Source: Octopus vulgaris (Eukaryota). From it: a DNA stretch of 64,000 bases. A program made the position numbers and the translations under genes. Position 1 is the first letter of the stretch, and each line of letters begins with the position of its first letter. The notes beneath the pieces are model-generated. The model saw only the letters and a list, made by a program, of their open reading frames with translations, was not told the DNA's origin and made no database searches. Below are positions 1 through 64,000 of this stretch, piece after piece. Where the stretch lies: the NCBI GenBank assembly GCA_951406725.2, contig OX597818.1:4650001-4714000 (forward strand). Reading direction: 5' to 3'.

Positions 1-1418
1 TAAAGAATCTTGCAAACCAAAAACGAAATAAGAAAAAGTTTATTTTTTACAAAAGTTCATCATCATCATCATCTAGCATTTAAAATCCGGGTTTTGTTCC
101 CATTAACAGAGATGGCCAGATCTACTTCAATGCCATAGCAACTGAGGTAGGCAGGTGCAGCTCACCCCAATCTTTGGGCTGGCTAGTGCCCATTCTCCTT
201 TGGTTTCATGAGGCTTTTTTGGAACTGGATTTTCTTCAGGGAGCATGCCCTTGTTTACCCCCAGCCTCAGTTTCTAGACATGAGTAGTCCCAAGACCAAG
301 GCCTCTACCACGATTTTTAAGAAATGTGGTGGAAAACTAGCTCAAGAAGGCAGGGATGCTACTCCCTGAGGAAGGTAGGAACACTACTCCCCGAGTCCCC
401 TTTCGGAGCCCAGCCCCTACTTCACGAAATCAGCTAAGCAAATGAACACAACACATTAAAACATTATAACATAATCTGAAAAACTATTTCAGAAAATTAC
501 CTCCGTTCTCTTTGAGTATATAAGAAACAAATCTTGCTGGGGCAAAATGAGTAAGACAAGATATAGTAAATTTGTTTCTTCACTTCTCCAGAATTACATT
601 TGAGAAAAGACTCATACTCATTCATATCTATCCTTAGACACTACGAAGATCAGAAATGCAACAAAAATTTTATATATCTAGGTCAAATTGAAAGAGGATG
701 TTAGTTCATAATGTGAAATTAACAAAACTTGACTAAATCTAAAAACTGAACAAGAAATATTCTTTATAGCTTCTTCACAATCTGTTTGAGTGGCACTCTT
801 CACTATGCAGTTAAAAAGAAGAAATAATTGAAATTACTCATTACACATTTTACTCCAGTTTAGACATCATTCTTTGAAAACTGAAAATTATTAAATTAGA
901 CATTGGTGTGAGGAAAAATTTGATTTGGAACCCGAAAGAGAAAAGAATATTGATTGTTAAGCACCAAAAATTATCGAGATATTTCATTAGCAATCCCAAT
1001 TACAGTTGGGTCAAAGTTGAGGAAAAATTTCTTCAAAAAGAAAGTACCTGTCATCTGACAATGTTTCAAACTCTCAACATAAGTAACTATGCCGACCAAC
1101 TTTTATTCTCACTGATGATGCGATACTTGCAATGTAAGGGTTTCAAACAGGTGTGGAGAAAATAAGAAATTACTCACTTCATTCCACTGTGTGTGTGTGT
1201 GTGTGTAAATTCAGATTATGTAGCAGAAGCAGCTCTATAATGTAAATGTTATCAATACCACATATTTAAGATGTGGTTAAGTATGTAGTTTTATGTTTAT
1301 ATATGTGGAAGCAGTGGTTTTATGCTTAAGAGAAATCCTTTAAAGATGTACAGTGTTAAATACATATTATATATGGGGATAGTGATTCAAATAAGCATGA
1401 ATAGTCTTGATATATATA

Positions 1419-1975
1419 TCATCATCATCATTTAACGTCCACTTTCCATGCTAGCATGGGTTGGACAATTTGACTGAGGACTGGCAAACCAGATGGCTGC
1501 ACCAGGCTCCAATCTGATCTGGCAGAGTTTCTACAGCTGGATGCCTTTCCTAACGTCAAGCACTCCGAGAGTGTAGTGGGTGCTTTTACATGCCATCAGC
1601 ACGAGGGCCAGTCAGGTGGTACTGGCAATGGCTACACTCAAATGGTGTTTCTTACATGCCACCTGCACAGGAACCAGTCCAGTGGCAACGACTTTGCTTG
1701 AATGCTTTTTCATGTGCCACTGGTACGGAAGCCAGTCAGCTGCTCTGGCAATGATCTCGCTTGGATGGTGCTTTTAGTGCTCCACTGGCACAGGTGCCAG
1801 TCATTGAATTTGATTCGATTTCAATTTCACTTACCTCAACAGGTCTTCACAAGTAGAGTTTAGTGTCCAATGAAGGAAAGGTATGCATAAGTGGGCTGGT
1901 TACACCCCGGCATAGGCCACGGATTATGATCTCACTTGGCTTGCTGGGTCTTCTCACACACTGCATGTTTTCAAA
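1419..1975 (-). mobile_element. RTE LINE 3'-end fragment (3' UTR with (CAT)n tail)
   Basis: Reverse complement of the 3' UTR of the RTE copies at 6530-6697 and 63820-63998; (CAT)n tail at 1419-1431. Confidence 0.8.
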
Positions 1976-2282
1976 ATATATATATATATATCAACCTTAT
2001 ACATCTACTCCTCTATTTCTGCACAGATCATAAACCCCTTATTAGTTCTTTTCATTATTCTATCTATTTCATTACCTTTTAAACATAGTTTCATCTTCCT
2101 CACTTAAGATAACGTAAGTTCCTTCATGCATATTTGTTATTCGTTACCTATTCATTTATTCAAGTTTGTCACATCGTTACTTATTTCTCTAATTTTGTCA
2201 CAGATTGGCTGACTTTAAATTCTAAGATTTTTCAATTCTATTTCACTATTATCAGCATTTGCTGTTTCATTAAATTATGTTA

Positions 2283-2495
2283 ACGGTAGCACGCCGGGCA
2301 AAATGTGTAGCCGTATTTCGTCTGCCGTTACGTTTTGAGTTCAAATTCCACCGAGGTCGACTTTGCCTTTCATCCTTTCAGGGTCGATAAATTAAGTACC
2401 AGTTACGCACTGGGGTCGATGGAATCGACTTAATCGCTTTGTCTGTCCTTGTTTGTCCCCTCTGTGTTTAGCCCCTTGTGGGTAGTAAAGAAATA
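2283..2495 (+). mobile_element. SINE family C copy
   Basis: B-box-like GAGTTCAAATTCC and body 'gactttgcctttcatcc...aattaagtaccagtt' shared with 24171-24392, 29721-29935 and 30400-30660. Confidence 0.65.
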
Positions 2496-2929
2496 TATAT
2501 GTTACCCAAAATCCCAAAAGAATATTTTTATCCCTCGGGTTCTATCCCTGACCACCATAACTGTAGCCCCCTCTCTCTGTGCTTCACTCTGTCTCTCTCT
2601 TTGTTTCGATTACCACTTGCTTTGCCAACACTCCCCCCTCCTCCACCACCCAATATAAACTAGCACATGCACTCGGATTCCCCTAATCAATTTTTAATAA
2701 CTCCCCTGAAAGAATACGAATCCAGAAAATGCTCTTGTCTAATTTTGCTATTTCGCGGTATGCAAGCCCTCCCACCCCTCCACCTGTATTGGAAGTCTCT
2801 ATCCTCTTTCATCCTTTGGTTGTCTCCCATGAACACTTCTAAAGGCTTAACGCCATCCCCACACCTACTTAGGGTTCATCTCCTATGTAAGGTAGTGATC
2901 ATATAGTGCATAAAAATGATGGTGTAGTG

Positions 2930-5900
2930 TATGCAGGCTGAAGGCTATTGTTTTTTTTATGAATTCTGCCAAATGCGAGCTTTCTTTTCAGGTACATAAC
3001 AATTCTGTCCCCTATCCCAGGGTCTCACGAGCCCACACCTCTCACACCCTCAGAGTTGGCACACTCAACATGGGCACACTGAAAGGTAAGTCAGGTGAGA
3101 TTGTTGAGATGCTTGAATGGACACATGTAGATTTGTGCTGCCTCCATGAAGTAAGATAGTAAGGAGGTTCTGCTAGGTTTCTCACAGGTAAAGAACACAG
3201 GTACAAGATTTTCTGGGCAGGGACCACTGATGGGGTCGGGGACGTGGGTATACTTCTTGTGGAGAAATGGGTTGATAAGGTAATCGAGGTAGTCAGAGTA
3301 TGCGACAGAATACTTAAGATTAGATTAGTGCTCCATCATGGGTTAGCAACCATTATCTCGGCCTATGCTCCTCAGCCAGGGCTACCTGATGGACAGAAAG
3401 ACCGATTTTATGACACCCTCTTGCAGACTACCTTGTTGACGAATGACAAGGACCTTCTCTTTGTAGCTGGTGACTTCAATAGACATGTTGGACAACATGC
3501 AGGGGCTTCCATGGTGAACATGGAGGCTAGAGTTTTGATTCCCATAATGAGGAGGGAACCAGGCTGCTGGAGTTCTGCAATGCAAATGATCTTATAGTTT
3601 GCAATACTAATTTCTGCAAACCTGCCAGCCACCTAGTCACCTACTATACTGGCACACACACTAGCCAAATTGACTACATCCTCGCCAGAAAAAGGGAAAG
3701 ATGGCTGCTTATAAATGCCAAAACCTTCCCAGGCAAAGAATGTACCCCACAACATAGACTAGTAGTTAGCGACTTCAGGATCAGGGCTAAATGGATACCC
3801 AGAAGACGACCAGCATGGAGGAGAAGGGTCTGGAAGCTTAAAGGTCCTGCAAATGGACAGAGATTTAGAGACGTATTACTTGAAGCCTTTGACGAAATAG
3901 AAGAGGATATAGCATCACATGATGTGGAAGACAAATGGAGGTTTCTACGGGACAACCTGCTGAGGGCCACTGGCCAGATCAGTGGATGGTGCAAAGTCCC
4001 CTCTCAACCCAAGGTAACGTGGTGGGGGAACAATGTTGTTGACAGAGCTATTAGAAAAAAGAAACAGGCTTGGAAAGACTGGAAGAACAGTGGTAATAGG
4101 GAGTTGTATCAGACTGCCAGGAGGGAAGCTAGGGAAGCAGATAAGAAAAAATTTACCAATGTTCAGCGTTGTGAGGACCAAAGGTTTGAAGTATTTCATG
4201 TTGCAAAACAGTGTGTGAGAGAGAATCATGATGTCATAGGAGAGAAATGTATCCGCATGGATGATGGTTCACTTGCATTACAGGAGGCTACAAACAGAGA
4301 GGTTTGGAGACGCCACTATGAAAGGTTGCTCAATAAAGGGAATGAATGGGAGAAAGAGAGTCTGCCAAATGTCGACCCAACAGAGGGACCAGCTATCCGA
4401 ATTGACAGTACCTTTGTACATAAAGTAATTAAGGGAATGAAGACAGAGAAAGCCCCCAGCCCATCAGGTATCACCACAGTGATGCTCAAAATATCTGGCA
4501 GTGTTGGCTATAGCCTAGTCACCCATATAGTTAACCAGGTGATACACGAAGGAGTCATACCCAATGACTGGTGTAGCAGCATAATAGTCAACTGCTACAA
4601 AGGTAAAGGTGACGGTTTAGATACAAATAATTACAGAGGTATCAAGTTGTTGGATCAGGTAATGAAGGTCACGGAGAGGGTCTTAGCCCAACTAATTAGG
4701 GAGAGAGTTAGTTTAGATGAGATGCAGTTTGGGTTCATGCAAGGGAAAAGCACCACTGATGCTATATTTCTGGTAAGACAGCAGCAGGAGAAATACCTAG
4801 CCAAAGATAAACCCCTGTACCTGGCTTTTGTTGACATGGAGAAAGCCTTTAACAGGGACCCCTGATCCCTTATCTGGTGGTCAACGAGGAAACTAGGGAT
4901 AGATGAATGGTTAGTGAGAGCTGTGCAACCCATGTACAGAGATGCTGTCAGTAAGGTGAGGGCTGACAACGAGTACCGTGAAGCATTCCGAGTAGGGGTA
5001 GGGGTCCACCAAGGATAAGTCCTCTTATTCATCATAGTCCTCAAGGCAATAAGAGAGGAATTCAAGACAGAGTGCCCCTGGGAGCTCCTCAATGCTGATA
5101 GCCTTGACTCTAATTGCTGAGTCACTATCAGAACTAGAGGAAAAGTTTCAGGTGTGGAAGCAAGGATTAGAATCAAAGGGCTTAGAGTCAACCTAACTAA
5201 AACCAAAATCTTAATAAGTAGGAAGGCAGACAAACCACAAATCCCTTCAGGTAGATGGCCCTGCTCAATCTGTAGAAAAGGCGTAGGTAGAAACTCTATA
5301 AAATGTACCCAGTGTAAGCTATGGATACATAAGAGGTGCAGCAATATCAAAGGGAGGCTAACTGAGTTACCTAGGTGACCAAGTCAGTAGCAGGGGTGGA
5401 TGCTCTGAAAGTGTAGCTGCTAGAATAAGAATAGCCAGGGCAAAGTTCAGAGAGCTTCTTCTGCTGGTGACAATGGGCCTCTCACTCAGATTAAAAGGTA
5501 GACTGCCTGATGCATGTGTATGAAGAGCCATGCTACTTGGCAGTGAAACATGGGCCGTGACATCTGAGGACATGTGTAACTTTGCAAGGAATGAAACCAG
5601 TATGCTCTGCTGGATGTGTAATGTCAGTGTGCATACACGACAGAGTGTAAGTGCCCTGAGAGAAAAGTTGGACTTAAGAAGCATCAGATGTGGTGTGCAA
5701 GAGAGGTGACTGTGCTGGTATGGTCATGTTTTGCAAATGAATTAGGACAGCTGTGTGAAAAAGTGTCACACCCTAGCAGTTGAGGAACCTGTGGAAGAGG
5801 TAGACCCAGGAAAACCTGGGAAGAGGTAGTGAAGCATGATCATCAAACATTGGGCCTTATCGAGACAATGACTAGTGATTGGGACCTTTGGAGATATGTT

Positions 5901-6697
5901 GTGCTTGAGAAGACCCGACAAGCCAAGTGAGACCATAGCCCATAGCCTATGCCAGTGGATGTAACCAGCCAATTTATGACTACTCCTCATTCATTGGACA
6001 ATAAACCTTGCTTGTAAAGACCTATTGAGGCAAGTGAAATCAAAATCAAAATTGCTGATGTGGCCAACGACAGTATTGCCTGATTGGCACATTAAAAGCA
6101 CATCCGAACATGGGGTGTAACCGGCCCACTTATGAGTACCCCTCATTCATTGGACAATGAACTTTGCTTGCGAAGACCTATTGAGGCAAGTGTAAACAAA
6201 CCAAAATCACTGACGTGGTCGATGATAGTACCGCCTGATTGGCACTTGGGCCAGTGGAATGTTAAAAGCACATCCAAGTGTGATTGTTGCCAGGGCCACG
6301 GATTGGCTCCCGTGCTGGTGACATGTGAAAAGCACCATTTGAGTGTGATTGTTGCCAGCATCGCCTTACTGGTACATGTGCCAGTGGCACGTGAAAAATG
6401 AGATTCGAACATGGTCATTGCCTGTGCCGCTTGGACTGGCTCCTGTGCAGGTAGTATGTAAAATCACTTTTAGAGTGTGGACGTTGCCAGAACCACCTGA
6501 CTGGCCCTCATGCCAGTGGCACGTAAAAAGCAACCACTACACTCTCAGAGTGGTTGGTATTAGGAAACGCATCCAGCTGTAGAAACTTTGCCAGATCAGA
6601 TTGAGTCAGGTGCAGCCTCTGGTTCACTAGTCCTCAGTCAAGCCGTCCAACCAATACCAACATGGAAAGTGGACATTAGACAATGATGATGATAATG
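2930..6697 (+). mobile_element. Near full-length but disrupted RTE-clade LINE (APE endonuclease + RT + 3' UTR)
   Basis: ORF pieces give APE motifs (LRVGTLNMGTL, IISAYAPQ, VAGDFN) and RT motifs (NYRGIKLL, QFGFMQGKSTTDAIF, LAFVDMEKAF). Multiple stops and frameshifts, a (GAT)n tail, and a ~156-bp tandem duplication in the UTR (5961/6117). The 5' boundary is approximate. Confidence 0.93.
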
Positions 6698-6698
6698 A

Positions 6699-6735
<37 letters not shown>

Positions 6736-6796
6736 TACATATAATGAAATATATTCAGAAGATAGACACATATGTACAAGCATATAGATATTTATA

Positions 6797-7134
6797 TTGA
6801 GACCCCCTTCGGTCATGACTGACCGTGGGATTGCACCTAGAAAGTTACCCTCCCAGGCACAAGTCCAGGCAAGGTTGTTTTATGCAAGACCAGCAGTCAC
6901 CCATGCATACCAGCCTCCCCTCTCCACACCACCAGTGTTATCCAAGGGAAAAGCAACAGCAGACACAACTTGGCACCAGTGAGTCACAACTCATTTCTAC
7001 AGCTGTGTGAACTGGAGCAACGTGAAATAAAGTGACTTGCTCAAGAACACAACACACAGCCCGGTCCGGGATTCGAACTCACAACCTCATGATCATAAGC
7101 TCGACGCTCTAACCACTGAGCCATGCGCCTTCAC
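6797..7134 (-). mobile_element. tRNA-derived SINE family B
   Basis: Minus strand has A box TGGCTCAGTGG and B box GTTCGAATCC; reverse complement of 54684-55035. Confidence 0.88.
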
Positions 7135-7239
7135 AGATATTTATATATATATAATTAATAAGGTTGAAAATGGAGAAATTCAATGGATATAAATTAGTTC
7201 ATTAATATTGCCTACAATTGTTTTACTTTGCACCCAATT

Positions 7240-8878
7240 TAAATTACAAAACATGTATAATAATATAAGTTTGCATTTTGAGTACCCTGGGTGGGAGATC
7301 TTCAGGGCAAAATGGACATTACAGAGTTTACATTTAGGATCAATTGAAATACTCCAACAAACTAAGCAGACTTGTTTAATGTGTGTATGTGTGTGTGTGT
7401 ATAGACAAATAAATTTACATAGAGCATAAAAAATTCAGAATACTAAGGAGAGAATGCATAGTTTTTTAACTAAATTATTAACCAATGACAATATTTTCAA
7501 ACTTAATGAAGACTACTATAACTTGGCAGTTAGGAAAACAGGATATAAGGATAAAATTAAGCCAAATAATGAATCTGATTTAAATAGCAATTTTAATAAT
7601 GCAGATCTAAAATCTAGTACTATAAACAAATCTACTTATAAGAAATGTAGTAATGGGGATTTAAAATCAAATATAGAAGATAAAATAACAAGAGCATTGA
7701 TTTTAATACAGAAAATAAACAAATGAACAATTATAATTCAAACAAAAGGTAAAATCATAAGATTGTTGATAACTGGTTTAAAAATCCTCATACTGCTAAT
7801 AGAAGTGAGGATGTAGTATTCTCTAATAAAATCTCAAATTCTTTTAATATTAAAGATAAAAATAAAATAAATACTAACTTTAAAATGGACTGAAATCAGA
7901 GAATACTTATTCCTTCTAAAAATGGGTATAAACATCAAGATTATGATCTCAACTTGAAAAATACTTTATGGTTAATCATTCCATTTGGTAAACAGGTAGA
8001 TTGCAATTTTTCTAAATTGTTTAATACAGCAATTCAAAAATATTCTCCAAACAATCACAAATATTACAAAATTTTAAACAAACATATGATTAGATTGGTT
8101 TTTTGTCTTAGCAGAAACATTGCACAAATTATAGCAGCACATAATGTTAAAATAATATCAATACTTCAAAAAAGCAATTATAATCAGAATAGTGTAGTAA
8201 ATATTAGGCATAATAATATCAAACAGAATAAAAAATAAAAAAACTCAAATAGAAGGGAACACTAGGAATTTAAATGTTGTGGAAAGGGGAACAACCCAAT
8301 AATGTCAAATTGAATAGAAGGTCAGCTAGATAACATTATCTAAATGAGTAAATAGTAATAAAGATCAAGGTGGAAATGAATTTAATTCTACAATGAATGA
8401 CTAAATTAAAATTAAATCTGAGAGAAATATAAAAGAATATCTTTGCAATTGTTCTAAATTGGAATACTGTTATGTGGAAAATAAGTACAAGACTAAAAAT
8501 GTAATACAGTGATGTAAAGTTACATCTGAGGGTAAGGAATTCTTTTACATCGGTGGGACATCATAATTTTTAAGAGGAGACTTGCAAATCATTTGAATTT
8601 ATTTAAAGACAAAAATAAATGGTTCCAAATGAGTCTTAGCAAATTAATCTGGTCTTTGAAGGTCAGTAACAAAGACTATGCTAATAAATGGGAATTAAAT
8701 TGTATTGCAAAACCATACAGACCTGGTGCCAATAGATGTGACCTATGTTTATAAGAATTTTACTTGATTTTCACATACAAAGCTAATGTAATAAATTCTA
8801 GAAAGGTGCAAACTTTGAGATGCTTGCACATGAGGAAATTCACATTTGCCAAGTATAAATGGATAATTATCATTTGAA
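7240..8878 (+). mobile_element. Degenerate Penelope-like element, linker and GIY-YIG region (Naiad-like)
   Basis: ORF 7954-8238 (LWLIIPFGKQV...KYYKILNKHMIRLVF...IIAAHN) matches the PLE linker. Downstream broken frames give CNC, FFYIGG, LSKLIWSLK, KPYRPGANRCDLC. An RTE abuts it at 8879. Confidence 0.7.
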
Positions 8879-11172
8879 CATCATCATCATCATCATCATC
8901 GTTGTTTAACGTCCGTTTTCCGCGCTAGCACGGGTTGGACAGTTCGACCGGGGTCTGGGAAGCCAGGGGCTGCACCAGGCTCCAGTCTGATCTGGCAGTG
9001 TTTCTACAGCTGGATGCCCTTCCTAATGCCAACCACTCCGCGAGTGTAGTGGGTGCTTTTTATGTGCCACCGGCACAGGTGCCAGGGGAGTCTGGCATTG
9101 GCCACAATCGGTTGGTGCTTTTAACGTGCCACCGGCATGGAAGCCAGTCTAGGTGGCGCTGGCATCGGCCACGTTCGGATGGTGCTTTTTATGTGCCACC
9201 GGCACAGAAGCCAGTCGAGGCGGCGCTGGCATCAGCCACGTTCGGATGGTGCTTTTTATGTGTCACCGGCACAGGTATCACAACTACTATTTCCATTGAT
9301 ATTTATTTCGATGTTCATGTACTTGACTCAATAGGTCTCCTCAAGCACAGCGGGATGTTCTAGAATCCAAGGTACTTTGAATAGGCAGGGGCTATGTGAA
9401 ACTGGTGCAGGAAGCAGCCCGGGCCTTTGCAGTCACAGCATATCTCCAGAGATCTCAGTCCTTCGCCATTGCCTCTGTGAGGCCCAACGCTCTGAGGTCA
9501 TGCTTGACTACCTCATCCCATGTCTTCCTGATACCTTCAACTGTTTGGGAGTGGCACTTCTTCACACATCTCTCCTCATCCATCCGCAGTACATGACCAT
9601 ACCATCGCAAGTGTCGCTCTTGCACACCACATCTGATGCTTGTTATGTCCAGCATTTCTCTCAGGGTGCTTACCCTCTGTCGTGCGTGCACACTGACATT
9701 ACACATCCAACGGATCATGCTAGTTTCATTTCTTTCAAGTATACGCATGTCCTCTGCAGTCATGGCCCATGTTTCACTACTGTGAAGCATGGCAGTTCGC
9801 ACACATGCATCATACAATCTACCTTTCACTCTGAGCGAGAGACCCTTTGTCGCCAGTAGGGGTAGGAGCTTTCTAAACTTTGCCCAGGCTATTCGTATTC
9901 TAGTGGTGACACTTTCTGAGCATCCACCCCCACTACTAAATTGGTCACCCAGGTAGCGGAAACTATCAACTACTTCTAGTTTCTCCCCCTGGAGTGTGAT
10001 GGAATCTGTTTTATGAGTATCTGTGGTGTCTATTGTCCCTGTGCATCTGCTGCACATGAAAGCTATCTTATCAGTTAATTTCCCTTTGATGTTGCTGCAC
10101 CTCTTATGCGTCCATAGCTTACACTGGGTACATCTTATGGACTTTCTACCTACACCTTTCCTACAGATCGAGCAGGGCCACCTGCCCAATGGGGTGTGTG
10201 CTGAGTTCGCCTTTCTGCTTACTATAACTTTGGTCTTTGCTACATTTACTCTAAGGCCCTTTGATTCTAACCCTTGCTTCCACACCCGAAATTTTTTTTC
10301 TAGTTCCGGTAGTGATTCTGCTATGAGAGCCAGGTCATCAGCATAGAGGAGCTCCCAGGGGCAACCTGTTTTGAATTCCTCTGTTATTGCCTGGAGGACT
10401 ATGATGAATAAAAGGGGACTGAGGGCTGAGCCTTGGTGTACACCTACTTCTACCAGGAATTCTTCACTATATTTGTTGCCAATCCTAACCTTGCTGACAG
10501 CCTCTCTGTATAGGGCCTGTACAGCCCTTATTAGCCATTCGTCAATCTCCAGTTTCCGCATCGACCACCAGATAAGGGATCGGGGGACCCTGTCAAAGGC
10601 TTTCTCCAAGTTCACAAAAGCTATGTAGAGGGGTTTATCTTTAGCTAGGTACTTCTCCTGCAGTTGTTGGACCAGGAATATAGCATCAGTGGTGCTTCTA
10701 CCCGGCACAAAACCGAACTGCATCTCATCTAAGCAAATTCTCTCCCTAATGAGATGGGTTATGACCCTCTCTGTGACCTTCATCACCTGATCCAACAGTT
10801 TAATACCCCTGTAGTTATTTCTGTCTAGAGCATCACCTTGTAGCAGTTGACTATGGTGCTGCTACGCCAGTCATTGGGTATGACTCCATTATGAACTACC
10901 TGGTTTACAATGCGGGTGACTAGGCCATAGCCCACATAACCAGCTGTTTTAAGCATCTCAGCAGTGATTCCTGATGGGCCGGGGGCTTTACCTGGTTTCA
11001 TACCCTTAATTGCCTTAACTACAAGGGAGCTGTCTATTCGGATAGCTGGTCCCTCTACTGGGTCAACATTTGGCAGGCTCTCCTCCTCCCATTCATTCTC
11101 CACATTCAACAGTCTTTCATAATGGCTTCTCCAAGCCTCTTTCTTTTCACCATCATTAAAGGCTAGTGCCCC
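8879..11172 (-). mobile_element. 5'-truncated, relatively young RTE LINE
   Basis: RT ORFs 10825-11109 and 9455-10795, 3' UTR repeat array at ~9050-9275, (CAT)n tail at 8879-8900. Confidence 0.93.
9455..10795 (-). pseudogene. RTE reverse transcriptase ORF fragment (446 aa) with PHD-type finger
   Basis: QFGFVPGRSTTDAIF, LEKAFDRV, GVHQGSALSPLLF, LLYADDL, then CSIC...CTQC...HKRC...CSRC, FRYLG, LRWYGHV. The endonuclease is missing and the upstream ORF piece is frameshifted. Confidence 0.9.
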
Positions 11173-11484
11173 AGGTTTTGAAATAATGGACTAAAAATAA
11201 TTATCTAATAAAAACTTGAAATGGAGATTGTTCGTGTCTAACTTAACAGACATTATACAATGCAGAGAAGATAAAAGAAAATATTTAAATGGCCAAATTG
11301 AAGGATATCAAGTAAAGACTCTGAAGTTTTATAGTAGGGTTGCAATTGCAACGGTTACTAAATGGTGCAATTGAAACATGTGTTGGTCTATGTAAGGCAG
11401 TATTGAAGATAATGCTATGCAATTATGTAGTAATTCTTATTATTAAAATAGTGTTAATATATATACATACAAATAAATATATCA

Positions 11485-11516
<32 letters not shown>

Positions 11517-11530
11517 GAGGAAAGCAATTA

Positions 11531-12305
11531 GTTTTAAACATCTGAGCAAGAAGTAGTAACAGTACTATAGAGTAAAATCTATTTGCCAATATATAGCGGC
11601 AGTCCTGGTTAGGACGATGTTACTACTTTTTTTAGCACCAGTAAACATCTGTTCCAGCTGGCTATCAACACACAACTGCGTCCTTATACCTCAAACAAGG
11701 GAGCTAATGCCTCCACTCAACCTTAAAAGGTACCTGTGGATACCTGTGGACCATGGTTTCTGAGTTGTTTCCCTTCATCAGCACAGGAAAACGGTTGGCT
11801 AGAGATGGCAGCACTAGGCCTTGTTTGAGGTATATACTTTTAAAGTAACACACAGACACTGATCCTGTAAAGAGGAAAACAATAAGTTTTAAATCTCCGA
11901 GCAAGAAGTAAGTAGTAACAGTACTACAGAATAAAATCTATTTGCCAATGTAAAGTGGCAGTCCTGATTAGGACGATGTTACTTCCTTTTTTTAGCTTCA
12001 GGAAAACATTTTTTCCAGCTGGCTACTGATGCACAACTGTGTCCTTATATCTCGAACAAAGGAGCTAATGTCACCACTCAGCCTTAAACAGTACCTACAA
12101 ACCATGAAGAGAAATAACCCAGAAACCATGGTCCACAGGTACTGTTTAAGACTGAGTGGAGACATTAGCTCCCTCGTTCGAAGTATAAAGACACAGCTGT
12201 GCATCAGTAGCCAGCTGGAAAAAATGTTCCCCTGGAGCTAAAGAAGGCAGTAACGTTGTCCTAATCAGGACTGTCACTTTATGTTAGTAAATTGATTTTA
12301 CTCTA
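11531..12305. repeat. Tandem (~355-bp unit) plus inverted repeat carrying hammerhead motifs (retrozyme or PLE pLTR-like)
   Basis: The unit starts at 11531 and again at 11886. Segments 11927-12096 and 12137-12305 are inverted copies around a 40-bp spacer. Confidence 0.85.
11743..11787 (-). ncRNA. Type I hammerhead ribozyme (minimal)
   Basis: Minus strand reads CCTGTG-CTGATGA-AGGGAAACAACTCA-GAAA-CCATGGTC-CACAGG: perfect 6-bp stem I, canonical core, palindromic stem III (ACCATGGT), GUC cleavage triplet. Confidence 0.8.
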
Positions 12306-12453
12306 TGTATATATATGCACTCTATGTATATATATACACTCTGTGTATATATATGCACACACATACATATGCGTGTGTGTGTGCATGCGTGTGTTGTGTG
12401 TATATATATATATGTGTGTGTGTGTGTGTTATATACATATAAGCACACATATA

Positions 12454-12878
12454 GATGCTGTTGTGGCTGTGTGGTAAGAAGCTTGGTTTCCAACCACATG
12501 GTTCTGGGTTTAGTCCCACAGTATAGCACCTTCGGCAAGTGTTTTCTACTATAGCCTCAGGCCGGCCAAAACCTTGTGAGTGGTCAAACTATCTAACACA
12601 TGACAGCATGGACAACGGACATGAAATAATGATGACAATGATGATGATGTATATCTATGTGTGTGTGTCTTTCTGTCTATGTTTGTCCACCCCCCCACCA
12701 CTACTGCTTGACAACTAGGGTTGGTGTGTTTGCATAACATAGCGGCTTGCAAAAGAGATTGATAGAATAAGTACCAAGCTTAAAAGATAAGAAGTGGATT
12801 GATTCATTTGACAAAAAATTCAAGGCTGTGCCCCAGTATGGCCACAGTCTAATGACTGAAACAAGTAAAAGGAAAAGA
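12454..12878 (+). mobile_element. tRNA-derived SINE family A copy
   Basis: Head 'gtggctgtgtggtaagaagctt...caaccacatggttctgggtttagtccca' and tail 'tgactgaaacaagtaaaag', as at 29961-30368. Confidence 0.8.
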
Positions 12879-12974
12879 TACAATATATATATATACAGAG
12901 AAGATTCGAAAAATTATAACATATAGACACGTGGCGGGTTACTTATCGCCTCGTATCTATGTTTGATCCCTGGC

Positions 12975-13062
12975 ATCCTACTGAAGAAGCAGCGCCAGAT
13001 ATATATTGGAATTATTTTATTTCAATTTATATAAGATGCAGAAACTATGCATAGTCTAGGAT
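12975..13062 (+). ncRNA. Type I hammerhead ribozyme with extended stem II
   Basis: ATCCTA-CTGAAGA-(long stem II)-GAAA-CTATGCATAGTC-TAGGAT: stem I ATCCTA/TAGGAT, palindromic stem III ACTATGCATAGT (13044-13055), GUC at 13054-13056. Confidence 0.72.
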
Positions 13063-13301
13063 AATAGGGTAAATGTTTTTATTTTTCATTCCCTTTCAGA
13101 ATTACAACTATTAGTGGCTTGGAGTTTTAACTGCTCTTTCTAGTGAGTCAGATATCCTATTATCAGTTATCTCTTATGTGTTTGAATGTACACTGTATTC
13201 TTCTCTGAATAATGTATAGTCTATTGACTAAATCTTTTCCTTCTCGCTAGACCACTGGTAGCTAAGAATTTTTTCGATAAATATTTTTGCTACCCTAAGA
13301 T

Positions 13302-13353
<52 letters not shown>

Positions 13354-13516
13354 ATATCTTATTGTTGCTTGTTTGTGAAATTAGTAACACTAAACATGCA
13401 CTCATGCACTGAATGAACAACTTGATACAAATTGTTGAGTGAAAATAATATTTATTATTAACAATGACTGTTTATTTCAAGTTTTTTCCAATACTTGCTA
13501 CTCAAAACAGTGCTTA

Positions 13517-13680
13517 CTAAGATGAAACCAAGATTGCAGAGCTTATGAAGCTTTCTTTTGTTGTAGTCTCAGATCTTCTTCCAAATGATTGATGTAGAAT
13601 GCAATTCCTGCACAATTCACACCAACTCATTGCCCTAGACTGGATGCATTTTAAATTAAAAAAAACATCAGATTCATGAA
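13517..13680 (-). CDS. Candidate next exon of the BEN-domain gene
   Basis: Acceptor ttggtttttgtttccag and open in the required phase 1 (IHESDVFFNLKCIQSRAMSWCELCRNCILHQSFGRR...). It ends at TAG 13517-13519, which overlaps a possible donor TA|GTAAGC. Resemblance to BEN C-terminal helices is weak. Confidence 0.3.
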
Positions 13681-15299
13681 CTGGAAACAAAAACCAATGT
13701 AAAATTGAATTCTTAATGATGTACCAAATTTCTTGGAAAATTTATTTAGATAATGCCAATGAGAAAGACAACAATAATAACCAAGTGTTAGTGATGATGG
13801 CAATAATTATGAAAATTACATTTTAATAACACGTTTCAGCTTAGAAATGCTTGTAAGCTATACAGGTCAAACATTTTGTATATAATAACAGCTAACTGGA
13901 AAGTTTCTAAAATGATTCCATGCTTGATAATTATATTTTTGCTCCCATTTAAAATATCCATTAAGTTCCAGTGTTTATGATTTTCGATGATCACGTTTGG
14001 CATTGCTGATTTTTATTGTGAAAGCTTTATGAAATATGGCCTTGGATACTTTTGTCAGTTGGTACTCATTACACAGGGATAAATAAAATGCTGCAAATTA
14101 ATGAAAGGATAATAAGAAAAGAACATTACACCATTAATTACAAAAAACTTGTTTTAAAAATTAAATAACAACATATAATCACTATAAGTTAAGAACAAAT
14201 GACCATAACTCTTATCATTACCATCACAACCACCATAACCTTGGCCATTATAACCCATTCCCCAGTATCTCTATTCCCTTTACAAAACAAAAGATGAACT
14301 TCTACATAGTTGCTTGACTTGCTAGAAAGAACATCCAAATCTCCCTCAAATTACACTCCCATGACATCTTAAAAAATGAAGGACATATTGGATAATGTAG
14401 TTTTTAGATATACAAAAACGATTTCTGACCAAGGATGACTAGGGCCTAAGCAACAACACTTCCCATTATAACCACTTCCATCACCACAGCTTCAATCTTT
14501 ATCTCTAACAAATCTCACCATTATCAGAAAAAGCAGTGAAATTTGCATCAAATCATAGTTTACCAGTTTGGATACACTATATATACAAAAGAGAAAAAAT
14601 AGATGGTCATAGCTGGAAAGCTTATAGATCTACTAGATTAAGACTGACCTGGGCAAAATTGACAACACCTCCATCTCACTATCACCATTATTTCTACTGT
14701 TCCTACATTACTTTCACTACTAGCATCACCATTATCACCATCACTATCATGACCATTATAACCATCACTATGACCACAAAGAAACCTCTACATTTTTTTC
14801 ACAATTTGCTAGAGATAACAGCCAAAGCGAAAGAGATAGACACTACTTAAAAAAAAAAATGGATTGGATAGTGATACTTAGGATGGTTTTTATTATAGGT
14901 TTATTCGATGAGAATAGGGCTGGTCTGGGGTAATCAAAAACAACATCACAACATCACTATCATTCTGTCCAACCACTAGTATCATCATCACTACAAGAAA
15001 CTTCAACATCATTATCACTAGCACCTAGTACCAACCACCTTTTACTATACAACTGATGAATCAGCAATGTCTACCTAGAAATAATAGCCAGATTTACTTT
15101 ACATAACCCTATACAACCATAAGTAAGTCATCTAAGACTATTCTGGATATTGTGGTATTAGATTCATGACAAAATATTGTGGTGGTCTGAATTAAAACAT
15201 ATTTAAGAAGAAAGGAAAAGATTTTGGTCAGCTAAATTAGTACCAAGTTTAATCTAAAAAATCAATGACAGTATTGAAAAAATACCAAACATTACTTAC

Positions 15300-15582
15300 T
15301 TTCAATAGCATCAATTTTTCTTCGATCAAGAGGACATCCACTTTCTGCCTTTGTGCGTCTTAGACCAAGACCAGAAGAATGTTTTAGTTCCCATTTGGAA
15401 AAGACCAAATTAATTGCTCCTTGCAAAATTGAAAGACTGAAATAGTGCATGCTAACAGGTGAAATTGGCCTCTTGGCATTGACTATTCGGTCCATGAGAA
15501 CTTGTAATTGTAGATTATCAACAACAATGTCTGGGTAGGTATCAGATCCACTAGTTTCAACAACACTGAGTAATGGAACCAT
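15300..15582 (-). CDS. Coding exon of BEN-domain protein (N-terminal part of the BEN domain)
   Basis: Acceptor ttttgccccctcctctacag, donor A|GTAAGT, phase 0 in and phase 1 out. Peptide LQGAINLVFSKWELKHSSGLGLRRTKAESGCPLDRRKIDAIE fits the BEN pattern (FS.EEL..SS..G...LD..K..AI). Confidence 0.8.
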
Positions 15583-15659
15583 CTGTAGAGGAGGGGGCAA
15601 AATAGGAAAGAAAGAAAATAATATTATTTATAAGGTGCTTTACAAAGATTCCAGATTTA

Positions 15660-17500
15660 ACAACTTGAGTAAGTGATTGCTGTTGTAGTCCTTGTAGTAC
15701 AGAGGTTTATTTTTTGGTAAGTACTTCTGCAGCTGCCTTACCAGCATCAGTGGTGCTTCTCCCTGGCACAAAACCAAACTACATTTAATCTAGACCAACT
15801 CTCTTTCTAATTAGTTGGGCTATGATCCTCTCTGTAACTTTCATCACCTGATTCAAGAATTTGATAACTCAGTAATTATTTCTGTCTAAGGCATCACCTA
15901 TATCTTTGTAGTAGTTGACTATAGTGCTGTTACACTAGTCATTGGGTATAACTCCCTTGTGTACAACCTGATTAACTATATGGGTGACTATACCATAACC
16001 CACAACATCAGATATTTTAAGCATTTCAGTGGTGATTCCTGATGGGCCAGGAGCTTTTCTGGCCTTCATATCCTTTATGGATTTATCTACCATGCTACTG
16101 TCTCTTTGGATTGCCAGTCGCTTTGTTAGATCCACCTTAGGTAGACTTTCCTTCTCCCATGAGTTCTCTACATTTAGCAACCTTCTATAGTGGCACATCA
16201 AAGCTCCCTCTTTCTTTGCAGAATCATTAACTGCAAGTGAGCCATCATCTATGCAAACACACTTCTTTCCAACAACATTACAATTTTTCCAGGTGTACTG
16301 TCTTGCAAACTGAAACACTTCAAGCCACTGGTCCTCACACTGCAGAACATTGGCAAACTTCTTCCTTTGCGCTTCAACTCTTGCTAGATATACCTGCCTC
16401 TTAGCTTCCCTTCTAGCTACCTGATAGAGCTCCTTGCTACCACCACCCTTCCAGTCCTTCCAAGTCTGTTTCTTTGCTCTAGTAGCCCTGTCAACTACAC
16501 TGTTCCACCACCATGTCATCCTAGGTCAGGTTGAGACTTTGCACCAACCACAAATTTGGTCTGTAGCTCTCAGTAAGTTGTCTTGTAAGAACTTCCGGTT
16601 ATATTCTATATTACAAGTCTGTAACTCCTCCATCTCCCCCTCCTTTAATGCTTCAGTTAGGATGTCTCTAAATCTCTGACTATTCAAATGATCCATAAAC
16701 TTCCAGATCATTCTTTTCCAAACCGGCTTGCTTCTTGGAGGGGCATATTCTTCACCAGGGAAGGAATTTGCATTTGTGACTAGCCACGAATCCTGCTTTC
16801 TGGTGAGAATGTAGTCAATCTGGCTAGTATGGTCACCAGAATTATAGGTTACCAGGTGACTGGCTGGTTTTCTGAACCAATTCCATAGCTCCCATGCATC
16901 CCTTGGAAGACACCCAGGTGCTACCCAACATGTCCATTGAAATCACCATCTATGAAGATAAGGTCATTGTCATTTGTCTTTGAAGTAGCCTTCAAAAGAG
17001 TGTCATAAAAGCTGACCCAGCTGGAGGGCATAGGCAAAGATGATTGTTGCCATGCTACTCTGCAAAACTAGTCTAAGCTTAAGTATTCTATCACATACTC
17101 TGACAACCTCAATCATCTTATTTACCAATTTCTCTACTAGAAGTATACCCATACCTCCTACCCCATCATTTTTGCCTTCCTTGAAAAATTTATACCTATG
17201 CATTTTGCCTGTGAGGAATGTGGCTGAAAATCCCTTCCACCTTACTTCTTGGATGCAACACACATCAACATGTCTCTGTTCAAGCACCTCAAGAATCTCA
17301 ACAGACCTACCATTCAATGTACCTACATTGACAGAGCCAACTCTGAGGAAATGTAAGGGGAGGTAGGTGGTAATATGGGGAGGGGGAACTGCAGCTTTGG
17401 CATCTGAAAAGAAGGTTGTAATGAGCATTTGTGATTGCATTTAATCCATCATCATTCATGTAACACTTGCTAATTCCACTGGAAATGGATGCTATACCAA
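15660..17500 (-). mobile_element. Degenerate RTE LINE fragment (endonuclease to start of RT)
   Basis: ORFs 17003-17440 (LRVGSVNVGTL, CCIQEVRWKG) and 15935-16519 (KAPGPSGIT, GVIPND). Confidence 0.88.
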
Positions 17501-18262
17501 TATTAGTAAAAACAGTGTTAGTACAAATACAAGTAAGTAAATATATAGGTTAATTGGTTAATTATTGTCACCTCCATTGGAGTGTGTGTGTGGGGGGCAT
17601 ATATGAGCATTAAAACATAACAATGTTAATAGAGATACAGGTAAATAAATTACATAGACAGGATAAGTGTAGATAATTATATAAAAACAATTCACTGGTT
17701 AATTAATGACACAATAAAACTAAGTACTGCATAGTCATGTTTAGTTTTGTTTTCTTTGGTGCAGAGTAGTAACATGCTACAGCATTTGTATTGCAGTAAT
17801 GTGGATGCCACAACTGAGGAGGGGAGGTGCCATTAGAGATTCCCTGAACAAAAGAGAGTCTTCTGGTGTAGGTGGTGGGGGAAGGAATGGGTGGGTCCAT
17901 AAGGAAAAATTGGGGAAGGAAAGCCATGCTGGTGGTTTTCAAAACAAAGAACACAATGACTCAGGCTATAAGCAAATTTTAATGAGTCAAAGTAGATAGG
18001 ATAAAATGGGATAGGCAGATATTCATTGGAATGACATTGGAGTCATAATAGTAATGAAGATAGGTAGGTGACTTAGTTGAGTTTTTACACAGTGAAAAAG
18101 GGAAGAAAGAAGGAGCAGGCAATAAATTACAATTAAATTGAGTTATAGTGAAAGATAAAATTAAATTAAGATGGGTTAGAATCTTATGAGGAAATGAAAA
18201 AAGTCAACTTACCTGCACATAGCCGAGTGGATGTGAGTGATAGATAAGGCAAATCCTAATAC

Positions 18263-18300
<38 letters not shown>

Positions 18301-18302
<2 letters not shown>

Positions 18303-18446
18303 TGCAAGTGTGGGTGTGTGGTAAGAAGCTTGCTTCCCAACCACATGGTTCTGGGTTCAGTCCCACTGGATGTCTTCTACTATAGCCTTGGGCTGACCAA
18401 AGCCTTGTGAGTGGATTTGGTAGACAGAAACAGAAAGAAGCCCATC

Positions 18447-18491
<45 letters not shown>

Positions 18492-18835
18492 CATGCATGT
18501 GTGTATGTGTGTGCATGTGTGTGTGTGTTATGGTATATTCCGTTAGGAATGTGGCACAGTATAAAGCTCATTCACTCTCAGAATTACCTAATACTATCCG
18601 GTAGCATTATTATATACTTCCAGGTTTATGTTTGGGTTTTCATCATGAAGAAATTGAAGAAATTGGAAATATGTCCTTCCACCACCACTTGATGACCAAT
18701 GTTGGTGTGTTTACATCCCCGTAACTTAGCGGTTTGGCAAAAGAGACCAATAAAATAAGTACTAGGCATACAAAGAATAAGTCCTGAGGTCGATTTGTTT
18801 GACTAAAGGCACTGAAACAAGTAAAAGTATAAAAG
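18301..18835 (+). mobile_element. SINE family A copy split by microsatellite and other sequence
   Basis: Head at 18301-18445 and tail at ~18680-18835 match 29961-30368. Confidence 0.7.
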
Positions 18836-19056
18836 AACATATATATTCAAATATGAATTAGAAGCAGCACAAGTGTTGTAAACAATAGCAAACACACCAC
18901 CCGGTGCTTTGAGATGGCCATCTCCACCAAAACGGCAGACTGGCAATACACACAGCCTTTGTATATGTGTTTAATATATATATCACACACACATACACAC
19001 ATGCACACACACACACAGAAATACACACACACACATACACACAAACACACACACAC

Positions 19057-19862
19057 ATAATAAGAATAGGCTGGACAAAGTTCAGAGAGCTACTACCTCT
19101 GTTGGTAATAAAAGGCTTCTCTCTCAGAGTGAAAGGCAGATTGCACAATGCCTGTGTATGAACAGCTATGCTACATGGCAGAGAGACATGGGCTATGACT
19201 ACTGAGGATGTGAAAAGATTTGAAAGAAATGAAACCAGTATGCTTTGCTGGACGGGTAATATCAGTGTACATATTTGACAGAGTGTGAGTGATTTGAGAG
19301 AAAAACTGGATACACGTAGAAACAGATGTAGTGTGCAAGAGAGGAAACTGCACTGGTATGGCCATGTAATGTGTATGGATGAAGTGGGTTGCATCAAGAG
19401 ACACCGATCTCTAATTGTAGAGAGAACATGTAGAAGGGGTAAACTCAGGAAGATGTGGGAGGAAGTGGTGAGAAAGAATCTACAGACATTGGGACTCACA
19501 GAGGGGATGACAGGGGACCAAGACTTCTGGAGGCTTGCTGTGCTTGAAAAGACATGTCAAGTTAAGTAAAAGTGTGGTTGTCCTTGCATACAGGCTCATC
19601 CCTAGCAACTCTCTCCAGCTGAGCATCCCTAATCTTGTGGACTCAAAGATGCTGGTGCCATGTAGAAAGCATCTGTGCTGGTGTTGTGTAAAAGCATCCA
19701 ATACACTCTGTAAAGTGGTTGGTATTAGGAAGGGCATCCAGCTGCAGAAACCATGCCAAGCCAGATGGGGAGCCTGGATATCCCTTTAGCTTGTCAGCTC
19801 CTGTCAAACCATCCAACCCATCCAGTATCGAAAACAGACATAAAATGATGATGATGATGAGA
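19057..19862 (+). mobile_element. RTE LINE 3' fragment
   Basis: IRIGWTKFRELLPLL, KLHWYGHVM, followed by 3' UTR and (GAT)n tail. Confidence 0.88.
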
Positions 19863-20669
19863 TAATACCGCATATATAATGAATATATTTAATTACTTAA
19901 ATATATTCCTAAGAATCTTTAAAACAACTAATTTCAGCTTGTATTAACCATTCTGATTTCATTGATCATGCAACCATTGTATTAACCATTCCAATTGATG
20001 AAGACCCTCAATATGAACTTTTATTCTTTTACTGGTTTTTGTTCTTTTATACTTTTACTTGCTTCAGTTAGGGCACTGCCATTAAGAATTTTTGACAATT
20101 ATATTTGATCTCAGTACTTTATTTGATACATCTTTTACCTTGCTATTTTTGTCGAATGCATCCTACACTGATATACAAATATGCTGTCTCCTTAATGTGT
20201 TTTTTTTTCTACTACTGTTACGGTGATCTCTGCTCTTCAAGCTGGTTGACCTCATGCCACCTCCACTCATTTGTGTATCTTCTTTTGTCACTCATACTTT
20301 GTTAACTCTTTCAGACATTGTGCTAATGAATACATCTAGTTATCTTAGAACATCATTCCTCCAGAATTCCCTTTGGCCAACATAAGGCTCTGGTTGTTGA
20401 TACTGTCAATTTGCTCTATAGAGCCATGCCTGTGCAGTAAATCAGCCAAGTTTATTCTTAATAATAATTAGATTATTCCTATTATTTCTTGGACACTATG
20501 AAAAAAAAAAACTTTGGGCTGAATATATATGTATATTCAATCTCATTTTGTTCTGTAGCAACCATTCCAATCCAAGGGGGCTTTCATTATTAGTTTTATA
20601 TAAACTAATAATGAAATATTATTTGGGAGCATAGTGATAAAAAGGAAACCATTTAAGAATCAAACTTAC

Positions 20670-21328
20670 CTGATGTTTGATGGAATCTTCTGGAAAGACT
20701 CCATCAGAGATATGTTCTTGACTACTAAGTTGGAAATTGGTTTCTTGCTTAAACTGACCATTACTGTTAAGAGTATCAGATGAGAAGGAGGATTCGACAA
20801 TGAGATCACTATTGTATCTATCATCATCATCATCATCATCATCATCAACATTATTATTGGTATCACCATCCACATTATCATCGTCAAGATTGATATTATT
20901 CATTTCAGACATATGATGTGAGAGTTGTAGTTGTTGTTGTTCACAATGTTGTTGATGTTGCCTTTGTTGTTGTTCAAGCAGTTTTCTTTGTTGCAGTATT
21001 TGTTGTTGATGAAATGTGTCTCTTTTCTGGTGATGCTGCAGCATCGAATGACATCCTGAGTGCATCTGGATTTCTTCAGGAGTTGTTGGCAGCAGGGGTG
21101 CAAGAGATGGTTGTGATGGTGATTGTGGTAGTGGTGGTGTTGGTGGAGACATTTTGAATGTGTTGCTGCTATGGCTAATGTCTTCATTATTAGATATTGT
21201 ATTGTATGGACTGAAAGTCATAGCATCAAAGAGTGGGATGATTCCATTTTCAACTTGGTCAGCTAATCGTCGCAGAAACTGCACAAATGCACCACGCATC
21301 ACTGCTTCATTATAGACAATATCTTCAG
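20670..21328 (-). CDS. Large coding exon of BEN-domain protein (amphipathic helix, then P-, Q/H- and D-rich low complexity)
   Basis: 659-bp open exon, acceptor atttcag|CT, donor CAG|GTAAGT. Phase 1 in matches exon 35195 and phase 0 out matches exon 15582. Confidence 0.82.
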
Positions 21329-21377
21329 CTGAAATATAATTGTACATTTAGAGTTTAACTAAATTCTTTATACATTA

Positions 21378-21780
21378 GGTGCAGGCATGGCTATGTAGTT
21401 TAGAAGCTTTGTTTCACAGTCATGTGATTTCAGGATCAGTTTCACTGCACAGCACCTTGGGTAAGTGTTTTAAGTATCTACCACAATAACCCTAGGCTGA
21501 CCAAAGCCATGTGAATGAATTTGATAGACTGAAACTATGTGGAAGCCAGTTGTGTGTATGTTTGTGTGTGTGTGTGAGTGTGGGAATATGCATATCTGTG
21601 TGTTTAACCCTACATTGCTTGTCAATTAGTGTTGATTTGTTTACACCTCCCATAATTTCATAGCTCAGAAAAAGGGACTTCAAAAAAAGAGACCAATAAA
21701 ATAAGAATTGGGCTTTAAAAAAAAAAGAACTGGGATTGAATTGTTCAACTTAATTCCTTAAGAGAGTGCCTCAACAAGGC
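21378..21780 (+). mobile_element. Diverged SINE family A copy
   Basis: Head 'ggtgcaggcatggctatgtagtttagaagc' and 'ctgaccaaagcc' body. Confidence 0.65.
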
Positions 21781-21805
21781 GTATGTATGTATGTATGTAT
21801 GTATG

Positions 21806-21844
<39 letters not shown>

Positions 21845-21883
21845 ATGTATGTATGTATGTATGTATGTATGTATGCATGCGTG

Positions 21884-23136
21884 TAAAGGGTATTCTGTAA
21901 TGAATTCCCATTTATTTAGATAAGTTTATTGTATTAAATTTAGTTTGAAATTGCACAAAATTAATAAAATGCACTCCTTGACATCCAGTTGTTTATGTAC
22001 ACTCCATTGTTTGTTAGTATTTTGTGCGTAAAATGTTTCAATATGGCAGCTAACAGGTGAAGTGAGATTGTAGATCTGAAAAAAGCAAGACATAACTTCA
22101 AGTGTTGTGTTGACCCTGAAACAGTCTATAATGATATGAAACACTACATCGAGACAGGTTCACTTGACAGCAAGTCCATTCCTGATTGAAAATGATTCAT
22201 AAAGATGAAACAATTGGTTGATGTTGTCTGAAAGAGAGTGTTACAAAATCTATGGTGGAGCATGAGGCAAATGGTTAAAAGTTCCGATATCTCCCAGACA
22301 ACCATGCAACTGGTCATGCATGAAGACTTAAATTGTAAGTCATTAAAATTGCAACATTGACACCTAATTTCAGCTCCTTCCAAAGCAAAGCAACTTGATA
22401 GGGGCAAGAAAATGGTGGAGGAAATTCAGAGCATGGATGACAATGTTTTCATCCGGTTGGACAAAAAGTTATTCACTGTGGAGGCTGTAGTAAACACCCA
22501 TATTGACAAGATTTTGGCCATGTAATTGGATGCTACTCCCAAAGGTACCTGTAAAGTGTTTCACCAAATGAAACCAGAGTAATGGTTTGAGCAGTAGTGT
22601 GAAAAATCTCCTCTGGTGTTCTTTAAAGTGGGAACAAAGGTCAGTTCAACAATTTACATGAAAATGTTAGAGGATAATTTTGCCATGGTTGACTGAAGCA
22701 TTTGGAGATAATTAGATTCATGCAAGATGGTGCTCCTGTTCATACATCTGATGTGACACAGTAGTGGTGCAGGAGTCATTTCAGTGGGTTCTGGGACAAG
22801 AATATGTGCCCCCACCCTCTGGCCCGGATGTCAACCCTATGAACTTCACTACTGAGTTCATTCTAGAAAGCAACATTCCAATAGTTTCCTACAAAAATAT
22901 CACCACTTTGAAGAAAGCCTTAGTCACATCATGGGATTGTTTAAGTGAAGTCATCTGGCATTTGTCTGACTGTTCTCAGCAGTCTTCAGGTGATTGTGAA
23001 AACTAAAGACAAACATATTGAATGAAACATATCTTAATATGTTACATGACCATATTTAATTAAATCCTAAAGACCTTGTGTGTTTTTATGCCCTTTACTA
23101 AAAATCAATTGGGAATTTTTTATGATGCACCATGTA
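21884..23136 (+). mobile_element. Degenerate Tc1/mariner-superfamily (maT/DD37D-like) DNA transposon
   Basis: Broken frames give FMQDGAPVHTS, HFSGFWDK and PPSGPDVNPMNF. Degenerate TIRs share AATTCCCA. (TATG)n tracts flank both sides. Confidence 0.78.
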
Positions 23137-23399
23137 TGTATGTATGTATGTATGTATGTATGTATGTATGTATGTATGTGTGTGTGTGTTGTGTGTGTGT
23201 GTGCATGCATGTGTGTGTGTATGCATGCATGTATGTATGTATGTGTGTATGTATGTGTGTCTGCCTGTATGTATGTGTGTATGCATACATGCATGTATGC
23301 GTTAATTCATATATGTATGTACATACATATCTGAAATAAAATGACAGGATAGTTACAGCCAGCTGTACACCATCAGTCTGCACTCACACTAAAAACAAC

Positions 23400-24030
23400 T
23401 AAGTGACTAGTTTCTGGATTCAGTGGACCAGTTTCAATTTATGTTTGGAACAACTTAATTCCACTTATATAACTAAAATCTTTGAAGCATGCATATCATA
23501 ACTCCTGCTTCTTTCTTGCAGTATTCAGAAACTATTCCAAAACCTCCTCTCCATCACAGATACTGTAAGAGAATCATAGCTGTGGTCACAAGCAGACATG
23601 TTTTTTGACACCATAAAATGAAGGGTCTTATTCAAAACTTTTCATATGCCAGGTCAAAAGAAATCATTATCTTTATGGTCAATGACCTCACACATCTCTA
23701 ATGCAATTTTTCACAGAGTTCTAAGCTGTTTCAATTGCTATATAGCTTGTTTTTCACATTTTCTTTCTGTTCATTTGCCCATGACTTTTAAGTCATTTTC
23801 AGACAGGAAGTTCTTTGTTAAATGTTATTTATACTAGCAAGCATCGACACTGCTTTTTCACAATCCTATACATCATTGAAAAGTGAAACAATTATCATCT
23901 CTATCACATATTTTGATTTTTATTCATACAGATAACATGCTCCATTGACTGCATTGTCAATCACCTTTTGCAGTTTGCAGCAATCTGCAACATATTCTAA
24001 GGAAATATGCACATGATGTAAACTGGCTTA
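23400..24030 (-). mobile_element. Possible highly decayed hAT (Charlie-like) transposase 3' remnant
   Basis: Broken minus-strand frames loosely resemble the YL..GF...VPNI...SH C-terminus. No intact ORF. Confidence 0.25.
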
Positions 24031-24170
24031 AAAAATATTTTAATTTCCATGTCGATTAACACATTATTTTCTTTTCCGTTCCATTTGTTATAATTCAATA
24101 GTATTTATTAAATAATCTGTTATTTTTAGTTTTGCAATAGATGTTTCCTGTAAAATTATTATTATTATTG

Positions 24171-24392
24171 GCCAGCTGGCAGAATTATTAGAGCATCATC
24201 AGAAAAATGCTTTGTGATATTTGTTCCAGCTCTTTACATTCTGAGTTCAAATTCTGCTTGGGTCAATTTTACCTTTCATCCTTTCAGGGTCAATAGAATA
24301 AAATAACAATAAAAAAAAAATTAAGTCAACCGTACTGACTAACACCTTCCCCATAAAATTGCTGGCCATTTTTTTTTATCTAAGTCAGAAAC
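24171..24392 (+). mobile_element. SINE family C copy
   Basis: 'gctggcagaattattagagc...ctgagttcaaattctgc...cctttcatcctttcagggtc', bounded by (TTA)n. Confidence 0.7.
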
Positions 24393-24537
24393 TGTTATTA
24401 TTATGTTGCTGTTATTATTATGGCCACCATACTGAGAAGATATACAAAGCTGGAGATCCATGATGTATAAGTGTTTAATCAAGTGTTTCAGCTGGTTGCA
24501 GCCCATTCAGTCAAATATTTTAAAATAATTGTCTTGA

Positions 24538-27500
24538 ATGCATTGTTTGGATCACGATGGTAACATTTTTGTGTACATGCATCCCCTTTTTGGGGGTATA
24601 AACTCTGTAACAATTGTTTTTCATTTTTGTGGAGACAAGATTTCATTTATTTTTCAAATTTTAAAAGTTTTGGATAACAACAAAATCATAATAATCAACA
24701 GAGAGCAGCATTCTGTTGACACAGTTGTGACACAGAATGCAACTGAAGTTAAAATTGATTTCTTGTTAAAGAGAAATAAAATTTCCTTTTGTTGCTATGA
24801 TAGCAGTAACAAGTGCCAAAGTACTAACAGCAGCAATGACAATGAGAATGAGGATGATAACAACAACAGCAGCAACAACAATAATGGCAACTATATCAAT
24901 AACAATATTAACAACATGAGCAAGATTGAAAACAACAACAGTGACATGAACAACAAGACTGAAAACAACAACAACAAAAAGAACAATGCAGTTATCAATG
25001 GTAACAGTATGGAAAACAATGACAACAACAATAGCAACAACAACAGCAGCAACAGCAATAATAATATAAAGAACCACAATGAAGCTATATCCCTTTTGAG
25101 ACCAGTGAGCCAATGGACTGTCCATTCAGTTCCAGATTTGAAAAATAAAACACTGCGATACAAAAATGACATTACGATACCAGGTGTTATGTACATGGGT
25201 AAAAGGTTGACTTGAATTTGAGTCAAGAACATGCCAGTTAACCATGATCCAGTGAGAGTTTTAGCCATTTTGGAGGAATGTGGGGAGATTGTGGAGATTA
25301 AATTCACCCCATAACTCAATAGGACTGGAATTCTTATGGAATTCCAAATACTAGTTTCTCCTGCAAACAGACGCCCAATAGAAAAAAGAAAAGAAAAAAA
25401 AATGAAGTGTTTTGTATGTGGAAATATAAACCACCTCAAAGCCTTTTGCCCCACAGTGGAGAAAGCATGAAGCTCTCCACTGTTACTACCAACTCCTTAA
25501 GGTGTGGACAAAACTACTACTTCACATATACCACCTCAGGCCTCACAAAAGCAAAGACATCATTGACATCACACCAAAAGGCTTTTGTTGAGGATAAGAG
25601 AAAAACTGAATCTGAAGCAAACAAAAACCATCCCAAATTGAAGGCACTTAGATATGATGGTAGAAAACAAAATTTGTCACTACACAAATTAAAAACAAGT
25701 TGACACTAACATCAATACCTTCATCACAAGAGAACCCATTTTTGCAAACACACTCACAACCACAAAACACATGTAAACTAAAACATCCGGAAAATAAAAT
25801 GACCAAGAGTCACACTTTTGGGTACATACTTCTTTCATCAATGCCATTGGTGTTCAGAAGAGCAGCATTGAATTGATTGAGGAAGTAATTAATAAAAACA
25901 TTGTAACAAGTGGAGAAGGTTTTGCAGAACATCTCCCAAAAACTCCATCGGACAGGATGTTAATCCAAACAGATACGGATACATGTCTGGATTTGAAACA
26001 AAAATTCCTCCAGGATATTGGGTGGTTTAGTGAGTACCTAAAAAAAAAACTTTCTAGAAAAAATCCTTCCCCACTTGACAAAAGTCAACTGTGTCAACAG
26101 TCATCCCTGAAGACCAAGGTACATAACTCCAATTACTTTTCTCTAAGTTAAATGGTTACACTTAGAGTAGGCTGTGTAAATGTTCAGGGCCTGGGTTTGG
26201 CTTGGAAGCAGGGTCACCTGCTCAACAATCTCAGGCCTCTTAATTTAGATGTGACAGCAATTAGTGAGACAAGAATTTCTGGGAAACTTGCTCTTGCATC
26301 CATTTTTGAAGACTGTGTGGTATCCTCATCATGTGGTCTGTTGGGAGTGGGCAGCGGTGTAGCAGTGTTATTCCGAAAATCCTTAGGTCACAAAGTAAGG
26401 GCAGTCTTCTTCGATCTGGATAGTAGGTCGATGGTCCTAGATGTGAAAGGCAGTGAAGGTGGTACCTTTATATTGGAAGTCATGTATGCCCTGACAAGCC
26501 AGATTTCTTCAAGTGTCTAGAAACATTCCTGGGAAAGTCACACACTTTAGTACTAGTGGTGGACTGGAATAGTATTTTAGATGTGCAGAAGAACTGTGTG
26601 GGTCTTGTACATAGAAGAAGTGGGTGTAAAAGCCTTGAAAACCTGCCCAGAAACTTCCAGCTGTCTGATAGGTATTGACTGGATTCCCTGATGTGCCAGC
26701 GAGGACATGGAGCAACTACAATGGGTCATCCAGATAGAATCTAGAAAAGTATTTGCTAGGTCAGTGGATAGGGACAGCATAGGGTGTCCTCAATTCAAAT
26801 TGGCCAACTATATAGACTACAAATTTGTGATCTGCACAGTCGATTTAGATAGGACTCATAGACAGGAATCTGGTTACTGGAAATTGAATGCATTCTTTCT
26901 GGCATGCAAAGACTACAGAGACTGGATTAGTGGACTGGTTAAGTGGCAGTTGAAGGGGCAATCATCAACAATTGGTGATGGATAGCCCCAAAGAGGGCGA
27001 TTAGAGCAGAATCAACAGTATTTAGCTAAGAGTTAGAAATAAAAAGAAATAGATTAGAGGGAGAACTAGTTAGCAAACTAGAAAAGCCAAGTAGTAAAGG
27101 CATTGCGACTGATGTATTAGTGGCAAGAATGGCTCTTGACCATTACTTTGAGGTGAAACATGAAGGATGCATTGTCAGAGTTAAGGCCCATGTGTTAAAT
27201 TATGAGGGAACTAAAACCATCTGATGGGCCTGAATGGTGGAGATGCAACATGGAAACAAAACTACGATTGGGTCTTTGATAGATTGGTACATAGTTCTGA
27301 GCAGATATGTGTGGCTTTTCAGAGGCACTTTGTGCAACTGTTTGGGAAGGGTGATGGGTCAACAATGGCAGCAGTCTTTAGTTCATACTTGGATGGCCTG
27401 CCGCTGCTCTTGGCCTGCTGCAAGGTTCTGCAAAAAACCAATAATAGCCACTGAAATACAATAGGTGATGAGTGTTTGTATACGTTGCAAATTGCCAAGT

Positions 27501-29718
27501 TTAGATGGTTTGCCCCATGAATTTGTTTGGTGACCTCTTGGCAGACATCTACTGCAACTGGCAGCAGAATGGGAGAATTCTTAGAGCTGTTAGTTGGTAT
27601 GTGGTAACACTGTTGAAGAAGGATGCTGACAGTGGAGATGCACAAGGGAATTTTTGACCAATAACTCTGCTAAACACAGTATTTTAGATTTTGGCCAAGG
27701 TTTTAGCGAAAAAGATGGTGCTTGTCATTGGTAGTTTAGTAGGGGAAGCACAAATGTGTGCAATCCCCAACAGGTCTATCCACAACAACCTCCACCTTAT
27801 GCGCTACATCACAGAGAGGGCTGGGACTAAAGCTAGCTTCGGTGGAGCTCTGATAAATTTGGATCAATCAAAATTATTTGGTAGAGTTGACCATTGCTAC
27901 TTGGAAGTCATTCTTAAAGCGGCCAATTTCAGACCTGTTTGCAGAGGCTGGATTACTGCAATGTACAGCAGCACCTGCTTGATGGTCAAAGTAAACGGCC
28001 ATCTATTGGAACTGTTTAGCATTGCAGGCTTGGTCCGTCAGGGTTGCCAATTGTCACCTCTTCTGTATGTGCTGGCTCTCAACCCACTGCTATGGTAGTT
28101 GGAACAATTGAAAGGCATCCCTTTTGAATTGCAACATGGGAGAACATGTCGGCATACATGGATGATGTCACTATCATGGTGTTGGACAACTCCAAAGTGC
28201 AGACAGTCAACTCCATTCTAGAGGAATATGAGTCAGTTGCAGGGGCCAAAATCAATGCCAAGAAGTTGGTGGGCTTACCTGGAGAGGCAGGTCAATGCTG
28301 TCAGATGGCGTTGTTTGGTTTGGTCCCAAACTCCATGCTTGGGGTCTGGTTCAGTCCTAACTTCCAGGGATAAGAACTGGGATGAAGTGACGAAAGAATG
28401 GCCAGTCATACCCAGAAATGGACTGAGAGGAAGCTGTCCTTGAAAAGTTGGGCAGTGGTGGTGAATACCTACATTGCCTCCATTATCATTTATTATCTGA
28501 TAGTTGTGCCTTGCCCCAGTTAATGCTTGATCAAGGTGGAGCGTCTCTTGTTCATTTTCTAGTGGAAGGGACATGTTCCAGTGGTCAGGCAGTCAGTCTG
28601 CTGCCAGCTCCCTCTAAGTGGAAGATTAGGTATGCCAAGGCTTTTGATGTGCAGATACACACTCTTTAGAAGCTGAACATGTGTGGGCTCTGTTTGTGCA
28701 GTATGTTTTTCTGTAACTCATCTCCTTGACAGAGCTGCAGTCCTGGGTGAAAGATAGACCAAGACTAGGCGCCTGGTACCTAGAATGTCAGGCGCTCACT
28801 GTCCTCTATCAGTTGGGTGATAGGATTAGTGGATGTTCCACTTTAGCTATATATAGAGGATTAGTGGTGAGGAAGTGCAATGACATCTTAGGGGAGATTC
28901 TGGGCATTGACAAAGATAAACTGGCTAGTCTGTTCTGGAGGACTTTTCAGTTGGGGACTATTATGGATAATTTCCAGATGCCTTTGGCTTGGCAGTGCCA
29001 CCAATTCGAGATAAACTCTACAGGCATGGATGTACTGTCAGACAGGCTTGTCTGAAGTGTCTGCAGACTGATGAAACCATTCTTCACACACTCGTTCAGT
29101 GTCTGGGCATTGTTGTCTTGTGAAGTTATGTCGAACACCTGCTGTCATGTGTAAGATGGGTCTGTCTGTCATCCGAGTCCATAGTGATGATTGCCCCACC
29201 ACCTTCTTTTAATTGGGCAGGCAAAGCAGTTTTTGTATGCCTGGTGGCTGTGGCAAAATACATTGTCTGGTAGATGAGGCTGAAAGGGATGAGGACAGAA
29301 ACATACCACTTTGGTAAAACCCTCATTGACTTTTCCAAGTTTCACTTAAAAAGGGAGGTGGGTGAAAGTTGTGAAAATGGCAAGAGTGGATGGTACTGCT
29401 CTAAATATAAACCTGTGAATCGGAAGAAAGGAGTTGAGGAGGGCACTTGTCTTTGGTATTCAAGGTGATCTTGGATGATGGGGTTCCTCAATTATCCCTA
29501 GAAGTTCTCCTGTATCAGGGTACTATCACTATCCCCATTTTTCTTTGTGCCATACACTATGTACACTTCCCTTCATTTAATGTATACTGTATATATATAT
29601 ATTTTTCTATCATTCCATTATATGTAAACTCGCACACTGTCTGTCTGTCTTTGTATTGTCCTCCTCATCCTTCACCCTGGTGACAAATAAAAGAAATCAT
29701 CATTGTTATTATTATTAT
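24538..29718 (+). mobile_element. Decayed near full-length Tx1/L1-clade LINE
   Basis: APE at 26152 (LRVGCVNVQGL, AISETR), GYWKLNA, RT motifs (NLDQSKLFGRVDH, VRQGCQLSPLLY, SAYMDDVTI), C-terminal Cys/His relic near 29050-29100, 3' AATAAA plus (ATT)n. The ORF1 assignment for 24538-26150 is weaker. Confidence 0.85.
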
Positions 29719-29720
29719 TA

Positions 29721-29935
29721 GGGTGGTGTGCTGGCAGAATTGCTAGCATGCTGGGCAAAATGCTTAATGGTGTTTTGTCCATCTTTACATTCAGAGTTCA
29801 AATCCCACCAATGTCAGCTTTGCCTTTCATCCTTTTGGGGTCAATAAATTAAGTACCAGTTGATTACTGTGGCTGATGTAATCGATTAGTTCCCTCCCCC
29901 ATAATTTCAGGCCTTGTACTTTTAGTAGAAAGGAT
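29721..29935 (+). mobile_element. SINE family C copy
   Basis: A-box-like TGGCAGAATTG, B box GAGTTCAAATCCC, (TTA)n tail. Confidence 0.75.
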
Positions 29936-29960
29936 TATTATTATTATTATTATCATTATA

Positions 29961-30368
29961 GGTGCAGGAGTGGCTGTGTGGTAAGTAGCTTGCTAACCAA
30001 CCACATGGTTCCGGGTTCAGTCCCACTGCGTGGCATCTTGGGCAAGTGTCTTCTGCTATAGCCTCGGGCCGACCAAAGCCTTGTGAGTGGATTTGGTAGA
30101 CGGAAACTGAAACTGAAAGAAGCCTGTCGTATATATGTATATATATATATGCATGTATGTGTATGTTTGTGTGTCTGTGTTTGTCCCTCTAGCATTGCTT
30201 GACGACCGATGCTGGTGTGTTTACGTCCCCGTCACTTAGCGGTTCGGCAAAAGAGACCGATAGAATAAGTACTGGGCTTACAAAGAATAATTCCCGGGGT
30301 CAATTTGCTCGACTAAAGGCGGTGCTCCAGCATGGCCGCAGTCAAATGACTGAAACAAGTAAAAGAGA
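29961..30368 (+). mobile_element. tRNA-derived SINE family A, best-preserved copy
   Basis: A box TGGCTGTGTGG, B box GGTTCAGTCCC, CORE-like 'cttgggcaagtgtctt', internal TA/TG microsatellite; at least five other copies in the window. Confidence 0.88.
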
Positions 30369-30399
30369 CAGTAATCATCATTATTACCTTTACCACACT

Positions 30400-30660
30400 A
30401 GACAAAGTGCTTAGTCATCCTTCCTTATGTACTGAGTTAAATTCTGCTGAGGTTGACTTTGCCTTTTCTCCTTTCAGGGTTGATAAAATAAATACCAGTT
30501 GAGTACTGGGTTCGATGTAATCAATTTCCCCCTCCCCTCCAAAGCTACTGGCCTTATGCTAAAATTTGAAACTATTATTATTATTTTTGGCAAGCTGACA
30601 GAATCATTAGCATGATGGGCAAAATGCTTAGCAGTGTTTCACCTCTTGCTACATTCTGAG
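30400..30660 (+). mobile_element. Two adjacent SINE family C pieces
   Basis: Similarity to 29721-29935. Confidence 0.6.
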
Positions 30661-30669
30661 TATGGTGTA

Positions 30670-31595
30670 TGGTGTGGTGGTGTTGTTGGGATGTGGGGGA
30701 GGCGAGAGTGGGGAAAGCAAGGGTGTGGTGTGGGTTAAGCTGAGGGTGGGAGTAGTGATGGAGTATGTGGGAGTGGGTGTAAGGGATGGGGTGGGGTGAG
30801 ATGAGAAGGGCAGAGAGAGCAGGAGATGCAGTAGATAGCATTGGTAGAAGTGCAGGTGAAAGAGTCACCTGCATTTCTACCAATTTTAGGGTCGATGATG
30901 GGTGCCTGTGAGGAGGGTGGTGTTGGAGAGGTAAGAGCAAGTGCAGCAGCGTGGGCAGGAGCAGAGGAACAAGCTGGGTTGGGAGGTTGGGTTAGAGAAG
31001 AAGCTGTGGACCAAGAGGTCTCGTAGGTTGCGGGCTCATTTGAAGGAGGGGAGGGGTCAGTTAGGGAAGATGTGCAAAGTGGAGGGGTTGGACTGGAGTT
31101 GCCAGAAGGATCGGAGAATAGTGTGTTGGAGAGGTAGGGTAGTAGGGTGGTAGGTGAGGGGAAACGGTAGAAAGCGGGACGGGTGGAGAGAGCAGATGCA
31201 TGGTCCACGGAACGTGCTCTGGCAATGGCAGTGTGGATAGTGGTGAGGGGATATCTATGTAGGATGAAGTGTTGAGACTGAGTCTCAAAGCCATGGTCAT
31301 CACTGCAGAGCCTGTGTAGACGGAGGAATTGGGAATAGGGGATAGAAAACTTGGTGTGTTTAGGGTGGGAGGAGGAGAAGTTGAGGTATGTGTGTGAGTC
31401 TGTGTGTTTGTAGTGGATAGAGGTGGTGAGAGTGGAATGATGAATGCTGACCGAAATATCAAGAAAGAAGATAGAGGTATCAGAGACAGAGCAGGAGAAG
31501 TGGAGGGCAGGATGGAAAGATTTGACAGAAGAGAGGAAAGAGTCTAGATGTTTGCGGGAGAGTGAGGTCGCACCGATACAGTCGTCAATATAATG

Positions 31596-31598
<3 letters not shown>
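30670..31598 (-). mobile_element. Penelope-like element fragment (RT core to GIY-YIG start)
   Basis: Minus strand HYIDDCIGATS (31562-31596), then ISVSI and FLSLRLN-like relics, and FTCTSTNAIYCISCSLCP near 30815-30870. Confidence 0.78.
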
Positions 31599-31653
<55 letters not shown>

Positions 31654-32439
31654 AAGGTATAAAGTATCCTGGTGAGTCCTGTTCAAGCACTCAGTTATAA
31701 TCCACATTGTGGGTAACCATATTGAGGGGTAAGGAGCACCTAGGATTACTTGAAGTAGGCAATCCCAATGTATTTCATTTAACTGGTAAATCTGGGATCT
31801 GCTTTAGTGGGTCGTAAGTACTTCACAATATGGAGATAAATACATCTGCATATTTTATTTATTTCTTTAGACAGTTATACAGCATATTTGATTTAAATGC
31901 TTCTGATGCACGTGCTGCTGCAGTATAGATATCCCAGAAACTGCATTTGCACCCAGTTACATCCATCTAGTTACCAATCTATGCAATTACATCTAAGGTT
32001 CAGGAAAATTATTGAATTCTAGAACAAAAAAGACCGCAGTAAAATAGTTATTATTAATAATAATAATAATAATAACAACAACAATAATAATATTTTAAAA
32101 AGATTGGCATAACTCAACACAAAGGTATATACACAATATGAAGAGTGTGATGCGATTGCAATAGGTATTTTATTGGCTTGAAGGATATTTTGACAGCTTA
32201 TCTGTCTTTGTCGAGTTGAAAATGAAAAGTGATACATAAAAATTCAAAATTATAGAAATTCAGAAATTTGAACGAGGAGATCCTGTGTTTCTACTTTGAT
32301 GGAATGACATCATCAGTCTTCAATTATCAATTTTACAACTGGCAAAAAGAAAAAGAAAAAAACATAAAAAAAGGAAAAGAAAAAGAAAAATATTTAATCA
32401 AACAGTTTTGTGTATGTGATGAAATTGCCATCATTTTGT

Positions 32440-32890
32440 TCATGAAGATAATATGGATGCCGCTCGGGCTCGAAAATTGAACCCTTATGTAAACCTCCTC
32501 GAGGAATGTGAAGACACAGGCTGGAAAGCAGAACATTTTCCAATCGAAGTCGGATGTAGAGGGTTCGTTGGACACAGTGTGAGACGACTGTTGTTATCGC
32601 TAGGCCTAACTCATCGTGAGGTCAATACCACCATGACTGATATCCAATCTACAGTGGAGAAGGCTAGCCACTGGATTTGGTTAAAAAGAGACGATGAGCG
32701 ATGGCTAGAAGGATATTGAGCTTAACTTCATAACCAGCTGATCTAGCAAGCGAGGCCTCATATCAGTGAGGGGGGCTGGTGCGCAATGATGCCATCAAGA
32801 GGTAGGCCCCGAAACGGCGCGCATTCTCTCCTGATGACCCCATACACTTGCTGGCTTCCGGTATATGGAGCTTTTGACTGGTAGCACTTG
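32440..32890 (+). mobile_element. 3' end of an RLE-type (HERO-like) non-LTR retrotransposon
   Basis: ORF 32453-32719 ARKLNPY...GWKAEHFPIEVGCRGF...EKASHWIWLKRDDERW matches the RK..KY / P.EVG.RG restriction-like endonuclease C-terminus; GC-rich 3' UTR follows. Confidence 0.8.
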
Positions 32891-32899
32891 CATGTGCAA

Positions 32900-33960
32900 G
32901 TTGTTTGCAAGACATCCTCCAGGGCGTGATGTTAAGAACTCAAACATATTTCTTCTCCAGCATTTTGAGAACTGAAAGTGTAGTAGATTCAGAATATTTT
33001 CTGAGAATATGCACTTTCAAGTCTTTTTCAAAACTAAAGCCATTTGATGTAAAATGTTCAGCAAGTTCTGTTGAACTACTGTTATTGTGCCTGACGTCAT
33101 ACCTGTGCCCGTTGAATCTTTTGTTTAATTCTTCTGTCATACAACCAACATGAATCAAGTTGTGTTTGGTGCATTCTGCCGCATACACCAAATGAGAATC
33201 TCTACATGTCCCACCTTCCATATAAATCATAACATTTTTGTTATGATTCCTGATGGAATTCACGTGACACATGTTGTTGCATAATGAAAAGGGCTTACCT
33301 CTCTTACAGCTGATTTTCAAGATACAGTACGCGAGAAACTCCAATGTTAGTTTTCTTGGAGTAAGAAGTAGAGGTTAGTAGTTCTCTTATATTTTTTATT
33401 TCATCTAAAGTCTACAATAGGTGGCTGAGGGAATATTTGTTTGAAACAATGATATTTTTCTGCAACATGCTGATAACTTTCATGTAACACCTTTGAAATG
33501 TCAGTGAAATTTCGGTGCCAGTTAATCACTAAAGGAATTCTATCACATATTTTACTTTGTTTTCTAAAATTATGTGTGATAGTTTGACTTTCCTTGCTAA
33601 TCTTGGCTATGTCATTTGCAATTTCCTTTAATCGTAATTCACTGTAACTGAGTCTGACAAAATGATATACAAAAGGATTTGCATGTTTCCAGTAATCATC
33701 TATATCAGTATAAATCTATTTTATCCTGAAATATTGGGATTTCAGATTTAACTGAATTATATGATGTAGATGATTGGAGTGGAGGTGGAATTAAATGTGG
33801 GATGACATGGGCTTGCAAAATAACTCTGTCACAATTCAATCTTCAAAAAAATTAACCTTTCTGTCCAAAAATTCAATGCTAGTTTTTAAAAAACTAGACA
33901 TAAATTTTATATTGGACTTAAAACCATAATTTTTAGTATAACAGTCTCAGAAATGCAAGA
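32900..33960 (-). mobile_element. Penelope-like element fragment (RT thumb + GIY-YIG)
   Basis: ORF 32940-33344: TCRDSHLVYAAECTKHNLIHVG...LNKRFNGHRYD...LAEHF. Upstream relics of the FLD and IPLVI motifs. Confidence 0.8.
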
Positions 33961-34204
33961 AGTCAATTAAACTATCCTGTGATCCTTCCTTCAGAAAAAA
34001 ATAAACTGACTCCTTAAGAGAATCAACTGAGTGAAAGGTTGATGACCATTAAGCAAAAATTAATGACCAAATCCCTACAAGGAAGTCAACCAAGCAGAAC
34101 GTCAATCTTGACCAGAATAAAGACAGGTGTTTTATGTAAATAAAGTGATGTCATGAAACCAACTACCAATCAAAACTTGTTCCTATGTACTAACCAGCTA
34201 GTCA

Positions 34205-34290
34205 AACAACTAACCAACCAACCAACCAACCAGCCAACCAACTAAGAAACCAACCAACCAGCCAACCAACCAACCAACCAACCAACCAAA
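34205..34290. repeat. (CAAC)n microsatellite
   Basis: Imperfect CAAC tandem array. Confidence 0.9.
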
Positions 34291-35194
34291 ACACTAATGC
34301 CAAAACAAAATCAATTTTTTGACTGAAAACATCCACCATAAAGAATAAGACATCAAAATTATAATGAATCAAAAATTAGGTCCTTTTGTATAAAAACATA
34401 TACATATATATACACAAGATATTCTCTGATTAACAAAAAACTATATTAAAAGCAAAGAATGTAGTACGTGATGGAGAAAAGAACTATATGCACGATGACA
34501 AAAACTGTAAAAAAACTTTTTTTTTTACTCTCTTCCTCTTTTCTTTTTTCTCTCTTGTCCACATATTCTATAAAAACTCAATATGACTGAACATTTGTTA
34601 TATACTTTGTCGAACATTTATTTTGATATTATCTATCCCTGTGAAACCCATTGAATTTTATGTGAACATTTGTTCGTTTAAACATATTTGTTTGATTTCT
34701 ACTTTGTAATTTTAAACTCTAAAAACTGTTGAAATTAGTTTGGTATCTATGTAAATAAATCTATTTAAAAACAACTACACATTTTTCAAATTCAGGTGCA
34801 TTATCAAATCCCCAAAACAAATTCTCTGAAATATATACATATATATATATATATACTAGGAAGTTAATATATTTTTTGTAGAATAACTGAGATCATATTA
34901 CTTCATAGTATCCGAGAGACCGTAACTTTTATGATTATGTAGGGACACACAGCTGGCAGTACAGCAAATAATGTTTTTTATTTGTTTAGAAATTTTTTAT
35001 AAAATGATAGGGAAATCTCTGGCTTAAGTAATCAGCCAAACAAAAGCTATTGGTGGTAGTGTTGGTGTATATGTGTGTGCGGTGTGTGGGAAATGTAGGT
35101 GGACAGTGGGAGGTAAAAAATAAATGAAAATATTAAAAAACATTTTTTTATTATGAATAACAGGATTTTTTTAATGATTTTCTCTTGGACCTAC

Positions 35195-35339
35195 CTGATG
35201 GATTAGAGTGGTTATCTCTATTCTGGAATGTAGTTCCAATACTATATTCTGGGAGATTGTTCTTACTTAAGTGAGATTTATCATCCAAGCTTTCAAAGAA
35301 ACCAATGTTATCATGTCTGGCAACTTTGACTGATGTCAT
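35195..35339 (-). CDS. Probable first coding exon of the BEN-domain gene (whole exon 35195-35425)
   Basis: Acceptor ttcttttattttcag before 35425, ATG at 35339 (accatcATG), MTSVKVARHDNIGFFESLDD...NPS, donor CAG|GTAGGT in phase 1, which matches the exon at 21328. Confidence 0.65.
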
Positions 35340-35481
35340 GATGGTGGTAAGCAAAAGTAGAGATGAAGGTTTGCTTAAGGAAATCTCTGCTATTCAGAAG
35401 TATGTTTTATTTGAGTAATCAAAATCTGAAAATAAAAGAAGACCATATATAATATGTAGACACATCACACGAACACACACA

Positions 35482-36385
35482 TGCAAAGCAATTAAGGGTA
35501 CGAAGACAGGGAAAGCCCCCAGCCCATCAGGAAACACTGCAGAGATACTCAAAGTATCTGGCAGTGTTGGTTATAGCCTAGTCACCTGTATAGTAAACCA
35601 GGTGATACATGAAGGAGTCACACCCAATGACTGGTGTAGCAGCACCATAGTCAACTGCAACAAAGGTAAAGGTGATGTATTAGATACAAATAATTACAGA
35701 GGTATCAAGCTGTTGGATCAAGTAATGAAAGTCATAGAGAGGGTTGTAGCCCAACTAATTACGGAGAGGGTCAGTCAAGACATGATGCAGTTTGGGTTTG
35801 TGCCAGGGAAAAGTACCACTGATGCTATATTTCTGGTAAGACAGCTGCAGGAGAAATACCTAGCCAAAGATAAACCCCTGTACCTGGCTTTTGTTGACAT
35901 GGAGAAAACTTTTGACAGGGTCCCCCGATCCCTTATCTGGTGGTCAATGAGGAAACTAGGGATAGATGAATGGTTAATGAGAGCTGTGCAAGCCATGTAC
36001 AGGGATGATGTCAGTAAGGTGAGGGTTGGCAACAAATAGAAAAAAGAATTCCAGGTAGAGGTAGAGGTCCACCAAAATACAGTCACCAGCCTCCTCCTAT
36101 TTATCATAGTCCTCCATGCAATAACAGAGGAATTCAAGACAGGGTGCCCCTGGGAGCTCCTAAATGCTGATGACCTTGCTCTTATTGCTGAGTCACTATC
36201 AGAACTAGAGGAGAAGTTTCAAGTGTTGAAACAAGGATTAGAATCGAAGGGACTTAGAGTCAATCAAGCTAAAACTAAAGTCCTAATAAGTAGGAAGGCA
36301 GGCAAATCACAAATCCCTTCAGGTAGTTGGCCCGGCTCGATCTGCAGAAAAGACATAGGTAGAAACTCTATAAGATGTACCCAGT
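35482..36385 (+). mobile_element. Internal RTE RT fragment
   Basis: ORF 35602-36039 (NYRGIKLL, QFGFVPGKSTTDAIF, FVDMEKTFDRV), closely similar to 4430-5310. Confidence 0.9.
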
Positions 36386-36576
36386 TCTAGTTTTTAACAC
36401 AACAAAGCTTGCACAAAGCTTTACATTTTACTTTTGATAATCTTTTTCTAAAATGTGAAACTGGTCAAGTCAATAAACATCTCTAAAAGACCTTTGCATT
36501 TTCAAACCTTCTTTCATATATATACATACATGTATGCATATATATGTATGCATATATATATATATATATATATATG

Positions 36577-37107
36577 TGTATATGTAAAAAAATACAAACT
36601 GGGACAAGAATGCAAAACATTTAGAAGACGATACAAAAACCATGGACGGGACATTTGAAGCCTTCAATCTTCAGTCAAGAACTGGATCATCCTCGCAATT
36701 TCAGCTGATTAATCTTGAGATTGCTCCGACCTGGCCAGCCCCAAAGGAAAATCTAAGCCAAGCCCATTAGATTCCTTGGAAGAAAGCCTCGAATGTATAC
36801 AAAACAAGGACGGAAAAACGGACGATGTTACATGAATAAGAATACAAAAATACGTAAAAACAATAATGATAATAATAATAACAAAAACAGGACGTCACAG
36901 ACAGGCGTCTTTTCGACAGGACAAGTAAACTTTGAGTTGGCGTGTTAGAAAAATGCCTTGGGGCAGAGAGAGAAAAAAATGTGTCTTGCTGCGACGACTG
37001 CTAACCACAAAAAGGCTGGCAATCGATCAGTTAGTCACGTGTGAGAAGAGAGAGGAAATGAGGGACAGATGAAGAGCGAAAAAAGGGGAAAAAGGAACAA
37101 AGGAGGA

Positions 37108-37154
<47 letters not shown>

Positions 37155-37833
37155 GAGACAGATCAAAGTGGAGTGCAAAGTGTGAAAGGCAGAGAAATGT
37201 AGGAGAGGGGGGAAAGAGACAGTGTTATAGAGTCGTACCAAGTTTAAAGAAATATGTACTTTCATATAAGACCAAAAGGGTACGGGTGCCGCTATATATA
37301 TATGTATATGTAAAAAAATACAAACTGGGACAAGAACGCAAAACGTTTAGAAGATGATACAAAAACCACGGACGGGACATTCGAAGCCTTCAATCTTAAG
37401 TCAAGAACCGGATCATCCTCGCAATTTTGGCTGATTAATCTTGAGATTGCTCCGACCTGGCCAGCCCCAAAGGAAAATCTAAGCCAAGCCCATTAGATTC
37501 CTTGGAAGAAAGCCTCGAATGTATACAAAACAAGGACGGAAAAACGGACGATGTTACATGAATAAGAATACAAAAATACGTAAAAACAATAATGATAATA
37601 ATAATAACAAAAACAGGACGTCACAGACAGGCGTCTTTTCGACAGGACAAGTAAACTTTGAGTTGGCGTGTTAGAAAAATGCCTTGGGGCAGAGAGAGAA
37701 AAAAATGTGTCTTGCTGCGACGACTGCTAACCACAAAAAGGCTGGCAATCGATCAGTTAGTCACGTGTGAGAAGAGAGAGGAAATGAGGGACAGATGAAG
37801 AGCGAAAAAAGGGGAAAAAGGAACAAAGGAGGA

Positions 37834-37877
<44 letters not shown>

Positions 37878-38527
37878 AAGAGACAGATCAAAGTGGAGTG
37901 CAAAGTGTGAAAGGCAGAGAAATGTAGGAGAGGGGGAAAGAGACAGTGTTATAGAGTCGTACCAAGTTTAAAGAAATATGTACTTTCATATAAGACCAAA
38001 AGGGTACGGGTGCCGCTATATATATATGTATATGTAAAAAAATACAAACTGGGACAAGAACGCAAAACGTTTAGAAGATGATACAAAAACCACGGACGGG
38101 ACATTCGAAGCCTTCAATCTTAAGTCAAGAACCGGATCATCCTCGCAATTTTGGCTGATTAATCTTGAGATTGCTCCGACCTGGCCAGCCCCAAAGGAAA
38201 ATCTAAGCCAAGCGCATTAGATTCCTTGGAAGAAAGCCTCGAATGTATACAAAACAAGGACAGAAAAATGGACGATGTTACACGAATAAGAATACAAAAA
38301 TACGTAAAAACAATAATGATAACACGAATAAGAATACAAAAATACGTAAAAACAATAATGATAATAATAATAACAAAAACAGGACGTCACAGACAGGCGT
38401 CTTTTTGACAGGATGAGTAAACTTTGAGCTGGCGTGAAAGAAAAATGCCTTGGGGCAGAGAGAGAAAAAAAATGTGTCTTGCCACGATGAGTGCTAATCA
38501 CGAAAATGCCGGCAATCGGTCAGTTAG
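36577..38527. repeat. Head-to-tail tandem array of a ~725-bp unit (~2.7 copies)
   Basis: 'gggacaagaa' recurs at 36601, 37327 and 38051. Units contain a (GA)n tract. The third copy has an internal 42-bp duplication (38280/38322). Confidence 0.92.
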
Positions 38528-38568
38528 GAATATATATACACACACACACACACACATATACATACATA

Positions 38569-38635
<67 letters not shown>

Positions 38636-38829
38636 GTATAATAGAGATATGTTACAAAAAGAAAATAGAAACTACACGTGGAAATGTAAGGGGAAAGTAA
38701 GAAGAAAAATAAGCGAAAATGCACATTGGAAATCAAGAAAGTAAAGGCTTTTTATGAAAAGTAATGATAGATATATACAATTAGATGAGCTAAGGTAGGA
38801 ATAAAAGTAACAAAAGTAATTATTGTGAA

Positions 38830-40450
38830 TTGTTAAAGAGATTCAAAAGCATACCAGTTTCGTAAAATTACTAATCATTGCTTTGAATGCACACTGATTA
38901 CTGAACAGTGTTAGGTCTACTAGTCCCTGAGTAAAAAGATTATGTGTAAGGGAGGTAAGTAGTTCTGGATTTAGTGCATTTAGGGTAGATATAGATCTGT
39001 AATGTGAATGGTGTATGGGATGTAGGGGGGTTAGTGGTATTAATTAACAGGTTAGTAGTGTTCTGTATTATGTTATGTGTTGATATTGAGTAGTGGAAGA
39101 TATTTATTGATGAAAGTTGCCTCTTTATTCATTTTTTGTTGTACTGGGGTGTTCTGTGAACATTGATAGAAGGGGAAAATTAGGATTAAGATTCCTAGCA
39201 CACCTTTCTATGTGTTCACTGACCTGTATCTGTCTGTATTGTGGGTGGCAGATTTGTTGTTTGTGAAGAGTGGTTCTTTGAAGGAGTGATATTCCTGTTT
39301 GGCCAATATAATTATTACCACACCCTAAGCATGTAATGGCATAGATTAGATTTTCCAAGGCACAAATGAAATTTAATTTAATCTTAAATATTTCACCTTG
39401 TTTAAAGTGGAACTCTGAACCCTCTAAAAGGTGGGGGCATGTACCAAAGTTAGGTCGATCACATTTTTTCACGTTTGGTTCTGTTGTTAATGGATATAGT
39501 CTCGCACTGGTTAATAAGTTTTTCTATGATTTAGGTTGAATTTTGCTTTTAATAATTTTGTGTGAGCTTAAAATTTTGTTCATTGTTTTATCTCCTGTGA
39601 GGATGGCTAGATTTTGGATGATAATGTGGAAGGCTTCGTTGTTTCTAGGGTTATGTGTGGAGATGAATGGGAGTATTTTTAAGTCTGGCTTAGTATTTCA
39701 TTTGACTTCCCTAAATGTTCGTATATCTATTTCCTCAGCTTGTTTAATGCCATCATTTATTAATGATATAGGGTAATGTCTTTTGATTAGTATTGATCTG
39801 AGTTCAAGGAGTCTTCATTCACAAGTATAGGTGCCCAAAACTATGGTACAGATTCTTTTCACTAGATTATAAGGCATATTAATTTTTATGTGTTTGAGGT
39901 GGCATGAGTTGAATAATAGGTATTGTTTAGAATCTGTGGATGTATAGAAGATGTCTGTTTCGATGTGGTTATTGACAATTTTAATTAGGATGTCAAGAAA
40001 AGGGAGTTGTTTACTGCTGTGTTCCATGGTGAATTGTATGTTGCTATTGATATTGTTAAGCATTTGAAATCAGGGAGTTTGTCCATGATGTCTTTCCAAA
40101 GTATAAAGCAATCGTCCAAATACCTCTTCCAGTTCTTCTTTAAATAGCAATGAAATGAGGTGCCATATTTTTGTAGTGATGATTGATATATTTTAAGCTC
40201 TAGGTAACACATTACAAAGTTCACAATCACTGGAGCAGCTCGAGTTCCCATTGCAATTCCACATTTATGTCGATAGTAAACTGATGAATTTGATGAAAGG
40301 ATGAATTTGAATGCTGCGATTATGAATCTGTGGTTGATGCATCCTGGGATCTCTTCTGGGTATTTTTCTAGCTTCTATACCATAATCGTGTGGGATATTG
40401 GTGTACAAATTCACCACATCAGATGATACTAACAGGGTTCCTTCATTTAT
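38830..40450 (-). mobile_element. Penelope-like element (RT + GIY-YIG, Neptune-like), decayed
   Basis: MGTRAAP, WKRYLDDCF, LPFLDILI, CPHL...FICALENLIYAITCLGCGNNYIGQTG...QRTTLHKQQI, with a degenerate hammerhead downstream at 38841-38888. Confidence 0.9.
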
Positions 40451-42429
40451 TCAGTAAGCAAATTATTTGTTGATACATAATCAATAATAAATTATCATGT
40501 GCATGTAAAACAGTATGAATCAAAACTATGATGTACATATTCATACTTTATGTTATGGCATGTTTGAACCAGATTGTCAATTGCTGTTGTATTGTTCACT
40601 TCCTTCAAATCTAATTAAAAGTCCTTTTTATTAGTAACAAATTGTGACCTGTGAAAGCTCTTAACTATAAATTTAGATTGGCAGGAACTATTTACAACTA
40701 ACGATCATTTAAACTAGACAGTAATTTCGGAATAAATTTAATTTACACAAACTTTGTAAAACTTTTTACATCAGACCTACATGTATTTCATTTTCTTCTG
40801 AAAATATGATGATGAAATAAAACAAGAAACAAGGGAATGTAAATGATGATGATGATGATGGTAGTGATGGTGATGATGGGGAGGGGGGGGAGAAAAGAAG
40901 AATGACAGAAGAGGAAGGGGAAGAAACTCAGAGGAGAGAAGAAGAAGGAAGTAGAGGAGGAAGAAACTCAGAGAAAAACACAAGGTGAACATAGAAAGAG
41001 AAACACTCAGAAGAAAACAAAGAAATAAAACACACAAAATAGAATGATGACTAAAGTGATGAGAAACACAAAAGGAAGATAATGGTAACAAAATCTTAAA
41101 AAATACAAGGAAGTGTTCTGTAGTCTGGATTTACATCAACTCCTCAAAGTGGTGAATCTTGGAATTGTTTATGATTTTTTTAAAATCCTGCACTTCTCAT
41201 TTTATGAAATTATCAGGGAAAATGTTACAACATTATTAATTCTAATATTTTAATTGAAGAGCATTATAAGAGTTTAAACAAAGCCAAGACATTGCTTAGT
41301 CTTCTTGTTTCCAAGTTCAATATCTCATTTGCAGTGTGATCTCCAGTGTTTAATGTACCTGAGATCAGTATTGATTGATGCTGCTATTCTGGGGAATTGC
41401 TTACAGAATGCAAGATTGTGATGTGATAGATTACAAAAGAGTGAAAGGTCATGTCATTGTTGCAAATGATTGATTGTCAAATGAAGTAATATAAGAAGAA
41501 ATTTTGAGATGGAGTTATCTGGAAACCACTTTACTAGGAAATAAAAACAGAACAAGAAAAGAAAAATCTCTAGAAATAGAGAACAAGAAATGAAATAGAA
41601 TGCACAGAAATTCCAACACAGTGGAAAGCATTTCATTTTCTTTTTGCTAAAAGGCAAAAAGAAAATTAAATAACCCTATCACAGGATAGCAGCCAAATGC
41701 ATTTTGTAAGATGTAAAGTATTGTTTGTAGAATATCAATTTACAGAAATACAAATACATGTTTAGTAATAGGTAGCAATTGGAGTTTTGCTATTGTTAAA
41801 ACTGTATCCCCCAAATTAGATATTATTTTCAGGATCAGAAAATACTTTGGTTCTGATGAGTTGCTGACCCTCTACAAATACACCAGTAAGACTGACACTC
41901 ATTAAAATACTGAGCATGTGTCTTGGATACAGCTGGTGTAAGTGAGGCAAGAAGAGAACCTCTACATGATTACTTAAATGCTAGAAATTTTCATGTCAGC
42001 CAAATCACATTAATGTCGTCATAGGTATATTAATGGCAGAGATTGTCAGCTGAAATGTCCTTGATCTGTGTAAATCATAACAACATTTTTTGCAGTGCAC
42101 ACACACACACACACACACACACACAATGGCATCATATTAAAAAAAAGCAATCCTTTATTGATGCATGTGCATGGGTGTGTAATTTAAAAGTTTGCATTGT
42201 AGCAATGTTGTTTCAAGTCCAATCTCATAACATGTTACCTTTCTGTCGATCACTCTTGAGTGAAATATACTAGATGTAAATTCTATGTATATGCATATGT
42301 GCCTGTGTCTAGGTGTGTGTGTGTGTGTGTGTATTCGTATGTCTCTGTATGTGTGTATATTTGTGTGTATGTGTGTCTATATACACACATTCACACACAC
42401 ACCTATACATCACATCTCTCAGTATATAT

Positions 42430-44288
42430 ATCATCATCATGATCATCAGATGGCTTGACATCATGCTCCAACGTTTGTTTTGGCTTGGTTTTAATGGCTA
42501 GATGCCCTTCCTAATGCCAACCACTTTAGAAAGTGGACTGTGTGCTTTTTTTTCATGCCACCTGCACCACTGAAGTTACCATGCAGCTCATGGAAGCTTT
42601 ATGGGGTGAGAAGTGGAGGTCAAATTCATGCTAGTGGATATGGGATTGAACCACGAGAAGACAGTGGGTGTGTGTGAAGGGGTGTATTGCATGTTCTTGT
42701 AGAGGATCTGTATGGTTACTCACATCTAGTAAGGGAAGGAAAGAGTAAGAGAAAATGAACAGTAGGAGTTGCAAGAGATAGTGGTGATGAGGTGCCTAGA
42801 TGACCCCAAAGGCATAAGGTGAGTTGAAGAATGTGTTTGCAAGACTGTATGGGAAGGAAAATGAGGAGATGGTGGACGAGGATGGGAGGCATACTGTCAG
42901 AATGGGTAGCAGCAGGAGTAGTAAAGATGATATAGTCGTTGGTGGGGGAAGACACAAGAGAGAGATGACAGAGTTGGCAGCCTGCAGGATTCAGGGGTAG
43001 GGAGAAGAAGCATGTCTAATTATTGGAGGGAAGAAGAGTCACTATAATGTGGGTAAAAGGTAAAATGCAAAGCACTTCCAGAATTCAGTTTTGCTGATGA
43101 GGGTGCATCTTTTTAAGAACCTCATTACCAGAGATCCCAGTCCTTTGTGAAGCTCAGGGTCCCGAGGTCAGTCTTAACCACTTCATCCTATGACTTCCTG
43201 AGTCTCCCTCTTCTGCAAGTCCCAGACACCATTAGCAATTTGCACTATTTTATACAGCTGCCCTCATCCATATGCATTATGTATCCATACCAGTGCAGTC
43301 TTCTTTCTTGCTCACAACAAGTGATTCCTCTAATATTCAGTTTTTTATTCAGAACTTTTGAACTAATTCTTTCATGTACACTCATGTTGCACATCCTGCA
43401 AGAGCATGCTTGTTTCATTTCTTTCCAGTCTTCTCAGATTCTCTGCATTCAAGGCCAATGTCTCACTAATATTTAGCTTTGTAGTTCTAAAAATAAGCAT
43501 CACACCGTCTGCCCTTCACTCTTATGGAAAAGATCATTGTTATAAGCAGTGGTAGCAGCTCCTTGAATTTTCTCCAACCAGTTCTTGCTCAAGCTACTAT
43601 ACTTTCAGAGCAATCACCTCCCTTGTTAATTATATCTCATAGGTAACATAACCTATTGACTACTTGTAGTGAGCTATCTGAGCATTTAAGAGACTCAATT
43701 TCCCATGTGCTTGTATGAACTGCTCTAGTGCATCTACCACATATGAAGCTTACTTTTTCAGATAGTCTGCTGGTGAGTCCACAACATCTTTTGTATGTTC
43801 ATAGTTTACATTGAGTACAGTATGGAATTTATACCTAGTCCTTTTCTGTAAATCAAGTAATTGGCACCCATGCTGGTGGCACGTAAAGTGCACTGTTTGA
43901 GCATTGGGCCTCACGGAGGCAAAGTGGCTGAGTTCTTTATGAGCATTGGACCTCATGGAGGTAAAGTGACTAAGTGTTGCACCTCATGGAAGGAATGACT
44001 GAGACCTTTGGCATTATGCTGTGCTTGAGAAGAAGACCCATCAAGTCAAGTAAAATCGTAGTTGTAGCAGATACCGGTGTCATGCAAATGGCATCCATGT
44101 TGGTGGCATGTAAAAGCACCCATTAAACTCTTGGAGTGGTTGGCATTAGGAAGGGCATCCAGCCAAAGCAAACCATGCCAAATCAGATTGGAGTCTGGTG
44201 CAGCCTTCTAGCTTACCAGCCCTGGTTAAACTGTCCAACTCATGTCAGTATGGACAACAGAGGTTAAATGATGATGATGATGATGATG
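42430..44288. mobile_element. Cluster of RTE remnants in opposite orientations
   Basis: Minus-strand 3' UTR (~42430-42600), minus-strand C-terminal coding relic (~43130-43850), plus-strand 3' UTR with (GAT)n tail (~43860-44288). Confidence 0.72.
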
Positions 44289-44305
44289 TTGATATATATA
44301 TATAT

Positions 44306-45483
44306 AATTCCCATCATTATCAATGACTTCCTTCCATCTACTCATCAGATTTTTAATTCCATTGGTGAAAAACTATTTTGGTTTTGATGAGAAAGAAGAG
44401 AGGTCATTTTTGACCTCTTTGGGACTTTTGAGTACTAATCCATCGAAATGATGCAGTAAACTTCGAAACAAATGGAAGGAGTGAGGTTCAAGAAATAAGA
44501 CAGGTAAGGAATTTTTTCCCAGCCAAATTCTTTGATTTTGTCTGATGTAATCTTTGCCCTGTGAGGCCTTACATTATCATGATGAAACGCCATTCCCTTA
44601 CGATTCACCAAAACAGGCCTTTTTTCTTTCAAAGGAGCAATCTAAACACTCTAATTTTTGGCAATAGGTGTGAGCAATAATTGTTGCATTAGTTGGTAGC
44701 AGCTCAAAGTGGATGACTCCAATGCAATCCTACCAAACAGAAAGAAGAATCTTTTTTGCATGGGGATCCTTTTTGGATTGAGATTTAGACTATTCTCCAC
44801 AACTAAGTCATTGCCAACATCACTTAATATTTTCATTAAAAAATCCAGTCACTAACCTGTCCAAAAATGGTGAGATGCATTCATGAGAGTGAAGAGGTGT
44901 GCAGATGTTCACTTGTGATTTTCAGTTGGTTTCTGTCAAATAATGTGGAATCCATTTTCTGAGTTTGGGCAAGCTGGTGAAGATGGTGGTGAACAGTTGA
45001 AGGCTTGATTTGAGCTTGCTTGCCAATTCTTCAACTGACACAGCATTATTCTTCTAAAGCTCTGACAAAAGAAGCTCATCATCAAATCCAACAGGGCATC
45101 CTATTTATGGCCTCTCTCTTAGGCTGAAATCACTACTTTTGAACTTTGTAAACCATCTTCTGCAACTTCTTTCATTTAAGCACTCTTCCCCATAAACAGA
45201 ATGAATGTTTTGGGTTGTTTCTGCTGCACTGTTTCCCTTTTTGAACTCATAAAGCATTATGTGCCTTAAATGCTCCTTCAATACGTCCAACATTGAGGGG
45301 TTAATATTAGTAGTAATTTATTCAGTCAGATTAATTAATAATGAAAAGAAATTATATTAAGTTTAAAGGGTTCCAAATCCATTTGAGTATCAATCAATAC
45401 CATTTGATATTTTAGAATACTGTAAAATGTGATAGAAATTACATATATGATATTTTGGACATTATTTATGAGGTGATCTGTTA
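44306..45483 (-). mobile_element. Decayed mariner transposon
   Basis: HTH HLRHIMLYEFKKGNSAAETTQNI...CRRWFTKFKSSDFSL (45105-45293) and catalytic relic FHHDNVRPH...GWEKIPY (44435-44632). TIR-like sequence at ~45455-45483. Confidence 0.88.
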
Positions 45484-45627
45484 CTTGAAAATTTTGAATT
45501 TATTTTTGATTTATGTCAAAATTAGTGGTCATGCAGTGCATGTATTGCATACCTCGAATGCATGCAACTGTTACATGTACATAGGTTTGGTAGAACAAGC
45601 AAAAGAAACAGAAGTTAGTATATAGAG

Positions 45628-45717
45628 AATACTAAACGAGTTCCCTATGGATACCGTATTTATTACAAGCCACGAGTTGTAATAAATATGGTATCCATAG
45701 GGAATGAGTTTGGTATT
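45628..45717. repeat. Terminal hairpin of the Crypton (41-bp arms, 8-nt loop)
   Basis: 45628-45668 versus reverse complement of 45677-45717: 36 of 41 identical, two of the mismatches G.T-compatible. Confidence 0.93.
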
Positions 45718-46051
45718 TTATTTATTACACACGAATAAACGACCATATTTTATTAATTTAATAATTAAATCCTTCACATCATGTTGAAGCGCGCATGAAT
45801 ACAGCTTGATTTCACGTCAGTGACGTCACAATGTGTAACTGTAAAAGATGTCATGCCGCAGGAAGATAGTCCGACTTTATAGCGCTAAGTTTTCAGGTGA
45901 AATGACTGATAACTGATGACTATTTAACATTTTGTTAACATTCAAGTTCACGTTCAAGAAATACATAACACAGATTGAATCTTCAATAACTTTAATAATA
46001 CTCAAACATATTTTCGAGTAGCAATGTCAGTCAGCAATAGTCCAGGAAAAC

Positions 46052-47620
46052 TTAACAGTCCTCATTATCTGTGAGACGAGGTTGCTTTGCATCTGAACCA
46101 AAGAAGTTCACATTGATTGTTCCCCCAAATATTGGAGCCGAGAAAATGGAGTGCAATGAACCAAAGCAAGTGACAGCGTTCCGAGGTTGACTCGACGTAA
46201 CGTTGACAGTGGAGGGGAGTTCACTTGCACTCGCTGCTGCTGTGTGTGACGGAGGTAGAAGCGAACCAGGCTGGTCATTGTTGCTACTAAGGATGTTACT
46301 GATGGCACGATGACAATCCATGGAAATATTGCTGTAACTATTGATGCTTTGCACATTACGATGTCCAGATATCTGCATGATTTCAGTTGGAGGAATGTTC
46401 TGGTCAGCGAGCTTCTGCACAAGGTATTTGCGTGCTGAATGGTTCGTGAATCTTTGATTGTCCAAACCAGCTGATTTAGCCATCCTTTTCATAATTGTAC
46501 CTAGTTTGTTGACACCGACCGGTTGACGTTTAAACCAGGGATGAGAATGGGAGGCATCTTTGCAGTTGGTGGCCAAATAAAATGGTGAATCCGGCGATGA
46601 ATAATCTGATGGTCTCAGATCAGCAAAACGCTTGTACAGGTTAACTGGACAACGCTCATCATTCGTCGCCCATGCTTTTGGGTAGATGTTACGTGCATGG
46701 TCAAGATTATCATCTTGACAAGTTTTGGACTGTCGCTCCCTAAACTGAAGGAATTCCTTGCCTTCATTGTCAACATGCAAAGAAACATCGCCCCATCGCA
46801 TGTCGTTGTGAGGTTTGACACTCCGGATACCAAAGTGAACGGTGTTGTTCCACCATAGCGTGTTGAGGATGGATTCAGGTGTGTTCGTACCGAGCTGGTC
46901 ACATTCCCATAGCTTGTTGATATCATCGTCGGAGAGAGATTCCGTGCATCGAGGTAGGTTTCCCATTCCTTCACTTTTCAACAGCTTTTGCTTCGTTTTT
47001 AGTATGTCATGTAGTTTCACGAATGTCCCGTCCGAGAATAGTGACGTCGAGTAGTGTTTTGACTTCAGATATCTTTCAATACTGGATAACATTCCCATCA
47101 AAGATGAAGGTTCATAGTTGCTACCGTCTGGCTTTCGTAACGAAATAAAGAAAGTACAGAGAATGTCACAAAGTTCGCTTTTGTCGATAGATTCAATTGG
47201 ATGCATGTCGCCATTTGTCGCCATGAAAGCAAACAATCGTTTAACATCATAGTTTGTTTTTCGAAGAGTGTTTTTATTTTGATTACCTTGAACGAATTTA
47301 TCTATTCCAGAATGATCATACCTCGGTTGAAATTCAAGATCATTATGGCTATCATCAAAGAAATCGTCATGAAGAAGATCATTGTACACCTCATCAGGGA
47401 TGTTAAATGCAGGGTTCGATGACAATCCACTCGTCGATGACACTGTTTCAGGTACCTTTGTTAACCTGTATCCAGCAACATGTCGAACTTGGCCAGTATT
47501 TATCTTCACATTGAACATTCTATATGTTCCAAGAGGTTGAACAATGGATAATACTCTTCCCCCATCTTTACCATCAATCTTAACAAAATCATTCACCTTG
47601 ATATCGATAACATTAGCCAT
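46052..47620 (-). CDS. Tyrosine recombinase, Crypton / DUF3504 (KIAA1958/ZMYM-related) family, 522 aa
   Basis: Uninterrupted ORF from the likely ATG at 47620. Motifs RKPDGSNYEPSSL, HFGIR (R 46823-25), RQSKT (K 46724-26), RCPVNLYK, PVGVNKL, FTNHSAR (H 46439-41, R 46430-32), ISGH (H 46361-63), SINSY (Y 46334-36). Confidence 0.92.
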   Translation of the reverse strand: MANVIDIKVNDFVKIDGKDGGRVLSIVQPLGTYRMFNVKINTGQVRHVAGYRLTKVPETVSSTSGLSSNPAFNIPDEVYNDLLHDDFFDDSHNDLEFQPRYDHSGIDKFVQGNQNKNTLRKTNYDVKRLFAFMATNGDMHPIESIDKSELCDILCTFFISLRKPDGSNYEPSSLMGMLSSIERYLKSKHYSTSLFSDGTFVKLHDILKTKQKLLKSEGMGNLPRCTESLSDDDINKLWECDQLGTNTPESILNTLWWNNTVHFGIRSVKPHNDMRWGDVSLHVDNEGKEFLQFRERQSKTCQDDNLDHARNIYPKAWATNDERCPVNLYKRFADLRPSDYSSPDSPFYLATNCKDASHSHPWFKRQPVGVNKLGTIMKRMAKSAGLDNQRFTNHSARKYLVQKLADQNIPPTEIMQISGHRNVQSINSYSNISMDCHRAISNILSSNNDQPGSLLPPSHTAAASASELPSTVNVTSSQPRNAVTCFGSLHSIFSAPIFGGTINVNFFGSDAKQPRLTDNEDC

Positions 47621-47638
47621 CTTGTTGATAGATCTACC

Positions 47639-47752
47639 TGCACTGCAACAGTATCGACGAGCAGACGATATATGTTTGCACTGCAACAGTATCGACGAGC
47701 AGACGATATATGTTTGCACTGCAACAGTATCGACGAGCAGACGATATATGTT
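47639..47752. repeat. Perfect 3 x 38-bp tandem repeat upstream of the recombinase ATG
   Basis: TGCACTGCAACAGTATCGACGAGCAGACGATATATGTT at 47639, 47677 and 47715. Confidence 0.97.
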
Positions 47753-48195
47753 GTGATTTTTTTGGCAACAAAAAATTGAATTACGACCAGAAATGTTTAT
47801 ATTTTATGTGTATATGACTTTAAGTGATATCTGGTATAAAAAAGATAGTATGTTTGTTTAAATATATGGCTACATTCTACCGGCTCGTGAAAGTTTAGTT
47901 GTAACTTATGAATGACAAAAGTAGTGTCGTCACCGTGACCTCGGGTCATCACCATGGATTGACCAATCAGAAGCAGCGCTCGCAGTATCTGACATATGTT
48001 AGATACCAAAAATATCTCAAAGTGTTCTCACTCACATGTGTGTAATAAATGAGTATATATACTTTTTTTATTTAATTTAATTGGTGGAAATTACAATAAC
48101 TGACTCCAATTTTGGTAGCTCGGTTCTTTATATAGAGTGAAATACATTTTGAAATATTTGATAAAAAACAAAATTGGAGGGTCATGTGAAAAATA

Positions 48196-48440
48196 CATCA
48201 TCATCATTACTTAATGTCTGTTTTCCATGCTGGCATGGGTTGAATGATTTGACAGGAGCTGACCAGCTGGGGAGCTGCACCAGGCACCAAATGTCTGTTT
48301 TGGCATGATTTCTATGGCTGAATGCTCTTCCTAATGCTAACCACTTTACAGAGTGTACTGGGTGCTTATCATGTGGCACTGGTATGGGTGCCATTTACGT
48401 GACACCAACATGGATGGCTTTTTATGTGGCACTTGTATGA
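48196..48440 (-). mobile_element. RTE 3' UTR fragment
   Basis: (CAT)n then 'ttttccatgctggcatgggtt...cttcctaatgctaaccact'. Confidence 0.78.
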
Positions 48441-48739
48441 GTGCATATTTTTTAAAAAATAGTCTGCCTATTAAACAGAACAAAATCCTGACTGGAGATA
48501 AAATCTAGTAAAAGAAAAAAAGTGCATAACAAATACATAGACATATATTATTGCTCATACATACATGTACATAAAAATTCAGATTATGCAATAGAAGCAG
48601 TTCTATAGTGTAAATATTATCAATACTACTAAGTTAATGTACATCTATTGTTTAAATGCCAGAAGCTGTGGTTCATTGTCCAAGAAAAACTCCATTTAAT
48701 CTGTTAAATGTAATTCTTATTTATTCACATTTTTTTCTT

Positions 48740-48903
48740 TTAATCATGCATTATCTTATAATTTTCAGATTCTAATGATACAGTAGTTAAAATTTTGGTC
48801 TGACATTGTAGGGTAGGTGTGAGAAGCTGGATTTGGCCAATATGAACATAAAAAGGTAGAATATTTTGGATAGATATGGCTGGTTTAAGTGCTAAAGGGT
48901 TAA
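48740..48903. mobile_element. Possible TTAA-type (piggyBac-like) MITE end
   Basis: Ends in AAAGGGTTAA. A similar AACCCTT...AAGGGTTAA pair bounds 49820-50115. Confidence 0.3.
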
Positions 48904-50289
48904 AGGTGCATAGTGTTAGAAAACACAACATACTTCAGATATAGGCAAAAAGAAATTTCCCCTGAAATGACCACAAGAGCAAGCAGTAGATACACGCATG
49001 CATGCACACACAAAAATGTATTTATATAAGCTTTATTTTCTCCACATCAACCCTTTACTTTATTGTCTATTTCCCACATTCTTTGATGAAAGTTTGAAAC
49101 TAAAGTTCCTCATCCAAATAAATAAATAAACAAAGAAAAAGAGACAAAAAGGAAAAACAAATTAGTATAAAGAAGTGAATAATGTTAAGGAAGAAACAAT
49201 AAAAATAATGACTAGGAAAACAAATTTCTTTTCAAGAATAATACAAAAAAAGGGTTACAATAATGGAGTTAACAAAATAAAGAATAAAATGCAACAAAGT
49301 GAAAAATCGGCTTAAGATTTGTTTACCTACTTCTAAGTGATTTGATCATGATACTTGCAAATCTGAATTACTAAGTTTATACTTGCTGTTGTTTAAACTT
49401 CAAGACAAGCCAATACTTCTTCCTGATGTCTGAAAAGTCATTGATGCTACCATCAAAAAAAAAAAAAAAAAAAAAAAATGACCATCTTGCTTATCCTACA
49501 TATGACAATGATCGTTATAATGATAATGATGGTACATGTTATTTCTTAAGTGGGATGTACTACTATTTTTGTATTTTTTTTTATCATTTTGATGTGTGTT
49601 TTATTAATTAGTTGTTATTTGATTGAAAGACATAATCTATTGCCCTGTGGCTGACTCGTTAATGCATATAGCCAAGTCCATTTTAGTGCAAATATTAGAA
49701 CTTGTTTTTCAACTTGAGGATAACAAGGTTTCTCTCCTACTCCTTAAGGGACATTGAAAAAAGTGAATAGATACTGTCCTTCCTCCTGTGACTAATCCTT
49801 CAAAAATAAATGCTCCAGCTCAACCCTTGTAGAATCATGAATATATAACCATCTTTTTTTTTTGCTCAGACATATTATTCAGAATTTATCATATGTGTCC
49901 TTCCTTTTACTTTTATAAATTGTGATGTAAAACAACTTTGGTTGCTTTTTGTAGCAGGTTGAGCAACTACATAAATTAGCTCATTCATTAATCAATCAGC
50001 AAAAAGAAAACAACTTTTTCATTATACATAGCTATCATTTGGAATATAGCTTAGCAAAAAGTGTTACATAAAGTTACAATATGAGGTTTTAAGTTTTGGG
50101 TAATAAAAGGGTTAAACTTCTGCACATCATATTTGTGCGACAAATACGGTCATAAAGTTATTCTGCAAAACTTCAGTTTTCATAGAAGAATGATTGGAAT
50201 GGATATAGTGTAGCAGCTGGGGGTGAGAAAGGACAATTAGTTTGTCTGTCCACCTGTCCCATCCATCTGCCCATTTGCCTATTCATCCG

Positions 50290-52917
50290 TCTAGCTGTCC
50301 ATTCAGACAAACAAATAGTGGTGAGATATTCTGAAGAGGGTAATTAGAGTAGAAGAAGTAGGTTTTAGAAAAAATATTGTTGCAGAAGTTGAAGATAAGA
50401 ATTAATAAATTAGATGAGGCAATTAGGAAAGACATTGTGACTGTTGTGTTAGTGGAGAGAATAGCTCTTGACCATTTCTTCAATGCAAAAGAATAAAGTT
50501 GCATTGTCAGAGTTAAGGCACACACTCTAAGACATGAAGAAGCAAAAGTCATTTTATAGGCCCAGGTGGAAAATACGGAGCATGGCATCTAAGCACAACT
50601 GGGTCATGCAACTTGATCACAAGTAGATGTGTAAAGTTTTTCTAGTGGCACTTTGCTCAAAAACTTGGAGTGAATAGTGAGACAGAGACAGGGATGGACT
50701 TTAGTACTCACTTTGACAGCCTGCCAAGACTTTTAATGGAGGATACAGAGGGCCATGAAAAGCTGATAACAGTAGTTGAGACACAGGATGAGATAAGTGG
50801 TTGTACAAGGTATAAATTGCCTGGTTTGCTGGTTTGGTAGTCTGCCCCTATGAGGTTTATACATGCATGTCAGGCTTATTCACCACTGTCTAGGTAGATG
50901 TTTTAGATGTTTACTGTGACATGCAATAGAACAGGAAAATTTTCAGTTTTGTAAGCTGAGGAGCAAGGGTGCTGTTGGAGAAGACATGTAATACATAATT
51001 TTTGGTCCATAATTTTGCTAAAAGCATAGTTTAAAATTTTGGCCAAAGAGATTCACGCTTGCTGAGGTTAAGATTTTGGCCAAAGAGGTTCATGCTTGCT
51101 GAGAAATTGCAGGCATGTGCTATCCCAACCAGATTTTTCCATAACAACTTTCACCTGATGCAATACATCAAAGAGAGTATAAGTGGTAAACCTGACTTCA
51201 GTGGGACTCTGAACAACTGGAGTCAATTAAAAGCTTTGAAGCTTTGATAGGGTTGACCACCATTACTTGGTGGCTATCCTCAAAGCAACTGGCTTCAGAC
51301 CCATTACCAGAAGTTGGATCATGTTAATTCACAGTAGTGTTGGATCAGTGGTCACAATACATATCCCCCTTTTGGAACTGTTTTAGTCAGTCTGTCAATG
51401 GTATCCTCTTTTATCTCTTCTGTATTAACTCTTGAATCACTACTGAGGAAACTGGAGTTGTCGAAGGGCATCTCACTTGAACTGAGATGTGGATGATGTC
51501 ATTATCATAGTGGTGAATGCCATGAAAATCAGGTAGCCAGCACTACTCTAAAAGAATACAGGACTGTGTAGAGTAAAAGTTAAATGGGATAAATCACTGG
51601 GCTTGCACTTTAGCACCTGGAGAGGTTAGTCCATACCATCACACAGCACCGTGGAGCATTGAACTTACGGTCCTGTTAAAATGCTTGAGGTCTGGTTCAG
51701 TACAAAACTCCAGGTGGATAGGAACTAGGACTAGGTAATGAGCAAGATAACTAATCTCATCCAGAAATGTAAAGTGGGGCATAAGAGGCAAACACTACTG
51801 TTGCCTTCATTATATATAACTGCCTGATTGTTATATCTTGTCCTAGTTTTCATTAGATCAGAGTAGTGTCTGCACTTGTGCTTCTTGTAAAAGTAGAATG
51901 TTTCACTGGTCAAAATGTCCATCTACTGTCACCATCCTCTTCACGGAGGGCTCAGCATGCTGTAGCTGCTAAAGCACAGTTACGCATTAAGGCTCTAATA
52001 TATTCCTAAATGGTGCACAGGTGTGGTCACATTTTGTAAGGTACATTTTTCCTCAGTATGTACTTTTGATAGAGCTGCACTCCCATGTCAAGCAGAGATA
52101 AAACTACATATCTTGCATCTGGAATGATGTCAAGTGCTCATAGCTCTCCACTTGTTGGGTAATGTATTCTATAAAGGACTAGTGGTAGGGAAGAGTGACA
52201 ATGTTCTTGAGAAAACTCAAGGCATCAATGAGAATCAATTAGCTGATCTGTTTCAGAGAACTTCTGGCCAAGGAACTACGGTCAATTTCCAAAAATCCCT
52301 AACCTGGTAATGCTATCAGGGTGTATTGCCAGTTTGGGACAAACTGTACAAGCATGGAAGTGTCATCAGCTGGGCCTGTCCAAGATGCATGCAGAATAAT
52401 GAACTCATTCTGTATGAACTTGTTGAGTGCCTAAGCATTGCTGGTATGTGGAGTTTTGTTGAAGAGGGTGGATCTGGCTATCATCTGAGTTCATTGCAGC
52501 AATTATCCCAATGCTCTCCTTTGGCCAGGAAGAGCAGAGAATTTCCCTGTTGGGCCATGGTGAAAAAGACTGTGTGGTGAATGAAACTAAAAAGACTGCA
52601 AACTTCTTTTTGCAGCTAGACCCTCATTAACTTTTTCAAGGAAAGTAAAAGTAGAAAGAGAGGTGCTTCCTCCAAGTAAATTTGTTGAAAGGTGGCTAAG
52701 AATAGTGAACATTGGGTAAGAGAATGGGCCTACTTTGAATTTGCTAGTAAAGTCTAAGAAAATGGATTAGAGAGGCACTTGCTCATTATTTATTAATTTT
52801 GCTAGTGGTTTATTTTTACACAACCTATGCAAACCCCTCATTCTGTTTGTCATTTTGTTATTGCCTTTGTTTTTCTTTGAGCCCTTGTGGCTAATAAAGA
52901 AATCTTTATTGTTATTG
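50290..52917 (+). mobile_element. 5'-truncated, heavily decayed Tx1/L1-like LINE (same family as 24538-29718)
   Basis: Collinear similarity, e.g. 'gcattgtcagagttaaggc' (50501 vs 27169), CAIPTRFFHNNFHLMQYI, CPRCMQNNE; 3' AATAAAGAAATC plus ATT tail. Confidence 0.82.
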
Positions 52918-54169
52918 TGTACTGTAATCAAATTAGCTTGGTCATGAGATATTAACAAGATGATCTTTGTACAAAGAGGGAGAGGAATATAGATAAAGGG
53001 AGAGAAAGAGTAATGGGGGGAGATAAAAGAAGGGGTTAAGAAGGGAGGTCTCTTTGTATCTCTAGTATATGAAATTGTTCCAGAGAGAGAAAGGGAGACA
53101 CAAAGAAAAAGAGAGTGAGAGAGAAAGAAAGGGAGCCACAAAGAGAGTGAGAGAGAGAAAAGGAGACACAAAAAGAGTGAGAGAGTATTTGTGTGAGAAA
53201 GAAATGAAGAAAATGGGAAAGAGAAAGAGTTATTGAATGTGAGAGAAATAGGTTAATAAGAAGGGGAAATGGTTGAAAATATGGGTCCTATATTTCTTTG
53301 TAAAAAAGGTGAATCAGGCAGTAAGACCATTATGTATGTGTACGTAATACATGGACAAACTAAGTGAGAGAGTGTGTGCTAAAGAATGAAGTTAAAGACA
53401 AGGGCAATGCAGCCTTGATGAATCCGCTGAGATTGAGCAACAAAGGTTAGTAAAAATAATGCAAGTGGAATAAATGTAGATTAGCAGTTATAAAGAGTCA
53501 GGAAATAATGGAAAGGATAAAGGGAATTTCAGTGCCAAACAGAATGAACTAAGAAAAGAAGCAACTATATGACAAAGAATGGCACTTCCTGCAGGACAAT
53601 ACCTTCTGGCAGTATGGCTTTGCCAGTAAAAGCAAGCTTAGAAAGAAAAGTTAGATATTATCAAGTCAGTTACAAATTGCTCATTCTATTCATAATTAAT
53701 ATGATTTTGGCAGTACTCCATCTCTTGGCTTGCTACTTTCAATGAACTTTGTGGAAGACAGAATATAACAGATTGGAACAGCTATACCTTGAAAGGCTCT
53801 TTTATACAAATCTCACATTCTCTTTTTCTGCACCCCTACTCTCTCTCTCTCTGTAAGTGTATTGGTTTATAATTGCCTCAGCTTCGACATTCTAAGTATT
53901 TTCTGGTACATGGCAAAGAACCTTATTGACCAATCAATCTGATTTTCTCTGACAGAAATCAGAAATTCTTTGGTAAAGTGCCATCTGCCGATTTACCTTA
54001 ATCTGCAACAATAGTTTTGACAACAATTATACAAGAATTTTCTTTAGTCAGTAATTTTTTTCTATTTAATGTTTTATTTCACAAGTGTTTCTTGGAAAAA
54101 TAAAATATATAAATAAATAACATCTGTATTTATGGTTGGTGAACTTACAAGCCATTTTCCTCAAATCAG

Positions 54170-54660
54170 TAATTAAAAAAACTTCTCCTCCTCCTTTTTG
54201 CTATCGTTGTTGTCAGCAGTTTTAGGTGTTTTAGTGTTGGATAGAGATTGTGTAGGATGTATGGTTTGAGCTGTACAAATGGGTGGCAACTATGTAGAAC
54301 TTAAGTTGTGGCTATAACAGTATCAGGTATGTGGAATATACTATTTTGTTGGATGTTGATTGTGTTGTATATGGTGAATGTATTGTTTGAATTGTACTAT
54401 GGTATGTATTGAAAGTGTCTTGTATAGGATTAGGGCTGCACCTAGCAAAATTTGTTTGGCTTGTGATGTGAGCCTTGATAGAATTTGTATGTCTTTTTTA
54501 CCCCCCTTTTTTTATCATGTTTATATTTCAAGTTATTATTTTCATGTCCCACATCCTCCTTATTTTAATTTCAAGATCTTTGTCCTTTGACAGTTTCTCC
54601 ATCTTCTCTCTTTGATGGCAAGGATGAGAGGTTTAGTACTGCAGCTGCTTTATCAGTGTG
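54170..54660 (-). mobile_element. Possible decayed PLE GIY-YIG fragment
   Basis: Relics KFYQGS and KPY on the minus strand, plus a degenerate hammerhead-like core at 54588-54656. Confidence 0.3.
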
Positions 54661-54683
54661 AACACTTTATTTGGCAGTATACT

Positions 54684-55035
54684 GTGAAGGCGCATGGCTC
54701 AGTGGTTAGAGCGTCGAGCTTACGATCATGAGGTTGTGAGCTCGAATCCCGAACCGGGCTGCGTGTTATGTTCTCGAGCAAGGCACTTTATTTCACGTTG
54801 CTCCAGTTCACTCAGCTGTAGAAATGAGTTGCGACGTCACATGTGCCAAGCTGTATCGACCTTTGTCTTTCCCTTGGATAACACTGGTGGCGTGGAGAGG
54901 GGAGGCCGGTATGCATGGGCGACTGCTGGCCTTCCATAAACAACCTTGCCCAGACTTGTGTCTAGGAGGGTAACTTTCTAGGTGCAATCCCATGGTCATT
55001 CATGACCGAAGGGGGTCTTTACCCCCTTTACCTTA
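54684..55035 (+). mobile_element. tRNA-derived SINE family B
   Basis: tRNA-like head GGCGCATGGCTCAGTGGTTAGAGCG...TCGAATCCC continuing into a CORE-like body; matches 6797-7134. Confidence 0.88.
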
Positions 55036-55233
55036 CTGCTAAGACTGTGGTAAATTATCAAATACCTCTCAGTAATCAACTCAGTCCTTACTAAATTTTG
55101 TTTTGTACTCTTGGATGACTTCAATAATGGCTTGGTTCACCAGTTGCTGCTCTGACCATAAGTCACTGATACAGATCTTACAGGTAATGAATGCCATATG
55201 AGTGAAATTGGTAAACTGAAACTGCTTAGAAGC

Positions 55234-55264
<31 letters not shown>

Positions 55265-55934
55265 CATGCACATGCATGCGTGTGTATGTTTCTCTGAATC
55301 ATATTTGAAATAGCAAAGGTATTTTGATTTTCATTCTTCAATTTTATTTCCTGATGAATTGCTTTACTCATCTCATTCAAATTAATTATGCATTTCACTA
55401 TATTATATTATGTAAAGGTTATATGGATGGTGATATTTGTATTTTAACTGTAGAAACAGCTGTAGAACTAAAGAATTAAATTTTGAAATATTAGAATGAT
55501 CTTTGTGTTTTGATTTTTTAAAATATGTTGCTCTGACCATTCATTTTAGCCAGTTTAACTCTTAAGGAACTCATTCCTATTATAGATATTAAATTGAAAT
55601 AATAATATATTCCAGTTTAACAAATGATCACTAAATTCAGCTGATAAATTTTTATAGTGCTTAGGCAATGAATTTTGTAATTAAAACTAAAATATTGGCT
55701 TCTATAAAGCATCTTCACAAGGCATAATCCCTGGGAAATAGTAACTCTGTATTGCATACACTAAGAACTTTGTCTCTCTTCTCTCGTGGCGCAACCAACA
55801 TTCCATGAATTTCTTCCAGACTAATTATTTTCCAACCATAAGAAATGTTTTGCTTCATAAAATGTTGGCAATTAGTAAAAAGAACAAAATAGTGTTATAT
55901 ATGATTACCACTGACTGGAAATTTTGAAAGCTTT

Positions 55935-56335
55935 GTAGTATGATAAGAAGTTTGCTTCCCAATCCATATGGTTCCAGGTTTAGTCTTATTGCATGGAATT
56001 TTGAGCAAGTGTCATCTACTAAAGTTTCAGGCTGACAAAACTTTGTGAGTAAAAAAGAAAAAAGGTAAAGTTACCTTCTTGAGTCATGGCCACTCATAAG
56101 GGCCAGTTTCCCAGTTTCCATGGCATATAAATTTCCCACCTGGACGGGATGCTGGTGCATCTCAGAATTACTCACTTTTGCCAGCTGAGTGGACTGGAGC
56201 TACATGAAATGAAATGTTTTGCTAAAGAACGACAATGTGCCACCTTCTTATGATCATAAGTCCAACACCATAACCACTAAGTCACATGCCTCCACTCCTT
56301 GTGAGTGTATTTGGTAGATGGAAACTGAAAGAAAC

Positions 56336-56366
<31 letters not shown>

Positions 56367-56405
56367 TATGTGTATGTGTCTTTGTGTTTGTCATTCACCA
56401 CCACT
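55935..56405 (+). mobile_element. SINE family A copy containing a nested opposite-strand SINE (~56064-56297)
   Basis: The family A body breaks at 'ttgtgagt' (~56043-56050) and resumes at 'ttgtgagt' (~56299-56306). The insert resembles a family B head in reverse. Confidence 0.7.
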
Positions 56406-56407
56406 TG

Positions 56408-58230
56408 ACATCATCATCATCCACATTTAATGTCTGCTTTCCATGCTGGCATGGGTTAGATGGATTGACTGGAACTGGTAAGCTGGAGAGCTGCACCAAG
56501 ATTCAGTCTGAATTTGGCTTGGTATCTAAGGCTGGATGCCTTTCCTAACACCAACCACTTCAAGAGCATTGCAAATACTTTCTATGCATCACTGGCACTG
56601 GTCCTTTTACATGTCTCTGGCACTGGTCATAACTAAGATTTCACTTGGCTTGATGAGTCTTTTCAAGTTCTGGTAGTAATTCAGCTATAAGAACAAGGTC
56701 ATCAGCATGAAGGAGCTATCCGGGGCAGCCTAACTTAAATTCCTCTGTTATTGCTTGGAGGACTATGATGAACAAGAGGAGGCTGAGGACTGATCCTTGG
56801 TGGACTTCTACTTGTATGTTGAATTTATCGTTATACTTGTTGCCAACCTTTGCCTTCCTGACAGCATTCCTGTACATGGCTTGAACAGCTCTCACCAACC
56901 ACTACTCTATCTCTAGTTTATGCAATGATGACTAGATAAGGGAATGGGGAACCCTGTCTCCATATCAACAAAAGCCAAGTACAGAGATTTATTTTTGGCT
57001 CGGTACTTTTGCAGCTGCCTTCCAAAGAATATAGCATCAGTGGTGCTTCTCCCTGGCACAAAACCAAACTACATCCCATCTAGCTTAACTCTCTTCCTGA
57101 TTAGTTGGGCTATGGCTCTCTCCATAACTTTCATCACCTGATCCAAATGTTTGATACCTCTGTAATTGCTTGTATCTAAGGCATCACCTTTGCCTTTGTA
57201 GCAGTTGACTATGGTGCTGCTACACCAGTCATTGGGTATGACTCCATCGTGTACAACCCGATTGACTATATGGGTGATGAGACCAAAACCCACACCACCA
57301 AATTTTTAAAGCATTACAGCAATGATTCCTGATGGGCCAGGTACTTTCCCAATCTTGATATCGTTCATGGCTATTTCTACCAAGCTACTGCCTATTTGGA
57401 TAGCTGGTCCCTCTGTTGGATCCATCCTGGGCAGATTCTCCTTCTCCCATGCCTGTAGTCACTAATGACTAATCTACACTAAGGGGCACATTCTTCACCA
57501 GGGAAGGTCTTTAAATTTATGAGCAACTGTGAATCATGCTTTCTGATGAGAATGTAGTCACTCTGGTTAGCATGGTTACTGGATTTATAGGTTATCAGGT
57601 GACAGGCTAGTTTCCTGAAGTTGCTGTTGCAGATCATTAGGTCATTCACATCACAGAACTCCAACTCATTTTGGGAACCAATTCCTGGGTGTTGCCTGAT
57701 GTATCTGTTGAAATCACCAGCCATGAAGATGAGGTCACTGTAATTTGAGATAGCCTGCAGAAGAATGTCATAAAAGGGGTCCTTTTGTTCATGTGGCAAA
57801 GATGATTGTTGCTGTGCAACTGTAAAACTAGCCTAGGTTTGAGTACTCTATCACATACTCTGTCTATCTCAATCACCTTATTGAACCATTTCTCTGCTAG
57901 AAGTATGTACACACCTACTCCCATCACTGTTACCCTCTCAGATGAGTTTATACCTTTGCCATCCCTGCCACATCAACACATCTCTGTTCAAGCATCTCAA
58001 CAATCTCAATGGACATACCTTTCAATGTGCCTACATTGACAGTTCAAAGTCTGAGAGAATATATGGGGAGGCAGGAGGTAACATGAGGCAAGGGAACTGC
58101 AGTTTTCAGCACTTGAAGAAGGTTCTAAAGGGCTTTTGCCAACAGACATGTCATAACAGTTGTCCTTGCATTTAATCTCCCACATTTCATATTATACTTG
58201 CTGCCTCCACTGGGTGTGGGTGCTGTATAG
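56408..58230 (-). mobile_element. Internally deleted RTE LINE
   Basis: APE relics (FMAGDFN, KTFPGEECAP), RT relics (NYRGIK, VHQGSVLS), 3' UTR and (CAT)n. Confidence 0.88.
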
Positions 58231-58259
58231 CATTATATATATTATATATATAAACTATC

Positions 58260-59876
58260 TGGGTCATAGCTCAATTAATTAGGAAGAGAGCTAGTGTAGA
58301 TGAGATGCAGTTTGGATTTGTGACAGGCAGGAGCATGACTGATGCTATATTCCTGGTTAGGCAACTAAAAGAGAAGTATTTAGTCAAAAATGAACCACTG
58401 TACTTGACTTTTGTTGACATGAAGAAACCCTTTGACAGGGTCCCCCACTCCCTTATCTGGTGGTCAATGCGGAAGCTAGAGATAGATGAGTGATTAGTGA
58501 GAGCGGGACATGACATGTACAGGGATGCTGCCAGTAAGGTGAAGATTGACAATGAGTATAGCAATGAATTCAGTGTACAGGTAAGGGTCCACCAAAACCC
58601 AATTCTCAGCACCTCACCCCCATTTACCTTAGTTCTCCAGATATTAACAAAAGAATCCAAGTCCCAGGTAGCTCCTCTATGCTGATGACCTTGTTCTTGT
58701 AGCTGAATCACTACTTGACGTGGAGAAGAAATTTCAGGTGTGGAAACAAGGCCTGGAATTAAAGGGCTTCATAGTTAATTTAGCAAAAGCCAAAATCTTA
58801 GTAAGTAGGAAAACAGACAAATTACAAGTCCCTTCTGGGAGATGACTCTGCTCACTATGTAAGAAGGGTGTTGGTAGAAACTCCGATTTGGACACATAAG
58901 AAGTGTAGCAGTATCACAGGAAGATTAATGGAGCATATAGTCTTTGTGTGTGGCAAATGTGCAGGTATATCCACAGACAGCAGGCTACCCCAAATGTTTG
59001 AGTGATCATTAGAAGCAGTAGATAGCTTCTGTTACCTAAGAGACCAAGTTAGCATTGGAAGAGGAAGTTCGGAAAGTGTAGTTGCTAGGAAAAGAATGGA
59101 CTGGGCAAAGTTCTGAGGGCTTCTCTCTCAGAATGAAAGGCAGAGTATATGATGCCTGTGTACATACAGCTACGTTACATGGCAGTGAAACATGGGCCTT
59201 GACAACAGAAGGCTTGAAAGAAATGATGCTAGTATGCTCCACTGAATGGGTAATGTCAGTGTGCATGCATGACAAAGTTTAAATGATTTAAGAGGAAAAC
59301 TGGGTATAAGAAGCATCAGATTTTGTGTGGAAGAGAGACGACTGCACTGGTTTGGTTATGTCATGTGTATAGTTGAGGACAGCTGCGTAAAGAAGTGCCA
59401 AGCTATAATTGTGGAGGGTATTTGTTGAAAGGGTAGACCCAGCAAGATGTGGGACAAAGTGGTGAGAAAGGATCTTTGGATGCTGGGCTTCACTGAGGAA
59501 ATGACAAGGGATCGGGAGATGTGGTGATTTGCTGTACTTGATAAAATGCTTCAAGCTAAGCAAAATCACTGTCTTCCACACATACAGGCTTGTCCCTTCA
59601 GGTGCTGGTGCCACATAAAAAGCACCTGTGCTGGTTCTGCATAAAGGCATCTGTGCTGGTGCTGCATAAATGCATTTGTGCCAGTGACATATAAAAAGTG
59701 CCCAGAACACTATGTTAAATGGTTGGTATTAGGATGGGTGTCCAGCCATAGAACCATGCCTCAACAAACAATTGGAGTTTGGACATCTCCCTGTTAGACA
59801 GCTCCATATCAAAACGTCCAACCCATACCAGCATAGAAAACGGACATTGAACGACAACGATGACAATGATGATGAT
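58260..59876 (+). mobile_element. 5'-truncated RTE LINE
   Basis: MQFGFVTGRSMTDAIF, LYADDL (58676-58693), LHGSETW, 3' UTR and (GAC/GAT)n tail. Confidence 0.88.
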
Positions 59877-59885
59877 ATATATCTC

Positions 59886-60110
59886 TTTTATCTCTGGCTT
59901 GTTTCAATCAGTTAACTGTAGCCATGCTGGGGCACTAGCTTGAATTTTTTTTAGTTGAACAAATCAACCCCAGTAATTATTTTTTTAAAGCTTGGTACTT
60001 ATTATATTGGTCTCTTTTGCCGAACCATTAAGTCATGGGAACTTAAGCACACAAACACTGGTTGTCAAGCAGTGGAGGAGGAAAAAACAGACACAAAGAC
60101 ACACAGATAT
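59886..60110 (-). mobile_element. SINE family A 3' half
   Basis: Reverse complement of the family A tail. Confidence 0.65.
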
Positions 60111-60119
60111 ATTTATACT

Positions 60120-60360
60120 TATATTTGGGAGCTCAAGGATGACAATGTTAAACTTGATTTGAGTTGGGACATCATTAGGGTCACTAAGCCGTACTTAAAC
60201 AGTAGATATGGATGCAGACTTTGCTGCATGGAGCTATTTGAAATTTAAAGGATATCTAATAGTGAAAATCTACTAAATAATAAACTAGACCTTTATCTTT
60301 CCTGTATACATAAGACTATCCATACGTTTAAATACTTTAAGGATATTAAACAACCTCTAT
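60120..60360 (+). mobile_element. PLE (Naiad-like) GIY-YIG C-terminal fragment
   Basis: YIWELKDDNVKLDLSWDIIRVTKPYLNSRYGCRLCCMELFEI, homologous to 8640-8770. Confidence 0.7.
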
Positions 60361-61619
60361 AATAGCCCCCAACCTAGGTCCAATCCAATTTACTCCCTCT
60401 TTCGCTGACCCCCTAGCCTATCGATCTACCCATTCCTTTCTGAGTCCCCCTAGTCTTGTTTTACCTTTACCAAACCTTTTGTTCCCTCTTACTGTATTTG
60501 CATGGTATTCTATATTGAAGGAATTAACCATTCTATTTGTGGTGTACCTGCTATTATACTATAGTGATGAGAGTGATATTTAACCTCTAGTAGCAACCCG
60601 CAAACCCTAGACAGTTTGTTTCTATTCCTATTTGGTATATACCCATTACATCAACATACAGTTTTTTAAGCAGCATTTGTTATATAGTAGATAGAACACA
60701 CTATCCAAACCTCTTACCAGTGACTATTGTTTTGAGTTGCTTCACCTGATTCACACAAAGATGATAATGCCATTCAATTTTGATATCACCGCCACCATTC
60801 CATATTGTTAATCATAAGACTATTCCCTACTTCTGGCTTTCCTTGATATCCCATCAGCTATTTCCTCTAACTCCATACTTGGTGTAGTTCATTATATAAG
60901 CTCATCCTTCTTTAAATTCCTTATTGATAGGTAGCACTGGGTCTTCGTACCTTTCCTGCCCCCTATTTTTAACCAATATTCACTGAATACACCTAAATTT
61001 CTCTGTTTCTCTGTTCCCATCCCCTGATCATTTACCATTAACTAGAGATTCCTATACCCTGACCCTATACCTGATTGGCTTGTATACTTTCATTTTTATT
61101 TTTATTTTTCCTTCATCCTTAATTTTGATTTCTTTCTTTCTTCCCTTATCCTTAATTGTTTTGTGACCTCTCCTTACTTCTCACTACTCTAAGCCTACTA
61201 TAATGAATTATCTCCTACACCCCACTCCAGTTTACCTATGACTTAGTCTAGCAGACTCCTTCTCACCTGAATCACAGCAAGACACCTGTTTCTGTACCTC
61301 TATTCTTTCTCTAAACTCTCATCACCCAGTACAAAACCTCCTCTCTCAATGTTAATCTCCTTCTCAGCTGAGGAGTCTTAGTCTTGCAAGTTACTTTGCT
61401 GGTGTTGGTGCCACACGGAAAGCACCCAGTACACTCTGTAAAGTAACTGGCATTTGGAAGGGCATCTAGCTAAAGAAACCATGTCAAAGCAAACAGTAGA
61501 ACTTGATACTGTCATCTAGTTTGCCAGCTTCTGTCAAACCATCCAACCTGTGCAAGTGGGTTCAATGCTGTGCAACACTATCCACTCAATATGAATTCAC
61601 ATTGGGATTTCATGAAATC

Positions 61620-63290
61620 TCAGGTGAAGAATGTACAACCTAACATAGGTTAGTAGATAATGACTTCAGACTTAGAGCTAGAAGGAATTGGAGAAACAAA
61701 ACAGTCTGGAAAAGGAGGATATGAAAGCTTAAAGACCCAGCACACTGGAAGAAATTTAGAGAAATTCTAATTGAAATATGTAAATTCTAATTGAAGTATA
61801 TAACAAGGAGGAGGAGTTAGAGGTACAGAGGACAACTGGAAGCTTCTGCAGGAGAATCTATTGAGAGCCACAGACCAAATCTGTGGCTGGTACAAAATCC
61901 TGACCAAGTTGAAGATGATATCATGGTGGAACACTGAAGTACAGAGAATATAAAAACAAAAGGACAAGCCTGGAAAGAATGGAAAAAAAAGGTGGTAGTA
62001 GAGAATTATATAAGGCAGCTAGAAGTGAAGCTTGACAAGCGGTTTACATAGCAAAGAGAAAAGCAGAAAGTAGGAGATTTATCTATATTCTACATTGTGA
62101 GGATCAGAGGAATGCGGTGTTCCACACTGCAAGACAGTGTGTCAGAGAAAATTGAAGCAGTGTGCATGAGAGGTGTATGTGGATGGGTAATAGTACACTT
62201 GCACTTTGTGATTCTAAAAAGAAAGAAGTATGAAAGTGCTACAAGGAAAGGCTACTATTAAATGCGGAAAATGTTTATATGAAAGAAGGTCTTCTGAATG
62301 TAGACCCAACAGAGGGACCAGCCATCTGAGTTGACAGCAGTATAATAGATAAAGCAATTGAGGACACAACGAAAGAAAAGCTTCTGGTCTATCAGGAACC
62401 ACCACTGAGATGCTTAAAATATCCAATGACTGGTGTAGCAACATTATAGAAGCAATTAGAGAGGACCAGATCATGAAAGTTACAGTGAGAGTTATAGCCC
62501 AATTAATTAGGAATAGAATTAGATTACCTGAGATGCAATTTGGTTTTGTGTCAGGAAGGAGTACTGTGGATGTCATCCTCCTAGTAAAGCAACAGCAAGA
62601 GAAATATCCAGCTAAAAGTAAACCATTGTACTTGGCATTCATTGACCTGAAGAAAACCACAAAGTCCTCACTCTATGATCTGTGATCTCTAAGAAAGCTA
62701 GGAATAGACAAATGGCTTGTTAAAACCATACATGACATGTACAGAAGTGCTGTCAGAAGAGGGAGAGTCAGCCATGAGTACAGCAATGAATTTAGTGTAC
62801 AAGCAGGAGTTAACCAGGACTCAGTACTCAGCCCCTTCCCTTCATCATAGTTCTTCAGGCATAACAGAAGAATTTAAAACTGGTTGTCCTTGGGAACTAC
62901 TATATGCTATATCTTCATTCTTACAACATAATCTGTAGCAGAACAGGGAAAAATTTCAGGTATGGAAGCAAAACCTGGAATAAAAGAGCTTTAAAGTTAA
63001 CCTAACAAAGACCTAAGTTGTAGTTAGCAGAAAACATAACACTCTGTTTCTGTCAGGTAAATGTTCCAGCTTGATATGTAGGGAAGGTGGTGGAAAGAAT
63101 TCCTTTCGATGTACTCTGTGCAAGTTATGGACACATAAAAGATGCAGTGGTATCTCAGGAAGGTTAACAGAAAAAGTAGTCTTTGTATGTGGCTGATGTG
63201 CTGGAACAATAAACTCCAAGGATATATGAGAAATAATTTCCTCAAATGTTCAAAAGACTCCCTAGAGGTTGTAGATAGTTTTTTGTTAAC
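61620..63290 (+). mobile_element. Old degenerate RTE LINE body
   Basis: MQFGFVSGRSTVDVI, LYLAFIDLKK, EEFKTGCPWELLYA, PHD relic. An RTE 3' UTR piece precedes it at ~61250-61560. Confidence 0.85.
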
Positions 63291-63295
63291 TAGTA

Positions 63296-63998
63296 GGTCT
63301 CACTATGGAAATGACTAGAGACCGAGACCTATGGAAGTATGCTGTGCGTGAGAAGACCCGGCAATAGTAGTGAAGCCATAATCCGTGGCCCCTACCTGGG
63401 ACGTAGTCAGTCCACCTGTGCATACCTTCCTTCTTGTGACACTTGTGAAGACCTGTTGAGGCAAGTGAGAATCGAATCAAATCAAATCAAATCGAACCAA
63501 ATCAAAATAGATGAACATCAATGGAATTTGTATCCTTGTGGTACCAGTGCCGGTGGCACATAAGAAAACCATCCGAACGTGACCGTAGCCAGTACCGCAA
63601 TGACTGGCCTCCGTGCTGAGGGCACGTAACAAACACCATCCGAGCGTGGCCGTCCGCCAGCCTCGTCTGGCACCTGTGTCGGTGACACATAAGAAAACAC
63701 CATCCAAGCGTGGCCGTCAGCCAGCCTCGTCTGGCACCTGTGTCGGTGGCACATAAAAAACACCATCCGAGCGTGGCCGTCTGCCAGCCTCGTCTGGCAC
63801 CTGTGTCGGTGGCACATAAAATCACCCACTACACTCTCGGAGTGGTTGGCGTTAGGAAGGGCATCCAGCTGTAGAAACACTGCCAGATCTGACTGGCCTG
63901 GTGCAGCCTTCGGGCTTGCCAGACCCCAGTTGAACCGTCCAACCCATGCTAACATGGAAAGCGGACGTTAAACGATGATGATGATGATGATGATGATG
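63296..63998 (+). mobile_element. Young RTE 3' end with repeat array and (GAT)n tail
   Basis: CpG-rich 3' UTR, five repeat modules at 63547-63827, tail at 63974-63998. Confidence 0.9.
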
Positions 63999-64000
63999 TC

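Follow-up and report, generated by a model that had tools for sequence, protein, structure and literature searches.

A CryptonA-type element of octopus with a terminal hairpin and an internal mirror of its predicted circle junction, a candidate folded single-strand substrate for its own recombinase

Introduction

How do animal Cryptons move? So far the mechanism is a model borrowed from bacteria. Passages of Kojima and Jurka (2011, PMC3212892) report animal Cryptons without terminal repeats, a part of the supplement gives the termini of two displayed CryptonA rows as 'n.d.', and the strings 'hairpin' and 'palindrom' have 0 occurrences in that paper. Glomhoppers are described in sections of a 2026 paper (PMC13465315) as having no detectable terminal repeats. 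Eulor5/6 and salmon Cryptons have similar termini according to parts of PMC5753468, where hairpins go unmentioned.

A locus in Octopus vulgaris raises the question in a concrete form. Within a 64-kb window (the window being the whole stretch of DNA that was analysed, 64,000 nucleotides), a tyrosine recombinase gene is flanked on one side by a long hairpin. An earlier note on this DNA read the hairpin as one that lengthens only when the ends of a mobile element are joined, which would suit a folded single-strand or cruciform recombination substrate. Is the hairpin such a substrate, and where exactly are the ends?

Results

An intact CryptonA-type element in animal DNA

Judged by its domain content, the locus is a CryptonA-type DNA transposon with a DUF3504 tyrosine recombinase as its only enzyme (Table 1). 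The ORF matches DUF3504 (PF12012, E 1.6e-26), Phage_integrase (PF00589, E 6.6e-9) and also QRICH1. All six catalytic positions (R266, K299, H394, R397, H420, Y429) are intact, and the R-K-H-R-H-Y residues are invariant or nearly so across 47 aligned sequences; since they are kept, this is not a domesticated gene of the ZMYM/KCTD1 type. The predicted structure (mean pLDDT 78) has QRICH1 and then Cre as its closest folds, and the IntI structure 2a3v ranks only 29th, below both. Residues 10-55 (window 47455-47620) are predicted with high confidence to fold into a small all-beta domain at the N-terminus, which is missing from most relatives' matches and could be an extra DNA- or chromatin-binding module.

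The recombinase is 95% identical to a protein labelled Octopus sinensis; the remaining 64 protein matches are 22-86% identical, the named ones coming from molluscs and one hemichordate. P0063, a predicted Octopus vulgaris protein of 608 aa, contains an 86%-identical recombinase piece covering 19% of the query, next to Pfam domains that have no relation to it; this may be a fused gene model or a capture. A domain search of the element revealed no RT/RNase H or Gag ORF. Long terminal repeats are absent as well, the longest perfect end-to-end inverted match being 13 nt, and no second copy of either end exists within the 64-kb window. In viral contigs, a motif scan hit 119 stretches, which we took as chance matches; none of 49 candidates there was a relative of the recombinase.

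The window is animal DNA with abundant LINE, SINE and mariner remnants. A decayed mariner with a Mos1-type HTH lies at 44435-45293 on the minus strand, just left of the Crypton. Contigs from four public runs, bearing four organism labels, cover the gene at ~98% identity. Contig depth, which is not a copy number, rises far above that of the gene at either end in all four runs, and four internal-deletion joints in these contigs retain both ends. The element is repetitive, with shorter non-autonomous derivatives keeping both ends. An end-to-end joint was not found among the contigs of the four runs; contigs drop rare forms, so this is neutral evidence. A neighbouring high-copy repeat starts at 48196 and obscures the reading of the octopus boundary from contigs. 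The left-flank contig stops at 45648 in two runs, a weak hint of other copies without the whole AGTATATA (the 8-bp repeat discussed below) that we do not count as evidence. Upstream of the ORF, a joint between 47638 and 47715 appears in contigs of three of the four runs, and the 38-bp triplication in the window (Table 1) may be either a recent local expansion or an assembly artefact.

The hairpin end of the octopus copy

The elements of the layout proposed earlier are all present. The direct repeat AGTATATA was found at both 45617 and 48052. The motif (T)ATTTATTACA occurs four times, directly at 45657-45667 and 45719-45729 and reversed at 45678-45688 and 48041-48050; positions 45720-45732 and 48038-48050 are exact reverse complements, and the 13-mer has no further copy in the 64 kb. 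The hairpin with its 41-nt arms (45628-45668 and 45677-45717) begins 3 nt after the left direct repeat, as had been stated. Read on the plus strand, the arms form 36 Watson-Crick, 3 G.T and 2 G.A pairs around an 8-nt loop, with the tandem G.A located at 45638-45639/45706-45707 in the context C-GA-G/T-GA-G. AT microhomology is found at 45622-45623 and 48049-48050.

The left end folds at -31.1 kcal/mol on the plus strand (z = -12; 0 of 200 shuffles equally good) and reaches z = -10.5 on the minus strand, and the right end folds no better than shuffles (z = -0.9). Rfam matched only generic miRNA hairpins, far under gathering scores, and no terminator-like site was seen. Since the mRNA does not carry the stable motifs, which are those of the opposite strand, a role at the RNA level is disfavoured.

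At the opposite end, a CCAAT-like box is located at 47963-47970. By eye, such boxes are present at the 5' ends of many loci; in relatives they are often repeated and flanked by TTTCAC(A/T)(A/T)GTGAAA palindromes, 80-250 nt inside the 5' end. They likely represent an internal promoter.

Table 1. Coordinates of the element and its features in the window
Feature	Position	Strand	Remark
CryptonA-type element, 2427 bp	45622..48048	-	boundaries predicted from the family rule, gene-strand TTAT ... CTAT
Single ORF, 522 aa, DUF3504 / phage-integrase-family tyrosine recombinase	46052..47620	-	domain and residue matches
Left AGTATATA copy	45617..45624	+	by the family rule, 5 host bases and first 3 element bases
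Terminal ATAG (gene-strand CTAT) and 2-nt AG bulge	45622..45627	+	predicted crossover immediately left of 45622
41-bp-arm hairpin	45628..45717	+	loop 45669-45676; inner copy of the junction 11-mer at 45657-45667 / 45678-45688
Internal mirror of predicted circle junction	45718..45732	+	45718-45721 opposite terminal ATAG; 45722-45732 complements the far end
Three identical 38-bp tandem copies upstream of ORF	47639..47752		one copy in public-run contigs
Far-end (gene 5') motif, begins TTAT	48038..48048	-	would pair with 45722-45732 only after end joining
Right AGTATATA copy	48052..48059	+	by the family rule, host DNA, 3 nt beyond the element end

Relatives share one end register

Relatives were collected by an alignment-based scan and comprise the best 80 of 419 confirmed metagenome loci together with 2 loci from genome bins. 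In this set the recombinases are 32-50% identical to that of the window, and at 80% DNA identity the loci fall into 33 families besides the window. The tree, built from the window and these loci, places L121 as the nearest relative with ends among the best 80 of 419 (51% identity, support 0.89). L200 and L201, which are animal-type Crypton genes, come from contigs assigned to two bacterial genome bins and most likely represent host DNA that was binned with the bacteria.

Fifty-one loci had at least 600 nt beyond the gene match. A long hairpin ~250-900 nt downstream was detected in 25 of these 51, representing 12 of 22 families (from the best 80 of 419), while among control flanks 49 of 53 scored 43 or less versus 66 for the window copy. 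The other 26 loci are without an intact hairpin end, many being visibly cut by insertions or contig ends; by eye, the structure begins in L132, L133, L134, L136, L146, L195 and L197 and then runs into an insertion, a deletion or the contig end.

The register was counted on 23 ends from 13 families, window included. L169, L196 and L183 (unrelated or nested hairpins), L126 (contig ends), L124 and L144 (internal site deleted) and L156 (unclear) were dropped, and the registers of L125, L129 and L139 were placed by hand. On the gene strand the order is an internal site ending in ATAA (18 of 23), four bases, the two arms, a bulge and CTAT. The terminal CTAT is present in 20 of 23 ends; the bulge before it is 0 nt in 10, CT in 12 and AT in 1, and the host DNA after it starts with A or T in 22 and continues with T in 18. 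All 23 placed ends share a fixed register: CTAT has 4 nt opposite it, and the bulge measures 0 or 2 nt. The window copy conforms to it without deviation and has the geometry of L121 and L182.

At the far end, most pairs of copies from families F0, F1, F2, F3, F4, F5 and F8 lose their alignment no more than about 4 nt from a TTAT; some pairs, including that of F10, share a TA run further out. The family of L173 and L175 has its own 5' inverted repeat starting from the TTAT end, both copies of the element lying within TA runs. The inner motif copy is not retained as such in most relatives. The layout of hairpin plus mirror is a family trait found in many distant relatives.

The junction and the target rule

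The crossover had been drawn through AGTATATA, with the crossover sequence bulged out of the stem. None of the 9 other complete elements has an 8-bp repeat, and crossover through it was rejected as a rule for the family. Across the crossover, all 10 complete elements have 0-3 nt of in-register homology and no in-register target-site duplication, the repeat of the window being out of register. An 8-bp string common to the neighbourhoods of both ends is found in the window only, the other complete elements having 3-7 nt. The empty site reads T^A in 8 of the 10 elements and AT^AT in 5. On this comparison, the relatives end in CTAT and start with TTAT (gene strand) and insert at a T^A step.

Since AGTATATA occurs 11 times over both strands of the 64-kb window and is not a family feature, the 8-bp repeat is weak evidence. 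It is probably incidental, a TA-rich host target that overlaps the first three bases of the element. The reconstructed empty site contains a short tandem repeat. By the family rule, we place the octopus element with good confidence at 45622-48048, with the junction ATAA^ATAG on the plus strand. Because relatives without the 8-bp repeat have CTAT/TTAT ends at T^A, the likely junction is a nearly continuous stem. End joining lengthens the stem under either junction, just as proposed earlier (fold energy -40.3 kcal/mol through the repeat and -42.7 kcal/mol by the family rule, versus -32.5 kcal/mol unjoined), but the family junction gives a single stem through the crossover with a 2-nt bulge, whereas the former one leaves an 8-10-nt bulge.

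The far end and the internal mirror co-vary

Among 19 elements with enough upstream DNA, the best match to the element's own internal site starts at the far-end TTAT in 10, and 9 of these matches have a shuffle p of at most 0.02; the window itself gives p = 0.086 on a 20-mer because its match extends only 11 nt inside the element. A matching far end was absent in the other 9.

When one element per family was taken, own-pair complementarity at positions 5-13 amounted to 58 of 63 cells versus a permutation mean of 36.9 (2 of 5040 permutations). The far ends entering this test were chosen by their best match to the internal site, and it is thus partly circular. Far-end alignment breaks independently confirm 4 of the 7 (L125, L137, L139 and L186) and not the window, L121 and L200. 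In 10 of 10 cases the own end folds better than every other family's end. The families compared have recombinases 41-57% identical, and their arm sequences have been replaced. The earlier note had named a lack of conservation or co-variation in related copies as a ground for refutation; this is not what the relatives show, and fixed-register complementarity does co-vary across families. Co-evolution of binding sites with the protein, or conversion between sites, could also explain the co-variation.

Mismatches and loops favour one strand

For mismatch counting the arms were aligned regardless of strand. GA/GA on the antisense strand accounts for 44 of 67 two-by-two loops, GA/GA on the gene strand for a single one. 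The 44, all in a pyrimidine-GA-purine context, come from 10 of 13 families. The GA/GA pair of the window is 10 bp up the arm, as in L121; it adjoins a G.T and was scored as a 3-nt loop. The GCGNAGC cap has a background expectation of ~0.005. Of 26 hairpins, 10 carry it on the antisense strand (from 6 families, with N = A, C or T) and 2, both with an inverted apex, on the gene strand; the other 14 have it on neither. The window copy has no GNA cap, and L180 and L182 have no G.A pair. The hairpins share ancestry, and the G.A counts are therefore not independent events. A general skew of G.T over A.C was rejected (20 single G.T versus 19 A.C), so that the G.T skew of the window is not general.

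Passages of PMC10085684 and PMC13037366 describe tandem sheared G.A in such a context and the GCGNAGC mini-hairpin as stable DNA structures. Both motifs speak for the antisense strand (the plus strand of the window) as the one that folds. The antisense junction folds better than the sense junction in 10 of 10 complete elements, partly owing to the G.A motifs themselves.

In L144, L166 and L182 (2-3 copies) the apex of the hairpin is inverted relative to sister copies, in a flip/flop manner, with the orientation of the lower stem unchanged, pointing to strand switching between the arms. In L147 and L166, G.A has been corrected to perfect pairs.

A second family of short elements was observed at L167:2743-3060, L125:2468-2574, L185, L169:1798-1912, L196:1551-1668 and L199:108-232. 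It has an AACAAT...ATTGTT hairpin with G.A pairs and a GNA-type apex on one strand. After the hairpin comes a 12-nt far-end mirror, which in L167 matches at 12 of 12 positions (~200 nt on). The plan is thus that of the Cryptons, except that a few crossover bases apparently have no partner, and no recombinase gene is linked to these elements. We take this family to resemble Eulor5/6. Some Eulor repeats were reportedly once described as hairpin-plus-tail shapes, and the hairpin alone may be in print. Downstream of the gene, two copies of one Crypton family, L169 and L196, have different short hairpin elements at an identical position, which suggests that related elements contain a favoured target.

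Discussion

A folded single strand and its alternatives

We lean, by a modest degree, towards the view that the joined ends of the antisense single strand fold into the recombination site, working like attC or CTXphi. This keeps the core of the earlier proposal, a folded single-strand substrate, for which co-variation and the one-strand mismatch and loop types speak; crossover through AGTATATA and the bulged-out crossover sequence find no support. The junction of a double-stranded circle has its own complement, and the mirror would be useless there, which makes a single-stranded stage likely. Homology of 0-3 nt together with the lack of duplication means that integration fits a one-strand exchange.

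The reaction might proceed as follows. The hairpin end would fold once the antisense strand is exposed, on the lagging strand or in a cruciform. The recombinase would then carry out a one-strand exchange at ATAA^ATAG between this end and the far end, and a single-stranded antisense circle would be set free by replication. In the circle, the far-end motif and the mirror would pair, so that a short core with some wobble pairs would again be flanked by two binding arms; the 0-2-nt bulge would stand in the way of a further exchange. A single exchange of one strand with a double-stranded target at T^A, often AT^AT, followed by replicative resolution, would insert the element with no target duplication. 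For the entire scheme, in which the recombinase of an animal CryptonA reads a sheared-G.A hairpin, copies out an antisense circle and integrates it by one strand exchange, our confidence falls a little short of even. For CryptonF, which belongs to another group, parts of PMC9977147 describe an active element that gains copies despite clean excisions; the gain speaks for the scheme, and such excisions fit an ordinary two-strand reaction.

The mirror could instead act as a splint, as in DIRS elements, aligning both ends of a linear single-stranded copy for ligation into a circle; the hairpin may also prime the second strand, and the recombinase would integrate an ordinary double-stranded circle. 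The mirror is indeed complementary to both extremities and located near the 3' end of the gene, like the DIRS-1 ICR; the folding strand is likewise antisense, and passages of PMC7192593 and PMC6681497 report that the cDNA of DIRS-1 is single-stranded and antisense and that the ICR is required. Mini-hairpins are found at single-strand priming origins according to parts of PMC13037366. The octopus element, however, has no reverse transcriptase and no long terminal repeats from which untranscribed ends could be rebuilt, and the CCAAT-like boxes seen by eye inside the 5' end imply that a transcript would likely miss that end. A splint would also favour perfect pairing, whereas the core opposite CTAT is wobbled or mismatched in most ends; its position 2 is G.T in 16 of 23, although these positions are homologous and so reflect few events. 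We regard such a splint as the main rival reading, yet rather unlikely. Also unlikely, in our view, is a classical two-strand route in which the ATTTATTACA-type motifs are extra recombinase or accessory sites, arranged as asymmetric sub-terminal inverted repeats, and the hairpin at most allows cruciform extrusion or has a regulatory role. The motif does occur four times in the octopus copy, co-evolution of binding sites would explain the co-variation, the predicted fold is Cre-like, and passages of PMC3212892 and PMC9977147 offer the Goodwin model and clean CryptonF excisions as precedents. Yet this route leaves unexplained the one-strand G.A/GNA pattern and the fixed 0/2-nt register, insertion sites have no 6-8-bp overlap homology, and most relatives have not kept the inner motif copy as such. 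Finally, the mirror might be a relic: an ancestral circle may have acquired it through inverted duplication or template switching, and only recurrent conversion would have preserved it since. Inverted apices and corrected mismatches (L144, L147, L166, L182) do show arm-to-arm copying, but the mirror stays in register at 41-57% protein identity despite replaced arm sequences, and conversion would erase G.A mismatches and not keep them; we consider a relic very improbable.

Relation to known systems

We found no description of the octopus layout in those portions of the literature that were covered, among them parts of PMC6681497, PMC9345347, PMC9977147 and PMC4455052; Repbase Reports, Dfam, Goodwin 2003, subscription reviews and bioRxiv supplements lie outside this coverage. 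With CryptonA as described in sections of PMC3212892 and PMC13465315, the octopus copy shares a single intact ORF for a DUF3504 tyrosine recombinase, the absence of LTRs and target duplication, the animal host, and shorter derivatives retaining both ends; it differs from those descriptions in the terminal hairpin, the junction mirror, the CTAT/TTAT ends and the T^A target.

Like integron attC, as presented in parts of PMC5027507 and PMC4792948, the site shows the sequence signature of a strand-biased imperfect hairpin at the crossover with conserved unpaired features, together with variable arms, a purine skew on the more stable strand and very short crossover homology. In contrast to attC, its core is ATAA^ATAG without RYYYAAC/GTTRRRY, its enzyme ranks closer to QRICH1 and Cre than to IntI by predicted fold, and it has symmetric tandem G.A loops where the cited passages give attC single extrahelical bases; the site would be complete only after end joining, and the element encodes its own enzyme. 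In CTXphi attP(+), which is described in PMC4792948 and cited in PMC9345347, two separate parts of one strand pair and mimic a double-stranded recombinase site, as is proposed here for the octopus junction, but CTXphi is a single-stranded phage using host XerCD and a fixed dif, unlike an element with its own recombinase and a loose T^A target.

The DIRS-1 ICR, according to parts of PMC7192593, is likewise an internal sequence near the 3' end that is complementary to both extremities, in an element with a tyrosine recombinase and an antisense strand. The octopus element lacks RT/RNase H, Gag and long inverted terminal repeats, and the mirror in its family is 15-28 nt long and continuous with a 40-70-bp hairpin, against 88 nt for the ICR. 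Bacterial tyrosine recombinase elements share the proposed one-strand copy-out as a circle; they differ in having four core genes and being site-specific, and 'stem' occurs 0 times in the main text of the paper on them. By analogy, then, the octopus element resembles attC/CTXphi or the DIRS ICR in its proposed working but belongs to neither family.

Meaning for Crypton biology

With the octopus locus, an intact enzyme and a cephalopod-type family become available, and the ends are given exactly, along with a rule for the target. Its intact ORF, ~98% identical to contigs of four public runs, is a practical source of enzyme, and the exact ends, the target rule and a folded substrate short enough for synthesis as a 130-nt oligonucleotide would make the movement of Cryptons and their gain of copies directly testable. 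If confirmed, this would be a structure-reading single-strand recombinase in eukaryotes, with a possible link to the DIRS ICR, and would hint at the former targets of the domesticated DUF3504 domains of ZMYM2-4, QRICH1, KCTD1 and KIAA1958. If the scheme is true, it would represent an independent eukaryotic invention of integron/CTXphi chemistry, for which the octopus-type copy would be an intact starting point.

Follow-up and report, generated by a model that had tools for sequence, protein, structure and literature searches.

A multicopy CryptonA family in Octopus vulgaris whose joined ends form a junction-spanning hairpin, a candidate for movement as a folded DNA strand

The CryptonA elements of animals are the closest described relatives of the locus analyzed here. 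They carry a single DUF3504-type tyrosine recombinase with no known C-terminal domain, measure about 2.4 kb, lack terminal inverted repeats (TIRs), and have given rise to many non-autonomous derivatives, all of which the octopus element has in common with them (PMC3212892). The part of that survey dealing with animal Cryptons reports that no terminal repeats were found (Kojima and Jurka 2011, PMC3212892), and the terminal column is n.d. in two medaka CryptonA rows of its Additional file 1. Its full text contains neither "palindrom" nor "hairpin" (0 occurrences each), and cephalopods are absent from its Table 1 (PMC3212892). Eulor5/6 were tied to CryptonA through their termini, in a paper whose accessible text also has neither of these words (PMC5753468). 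The octopus element differs from the CryptonA elements so described in having ends defined to the base, with a hairpin that spans their junction. To our knowledge, how animal Cryptons move has not been demonstrated so far. Eulor repeats have been described as self-complementary, and a palindrome may be noted there.

Three other systems share single traits with the octopus element. CryptonF-1_cRei of Chlamydomonas also uses a short target resembling one of its termini and also rises in copy number; it belongs to a different Crypton group, the accessible part of its description mentions no hairpin, and the octopus target is AT-rich and degenerate (PMC9977147). In DIRS retrotransposons, a tyrosine recombinase gene is likewise accompanied by an internal stretch that can pair with the termini (PMC13465315), and the octopus element falls outside this group in having no reverse transcriptase, RNase H, or inverted terminal repeats (ITRs). 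The accessible text of the Glomhopper paper describes no clear repeats and contains neither "palindrom" nor "hairpin" (PMC13465315). Integron integrases acting on attC/attG, and phage CTX via XerCD, recombine a folded single strand, and they work by a tyrosine recombinase, a folded single-strand site, the exchange of one strand, and replicative resolution (PMC4792948). Genomic targets of integrons show a very short consensus, GWT at positions -1 to 2, in which the base two positions away from the cut does not vary (10.1101/2022.09.11.507474); this is paralleled by an invariant A two bases before the octopus crossover. Integrons are, however, bacterial, and the extrahelical bases of attC are read by the I2 helix, whereas tandem G.A pairs occur here. 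The octopus element moreover encodes its own enzyme, to which the integron integrase is a distant structural match (rank 29), and is not a member of that system. Among the matches listed in searches of the Crypton literature for hairpin, palindrome, and CryptonA, with Repbase and Dfam entries outside the scope, a junction-spanning hairpin is undescribed. The point of interest is this strand-coded hairpin of the family.

The window, a stretch of 64,000 nucleotides of the Octopus vulgaris genome (contig OX597818.1), holds a near-full-length copy, 2,427 bp long, of a multicopy CryptonA (DUF3504) tyrosine-recombinase transposon (Table 1). A search of the species' own 2.8-Gb genome gave 7 near-full-length copies at 96.6 to 98.9% identity with shared ends, and a 25-nt right-end pattern had 269 exact matches, revealing at least 269 relatives of the window element. 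The 137 loci retrieved from this genome were reduced to 104 unique two-ended copies, and to 102 once the head-to-tail tandem was removed. Most copies of the family are internal deletions of 300 to 1300 bp. Five truncated copies on one contig (L016-L020, contig C17) have an identical left flank and are segmental duplicates. The three tandem copies upstream of the start codon correspond to a single copy of the 38-bp repeat in collapsed family contigs, with a 76-nt skip in runs X2, X4, X8, and X5.

Table 1. Coordinates of the CryptonA copy and of its parts and flanks in the window
Feature	Position	Strand	Details
CryptonA element, one near-full-length copy	45622..48048	.	Ends ATAGAG...GTGTAATAA; termini common to 102 two-ended copies
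Host target half-site AGTAT	45617..45621	+	Family consensus N-A-T-A-H; opening five bases of left AGTATATA
Terminal imperfect palindrome	45622..45719	+	Downstream of ORF; outer arms with one tandem G.A loop kept
54-nt deletion site	45668..45669	+	Hairpin tip gone: inner G.A loop and GCGAAAGC tip; middle loop unpaired
Internal segment complementary to opposite end	45720..45732	+	13-nt perfect inverted repeat with 48038-48050
522-aa tyrosine recombinase ORF (DUF3504 and Phage_integrase)	46052..47620	-	R266, K299, H394, R397, H420, Y429
Three exact 38-bp tandem copies	47639..47752	+	Upstream of start codon
Right end of element, ORF 5' side	48038..48048	+	Ending GTGTGTAATAA
Right AGTATATA	48052..48059	+	Host flank, begins 3 bases outside element

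The single long ORF encodes a protein that matches the profiles DUF3504 (E 1.4e-26) and Phage_integrase (E 6e-9), as well as QRICH1. These are the only Pfam matches in the element, which has no further long ORF of its own and no reverse transcriptase, DDE transposase, GCR1_C, or other Pfam domain. The R-K-HxxR-H-Y set is complete and is conserved among 63 homologues (65 matches minus one fusion and one outlier), with R266 in 59, K299 in 61, H394 in 58, R397 in 62, H420 in 61, and Y429 in 60. Among named proteins, the nearest carries the label Octopus sinensis and is 95% identical, and many homologues bear QRICH1/ZMYM/KIAA1958-like names. The AlphaFold model (mean pLDDT 78) has QRICH1 and then Cre as its best structural matches. 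Residues 1 to 55 (window 47456-47620, minus strand) are confidently modelled as a five-stranded beta domain without a Pfam match, and an Atlas search with residues 1 to 60 gave only sub-threshold leads to small beta domains, one of them labelled KOW, which weakly suggest an SH3/KOW-like fold. The DUF3504 domain and the animal homologues place the element in CryptonA, as far as can be judged from sequence. In keeping with this, neither TIRs nor a fixed target-site duplication were found (of three empty-site tests, one shows 4 extra bases), and the non-autonomous derivatives have both ends in common with the longer copies. With many copies that have their ends in common, a single-copy domesticated gene is excluded, and neither the loss of catalytic residues nor the purifying selection expected of such a gene was found. 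An earlier sequence-only reading of this DNA had called the locus a Crypton-type transposon with a full catalytic set rather than a domesticated gene, and this stands.

The same reading had taken two 8-bp direct repeats as the boundaries of the element and as its recombination sites. Both AGTATATA words are present (45617-45624 and 48052-48059), in a window where this 8-mer occurs 11 times against 3.2 expected. They stand at both ends in only 1 of the 102 two-ended copies, the window copy itself; the ends of the other 101 lie off the 8-bp repeats, an outcome which that reading had itself named as fatal. All copies share a right terminus GTGT-AATAA, and nearly all begin with ATAGAG or AGAGAG at the left, which places the element between the ends given in Table 1. 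The left AGTATATA is therefore made up of five host and three element bases, and the right one lies in host DNA, outside the element. The last five positions of the right end are invariant or nearly so in the 102 copies (final A in 101), and the bases beyond it are variable. Both the observation and the interpretation of the earlier reading are thus upheld in part, for the ORF and the presence of the 8-mers on the one hand and not for the boundaries on the other.

The left flank has a clear composition in the 102 copies, with A in 80, T in 86, and A in 102 at successive positions, followed by T in 52, A in 31, C in 14, and G in 5; on the other side, the right flank opens with A in 70. This left-flank consensus resembles the element's own right end, in a match that is only degenerate, the fifth position agreeing in 31 of the 102 copies. 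The perfect terminal direct repeats of 4 to 6 bp typical of CryptonF/CryptonS were not found. The crossover position was fixed through the paralogous empty sites of two other copies. Empty sites were sought by pattern search for three copies lying within host repeats. For one (L065), the two flanks joined exactly, with nothing added, in 97 of 100 among the matches listed (of 5,148); for another (L211), this was so in 14 of 100 among the matches listed (of 301), the rest being mostly of the same length with differing sequence. The third (L006) has 4 extra bases relative to its 4 empty paralogues. BLAST paralogues of L075 and L184 are compatible with no length change, and those of L064 and L198 are off by one and too diverged to count either way. 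Insertion is therefore usually seamless (two of three empty-site tests), at a fixed point in a short motif that is like one terminus. The first copies had suggested two reciprocal classes of ends about a 4-bp core, a pattern that held only in part with more data (n = 55; left core only, 16; right core only, 16; both, 3; neither, 20; P = 0.04). A single crossover with a target preference fits better, with a residual association between left T versus A and right AT (P = 0.0004, or 0.014 without TA microsatellites).

At the left end, downstream of the ORF, the element closes with an imperfect palindrome, whose 49-nt arms are 84% complementary in the window copy. The internal segment that follows it is complementary to the opposite end and completes the stem across the end-to-end junction. 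The junction predicted from this internal complement was found once in the genome, where two copies with different deletions stand head to tail (L046 = L031), and this natural junction folds as one stem running over the crossover point. That locus (~880-1880) probably arose when one copy entered at the other's end and so restored the junction. A second candidate (L047, ~1360-1770) proved to be a short copy in which conversion of the inner arm has made it perfectly complementary to the terminal arm, even over the outer bulge.

Read on the plus strand, the stem of intact copies has tandem G.A loops at three places and ends in a GCGAAAGC tip. The tip is kept in 59 of the 102 copies, flipped in 17, deleted in 8, and otherwise altered in 18. 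Flipped hairpins were not seen to form a clade: no diagnostic shared sites were found among the 10 flipped of 37 copies, and the flips are scattered; L063 and L064 have hairpin changes in common. The outer G.A loop (window 45636-45638) shows 19 cases in which inner-arm sequence has replaced that of the terminal arm and 2 of the reverse (P = 0.0002, a statistic that assumes independent events), and this polarity spans length classes. No rewriting polarity was seen at the middle loop (13 versus 15). CGAG blocks give sheared G.A pairs in DNA hairpins (PMC10085684), GCGNAGC and GCGNNAGC form unusually stable DNA mini-hairpins, and the one formed by GCGAAAGC has a melting temperature of 76.5 C in DNA and 39 C in RNA (PMC13037366). 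Folding energies computed with ViennaRNA DNA parameters are barely apart for the two strands (-71.3 versus -69.6 kcal/mol) and gave no clear strand asymmetry, which rests instead on the published stability of these motifs.

The hairpin design recurs in relatives of the element, for which we examined 80 metagenome loci at 30 to 51% protein identity. Of the 42 whose downstream flank reaches 700 nt or more, 23 have a long downstream hairpin and 19 do not, some of the latter carrying one upstream; 5 more hairpins come from loci with shorter flanks. Grouped at 60% identity, these 28 carriers make 6 clusters in addition to the octopus family, in a tree that is a quick version and with relatives that are not independent of one another. 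Of the 91 two-by-two internal loops in their hairpins, 50 read GA/AG along the ORF-antisense strand, and the flipped form, TC/CT, makes up 11 (in this tally of loops and tips, L157 duplicates L156 and the alignment of L144 failed). The tips read GC-GNA-GC, where N is A, C, or T, on stems that differ in sequence between clusters. The tip signature occurs in 18 of the 80 relative loci and is absent from the window. A search of viral contigs returned distant phage integrases only, and the signature was found in 0 of 18 phage-integrase loci. Some 870 nt beyond the match on its downstream side, L156 and L157 carry another hairpin, unrelated to the first, that also has tandem G.A loops and is tipped by GCGAAGC; it is perhaps the end of a different element.

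A segment before the hairpin that is complementary to the far end was found in 11 of 20 relatives, with differing sequences, above both controls and in 4 of the 6 clusters; the other 9 have no such complement. The 20 are the carriers left after omission of 8 of the 28, mostly lacking upstream DNA, and the complementary site lies 127 to 465 nt upstream of the protein match. One clade (L099, L100, L103, L111, and L123) has its hairpin upstream of the ORF, about 330 to 360 nt from the match. There, the GA loops and a CCGCAGG tip are on the ORF-sense strand in L111 and L123 and flipped in L099, the alignment of L103 having failed. The GA strand thus tracks the terminus and not transcription, which argues against a role as RNA.

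Taken alone, the window copy is an ordinary insertion that is ageing. Set against the majority of 7 copies, it has 41 substitutions in 2,343 columns (1.75%), and the changes private to its ORF comprise 10 replacements and 4 silent ones, as would be expected under drift. One of them, G303D, lies in the SKTCQDD motif, which had been suspected of early decay. This holds for D303, at a position occupied by G in 60 of 62 homologues and in all six other full-length copies, and not for C301, which is common to all seven full-length copies and so cannot reflect decay of this one. At the positions changed by R140H and R175M, 41 of 50 and 41 of 51 homologues, respectively, have R. Stop-free frames occur in 2 of the 7 full-length copies (the window copy and L004), the other five being broken, which makes an open frame by itself unremarkable. 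The deletion of the hairpin tip is common to 8 of the 102 copies, this one included. Contigs of the left flank reach 27 nt into the element, below the 31-letter bar, in runs X2, X4, X5, and X7 (organisms A, B, and C), only a hint that the insertion is shared. Another run (X9, RNA by guess, depth ~2) contains the ORF with window-copy alleles, including D303, and no flank, a weak hint of transcription; no RNA dataset on record was found to carry the window element. Neither an empty site nor a circle joint of this copy was among the matches listed in contigs of 7 runs, which can inform on presence only. The window copy has drifted since insertion and is probably no longer competent.

We consider it somewhat probable that this multicopy CryptonA family, whose ends form a junction-spanning hairpin, moves by a recombinase acting on one folded DNA strand. 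By analogy with integrons and phage CTX, with which the reaction would share its main steps, we lean to the same modest degree toward such a mechanism. Starting from the observed ends, junction, target motif, and hairpin design, the recombinase would join both element ends into a circle, in which the strand reading inward from the hairpin end would fold, the junction pairing with the internal complement. The folded strand would then present a recombination site in duplex form, to whose stability tandem G.A pairs and the G-N-A-type mini-hairpin tip would contribute. One strand, presumably the plus strand, would be cut and exchanged with a chromosomal N-A-T-A-H/A-T site at a fixed point, and the junction would be resolved by replication, so that the target is not duplicated and the donor may be retained. 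The flipped and tip-less copies (17 and 8 of 102) and the 4 extra bases of L006 count against this model, as do the similar computed energies of the two strands, the relatives with no downstream hairpin (19 of 42), and those with no far-end complement (9 of 20). Ends known to the base in 102 copies, a target motif, a natural junction, and near-intact proteins make the mechanism directly testable.

The palindrome could instead represent inverted protein-binding sites, with CGAG as the binding words, in a Goodwin-type double-stranded circle whose duplex ends recombine with the target. Such a model fits the Chlamydomonas CryptonF, with donor CACCG and target CAYCG (PMC9977147), and circles are reported for Starships (10.64898/2026.09.21.753150). 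The target here likewise resembles the element's end, and flipped and tip-deleted copies are common. Inverted binding sites would nevertheless be perfect repeats, whereas the arms here differ exactly at the GA/AG loops, and from family to family the stems stay paired while their sequence changes; with the G-N-A tip and the far-end complement also unexplained, we regard a duplex circle as unlikely, if worth keeping in view. Folding of single-stranded DNA might also serve replication, the hairpin being an origin or priming site through which the excised circle is converted or amplified, with recombination taking place on the duplex. GCGAAAGC is found at the priming site of phage G4, and related mini-hairpins are found at plasmid single-strand origins (PMC13037366), and a gain in copy number requires replication. 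For an origin, however, completion of the stem exactly over the crossover point would be needless, and we find this role rather improbable.

That the window copy is a recent, still competent autonomous element, with the 8-bp repeats as recombination sites, was the view of the sequence-only reading. The open ORF with its six catalytic residues and the alleles in run X9 speak for it; the single copy with both repeats already refutes it for these sites, and the substitutions, private replacements, and lost tip described above fit it poorly, so that we deem it very unlikely. Least credible of all is a domesticated DUF3504 gene or a function of the hairpin as RNA. The names of the homologues, the structural match to QRICH1, and the hint of transcription would suit domestication, and the multicopy state, intact ends, and neutral-looking private changes are against it; an RNA function is opposed by the GA loops following the terminus and not the ORF.

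The chances are about even that the folded-strand model extends to animal CryptonA at large, which would then be eukaryotic single-strand-DNA integrative elements, with a strand-coded hairpin (sheared G.A pairs and a G-N-A tip) formed only after end joining and seamless one-strand insertion, convergent with integron cassettes and using their own enzyme. If the model is true, a eukaryotic tyrosine recombinase integrates single-stranded DNA without a footprint, which would bear on the origin of the DUF3504 regulators (QRICH1, ZMYM, and KCTD1) and could provide an integration tool.

The surroundings of the element contain other repeats and open frames. Host repeats of very high copy number lie on both sides of it (window 48100-48470 and 45124-45371), and reverse-transcriptase frames of a LINE occur at 3531-4865 (+), 9455-10861 (-), and 35419-36039 (+). 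The description of the recombinase ORF as the only long unbroken transposon ORF was accordingly loose, as open frames of 444 and 468 codons with reverse-transcriptase matches are also in the window, the one of 468 codons matching a PHD finger as well. A Gln/Asp-rich open frame of 242 codons without a Pfam match (20619-21347, minus strand) is possibly a host exon.
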